The notes: generated by a model not told the origin, from the sequence alone. Positions 1 to 17,329 are shown, counted from the first letter of the stretch. The stretch: DNA of 17,329 nt from Candidatus Aenigmatarchaeota archaeon (GCA_043799675.1 JAZDNN010000016.1:1-17329); one strand, 5' to 3'. Numbers and translations are program-made.

Positions 1-265
1 AGAGGTCAAGGGCAGCGACAAGCTGGTCAAGCTGCAGATAGACCTGGGTGACGGGACCAAGCAGATAGTCGCGGGCATAAGGACCGCCTATCCTCCGTCT
101 TCCCTGGTCGGAAAGCAGATAATCGTGGTCAACAACCTCAAACCGCGCGAATACAAGAATTTCGCCGTGACAAGCTTTGCCATGCTACTGGCAGCGCACG
201 GCGATGAAGGACCGGTGCTGCTTACGGTGGACAAGAAAGTGAAGCCGGGCAGTAGCATATCGTAG
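1..265 (+). CDS. tRNA-binding OB-fold domain (Trbp111/CsaA-like or MetRS C-terminal domain), 5'-partial
   Basis: Not in the ORF track. The frame from nt 2 reads EVKGSDKLVKLQIDLGDGTKQIVAGIRTAYPPSSLVGKQIIVVNNLKPREYKNFAVTSFAMLLAA...VKPGSSIS*, with TAG at 263-265. DKL..L.IDLG, QIVAGI, LVGK..NLKP and MLLAA are family signatures. Confidence 0.9.
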   Translation, partial: EVKGSDKLVKLQIDLGDGTKQIVAGIRTAYPPSSLVGKQIIVVNNLKPREYKNFAVTSFAMLLAAHGDEGPVLLTVDKKVKPGSSIS

Positions 266-295
266 GATTTATGCTTTTGCCGCGATAAGCAGACC

Positions 296-904
296 ATGGC
301 AGCGGAGGCGAAAAGGCCGAACTTTGTGGGCGTGATTGAGAATCACGGCGGTTCGAAAAGGACGGATGGCGTCCTCTATTATGCCGATCAGATGAAGAGG
401 GTGGTGCTGAGCGGGCCGGGACCGTTTCCCGTATTAACAGGTCAGACGGTCGCGAACATTTACAAGGGCAGATGGAAGAAAGAAACGACCTATGAGAATC
501 CGCCGAAGCCTCAGAACCAAGTGGAAAGGATAAGGGAATTCACCGAGGATGAAAGGAAGCAGATGGAGGACGCGGTGCACCTGAGGCTCAAGCAGCGCAG
601 CGTCCTGCGTCTCTGCAGGTCGCACATGAGCAAAGCCGACCGTGAGCAAAATGTCCTCAACTCCTATAGCTGCGATCTCAGCCCGGAGGAAATCGCGCTG
701 GGCCGCGACATGGCCGCGGCGTTGCTGCATGTGACGTACAATACCAGGTACGGGTACATGCTTGGCATACAGGAGCTACCGGAGACGTACGTCGAACATG
801 TGTTCAGACATGCATCGAAGGCGTTCGGCGTCGACAGGAAGGAGCTCGAAAAGGTCTACGAGGAGAAACGGAAAAGAAAAATCGCTCAAGCAAAGAAAAA
901 TTAG
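296..904 (+). CDS. hypothetical protein (202 aa); C-terminus weakly TFIIB/cyclin-repeat-like
   Basis: Long ORF with GC3-rich codons; TTTAT at ~268-272 fits a leaderless ATG at 296. Confidence 0.75.
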   Translation: MAAEAKRPNFVGVIENHGGSKRTDGVLYYADQMKRVVLSGPGPFPVLTGQTVANIYKGRWKKETTYENPPKPQNQVERIREFTEDERKQMEDAVHLRLKQRSVLRLCRSHMSKADREQNVLNSYSCDLSPEEIALGRDMAAALLHVTYNTRYGYMLGIQELPETYVEHVFRHASKAFGVDRKELEKVYEEKRKRKIAQAKKN

Positions 905-964
905 CGGAAGCGTATACTCCGAAATATCATATCAGCAATAGAAAGGGTTCTTATGTGATGCTTC

Positions 965-1321
965 ATGCGCTATGGTTCTAGTGATTCTATGAGGATAATT
1001 CCGACCCCGGGCCTTTCAACAAAGATTGCCGCCGGGCTGGACATCGCAGCGACGTTGACCGTGGCGCAGATAGGGCATTCCTTCAATTTTGCCGCGACCC
1101 ATCCCGCAATACTCATCACCACAGGTGCCATGACTTTCTCCTTGTTCAAGTGGAAGGACGAAATAACGGCCATTATCGTAGGCAGTCTCGGTCCCATCCA
1201 GAACAAGAACAGCTATTCATACATCAAGCGGAAACGCACGAAAGCGATAAGGAAGAGTCTGGACGTCAAGAACCTCAAGAAGCGCGGCAGAATGCTGGTC
1301 GAACAGCAGACAGTCAATTAA
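965..1321 (+). CDS. hypothetical membrane-associated protein with basic C-terminus
   Basis: 118-aa ORF with hydrophobic segments (IAAGLDIAATLTVA; AILITTGAMTFSLF) and a K/R-rich tail; the start could alternatively be ATG 989. Confidence 0.55.
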   Translation: MRYGSSDSMRIIPTPGLSTKIAAGLDIAATLTVAQIGHSFNFAATHPAILITTGAMTFSLFKWKDEITAIIVGSLGPIQNKNSYSYIKRKRTKAIRKSLDVKNLKKRGRMLVEQQTVN

Positions 1322-1386
1322 CGAATGTCCAGCAGTCCAGATTGCAACTACAGAAACGGCTTTTATTACCCCCTGCAATCATGCGC

Positions 1387-1527
1387 ATGCTTTGGCACGA
1401 CGTGAACAAGAACATCTGCCCCGTCTGCAGGGCGAGGTTCCCGACGCCGACGTTGAAGACCGCACATTATTGGAAACAGTGCTTCAGCAGGGCGAACAGA
1501 AGACTGGAAGAGAACCCGTTCAGATGA
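1387..1527 (+). CDS. small zinc-finger protein (C-x2-C-x12-H-x4-C), 46 aa
   Basis: 3' part of track ORF 1150..1527: MLWHDVNKNICPVCRARFPTPTLKTAHYWKQCFSR. BRE/TATA-like GAAACGGCTTTTATTA at 1353-1368 places a leaderless start at 1387 (or 1381). Confidence 0.6.
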   Translation: MLWHDVNKNICPVCRARFPTPTLKTAHYWKQCFSRANRRLEENPFR

Positions 1528-1573
1528 GCGCCCGAGCTAGGTCTGTATAAAACGGAGAAAGGAAAAAACCCTT

Positions 1574-1918
1574 TTACTCCCTTGCGATGTGTGCGAAGCT
1601 CGGTGTGAGGATTATCCAGTCCTCGTCTATTCCCGCTATGTCACCGTTGGTTGCAACGCAGGTCTTCCGCAATTTGTCTATTGCCCGCTTCAGCTCCGAC
1701 AGGTCCTTTTCCTTAAGGGCCTTTATCTTCACTATCACGATGGAGCCGTCGCGGATGTGCTTCTGTATGCGGTCGCTGTCGGAGAAGTCCTCTATCTTGT
1801 CGACCTTTATCGGGACCTTTCCCGCCTGGCCTTCTACTGCGTTGGCGTCGACCTCGACATAGGCCTCTTCACCGAGTTCTGGCATGCCTTTACCGAATAT
1901 TTTTTCCAAAAACGCCAT
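1574..1918 (-). CDS. sepF: cell division protein SepF
   Basis: D..RIQKHIRDGSIVIVKI..LK.....ELKRAIDKLRKTC....GDIAGIDEDWIILTPS..HI is the archaeal SepF signature. SD GGAGGTG (1925-1931) supports ATG 1918 over the track start at 1960. Confidence 0.93.
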   Translation of the reverse strand: MAFLEKIFGKGMPELGEEAYVEVDANAVEGQAGKVPIKVDKIEDFSDSDRIQKHIRDGSIVIVKIKALKEKDLSELKRAIDKLRKTCVATNGDIAGIDEDWIILTPSFAHIARE

Positions 1919-1959
1919 GGTTTGCACCTCCAATATGTGCATGTATAGCTCAAAGGTCA

Positions 1960-1967
1960 CTTAAATA
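1960..1967. promoter_or_regulatory. putative bidirectional TATA box shared by sepF (-) and the 86-aa ORF (+)
   Basis: CTTAAATA/TATTTAAG lies ~22 nt before ATG 1989 on + and ~30 nt before the sepF SD on -. Confidence 0.5.
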
Positions 1968-1988
1968 GCTGTTTGTCGAGAAAATGTC

Positions 1989-2249
1989 ATGCGGGTCCGT
2001 GTTTGGGGTCCTGGTGACACGATTAGTGTAAAAACTGCGTACGAAAAGGCAAAGGAATTGATAGAGAAGCACGGCAGATCCGAGTACGGCCTGGAGACGC
2101 ATTACCGCGCGATGGACGGATTCGTTCTGGTGGTCACGAGCAGGAATGAAATCGACAAGGATAAGGGCTTCCGCGGCTTTTTCACCTACGAACAGGTGTG
2201 CGAGAGCCTGGATAAACTGAGAAATATCGAAAGAAAATCCCCGTGTTAG
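1989..2249 (+). CDS. hypothetical protein, possibly a CxxC-less thioredoxin-like fold
   Basis: 86-aa ORF filling the sepF-UPF0147 gap, with a TATA box at leaderless spacing; pattern resembles MTH895-type small thioredoxins. Confidence 0.65.
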   Translation: MRVRVWGPGDTISVKTAYEKAKELIEKHGRSEYGLETHYRAMDGFVLVVTSRNEIDKDKGFRGFFTYEQVCESLDKLRNIERKSPC

Positions 2250-2252
2250 CCC

Positions 2253-2501
2253 CTACTGCTGGCGCAAAGCTTCAAGGGCCGTCACAATGTTCCATATCAG
2301 GGTCCGCGTGTACATCGGGATGTTGGGGTCGTTGGCAACTTCGTCAAGATTCGCTATAACCGTGCCGACCCTGATCTTCAAATCGTCCTTGCTGACCTGC
2401 AGAACGGCTATGCTTTCCTCAATCTTGGTCCGGATGTTGCGCGGGACGGTCCTGTCGTTCGCGACCTGCTGAAGCAGAGGTATTACTTTTTCCAAAGACA
2501 T
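2253..2501 (-). CDS. UPF0147 family protein
   Basis: ANDRTVPRNIR...LDEVANDPNIPMYTRTLIWNIVTALE matches the archaeal UPF0147 signature; SD GGTGA at 2508-2512 and TATA at 2553-2561. Confidence 0.93.
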   Translation of the reverse strand: MSLEKVIPLLQQVANDRTVPRNIRTKIEESIAVLQVSKDDLKIRVGTVIANLDEVANDPNIPMYTRTLIWNIVTALEALRQQ

Positions 2502-2586
2502 TTATATTCACCATGTTATCCCGCATATCTTTTCAGGCTTGACTCGCCAGACTATATAAATGGGCCACAGTCAGCCGACGTGAAAA

Positions 2587-2835
2587 CTAGGGGGCAATAC
2601 CTTTGTCCCATTCATCGTACTTTTCGCCGTCCTTGTCCTTGTAGTTGTCGTAGGTACTTCTCCAGGCCTTGTAATCCTTCGGACCCAGAAGGGCCATCAT
2701 GGTCTGGTCGAGCAGCCATTGCTTGTGATGTTCCCCCTCTATGCCGCCATAACGGGTTATCAGTTCGACTACCTTTCCTGCGTTCCTGTCCTTGGACTTA
2801 ATTTCCCGAACAAATTCTTTCAGTCGGTCAACCAT
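2587..2835 (-). CDS. conserved hypothetical protein, virus-like (YGGIEGEHHKQWLLDQ...WDKGIAP), 82 aa
   Basis: SD GGTGA at 2843-2847 supports ATG 2835. The motif is recalled from uncharacterised phage/prophage proteins (YGGIDGxHHKxWxxDQ...GIAP) and has not been verified by search. Confidence 0.75.
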   Translation of the reverse strand: MVDRLKEFVREIKSKDRNAGKVVELITRYGGIEGEHHKQWLLDQTMMALLGPKDYKAWRSTYDNYKDKDGEKYDEWDKGIAP

Positions 2836-2869
2836 TATTATTTCACCTAGAATCGGGTAATACCGCAAG

Positions 2870-2932
2870 ACATTTAAGCGCGATTCATTCGAGCCGCTTG
2901 CCCGGAGCAGCCTCCAAATTACGCTTAAATGT
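2870..2932. promoter_or_regulatory. back-to-back identical promoters forming an 11-bp inverted repeat
   Basis: ACATTTAAGCG (2870-2880) and CGCTTAAATGT (2922-2932), 41-nt spacer; each arm presents CTTAAAT towards one divergent gene. Confidence 0.7.
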
Positions 2933-2954
2933 TTATCGTCAGCTTAAACACAAC

Positions 2955-3623
2955 ATGGAAAGGGGAAGGAAAGCGGACAAAAAACAAGCTGACGAAAGAC
3001 TGCATGTCACACCGGCGGCGTTGGTGGCGGCCGTGCAAGGTGACTTTGTAAATGCCACAATAGCCATGACGCCCGGCGGGATAGAACAGCAGGAAGCAAG
3101 AGGACAGATTGCGGTTGTTACGCAGAAGCTGATGCCAAGGTACGCCGACGGCAGGCGGGAGCCGGCGGATGATGTTTACAAGAAACTGGGGATTGTCATA
3201 ATCGGCGAACACGATGACATACTCGTGAAAGTGAAACTGCCCGACGGATGGAAACTGGAACCGACGGAAGACAGCATGTGGTCCGATCTCCGGGACAACA
3301 AGGGCAGGAAAAGGGCACAGATGTTTTACAAGGCGGCGTTCTATGACAGGAGAGCTAACTTGAACCTGGTGACGAGGTTCAGCAGGGACGTCGTACCGAA
3401 GGACCGCTACAAAACCGATATTTCCTACGAAAAACGAGAAAAGATGCCTTGGCTCGGAGTGGTACAGGATTGTGAAAAAGACATATTCACAACGAAGCCG
3501 GTCAAGCTTACCGGGGATTTCTCAAAGGACGAATCGCTTAAGGACAAGCTGCTCAAACGATGCGACACCTACCTTCAAAAGAAATTCCCCAACTGGAAAG
3601 ACCAGTTCGCGTATTGGAACTAA
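2955..3623 (+). CDS. conserved hypothetical protein, virus-like, 222 aa
   Basis: Motifs TPGGIEQQEARGQ and LPDGWKLEPTEDSMWSDLRDNKGRKRAQMFYKAAFYDRRA are recalled from uncharacterised phage proteins. ATG 2955 is ~24 nt after the TATA-like arm. Confidence 0.8.
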   Translation: MERGRKADKKQADERLHVTPAALVAAVQGDFVNATIAMTPGGIEQQEARGQIAVVTQKLMPRYADGRREPADDVYKKLGIVIIGEHDDILVKVKLPDGWKLEPTEDSMWSDLRDNKGRKRAQMFYKAAFYDRRANLNLVTRFSRDVVPKDRYKTDISYEKREKMPWLGVVQDCEKDIFTTKPVKLTGDFSKDESLKDKLLKRCDTYLQKKFPNWKDQFAYWN

Positions 3624-4598
3624 TCATTCCAGCCGCTTTCCCTGCTTGCCGATGGTTTTTTCGATGTCGCGCCTGATGAACTTTATTGCAGGTTCGATGC
3701 CCTTCTTGTCATAGCCGTTAGCAGAGCCTGCCTCGGCATGGCCGCCGCCGCTGCCTCCGATGAGCTTTCCGACTTCCTGGAAGATTTTGCTCAGGTCTAT
3801 GCCCGCCTTCTCTATCCACTGCTTCCCCCTGCTGGAAATCCTGACTTCCTCCTCCTTCTCCGCCACCACCACCGCTATGTCCGCGCCGAGCTTCGTGATG
3901 CCGCGGGCTGCCGCGGCCTCGTGGCTCTTCACACGGCTGAAGGCGAGGATAAGGTCGCCTATCTTCCAGAGTTCCATCCGGTTGGCCGCAAGCATGACCG
4001 CAACGGTCTCGCTCCTGTCAACCGGCGTTTCCAGCAGCCTGAGCACATCGATGAACTTCAATCCGGTCCTGAGGAGCTCCGTCAGGATTTCAAATTCCGG
4101 AAGCTCCGCTATTCGCAAATGGGCGGTATCCGCAACCATCCCCGCGGCGATGAAGGTGGCGATGTGCATGTCCACGTTGATGCCCATCCCCTTCAGCAGG
4201 CGGTAAATCATCTGGCTGGCGGACTTCGAGTCCTCCTCTATCCAGACCGCCTTCGCCTGGCCTGCAAGCTTTCCTGGCGGGTGGTGGTCGATGAGAACGT
4301 CCGCACGCAGGTTCTTGACGGATGCCAGCTGCTCGGGCACGCTGGTCTCGACAAGCACGATATTGTCGTATTCGGAGCAGTCCGGGTCGATGACGAACCT
4401 GAACCCGGCCGCAAGCCTCTGGGTCGGCTTGGCTATGCTCTCGGCAGCCCCGAAATCGGTCTCGATTCCGAGCCGCTTCAGCCCGATGTGCAATGCAAGG
4501 ACAGAAGCCACAGCATCCATATCGGCATTGTGATGCGTGAGAAGGAGGGTCCTGCCCCTAAGCGACCTTAGGGCTTTCTCGACGTCAGTAAATGGCAT
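3624..4598 (-). CDS. DHH/DHHA1 family phosphoesterase (NrnA-like, COG0618)
   Basis: Motifs THHNADMDA, LIDHH, GMVADT and GGSGGGHAEAG. This family usually follows pfdB in the superoperon. TTTAT at 4621-4625 (-) favours a leaderless ATG at 4598 (or 4604). Confidence 0.92.
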   Translation of the reverse strand: MPFTDVEKALRSLRGRTLLLTHHNADMDAVASVLALHIGLKRLGIETDFGAAESIAKPTQRLAAGFRFVIDPDCSEYDNIVLVETSVPEQLASVKNLRADVLIDHHPPGKLAGQAKAVWIEEDSKSASQMIYRLLKGMGINVDMHIATFIAAGMVADTAHLRIAELPEFEILTELLRTGLKFIDVLRLLETPVDRSETVAVMLAANRMELWKIGDLILAFSRVKSHEAAAARGITKLGADIAVVVAEKEEEVRISSRGKQWIEKAGIDLSKIFQEVGKLIGGSGGGHAEAGSANGYDKKGIEPAIKFIRRDIEKTIGKQGKRLE

Positions 4599-4687
4599 GC
4601 CCATGCTTCTGGCGGACAGGATAAATGCCTTCCCATCCGCGGTCTTTTCCTTGCCATGCCTTCCTTGCCGAGGAAATATCATAACAA

Positions 4688-4707
4688 TCACCCGCCGCGG
4701 CGGGTGA
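4688..4707. repeat. perfect 20-bp palindrome
   Basis: TCACCCGCCGCGGCGGGTGA is its own reverse complement and lies between divergent promoters. Confidence 0.9.
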
Positions 4708-4759
4708 AAACATACGTGTTTAAATACTTTTTGCTGCATGTTCTAGAGGAAGCGATTTG

Positions 4760-5218
4760 ATGGCAATTGGAAAAGTCACGGAAAAACGCACGCCGCTGCA
4801 GGAATATTGTTCAGCCCGTAACATGTTCGAGGGTTACGTGAAGGGGACGCCGTACGATGCCCTCAAGGCGGAAGGTAAGATTGTAGAAGATTTCATCTCA
4901 AAGACAGTTTGTCCGCTAGGTTATCTTTCAATGCTGGCACAAAAGGTCAACGCGGCGGAGGAGACCAATTTCAAAAGCAGAATCGCATACGCGTTGGGCA
5001 AAGAGGCGGCAAAGGACCTTGAAAGGATGCCCAAGCCCCATGACAGGCTGGTCAAGGACGTCTTTCTTGAAGTCATGCGTTCGAACAGGGAACCGAAGCT
5101 TGACAAGAACAACGTTCTGGATATCGGAAAAAGAAAGATTCCGATGTATGTCAGTCAGATAGTGCCTCCGGTCCCTCGGATATTTTACAAGGACAATTTT
5201 CGGGCAGATACGGATTAG
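4760..5218 (+). CDS. hypothetical protein (152 aa), inserted antisense in the superoperon
   Basis: TATA TTTAAATA at 4719-4726, GAGGA at 4746-4750, ATG 4760 (alternative TTG 4757); no family recognised. Confidence 0.7.
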   Translation: MAIGKVTEKRTPLQEYCSARNMFEGYVKGTPYDALKAEGKIVEDFISKTVCPLGYLSMLAQKVNAAEETNFKSRIAYALGKEAAKDLERMPKPHDRLVKDVFLEVMRSNREPKLDKNNVLDIGKRKIPMYVSQIVPPVPRIFYKDNFRADTD

Positions 5219-5302
5219 ACGGATCAATACCTTTTCTCCGTCACACTTTTGCAACGGGACGATATCACTTTAACTCGTCATGCTTTCGTTGGCGGAGAAA
5301 TA

Positions 5303-5701
5303 TCAGGCAGCCTTCGATGAGGACGTTTGCTTGAACATGGCCTCGAGCTTGCCCTGAAGCTCCTGGAGCTTCTCCTTTATCTTGCCTTCCTGCTTTTCCA
5401 GTGCATTCAGCCTCAGGTCGATCGTTTCCTTCCTTTCGCTGAGCTCCTTGTGCAGCTCGGCTTTCGTGCTTTTCACCAGAATCGGTCCGACGGCCTTGTA
5501 CACCTCTTCCCCGTCCTTCGCTTTCCCGAGCTCCTCCAGGGCCTTTTCCAGTTCGAGCTTCTGCATGGTCAGGGCCTCCTTCTGTATGGCTATCCCCTGG
5601 TACTGCTGCTGCAACGTCTGCATCTGCAGCAGCGATTGCTGCGCGTTAGGAGGAAGAGAAATCTCCCCGGGTTCGATGTGCCTGTGATCCTTTTCAGCCA
5701 T
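5303..5701 (-). CDS. pfdB: prefoldin subunit beta
   Basis: LPP..QQ.L.Q.Q.LQQQ coiled coil, ALEEL....D..VYKAVGPILVK hairpin and LEKQE..IKEKLQELQ; conserved position. Confidence 0.96.
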   Translation of the reverse strand: MAEKDHRHIEPGEISLPPNAQQSLLQMQTLQQQYQGIAIQKEALTMQKLELEKALEELGKAKDGEEVYKAVGPILVKSTKAELHKELSERKETIDLRLNALEKQEGKIKEKLQELQGKLEAMFKQTSSSKAA

Positions 5702-5702
5702 T

Positions 5703-5930
5703 TCATTTCATCTCGCTTGCTTCCTTGGCCGCTTTTATCAGCCGCAGCCAGCTGGTGAGACCGGCGGCCAAACCGCCAATCTCCGGGGCTTCAACGGTCA
5801 GGACAAGCTTGCGTCCCGCCGCTTTTAAGCCCGCCTCGAATTTTGGTGACGGTGACATGTCCGGTCCGAGCGCCTTCATGAGCAGCTCCGGATTTTCGGT
5901 CTCTATTTCGGCAACGGCCTTATGCACCAT
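5703..5930 (-). CDS. pcc1: KEOPS complex subunit Pcc1
   Basis: 75 aa, LMKALGPD...LVLTVEA.EIGGLAAGLTSWLRLIKAA (cf. L.I.A.D...LRA..NSWLR); directly upstream of pfdB. Confidence 0.85.
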   Translation of the reverse strand: MVHKAVAEIETENPELLMKALGPDMSPSPKFEAGLKAAGRKLVLTVEAPEIGGLAAGLTSWLRLIKAAKEASEMK

Positions 5931-5969
5931 TTCTTCGCCATGCCTTTTTCATCGGAGTCATCCGACAAA

Positions 5970-6110
5970 TCACTTTGCCGGGACCTTTACCGTCGCTTTC
6001 GGTCGCGCTTTCTGGACTATCCTGTAGCCGCACCACGGGCATCTTATCTTGTCTTTTATCTGGTCCCATTCAATGGACTTGCTGCAATTCAGACAAATAT
6101 ATTCGGTCAA
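5970..6110 (-). CDS. rpoP: DNA-directed RNA polymerase subunit P (Rpo12), 46 aa
   Basis: EYICLNCSK...IRCPWCGYRIVQKARP zinc ribbon. The TTG start at 6108-6110 overlaps the rpl37ae stop (TTGA), with GGTGG SD upstream. Confidence 0.93.
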   Translation of the reverse strand: MTEYICLNCSKSIEWDQIKDKIRCPWCGYRIVQKARPKATVKVPAK

Positions 6111-6382
6111 GCAACCACCTTCTCCTTTTCCGCCGTCTTTGCCTTGTTGATTATTTCGGCAGCGACCACGCTGCGCGGGAAATACGCCCCGCCGGCCCAT
6201 TTCAGGCCGCATTTCCTGCAGGTCCATACGCCCGCGGCGACCCTTCTTGCGGCCGGGCGCTCGCACCGTATGCATGCCTGCGGCTTGTTCTGCTCGCGCT
6301 CCATCACGGCGACCACTTTCTTCGTCCTGGTCCCGTAGCGGGCGCCCCAGCGGCCTGCAGAACCCAGCTTTATTGAAACCAT
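6107..6382 (-). CDS. rpl37ae: 50S ribosomal protein L37Ae (eL43)
   Basis: GSAGRWGARYG...CIRC...RRVAAGVWTCRKCG..WAGGAY.P signature. Confidence 0.96.
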   Translation of the reverse strand: MVSIKLGSAGRWGARYGTRTKKVVAVMEREQNKPQACIRCERPAARRVAAGVWTCRKCGLKWAGGAYFPRSVVAAEIINKAKTAEKEKVVA

Positions 6383-6410
6383 ACTAATCGTTCAAAGGTT
6401 GTTTCCAAGG

Positions 6411-6419
6411 TTTATAAAA
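6411..6419 (-). promoter_or_regulatory. internal TATA box for rpl37ae-rpoP-pcc1-pfdB
   Basis: TTTTATAAA on the minus strand, ~28 nt upstream of ATG 6382. Confidence 0.6.
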
Positions 6420-6459
6420 GGGGACGGATGCCGGGGACAAAGCCCGGGCTGGGAGGATG

Positions 6460-6479
6460 AAAAGGAAAAAAAAGGGAAA
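6460..6479 (-). terminator. U-rich archaeal terminator candidate after rrp42
   Basis: Pyrimidine/oligo-T tract on the minus strand (A-run at 6466-6473 on +) immediately after the rrp42 stop. Confidence 0.5.
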
Positions 6480-6484
6480 CGCGC

Positions 6485-7273
6485 TCAGTGCCTGTGAAGC
6501 AGCTTGCGCAGTTCCTTCCCCTTGGCTATTGCGAGGTCCGCGGCTGTCAGGAGTTCGGACGTGCTGAACCAGCCCGTGCCGCCCTTCTGCATGGCGCAAA
6601 GATCGCCTGCCTCGGTGGTGGCTATGGTTACCCGTGCATCAGCCTCTTCGTCCTCGTCCATGTTCGGGTCGAGGAACAGCTTGGTGCCCATCTTCCATGT
6701 GGTCACTTCGATAGGCTTGTCGGTTACGGGCAACATCTCCCCCTTGGCATCCCCACGCTCCCTGATTATTGTTTTCTTTTCCATGTCCACCGCCGGGACC
6801 TTGGTATCAAGCAGGGCGGCCATCGCTGCCAGCGAAGCGGCGTCTATCAGGTTGCCGTCATGGTTCAGGATGTGGATGTCGATGTGGACGGTCCATACCA
6901 GCTCTCCGGGAGTGATGCAGAGCTTTGCCATGTCTATGGAGTGGCTCTCACGTATCCCCCTGTCAACCACCCTTGCGAGTTCCACGGCCGCTTCGCTTGG
7001 CGGACCGGGCTCGAAATCAGGGCTTGCCAGCGGAACAAGTTCGGCATCTACCATCAGTGTCCCTTCATTCGGTGAGTCGGGATAGGGTTCGTGCATTTCC
7101 ATCTTCACCCCGGCGACCACCAGCGTGCCGCCCATCTGAACACGGGCGCTGCCTTCAGCGGTCTTTATCACACCGTGCTCCACCTTCACATGGCGGAACT
7201 GCTCGAACTCGCGGCCGTCAGGCCTGTTTCCCTCGCTTATCATCTTTCTCACGTAGCTGTCCTTGTTCTTCAT
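6485..7273 (-). CDS. rrp42: exosome complex component Rrp42
   Basis: RPDGREFEQFR, AEGSARV..G.T.VVAGVK, PYPDSPNEG, FEPGPPSE.AVELARVVDRGIRES, NHDGNLIDA, AMQKGG. ATG 7273 is preferred; TTG 7279 is an alternative. Confidence 0.97.
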   Translation of the reverse strand: MKNKDSYVRKMISEGNRPDGREFEQFRHVKVEHGVIKTAEGSARVQMGGTLVVAGVKMEMHEPYPDSPNEGTLMVDAELVPLASPDFEPGPPSEAAVELARVVDRGIRESHSIDMAKLCITPGELVWTVHIDIHILNHDGNLIDAASLAAMAALLDTKVPAVDMEKKTIIRERGDAKGEMLPVTDKPIEVTTWKMGTKLFLDPNMDEDEEADARVTIATTEAGDLCAMQKGGTGWFSTSELLTAADLAIAKGKELRKLLHRH

Positions 7274-7338
7274 CAGCAAACAACTCCATTATCTTTGTCA
7301 CGTTTGCGGGATGCCGCAACAACTTCGTTGTTGCTCAT
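7273..7338 (-). CDS. candidate 21-aa bridging mini-ORF (MSNNEVVAASRKRDKDNGVVC)
   Basis: ATG overlaps the rrp41 stop (ATGA), TGA overlaps the rrp42 ATG (TGATG), and AGGAGGGA lies at 7344-7351. Confidence 0.4.
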   Translation of the reverse strand: MSNNEVVAASRKRDKDNGVVC

Positions 7339-8087
7339 TGCAATCCCTCCTCTTCCGGCGCGGAGACATACCTGTTCAGGAGCGCCTCCTTCTGTTTCTC
7401 GTGCACCTTGACTATCCCTTCGCGGGCAAGGTGAAGGATCTCTTCGAACTCCTTCCTGGTGACCACACCGTCCATCTGCAGCAGGACGAACCTGTCAGTG
7501 GTACCTATGGTCGCCACGGCGGTGTCCACGTCGCCGAAGTTGTCCTCGAGGCCGCCGACGTCCAGCACTATCTGGCCGTCAACCTTCCCGACGCTCACCG
7601 AGCTTATCAGGTGCTTCATCGGGATGCCTGCTTCCGCCAAGGCCATCGATGCGGCATTCACGGCCGCTATCCTCGTGCTCGCGTCCGCCTGGAGTATCTC
7701 CATGAACACGTCTATCGCGGTCTTGGGGAACTCGTCCAGCTGGAGGACGCTCGTGAGGGCCTCCTTGAGGACCTTGCCTATCTCCGTGGAGCGCCTGTTG
7801 TTTCCGGGCCTGCTCCGTTCCCAGGTGGCGAACGGTGCCATGAAGTACTTCGTCCTCAGGGTCGCCCTTACCGGGTCCTGCAATCCTTTCGGATGCATCT
7901 CATGCGGGCCGTAGACCGCAGTCAATGCCCACGTGTCCCCGAAGCGGAACACTGCCGAGCCAGGAGCGCGGCTGATTGCCCCCACCTCTGCGGTGATCGG
8001 CCTGAATTCCTTGAATCCGCGGCCGTCGAGCCTCTTGCCGTCGATTATCAGTTTTTCCGGTGCTCCCGCCTTTCCTTTTCCGCTCAT
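7335..8087 (-). CDS. rrp41: exosome complex exonuclease Rrp41
   Basis: RLDGRG..EFRPI, GSA....G.T...AVYGP.E.HPK, Y.MAPFAT.ER.RPG..RRSTEI, LQADASTR, catalytic-region EDNFGDVD and LLQMDG. Confidence 0.97.
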   Translation of the reverse strand: MSGKGKAGAPEKLIIDGKRLDGRGFKEFRPITAEVGAISRAPGSAVFRFGDTWALTAVYGPHEMHPKGLQDPVRATLRTKYFMAPFATWERSRPGNNRRSTEIGKVLKEALTSVLQLDEFPKTAIDVFMEILQADASTRIAAVNAASMALAEAGIPMKHLISSVSVGKVDGQIVLDVGGLEDNFGDVDTAVATIGTTDRFVLLQMDGVVTRKEFEEILHLAREGIVKVHEKQKEALLNRYVSAPEEEGLQ

Positions 8088-8852
8088 TTACATCTCCCTC
8101 CTTGGGCTGCTCTCGTAGCCTTCCTTCTGTTCGGACGGAAGCTCCGGTACGGTCTTGCCTTCCATCTCCTTGTCGAGGAAGCGGGTAATGCGGTCGGTGA
8201 GCCCCTCTATGTGCGCTTCCTGCTCTATCAGGAGGATGGCCTTTGCCGCGACCCCTTCGTGCTGTCCCCGCAGCCAGATCACGCCGTTCTGGCCGACGGT
8301 TATCTGGCAGCCGGTCTTGATTTTTATCAGCTCGACCATGCTGCCTTCCTTCCCTATTACGCGCGGGACCTTGTGCGGTGTTATCCTTACCAGCCTGCCG
8401 CCGATGAGCTTCTTTGCCCTGTAGTCGTTCATGGTCATCGAGACGTTCTTGGTCCTGCTGACGGCGAGTATCTTCGCGTAGATCACGTCGCCGATGTCGT
8501 AGTACACGCTGATGTCGGTCTTTGATGTGTCCACGAACTCCGGCACCGCCTCGCTGATGTTCAGCAGCGAATCGTACGGGCTGTTCAGTTCGCAAATCCA
8601 GAACGTTGTCGACATGTCGCTGACGGTAGCAATCACGCCGTCGCCCGGTCGCGGTATGTATGCGCCGGCCAGCGGCACCACGGATACCATCCTGTCCTTT
8701 ATCCTCACGAGCCCGAGCACCTTGCTCCGCAGCTCGCTGCCGACCCTGTAGCAACCCTGTCCGGGAAGCCATTCGAGTCCCCGGGACAGCATGTCGCCCG
8801 GGACCACTACGGTCCGTTCCTGCGCGAGCAGTTCGGACTTCACTTCATTCAT
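8088..8852 (-). CDS. rrp4: exosome complex RNA-binding protein Rrp4
   Basis: VVVPGD N-terminus, PLAGAYIPRPGD S1 domain, KVPRVIGKEGSM...ITVGQNGVIW KH domain, EAHIEGLTDRI. Its TAA abuts the rrp41 ATG. Confidence 0.97.
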   Translation of the reverse strand: MNEVKSELLAQERTVVVPGDMLSRGLEWLPGQGCYRVGSELRSKVLGLVRIKDRMVSVVPLAGAYIPRPGDGVIATVSDMSTTFWICELNSPYDSLLNISEAVPEFVDTSKTDISVYYDIGDVIYAKILAVSRTKNVSMTMNDYRAKKLIGGRLVRITPHKVPRVIGKEGSMVELIKIKTGCQITVGQNGVIWLRGQHEGVAAKAILLIEQEAHIEGLTDRITRFLDKEMEGKTVPELPSEQKEGYESSPRREM

Positions 8853-8989
8853 CAAACCACTCTCCTTTTATCATTCTGATTTTTCTTCCCAATGAAACGG
8901 GCAAATATGATTTTTTCCTCGTCATATTCCTGTGACGGAGCAATATGATTCATGCGTATTGGCTGCTGCAATATCATGACTGCTGCCAT
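8852..8989 (-). CDS. candidate 45-aa bridging mini-ORF (MAAVMILQQPIRMNHIAPSQEYDEEKIIFARFIGKKNQNDKRRVV)
   Basis: ATG is 1 nt after the SBDS TGA, with AGGAGGGA at 8995-9002. The frame is stop-free across the AT-rich spacer and ends in a TGATG overlap with the rrp4 ATG. Confidence 0.45.
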   Translation of the reverse strand: MAAVMILQQPIRMNHIAPSQEYDEEKIIFARFIGKKNQNDKRRVV

Positions 8990-8990
8990 A

Positions 8991-9695
8991 TCATTCCCTC
9001 CTGACCAGCTTGATGGTTGCCGAACCGCGCGTCAGCGAATTCATCTTGTCGGACAGCTCGGATTGCAATCCTGCAGGTATCTCAAGGACAGCCATGTAGC
9101 TCCCGTCGCCGCCCCATTCCTCCCTGCTCGGCGTGCCGAAGTTCCTCACTATACCGGAAGCCCTTGCGGCAAATTCCGTCGGAATCTTTATCGCAACGGT
9201 GGCCCTCTCGAAGCGGATGGGGATTATCGGCTGTATGGCCTTCAGTACGGCATCGATCTGTTCCTCGGCCCTTTTTTCTATGTCTATCCTCACCTTGGCC
9301 TGCTCGATGGCCCTCAGCACCCTGTCCGGCGGATGCGGGGCGCCGCTCCTCGGGTCAACGCCCTGCCTGCTTATCAGCGCGGCCACGGCCTTGGTCTTTT
9401 CGTCGAGCATGTGCTTCCTCTGCTCGGCCGTCAGTTGCACTTCGCCTTCCTTTATTATCCGCGTGGCGATCAGCTTGACGTCCGTGGTACCAAACGTCTT
9501 TCCGAGCTCCTCTCCCGACGGCCTCGACCCCTTATGCGCGTCCTCGAACACCTCGGGTGCGGCAAGAACATCATCTATTACGAGCTCCTTTCCGGTGCGG
9601 ACAGCCAAGGCGGCCACCGGGTCCACCAGAACCTCGAACTTCTTTCCCGCCTTCGTCAGCCTTGCAAGAACCGCCTTATCGACTGATATTGACAT
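8991..9695 (-). CDS. sdo1: ribosome maturation factor SBDS/Sdo1
   Basis: ISVDKAVLARL...GKKFEVLVDP, VFEDAHKG, FGTTD, GEVQLTAEQR, DPRSGAPHPPDR, PIRFE and IPAGLQ; SD GAGGTG at 9706-9711. Confidence 0.97.
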   Translation of the reverse strand: MSISVDKAVLARLTKAGKKFEVLVDPVAALAVRTGKELVIDDVLAAPEVFEDAHKGSRPSGEELGKTFGTTDVKLIATRIIKEGEVQLTAEQRKHMLDEKTKAVAALISRQGVDPRSGAPHPPDRVLRAIEQAKVRIDIEKRAEEQIDAVLKAIQPIIPIRFERATVAIKIPTEFAARASGIVRNFGTPSREEWGGDGSYMAVLEIPAGLQSELSDKMNSLTRGSATIKLVRRE

Positions 9696-9726
9696 TTGTA
9701 ATTCGCACCTCGCGTAACAGAGTTGT

Positions 9727-9739
9727 AATAAAATTTTTG
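9727..9739 (-). promoter_or_regulatory. internal BRE-TATA candidate for SBDS-rrp4-rrp41-rrp42
   Basis: CAAAAATTTTATT on the minus strand in the psmA-SBDS spacer. Confidence 0.4.
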
Positions 9740-9764
9740 AATATTATGTTCGCTGTCATGTCAT

Positions 9765-10478
9765 TCACCAGTACTTCTTGATGAACCTCTGGCCCTCGTC
9801 ACCCACCCACTTGGTGAACTTGTTTTCGGTCGCGATTGCCAGTTCCATTTCCACCGGTTTGACCCCTTTCTCGGCCGCCTTGAGGGCCTCTATCGCCAGC
9901 TTTATCGCCGAGTCCTGGTCCATCCCTTCCTTCCAGCTCTTCCTGAGTATCTTCAACGCTTCAGCCGAGCCCTTCCCTATCGCCTGCGCTTTCCAGGCAT
10001 AGTAGGCGGAGCTCGGGTCGATCTCGTACAGCTGCGGCCCCTTCTCGTCGACGCCGCCGATAAGCAAAGCGACCCCGAACGGCCGGACCCCTCCGAACTG
10101 CGTGTAGAGTTGCATCCGGTCCGAGACCTCTTTTACGGCTCCGAGGACATGGAGCGGCTCATCGTAGGTGAGCTTGTACACCTGCGCCTTCATCCGTGCG
10201 ATGTCAATGAGCACTCTTCCGTCAGCAAGGAAGCCGCTGATGGCGGTTCCGAGGTTGTCATCCAGTTGGTGGACCTTGTCCGAGCCGCCGTTGGGAATCG
10301 AGAGTTCCGGCAGCGGTCGCATCGCTGCGAAAACGACACCGTCCTTGAACATCAATGCAAGCGAAGTGGTCCCTCTCTTGACGGCTTCCCTGGCATATTC
10401 GACCTGGAACAGCCTTCCGTCAGGCGAGAACGTCACAATCGCACGGTCGTATCCCATGAACTCAGGCATCGCTTCCAT
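9765..10478 (-). CDS. psmA: proteasome subunit alpha
   Basis: GYDRAIVTFSPDGRLFQVEYAREAVKRGTT, YTQFGGVRPFGVALLIGGVD, DPS and KAQAIG. Confidence 0.98.
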   Translation of the reverse strand: MEAMPEFMGYDRAIVTFSPDGRLFQVEYAREAVKRGTTSLALMFKDGVVFAAMRPLPELSIPNGGSDKVHQLDDNLGTAISGFLADGRVLIDIARMKAQVYKLTYDEPLHVLGAVKEVSDRMQLYTQFGGVRPFGVALLIGGVDEKGPQLYEIDPSSAYYAWKAQAIGKGSAEALKILRKSWKEGMDQDSAIKLAIEALKAAEKGVKPVEMELAIATENKFTKWVGDEGQRFIKKYW

Positions 10479-10529
10479 TCAAACACCAGATTTAATGACA
10501 ATCAGTTGGTGGCTATATGATTGGAGAGG

Positions 10530-10538
10530 TTTATAAAT
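10530..10538 (-). promoter_or_regulatory. TATA box for psmA
   Basis: ATTTATAAA on the minus strand, ~50 nt upstream of the psmA ATG. Confidence 0.55.
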
Positions 10539-10618
10539 ATGTCAGCACGACGGGTCGTCAAGCAAGATGCCCGAAATACGGTCTGGACGGCTCAAAAAAT
10601 TGACGTGATGAAAAACGT

Positions 10619-11296
10619 TTACGATTGTTTCCATTTTTTCAACGATTCTTTGGTATATGTGCACAAATGAGCTTCGAGCAAATGCAGTTCGCCGTATTTT
10701 TTTACATCCTCCTCATCAATGTGTTCAGCGAGCGCAGTGCCGCTCAATACTAGGTTATTTACCAACATGCAATGGTCGCCTTCAAAGACCGCCATCATCG
10801 AGCCGGGCAGGGAGCCGACCGCGCATGTATCGTTGCCACTGAGCAGGAATTCGGACAATACTTCGGAAGTTTCGTTCCTTATTTCGGCAGGCTTCAGCTT
10901 CTTGAACGGCGATTCGCCGCGCGGATCGCGATGTTCCTCGGATACGTTCACCATCAGGTACGGAGACCCTCCTTTTGGCATTTTCAAATCGACATCGTCC
11001 CCTTTCAGATTGTAGAACTTCACTTGACCGATACGATGGATTGCCCTGTCTACCATTATGTTGCTGCCTTCCAATTCGATGCAGAGCGATGTTGGCAGGA
11101 ATTTCTTCTTTTCGTCTTCAAACCCGTAGGCGTGTATAGAACGGAGCTTCCTCTCTTTCAGGCCATATTGTCCCGCATAATCGCGGCAGCGTGGAATGGA
11201 CATCCCTGTGCCGAAACGGTCCCAAGAATAGGGGTGCCACCATGCCTCGCGGCTTACTTCTTTCAAGGAAGGCAGAGATGGAATATAATCAGGCAC
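10619..11296 (-). CDS. hypothetical protein (225 aa) inserted between rnp2 and psmA
   Basis: Co-oriented ORF filling the gap, GTG start preceded by GAGGA; no family recognised. Confidence 0.75.
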   Translation of the reverse strand: MPDYIPSLPSLKEVSREAWWHPYSWDRFGTGMSIPRCRDYAGQYGLKERKLRSIHAYGFEDEKKKFLPTSLCIELEGSNIMVDRAIHRIGQVKFYNLKGDDVDLKMPKGGSPYLMVNVSEEHRDPRGESPFKKLKPAEIRNETSEVLSEFLLSGNDTCAVGSLPGSMMAVFEGDHCMLVNNLVLSGTALAEHIDEEDVKKYGELHLLEAHLCTYTKESLKKWKQS

Positions 11297-11361
11297 AAGA
11301 GCATCGCATCCTCAATGATTTTATGACTTATGGACTTCCAATCCAGACGCATGAAAATGGC

Positions 11362-11715
11362 TTACTTCACGAACGCCGTCAGGTCCCTTTCGCCGAAATA
11401 TTTGTGCTGGGCGGCCCCGACGGTGCCTGATACGCCAAGCACGCGCACGCAGACCGGCACATCATTTATCCTGATCATCAGCGCCAGGGCGGTCCTGACC
11501 TTCTCGATGTAACTGTTGCCGCAGCGCACCAGGCCCTGCTGCTTCTCGTCGTCCCAGACGCCGCGGACCGGCCAGGCTTCGGCCTCGGCGGTTCCCAATT
11601 CGCCCAGGAAATTGAGAAGTGCCTGCCAGACGGCGTTATGAATATCTCCCTGCTGGAGCTTCGCTTGCGAGAGTATCTGGAACGCTATGTACCGTCTTTG
11701 CTCCTTTTCAGCCAT
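11362..11715 (-). CDS. rnp2: RNase P protein component 2 (Pop5/Rpp14)
   Basis: RRYIAFQI...WQALLNFLGELG...GLVRC....EKVRTALAL...VLGVSGT; AGGAG SD upstream. Confidence 0.95.
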   Translation of the reverse strand: MAEKEQRRYIAFQILSQAKLQQGDIHNAVWQALLNFLGELGTAEAEAWPVRGVWDDEKQQGLVRCGNSYIEKVRTALALMIRINDVPVCVRVLGVSGTVGAAQHKYFGERDLTAFVK

Positions 11716-11753
11716 GTTTATTTTTCTCCTGCCCCGAGGGAACCCAGGTTCCC

Positions 11754-12455
11754 TTATGGGTTTATTCCTCCTTGAGTTGGCTTCGCAATATCATGTTTCC
11801 TCTCGATAATGTGCAGCGGGTTGTCGCTCATCGCCGCGAACGCGTTGGGCAGCTCCATACCGAGGATGTTTGCAAGACCTATCAACTCCCGCGGGTCCCG
11901 CATCTCCCAGACGGAAGTCGCGCCGGAGACCAGGACCAGCTGCGCGCGTGCAGCCTGCGCGGAACGGACGACATCGGCCAGCCGGACCAGCAGGTTCGCG
12001 CGCTGCTTCCTGAAGGTAACAAGGACGTTCCTGAAGCAAATTCCTATGGCAACGCCGTTCCTTGCGGCCGCCTCATAGCACGAATAGTCAAGACCGCCGT
12101 CAGGCCGTTCAAGGTTCGGCAGCAGCATATCGACCCTCGGGTCGTTGCATGCCGCCAGATTCGTTGCCGGGTCGGTGCCGGAAACGATAATCATGTTCGC
12201 TTCCGGTTTCGCTTTTTCGAGCGCCTCAATCAGCTCCGATGCGTTCTTCGGCTGCAGTTCCGCTCCGGTGAAAATCTCAAGCTCAGCCGTCTCAATCCCA
12301 GCGGCGACCTTCTTCAGGCTATCCAGGCTTCCGGCGCCGCGCCACTGCTCGATTGCAACTATTCCCGAATAGCCCAGATATGCGGCTTGCTTCGCTAGGA
12401 CGCTCAACGGGGACGTTCCGGCGCTTTCGCGCACGCAGATGTCATAGAACTGCAT
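11754..12455 (-). CDS. rnp3: RNase P protein component 3 (Rpp30)
   Basis: PHP-like: FYD...A..LGYSGI, V.G.D...N.AAC.DPRVDML, AARNGVAIGI and SGATSVWEMRDPREL; conserved position. Confidence 0.95.
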   Translation of the reverse strand: MQFYDICVRESAGTSPLSVLAKQAAYLGYSGIVAIEQWRGAGSLDSLKKVAAGIETAELEIFTGAELQPKNASELIEALEKAKPEANMIIVSGTDPATNLAACNDPRVDMLLPNLERPDGGLDYSCYEAAARNGVAIGICFRNVLVTFRKQRANLLVRLADVVRSAQAARAQLVLVSGATSVWEMRDPRELIGLANILGMELPNAFAAMSDNPLHIIERKHDIAKPTQGGINP

Positions 12456-12572
12456 TTGTTATCACAGAGCACCCGTGCCGTCTTGCCCTTGGCAGGAGGC
12501 GACACAGATTCTGTAAAATATATGTTTCAGGCGGTTAAAAAGGTCCTACGGTTTGAACGGCGATGGTCGAAC

Positions 12573-13127
12573 TCAGCGTTTCTGCGGGTCGTTCCTTCTC
12601 TCGAAACCTTTGCCATGGAACCGCAACCCTCTGTGTGCTTTGCCGGCGCTCGTCAAGCCACGGAAGACCCTTCCCCTGTTCGCGGGGTTGCAGACCCATT
12701 TGGTCGTCCTGTCGGATTTGATTGCGGGGTGATTCGGGTCGACAAGGATAACTTCGAACCACTGGTCGCGACCATCCTCGGCTACATAGTAACTGTTAAT
12801 GACTTCAAGGTTCGGGAAGGCCTTTCCCACCCTCATTTCGGCGATGTGCTGGAGGTTCTGGTCGGGCGGCATGGCATACTGACCGAATGCCGGCTTCCTT
12901 CCTCCTGACGGGACCTCTCTTTTGCTGGTTCCCTTGCCTATGTGGACCCTTGCCAGGACGAAACCCTGCTTGGCCTTGTAACCCAGCGCATGGGCCCTGT
13001 CAAGCCTGGACGGATGTTCAATCCGTAGAATCGACGGCTCCTTCCTCCAGTCTATCATGCGCTGTCTTAGAATCTCCTTCATTTCCGGCGACTGCCATGA
13101 TTGCTGAAGATACTTGTACATTCCCAT
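12573..13127 (-). CDS. rpl15e: 50S ribosomal protein L15e (eL15), 184 aa
   Basis: MGMYKY, RIEHPSRLDRAHALGYKAKQG, FPNLEVINSYYVAEDG...WFEVILVDPNHPAI and RGRVFRGLTSAG. SD GTGAGG at 13136-13141 gives start 13127. Confidence 0.98.
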   Translation of the reverse strand: MGMYKYLQQSWQSPEMKEILRQRMIDWRKEPSILRIEHPSRLDRAHALGYKAKQGFVLARVHIGKGTSKREVPSGGRKPAFGQYAMPPDQNLQHIAEMRVGKAFPNLEVINSYYVAEDGRDQWFEVILVDPNHPAIKSDRTTKWVCNPANRGRVFRGLTSAGKAHRGLRFHGKGFERRNDPQKR

Positions 13128-13196
13128 TTGGATTGCCTCACATTGACCTCTTATTGGGCGGCAGAGCCGCCGGCTTTGACGGTCTTCGAGTCCAGT
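13128..13196 (-). promoter_or_regulatory. structured 5' leader of rpl15e (candidate r-protein leader)
   Basis: ~70-nt UTR implied by TATA at 13219-13227; GGCGGC-UCU-GCCGCC hairpin enclosed by GACC/GGUC pairing. Confidence 0.35.
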
Positions 13197-13218
13197 GATG
13201 GAATAAACTTCCACACAT

Positions 13219-13227
13219 CTTATAAAG
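13219..13227. promoter_or_regulatory. bidirectional TATA box (rpl15e operon / DUF218 gene)
   Basis: CTTATAAAG is ~22 nt before ATG 13249 on + and reads CTTTATAAG on -. Confidence 0.55.
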
Positions 13228-13248
13228 CTTGGCTTGCTGCCTGTCTGA

Positions 13249-13890
13249 ATGACATTCGATTCGATAATCGTGGCATCCAACACGCTCACGCCTGACAGGC
13301 GGCTCAGTGAGGAGTGCAGGATGAGGGTGGACAAGGGCATAGAACTTTATCGCAGAAGGGAGGCTCCGCTGATAATCATGAACGGCGGCCCGGGAAAGTT
13401 CACCGAAGGAGGTTTCGTTCCCCGATGGACACGGCCGGTGCAGTGCGACGTGATGAAGGAGTATGCGGTCGGGAGGGGCGTACCTTTCGAACGAATACGG
13501 ATACAGGACTACTCCAGCGACACGGTCGGGGAGGCTTACTTTTCGAAGGAGATGCTGCTCGTCCCGATGGGTCTCAGGAACAACATCTACGTCTCAAGCA
13601 ACTACCACCTGCCGCGATGCAAGGTGATTTACGACCACATCTTGGGTGACGGTTTCAATACCGCATTCAAGGGTGTGCACATCTGGGGGGAGCATGTCAG
13701 CAAGGCCGAAGTGCAGGCAACGGTTGACTTTGAGAAGAAGGCCTTGGCGATGTTCAGGGAGCAGTTCGGGGACACGCCAAGAGGGGACTCGGCGGCAATA
13801 GAAGAGGCTCTTTACACGCGCCACGGAATTTATTCCAATATATCCGAAGAGCAACGGCTGAGGTTCCATCCGCCGAAGAAGACGGCCTGA
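13249..13890 (+). CDS. YdcF/DUF218 (SanA/ElyC-like) family protein
   Basis: RVDKGIELY.....LIIMNGG, MKEYAVGRGVP..RI....S.DT..EA and VSSNYHLPR motifs. Confidence 0.9.
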   Translation: MTFDSIIVASNTLTPDRRLSEECRMRVDKGIELYRRREAPLIIMNGGPGKFTEGGFVPRWTRPVQCDVMKEYAVGRGVPFERIRIQDYSSDTVGEAYFSKEMLLVPMGLRNNIYVSSNYHLPRCKVIYDHILGDGFNTAFKGVHIWGEHVSKAEVQATVDFEKKALAMFREQFGDTPRGDSAAIEEALYTRHGIYSNISEEQRLRFHPPKKTA

Positions 13891-13954
13891 ATGATTTTTG
13901 CACCGTTCATTGCGTACAAGTAGGGCTTTTATTCGGGTGCTGCAATCCTTTCCC

Positions 13955-15383
13955 ATGACGAGGCGCAAATCCGAATGCCTGGACCACCATGAGACGGGCA
14001 AGCAGCCTGCATACAGCAGGAAGGAAATGAAGGACGGCCTTAAGGCGAGTCTGGCTGACGGAACATTGAGCTCGGTGCAGAGCACGGTGACGGGAACTTA
14101 TGCCATCCCCTTTGCGCTGCAGGTCGGGGCAAGCGCGGGCGAGATAGGAATACTGACGGGCGTCCCGAAACTTCTCGGAACGATAATCCAGCCGTGGGTC
14201 GGCAGAATCATAGTCAGGTTCGGAGGAAGGAAACATACTTCCATCCTCATGTCACTCGTTTCACGGCTGATGTGGCTGCCCATACTGCTTCTGCCGTTCG
14301 TGTTCGGTCCCATCCTGCCCGGCGGAAACTGGCTGATGGCGGCGCTGATAATACTGGTCGGCTTCTCGCAGCTGGCTTCCTCGATTTCCATCACTACATG
14401 GTCCTCGTGGATAGGCGACTTCGTCCCCGAGCGGATAAGGGGAAGGTTCTTCGGGAAGAGAGGGGCAATGGCAAGCATCGCCGGGCTGCTGGCCACGATA
14501 GCCGGCGGTGCATTGCTCGGTTCCATTTCAGGGGTCTCGGGATATGCATTGCTGTTCATGGTCTCGGTCATCACGGGAGTGCTTGCAACTTTCTACAGTT
14601 CCAGGGTGCCCGCTCCGTTGGTTCATGACAGTTGCGCGGGACCCTTGTTGACGGAGTTCAAGAACGAAATTCGAGCGGGACAAGGATTTCGCGAAGTTCA
14701 CCCTTTTCATCGCGTTGAATTCGTTCGCGGTGTACATGGCCTCGCCTTTTTTTGCGGTCAGCATGCTGAACAGCTTCAACATAGGTCTGCCCATGTACGC
14801 GGTGGTGACCTCGGTGAGCGTGATTGCTACGATCCTTAGCCAGCCTTACTGGGGGAAGTTCGCCGACAAGTTCGGCGACAGGACCACCATGGCGATATGC
14901 AGCGTGCTGATAGCTCTGGTCCCCGGTCTGTGGCTGCTGGTCCAGAATCCGATGCAGATGATGCTGGTCTATATAGGGTCCGGCTTCGCCTGGGCGGGTT
15001 TCGATCTTGCGGTATTCAACTACTTGCTTGATTCGACACCGGAGAACAAGCGGAGCTCCTACATAGCGAATTATACGACTTTCGTAGGGCTTGCGTCCTT
15101 CCTTGGCCCGTTGGCCGGAGGCATGCTGGCCGTGTTTGCTCAGGGAAGCATGCTGATAGGTTCAGGGCTGGGCCTGGTGTTCGCAATGAGTTTCGTCCTG
15201 CGCCTGGCCACCGCCGGCGTGCTGATTCCCCACCTGCGGGAACTGAGGGCGAAGAGGGTGCCGCACATGAACGTCATTTTCTGGAGGGCGGTCACGGTGT
15301 ATCCGCTGCGTTTCTTCGCGCAGGAAATAGCCATCGCCCCGCACTGGCTGCATCACAGGTTGAGCACGAAACGGCTGATGTAG
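13955..15383 (+). pseudogene. MFS transporter interrupted by a +1 frameshift (or split gene / sequencing error)
   Basis: The N-half (GRIIVRFGGRK; WIGDFVPERIRGRFFGKR) is in ORF 13898..14839 and the C-half (DKDFAKF..., WGKFADKFGDR, LLDSTPENKRSSYIA) is in the +1 frame ending at 15383. Removing one base near 14666-14680 gives ~475 aa. TATA at 13927-13933 supports ATG 13955. Confidence 0.85.
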
Positions 15384-15447
15384 GTTTTATCACCGTTAAG
15401 TGCTATAAAATAATCATGTTTAAAAGGTTTGCAAAACAACAGCCGTC

Positions 15448-17082
15448 ATGAAGGAAGACAGCTTCCAGTGCGACCCGGACTTCCCGATTTATGAAAGCAT
15501 GTTCCGCCCGGAACAGCCGGAGCCGCCAACCAGGTTGCCATTAAAGACGCTGCTTAGGCAGGCGCCCCTGACCGAAAGGGAGATAGAAGGGCACGGTTAT
15601 TCCAGAATTGAACTGCGTCAGGCGGTCCAGGACGGGGACATCGAGAGGTGGGACTTCCTCATGAAGAAGCCGCTCTACTACAGGAGCGGAAAGATTGACG
15701 AGCCCTCTGAGGCGGAAATCAGGGTGCTTGAAATGCTTGACAGGGCAGTGAAGCCGCCCGTCAACACTTTCGACGACGTCGTTTACGAGGCGATGACCAA
15801 GGCACCGACGCACGTCGCGGGATTCAGTTTCGTCAAGGACTTCATCAATGCCAATCCGGTAAGGATGTACAGGACGATGCATCATCTTCTCGAGAGCGGG
15901 CGGCTGGATGAGTGGCTCACCCGCGGCGAAAAATCTGCGCTCGAGGAGGCAAAGATATTCCCGATAAGCGAGGAGGACGTTGATTTTCTCGGCGCGAAAC
16001 GGCTGGTAAGATTCGATGTGCTCTCAAAAATGGGTGACGGTTACTGGTATTCTTACTGCTCGGGGCTGACCAAGCTGCTCGGTGACAACGGAATGAAGGC
16101 CCTGCAGGCCGCCGCCGAAGGGGACAAGACCAAAATAGGGAATGCAAGACCGAAGCTGCGCGGCGCAGGTCTGCTGAACAGCGAGGGCGACATCTCGCCG
16201 TTCGGCCGCGAATGCCTGAACTACCTCAATTCATGCCCATTCAATCCGGACGCGATGAAGAACTACCCGCAGACGCTGAAGACCATCTACCGCAACTGGA
16301 AGGATGTTGCCCTGCAGAGCGGGGACCCTGGTGCCCTGACCAACGCGGTCCGCGTGCTCTCAAAACTGGAAAATGCCACGGAAAAACACAGGAACAAAGA
16401 ACTGACGAGGATAAAGAGAGCGGAGGAATCCGAAAAGGAAAAGCTGGACATCCGTCTTTCAAAGACAGAGGAAGCCCTATTTGACCGCCTCAGGGTGGTG
16501 AGGTTGCACGGTACCAAGCACGATAAACAACTGCATGAAGGCATCCCTATGCTGGCAAATATGGGTGCCATAAAGGTGGAGGATGTCCCTTTGACACTCA
16601 GCAATTATTACATTTCCATAGTTGACATGGGTATGGCAAACGAGGAACACCTGTCAGTGTCGGGAATGAATAGCAACCAGAAAGCGGCCTGCAGGTACGC
16701 AAAAAAGCGTATAAGCAATGTGTTGAAAGGGGATGTGGAATTTTGGATGGCCAGGAGGAGCATGGATTACGGTGATTTTTACGACGTGGCGAGGGTCCTG
16801 GCCGGGTCCCGGATGATAAATTACGATGTCCCGAACATATGGGAGACGCTGAAGGTGACCCGGCTCGACGACATCAATGAGGAAAAGATGAGCAAGAACT
16901 TCCTTCTCGAATCAAAGGCGTTCGCAGCGAATGAGGCTGCAAATGCCGAATATGCAAGCAACATCAGGTTCGTCAGCAAGGAAAAGGATGACCTGACGGT
17001 CATGGCCGAAAAATTCCTTGAGAAGGACTTCAAGAAGGAATACAGAACCGTCAAAAAGCTGCTCAAGCCTACTTCGCGATAA
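15448..17082 (+). CDS. large hypothetical protein (544 aa), probable tandem winged-helix domains
   Basis: Long ORF with TTTAAAA at 15419-15425 (leaderless spacing); several L..L...G.I-type wHTH-like segments. Confidence 0.8.
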   Translation: MKEDSFQCDPDFPIYESMFRPEQPEPPTRLPLKTLLRQAPLTEREIEGHGYSRIELRQAVQDGDIERWDFLMKKPLYYRSGKIDEPSEAEIRVLEMLDRAVKPPVNTFDDVVYEAMTKAPTHVAGFSFVKDFINANPVRMYRTMHHLLESGRLDEWLTRGEKSALEEAKIFPISEEDVDFLGAKRLVRFDVLSKMGDGYWYSYCSGLTKLLGDNGMKALQAAAEGDKTKIGNARPKLRGAGLLNSEGDISPFGRECLNYLNSCPFNPDAMKNYPQTLKTIYRNWKDVALQSGDPGALTNAVRVLSKLENATEKHRNKELTRIKRAEESEKEKLDIRLSKTEEALFDRLRVVRLHGTKHDKQLHEGIPMLANMGAIKVEDVPLTLSNYYISIVDMGMANEEHLSVSGMNSNQKAACRYAKKRISNVLKGDVEFWMARRSMDYGDFYDVARVLAGSRMINYDVPNIWETLKVTRLDDINEEKMSKNFLLESKAFAANEAANAEYASNIRFVSKEKDDLTVMAEKFLEKDFKKEYRTVKKLLKPTSR

Positions 17083-17089
17083 AAAATTG

Positions 17090-17329
17090 CTATTTCAGTA
17101 AGTTGTAAAGACCGGAACCTTTTGGTATGCTTCCGTCCGGATTTATCTGAGGTTCAAAGGCATCATCCCCCTGCGGAGGAAGGTCCAGGTCATTGTAACT
17201 TACGTAGGCCACAATATACGGGAAGCGCCCGGTATGCGCCCGTGCACCGTAAATCGTCCCGTCATTTACCATGTGCTTATAATAATTGTAGACCGAGGGA
17301 CTGGCAACGGCAAGCTTTCTCAATGGACA
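17090..17329 (-). CDS. hypothetical protein, 5'-partial (C-terminal ~79 aa)
   Basis: The frame is open to the window edge (CPLRKLAVASPSVY...GLYNLLK*) and converges on the 544-aa gene with a 7-nt gap. Confidence 0.55.
   Translation of the reverse strand, partial: CPLRKLAVASPSVYNYYKHMVNDGTIYGARAHTGRFPYIVAYVSYNDLDLPPQGDDAFEPQINPDGSIPKGSGLYNLLK

Follow-up and report, generated by a model that had tools for sequence, protein, structure and literature searches.

Candidate bridge frames on hairpin-repeat insertions at two junctions of an archaeal exosome operon

We consider it fairly likely that the two mini-ORFs filling the long spacers of an exosome operon in Candidatus Aenigmatarchaeota archaeon are bridge frames, leading across short hairpin-repeat insertions at junctions that were formerly tight and translationally coupled. 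The mini-ORFs are real, yet they are no regulatory device built into the exosome operon; judging from the nucleotide sequence, the repeat-borne frames probably pass ribosomes over the insert, in the fashion of the mycobacterial MIRUs. The operon is read on the minus strand of the window (the whole stretch of 17,329 nt analysed, GCA_043799675.1 JAZDNN010000016.1:1-17329) in the order SBDS, rrp4, rrp41, rrp42 (Table 1). Pfam matches in the window are to proteasome alpha, SBDS, Rrp4, Rrp41, Rrp42 and L37ae, and Rfam gave no matches at E up to 1 for the whole window on both strands. A C/D box sRNA was also considered, given the C-box-like TGATGA at either end, and was rejected, with no D box or terminal stem seen by eye. 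The source genome is a 749-kb assembly, 83% complete, in which 16S rRNA is not present.

Table 1. Features of the exosome operon and its two spacers, in window coordinates
Feature	Position	Strand	Remarks
SBDS gene	8991..9695	-	Pfam SBDS_N, SBDS_domain_II, SBDS_C; stop 8993-8991
17-nt tandem duplication	8961..8994	-	ATGATATGGCAGCAGTC (8994-8978) + ATGATATTGCAGCAGCC (8977-8961)
Spacer 1	8853..8990	-	138 nt; genus-specific patchwork of interspersed repeats
Mini-ORF1	8852..8989	-	45 codons + TGA; ATG 1 nt past SBDS stop
Family C hairpin repeat unit	8911..8946	-	ATATTGCTCCGT-loop-GACGAGGAAAA
Spacer 1 conserved 3' half	8853..8917	-	degenerate repeat unit + rrp4 SD AGGAG (8866-8862)
rrp4 gene	8088..8852	-	Pfam ECR1_N_2, KH, S1
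rrp41 gene	7335..8087	-	Pfam RNase_PH, RNase_PH_C; stop TGA 7337-7335
65-nt strain-specific insertion, family A junction element	7274..7338	-	ATGA at both flanks
Mini-ORF2	7273..7338	-	21 codons + TGA
Hairpin 1 of insertion	7316..7334	-	GCAACAAC-GAA-GTTGTTGC
Hairpin 2 of insertion	7276..7307	-	GCAAAC...GTTTGC; rrp42 SD GGAG (7287-7284) in loop
rrp42 gene	6485..7273	-	Pfam RNase_PH, RNase_PH_C

When read on the minus strand, the octamers in the last codons of the genes, their spacings, the extents of both mini-ORFs and the TGATG endings all lie where the original prediction had placed them. The octamer AGGAGGGA is found at 9002-8995 in SBDS, at 8102-8095 in rrp4 and at 7351-7344 in rrp41, at distances of 5, 7 and 5 nt, respectively, from the next ATG (8989, 8087 and 7338). 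The TGA of mini-ORF1 overlaps the rrp4 ATG (8852) as TGATG (8854-8850). The rrp4 stop codon, TAA, directly abuts the rrp41 ATG at 8087, while the rrp41 stop is overlapped by the ATG of mini-ORF2, as ATGA; mini-ORF2 in turn ends on the rrp42 ATG (7273), again as TGATG (7275-7271), and the remaining two frames of its region are closed. Because rrp4 and rrp42 both open with ATGAA, out-of-frame read-through stops at most 8 nt from either start. Both genes have SDs of their own within the inserts, from which de novo initiation could suffice.

In relatives, these junctions are stop/start overlaps or near-abutments, and the final codons of the gene upstream contain an SD. Among 29 genomes of the order, the genes overlap or lie at most 10 nt apart at 19 of 26 SBDS-rrp4, 24 of 29 rrp4-rrp41 and 24 of 28 rrp41-rrp42 junctions. 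The N-terminus of Rrp42 aligns with residue 1 of the relatives' proteins and, since both Rrp4 and Rrp42 of the relatives start at the same place as those of the window, in-frame N-terminal extensions of the two proteins, hidden by a sequencing indel, are unlikely.

The insert between rrp41 and rrp42 is a recent presence/absence variant on an ATGA overlap. It is missing from the sister contig L031, with 98–99.6% protein identity to the window, and from L032, in which identity is 90–94% for Rrp4, Rrp41 and Rrp42 and 85% for SBDS. The junction of both reads ...TTGCAATGAA..., without a spacer, and the site of the mini-ORF2 ATG is there the rrp42 start, overlapping the rrp41 stop as ATGA. Contigs from two public runs (X1 and X3) pass from 7269 straight to 7335, omitting exactly 65 nt, with the same ATGA overlap of the rrp41 stop and the rrp42 ATG. 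The stretch was not found in any RNA run. The spacers had both been expected to be structured, which holds for spacer 2, with a fold z of −2.96 (matched by 1 of 200 shuffles), and fails for spacer 1, with a z of 0.02 (96 of 200).

Four full copies and one partial copy of family A are present in the genome. The full copies occupy the L23-L2, L44e-S27e, GlmS-PGM and rrp41-rrp42 junctions, all four in sense orientation between co-directional genes, and each opens with an ATG, placed −4 to +10 relative to the stop of the gene before it, continues with two hairpins, the second of which contains an SD, and closes with GTTTGCT(T)GATG. Their frames comprise 16, 16, 19 and 21 codons, all four end in TGATG with both alternative frames closed, and the copy lengths differ by multiples of three only. 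Hairpin 2 has the 3' arm GTTTGC in the four full copies and the 5' arm GCAAAC in three, the C43 copy having TCAAAC instead. Hairpin 1 of the window, compared by eye with that of the C4 and C43 copies (GTGAAAAC/GTTTTCAC), shows three changes on both sides of a pair. The core of the window insert matches the C4 copy with a z of 5.8 (0 of 5000 shuffles as good) and the C43 copy with a z of 4.1 (4 of 5000); the match to the C35 copy is weak (z 1.85, 233 of 5000), and a sequence-only profile from the other three family A copies scores the window copy only at E 0.61.

Family B, with the same layout, has 18 matches in the genome, mostly at ribosomal-protein junctions. Sixteen are ATG-led, and in 13 of these 16 the frame, of 17–37 codons, stops between −4 and +4 nt from where a long ORF begins. 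Orientation is sense to the downstream gene in 17 of the 18, C43:21920 having no called downstream gene; exceptions to the co-directional setting are C17:2177, C6:10351 and C6:10480, which follow a gene on the opposite strand. The two hairpins are 95.8% paired, with 7 of 12 pairs changed on both sides, and none of 500 shuffles reaches this score. The second half of the element is read in two different frames among the copies, and in the three copies where an indel alters the linker, the stop sits in the correspondingly shifted frame, beside the ATG. Outside this genome, just one of 41 further genomes from the order contains family B, which is therefore an expansion rather than an old leader. 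In one G003 copy the frame is closed after 4 codons; this copy is not at a coupled junction but about 100 nt downstream of the preceding ORF, following an A/T-rich box. The copies within a family are kin, so the open frames they have in common cannot be counted as independent events.

Spacer 1 is a mosaic of other repeats interspersed in the genome, and its open frame is kept in two lineages while the peptide drifts. Its length is 138 nt in L031 and L044, 135 nt in L032, 34 nt in the nearest outgroups (L033 and L034) and at most 10 nt in most relatives, and segments of it have matches on further contigs of this genome. The SBDS stop falls within the first copy of the 17-nt duplication, which also provides the mini-ORF1 ATG; the SBDS C-terminus, ...RRE*, is two residues short of the relatives' ...REG(I/A/V)* (compared by eye). 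The 17-nt sequence is single-copy in L032, and look-alikes of the duplication are found elsewhere in the genome, one of 27 nt spanning the stop of another gene (C16:80585-80610) and one of 20 nt at C29:9372-9391. Family C, from which the hairpin unit of spacer 1 comes, has 31 copies by regular expression, as against 1–5 in five shuffled genomes; nearly all are intergenic, and those elsewhere are mostly antisense to their neighbours and unbridged. Between the window and L031, none of 65 positions differ in the 3' half of the spacer and 7 of 73 differ in the 5' half, with third-codon-position divergence of the flanking genes at 3.5–11.7%; an 18-nt block of the 3' half is identical in L032. Relative to L032, indels of 17 and 14 nt shift the middle of the spacer, which is read there in another frame, yet is open and ends ATGA. 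The idea that frame and stop/start ending would be kept while the peptide diverges is thus borne out by window and L032, and more strongly across families A and B, the kind to which mini-ORF2 belongs.

In composition-matched shuffles, the openness of mini-ORF1 against chance is borderline (frame-open probability 0.085 with dinucleotide and 0.035 with mononucleotide shuffles; 0.16 for spacer 1 of L032). That of mini-ORF2 is unremarkable when taken alone, since the corresponding values are 0.46 and 0.28. A genome-wide test, built on crude in-house gene calls, had a mixed outcome: ATG-led frames were open in 16 gaps of 61–200 nt against 9.8 expected (z 2.5), and in 18 gaps of 25–60 nt against 23.4 expected (z −1.9).

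A ribosome relay, already put forward in the original prediction, appears to be the best mechanism available, although not as a dedicated SBDS-to-Rrp42 design. Ribosomes finishing SBDS or rrp41 would re-initiate at the ATG on or beside the stop codon, which for mini-ORF2 would be the working rrp42 start of the sister strains. They would then traverse the insert, melting its hairpins, and halt at the TGATG; the next re-initiation, at rrp4 or rrp42, would be aided by the SD borne on the insert, and the mini-peptides themselves are probably functionless. Coupled translation would barely be affected by the insert, so that copies could survive in essential operons.

The mycobacterial MIRUs appear to be the closest known analogue, the likeness being one of working and not of sequence kinship. 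They are described as short interspersed repeats at start codons between operon genes (Supply et al. 1997, as covered by the review PMC12548453), with an ORF coupled to the neighbouring gene at a −4 spacing, such that insertion has little effect on expression (PMC12548453). The elements described here are likewise multi-copy short repeats in sense orientation at start codons within operons, their ORF abuts or overlaps its neighbours and would be coupled to them, and one copy is present or absent depending on the strain. The predicted coupling distances are −4 upstream (ATGA) and −1 downstream (TGATG), compared with −4 for MIRU. Unlike MIRUs, they have an archaeal host, an unrelated sequence, two-hairpin units of about 50–65 nt and an SD of their own for the gene downstream; they seldom form variable-number tandem arrays, the C10 and C16 copies and the 17-nt duplication being the sole cases, and mobility and translation of the archaeal elements are putative. 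The strain differences seen are one insertion presence/absence (65 nt, ATGA flanks) and the 17-nt duplication missing in L032. Because no transposase, RAYT and Y1 included, was found in a search of the genome (83% complete), the case for mobility rests on a single polymorphism.

Parallels with other systems are partial. Overlapping gene pairs are coupled by termination-reinitiation (Huber et al. 2019, PMC6728339; 2023, PMC10666635), which is lost at a spacing of about 20 nt (PMC10666635). Such pairs, as these two papers present them, share the ATGA and TGATG overlaps, the SD in the upstream 3' end and the enrichment of complex subunits, but consist of two real genes, whereas here a non-coding filler frame would restore the overlaps across a 61- or 138-nt spacer. 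Bicistronic designs for ribosome delivery, in the account of PMC12548453, also have a short leader cistron with the downstream SD in its 3' part and a stop overlapping the start; they are engineered or a single uORF, unlike a natural multi-copy repeat that would be coupled upstream too. Family C resembles the REP/BIME and REPIN elements as described in PMC2817692 and PMC3116915, with short imperfect palindromes in at least 31 copies, intergenic, single or in small arrays and in both orientations. It differs from them in being archaeal and in that no RAYT/Y1 transposase was found in the 83% complete genome, and coupled ORFs are not described for REPs there.

It is possible, if rather unlikely, that the frames are incidental by-products of real repeats, with rrp4 and rrp42 freshly initiated at the SDs inside the inserts (AGGAG and GGAG). 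The 5' ATG and the 3' stop would then be a duplicated target (ATGA or ATG), and openness would come from descent and from stop-poor hairpins. This is consistent with the kinship of the repeat copies, the chance openness of mini-ORF2, the lack of open-frame enrichment in gaps of 25–60 nt and the ATGA at the rrp4 and rrp42 starts, where out-of-frame reading halts. By-products would, however, sit poorly with the stop having moved to the new frame, beside an ATG, in each of the three frame-shifted family B copies, with family A length differences that are all multiples of three, with a spacer 1 that is open in two lineages via different frames, and with the sense orientation of both families (for family B, where a downstream gene was called). 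The one G003 copy with a closed frame sits away from a coupled junction.

The original proposal, in which exosome subunit ratios are set by a conserved SBDS-to-Rrp42 relay that uses a recurring SD octamer, is highly improbable. Both long spacers are bridged, and 3 of the genome's 26 identical octamers fall in this 1.7 kb. The genome-wide count, however, is at chance level (26.3 expected from composition over 749 kb), and the octamer is not a kept feature, being replaced by AGGGGGGA at the rrp41 end of L031 and L032 and by AAGAGGGA at the SBDS end of L032. Mini-ORF2 itself is absent from these two relatives, the junctions of relatives are tight, and family A and B elements also occupy ribosomal-protein, GlmS-PGM and topoisomerase VI junctions, in operons unrelated to the exosome.

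Less probable again are archaeal bulge-helix-bulge introns, the removal of which would restore the tight junction. Nine of ten ARAGORN tRNA calls are intron-bearing, and excising the 65 nt recreates the L031 junction exactly; yet none of five registers of this excision forms the 4-bp central helix (by hand), which is required between two 3-nt bulges at the excision borders. A strict scan, with a chance background of 0.58 candidates per 160 nt, revealed no motif bordering either spacer or any of the eight other family A/B copies scanned, albeit with a scanner that is weak, as it recovered only 1–2 of six ARAGORN-predicted introns. The conserved fold, moreover, consists of two separate hairpins. 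Equally improbable is that the insert arose as an artefact in assembling the window's contig: it is known from this assembly alone and no public contig aligned to the window covers it, but collinear rrp41 and rrp42 sequence lies on both of its flanks and, as a well-formed copy from one of this genome's own repeat families, it has compensatory hairpin changes of its own and keeps its frame and ends like the other family A copies. Functional micropeptides, also raised originally, are the least probable: each mini-ORF has an SD and an ATG, and the family A peptides are alike (MSENEVFTAS...) because the hairpin DNA is conserved, but neither mini-peptide has a Pfam match, mini-ORF1 has 2 synonymous and 5 non-synonymous changes relative to L031 where its flanking genes have 66 and 10, L032 uses another frame for the middle of spacer 1, and family B second halves use two frames.

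The bridge-frame reading may be taken one step further, although more tentatively. This tiny archaeon may carry several active families of portable junction cassettes, which insert where stop and start codons overlap in its most essential operons, namely those for ribosomal proteins, the exosome, prefoldin and topoisomerase VI, and are kept only if coupling is rebuilt on both sides. Each unit packs a start codon, two hairpins, an SD and a stop into 50–65 nt. As such cassettes would persist only by rebuilding coupling, selection would act on frame and stop position and not on the peptide. If true, a filler-ORF relay would be a general rule for the tolerance of selfish repeats in the coupled operons of compact archaeal genomes.

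The window is one whole contig (C32) of a genome of 749 kb in 45 contigs, 83% complete and with 54% G+C; its relatives are archaea with genomes of 0.3-2 Mb. In the exosome operon the coordinates of the original prediction all hold: three AGGAGGGA octamers lie 5, 7 and 5 nt before an ATG, and the spacers between SBDS and rrp4 (spacer 1) and between rrp41 and rrp42 (spacer 2) are crossed by open frames of 45 codons (mini-ORF1) and 21 codons (mini-ORF2), each ending in TGATG. The 3' ends of these frames hold the downstream genes' own Shine-Dalgarno (SD) sequences, AGGAG for rrp4 and GGAG for rrp42. Both genes start with ATGAA, so out-of-frame reading would terminate no more than 8 nt from the start regardless. 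Further upstream, the spacer between the proteasome alpha gene (psmA) and SBDS contains a frame of 27 codons, which has its ATG 5 nt past the psmA stop and overruns the SBDS ATG by 20 nt, as well as a AAAAATTTTATTA box that by eye resembles a promoter.

Positions of the operon genes, spacer elements and related features (positions without prefix, the window; C, other contigs of its genome; L and G, loci and genomes of relatives)
Feature	Position	Strand	Basis or remark
Proteasome alpha	10478-9765	minus	Pfam
psmA-SBDS spacer	9696-9764		
SBDS	9695-8991	minus	Pfam
17-nt tandem duplication	8994-8978 and 8977-8961		spacer 1
Mini-ORF1	8989-8852	minus	
Family C hairpin unit	8946-8911		spacer 1
SD of rrp4	8866-8862	minus	
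rrp4	8852-8088	minus	Pfam
rrp41	8087-7335	minus	Pfam
Mini-ORF2	7338-7273	minus	
65-nt insert	7274-7338		
SD of rrp42	7287-7284	minus	
rrp42	7273-6485	minus	Pfam
L37ae	6382-6107	minus	Pfam
Second small array of family C units	5230-5310	minus	between convergent genes
Ribosomal-protein operons with family A and B elements	C43:8169-16510; C16:9108-10330; C16:43020-43339; C4:48712-49240		L054-L058
42-codon bridging frame	C3:10834-10965		
47-codon bridging frame	C16:29459-29602		
Tandem repeat of about 85 nt	C29:9300-9470		
Truncated methyltransferase ORF	L006:2926-3351	minus	141 aa
18-codon bridging frame	L007:721-815		
Repeat-bearing exosome spacers	L003 (G006):1097-1500 and 2247-2476		oriented positions
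Rrp41 match	G012:C44:12486-13202		

At 29 loci from genomes of the same order, the exosome genes are tightly packed, overlapping or lying no more than 10 nt apart at SBDS-rrp4 in 19 of 26 relatives, at rrp4-rrp41 in 24 of 29 and at rrp41-rrp42 in 24 of 28. Typically the final codons contain an SD (GGAGG or GGTGA), and 0-2 nt separate the stop from the ATG; the 138-nt and 61-nt spacers of the window are therefore derived. Spacers of 20-200 nt occur at six junctions of these relatives, three of them bridged by a frame with its ATG on or beside the upstream stop (10 codons with a GTGA end in L002, 18 codons in L007, and 9 codons, stopping 4 nt short of the ATG, in L017) and three unbridged (L011, L022 and L025). 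The L007 frame consists of both ends only of the truncated methyltransferase ORF found at the same place, between SBDS and rrp4, in L006; this remnant is a second route to a bridging mini-ORF. There is no evidence that spacer 1 is a decayed-gene relic of this kind; it consists of repeats. Entire extra ORFs lie inside the exosome operon in L012 (rrp4-rrp41, 495 nt) and L014 (SBDS-rrp4, 568 nt). Another genus of the family (L003) has its own palindromic repeat in exosome-operon spacers that are 403 and 229 nt long; the same repeat occurs at L24-S4e in L077 and L079 (140 and 98 nt). In genome G012 the Rrp41 match lies inside a 474-residue open frame, which may be an Rrp41-Rrp42 fusion.

Three close relatives came from a metagenome scan. 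L031 and L044 belong to the same species as the window (98-100% protein identity), while L032 shares 90-94% identity for Rrp4, Rrp41 and Rrp42, and 85% for SBDS. In L031 and L032 the rrp41 stop and the rrp42 ATG share bases (…TTGCAATGAA…), and the window has 65 bases more, with ATGA on each side. Contigs from two public runs (X1 and X3) connect 7269 to 7335, skipping the 65 nt, and none of the four public runs compared (DNA contigs) covers the insert. A search for RNA runs containing the stretch listed none. The counterpart of the SD octamer before the mini-ORF2 ATG is AGGGGGGA in L031 and L032. As the 65 nt are missing in these sisters, the mini-ORF2 ATG is the working rrp42 start there, orphaned in the window by a very recent insertion. 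As its source, a tandem duplication at the 3' end of rrp41 was considered and rejected, the similarity stopping, by eye, after the last few bases. BLAST of the insert against its own genome returned nothing but short chance words.

The insert was recognised as a repeat through a genome-wide list of ATG-led bridging frames in co-directional gaps, based on home-made gene calls (823 genes), in which recurrent peptides exposed family A. Four full copies (rrp41-rrp42, L23-L2, L44e-S27e and GlmS-phosphoglucomutase) and one partial copy share the consensus ATGAGTGAAAAC-GAA-GTTTTCACGGCATC…GCAAAC-(loop with GGAG)-GTTTGCTGATG. Their frames of 21, 16, 16 and 19 codons end in TGATG in four of four, with the other two frames closed. 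In hairpin 1, three changes separate the window copy from those on contigs C4 and C43, each altering both members of a pair. After trimming of the terminal ATG and TGATG, the window copy scores z 5.8 in alignment with the C4 copy (0 of 5000 shuffles) and z 4.1 with the C43 copy (4 of 5000), whereas the C35 comparison is not significant (z 1.85, 233 of 5000). A sequence-only HMM of the other three copies also left the window copy without a significant score (E 0.61). The three-sequence alignment of family A places hairpin 2 wrongly.

Family B, of about 63 nt, has 18 matches in the genome, with sites at L24-S4e, L6-L32e, L19e-L18 and S19-L22, and upstream of S8, L31e, L35Ae, prefoldin and topoisomerase VI B. 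Pairing in its two hairpins reaches 95.8%, both sides are changed in 7 of 12 pairs, and the covariation score was reached by 0 of 500 shuffles. An ATG start is present in 16 of the 18 copies, and in 13 of these 16 the frame (17-37 codons) stops between −4 and +4 nt from the next long-ORF start. Three copies carry 1-nt deletions, one or two each, and in these the stop has moved to the matching shifted frame, right before the ATG. In 41 further genomes of the order, family B is found only in G003, of the closest genus, in two copies. The first retains an open frame of 19 codons that stops 2 nt short of an ATG; the second runs into a stop after 4 codons and lies about 100 nt past the previous ORF, behind an A/T-rich box. 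At L24-S4e, 10 of 20 relatives show an ATGA overlap, and in 15 of the 20 the junction is no longer than 12 nt (two of these, at −44 and −41, being start-assignment artefacts); three relatives have other inserts there, of 98-140 nt. The ribosomal-protein operons in the table are studded with elements of both families, at all the family B sites named above except topoisomerase VI B, and at L23-L2 and L44e-S27e.

Spacer 1 is common to L031 and L044 (138 nt) and L032 (135 nt); the nearest outgroups, L033 and L034, have a 34-nt spacer with an SD region that by eye resembles its 3' end. Spacer 1 is composed of repeats that also occur in other parts of the genome: a family C hairpin unit (31 genome copies, nearly all intergenic, against 1-5 in shuffled genomes), a degenerate second unit and a duplicated ATGATATKGCAGCAG motif, with a 27-nt look-alike over another gene's stop codon (C16) and a 20-nt look-alike (C29). 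The tandem repeat on C29 has a GGGAACCTAGGTTCCC palindrome, and its border a ATGATATAGCAGCAGCCAAT motif in common with spacer 1. Between the window and L031, spacer 1 has seven substitutions, all in the first 73 nt and none in the last 65 nt, which contain the rrp4 SD. L032 lacks the 17-nt tandem duplication and has 14 bases extra further along; mid-spacer 1 is thus read in another frame there, and still the 45-codon frame is open, with an ATGA end on rrp4 (shuffle P 0.16 or 0.066). The expectation that the frame is kept across relatives while the peptide diverges holds for this pair.

Termination-reinitiation depends on overlaps, and little coupling is left at a spacing of about 20 nt (available text of PMC10666635), so that a 61-nt or 138-nt insert should uncouple rrp42 or rrp4, and insertions at coupled sites in essential operons would be expected to do harm. 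An SD within the upstream gene often helps reinitiation (available text of PMC6728339). A filler frame would restore an overlap on each side, by ATGA (or stop plus 1 nt) upstream and TGATG downstream. On our inference, ribosomes translate the mini-ORFs as relays, and copies without this property would have been purged. A filler frame rebuilding the overlap has likewise been described for mycobacterial MIRUs, with "ribosome delivery" by short ORFs as a more general case (available text of PMC12548453). Our literature search found this account and REP/REPIN papers, and no archaeal junction repeat with relay frames. Neither a Y1 transposase (PF01797) nor a TnpB zinc ribbon (PF07282) was found in the 83% complete genome.

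On the fallback reading, the SDs within the inserts are sufficient and the open frames incidental. The probability of being open by chance is 0.085 for mini-ORF1 and 0.46 for mini-ORF2 in dinucleotide shuffles, and 0.035 and 0.28 in mononucleotide shuffles. Genome-wide enrichment, counting frames whose ATG lies between −4 and +10 relative to the upstream stop on crude home-made gene calls, is mixed: in gaps of 61-200 nt, 16 frames are open against 9.8 expected (z 2.5, or 2.2 minus the two exosome junctions), and in gaps of 25-60 nt, 18 against 23.4 expected (z −1.9). Several long bridging frames resemble real small membrane proteins; the 42- and 47-codon frames on C3 and C16 encode hydrophobic, membrane-like peptides and may be real small genes, not relays. 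Genome-wide there are 26 octamers (26.3 expected), three of them in the exosome operon. No 16S rRNA was found in the assembly, also by pattern search, and the anti-SD is unreadable from its own genome.

Splicing of the inserts from the mRNA as bulge-helix-bulge (BHB) introns finds less support. By hand, no register of a 65-nt excision yields the central helix, and a strict scan found nothing at the borders of both spacers or of eight other family A and B copies, a weak test with an insensitive scanner that recovered one or two of six ARAGORN introns (ARAGORN lists only 10 tRNAs in the whole genome, 9 with introns). A C/D box sRNA, suggested by TGATGA at both ends, was rejected: D box and terminal stem are not seen, and the motif is missing at rrp42 in L031 and L032. 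An Rfam scan of the whole window gave zero matches at E up to 1. The spacers had also been called structured, which is right for spacer 2 (fold z −2.96 against shuffles) and wrong for spacer 1 (z 0.02). Micropeptides are contradicted by the frame change in L032 and by 2 synonymous to 5 non-synonymous changes in mini-ORF1 against L031 (66 to 10 in the four flanking genes), and a design specific to this operon by the missing mini-ORF2 in sisters, the tight junctions of relatives and the repeats in unrelated operons.

For annotators, the translated-relay reading is an argument against entering such frames as genes or such spacers as promoters. Sister strains with and without the 65-nt insert are a natural experiment on the effect of a relay ORF on the expression ratio of two subunits that belong to one complex. 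A filler frame would also explain how repeats can build up at the very places that should tolerate them least.
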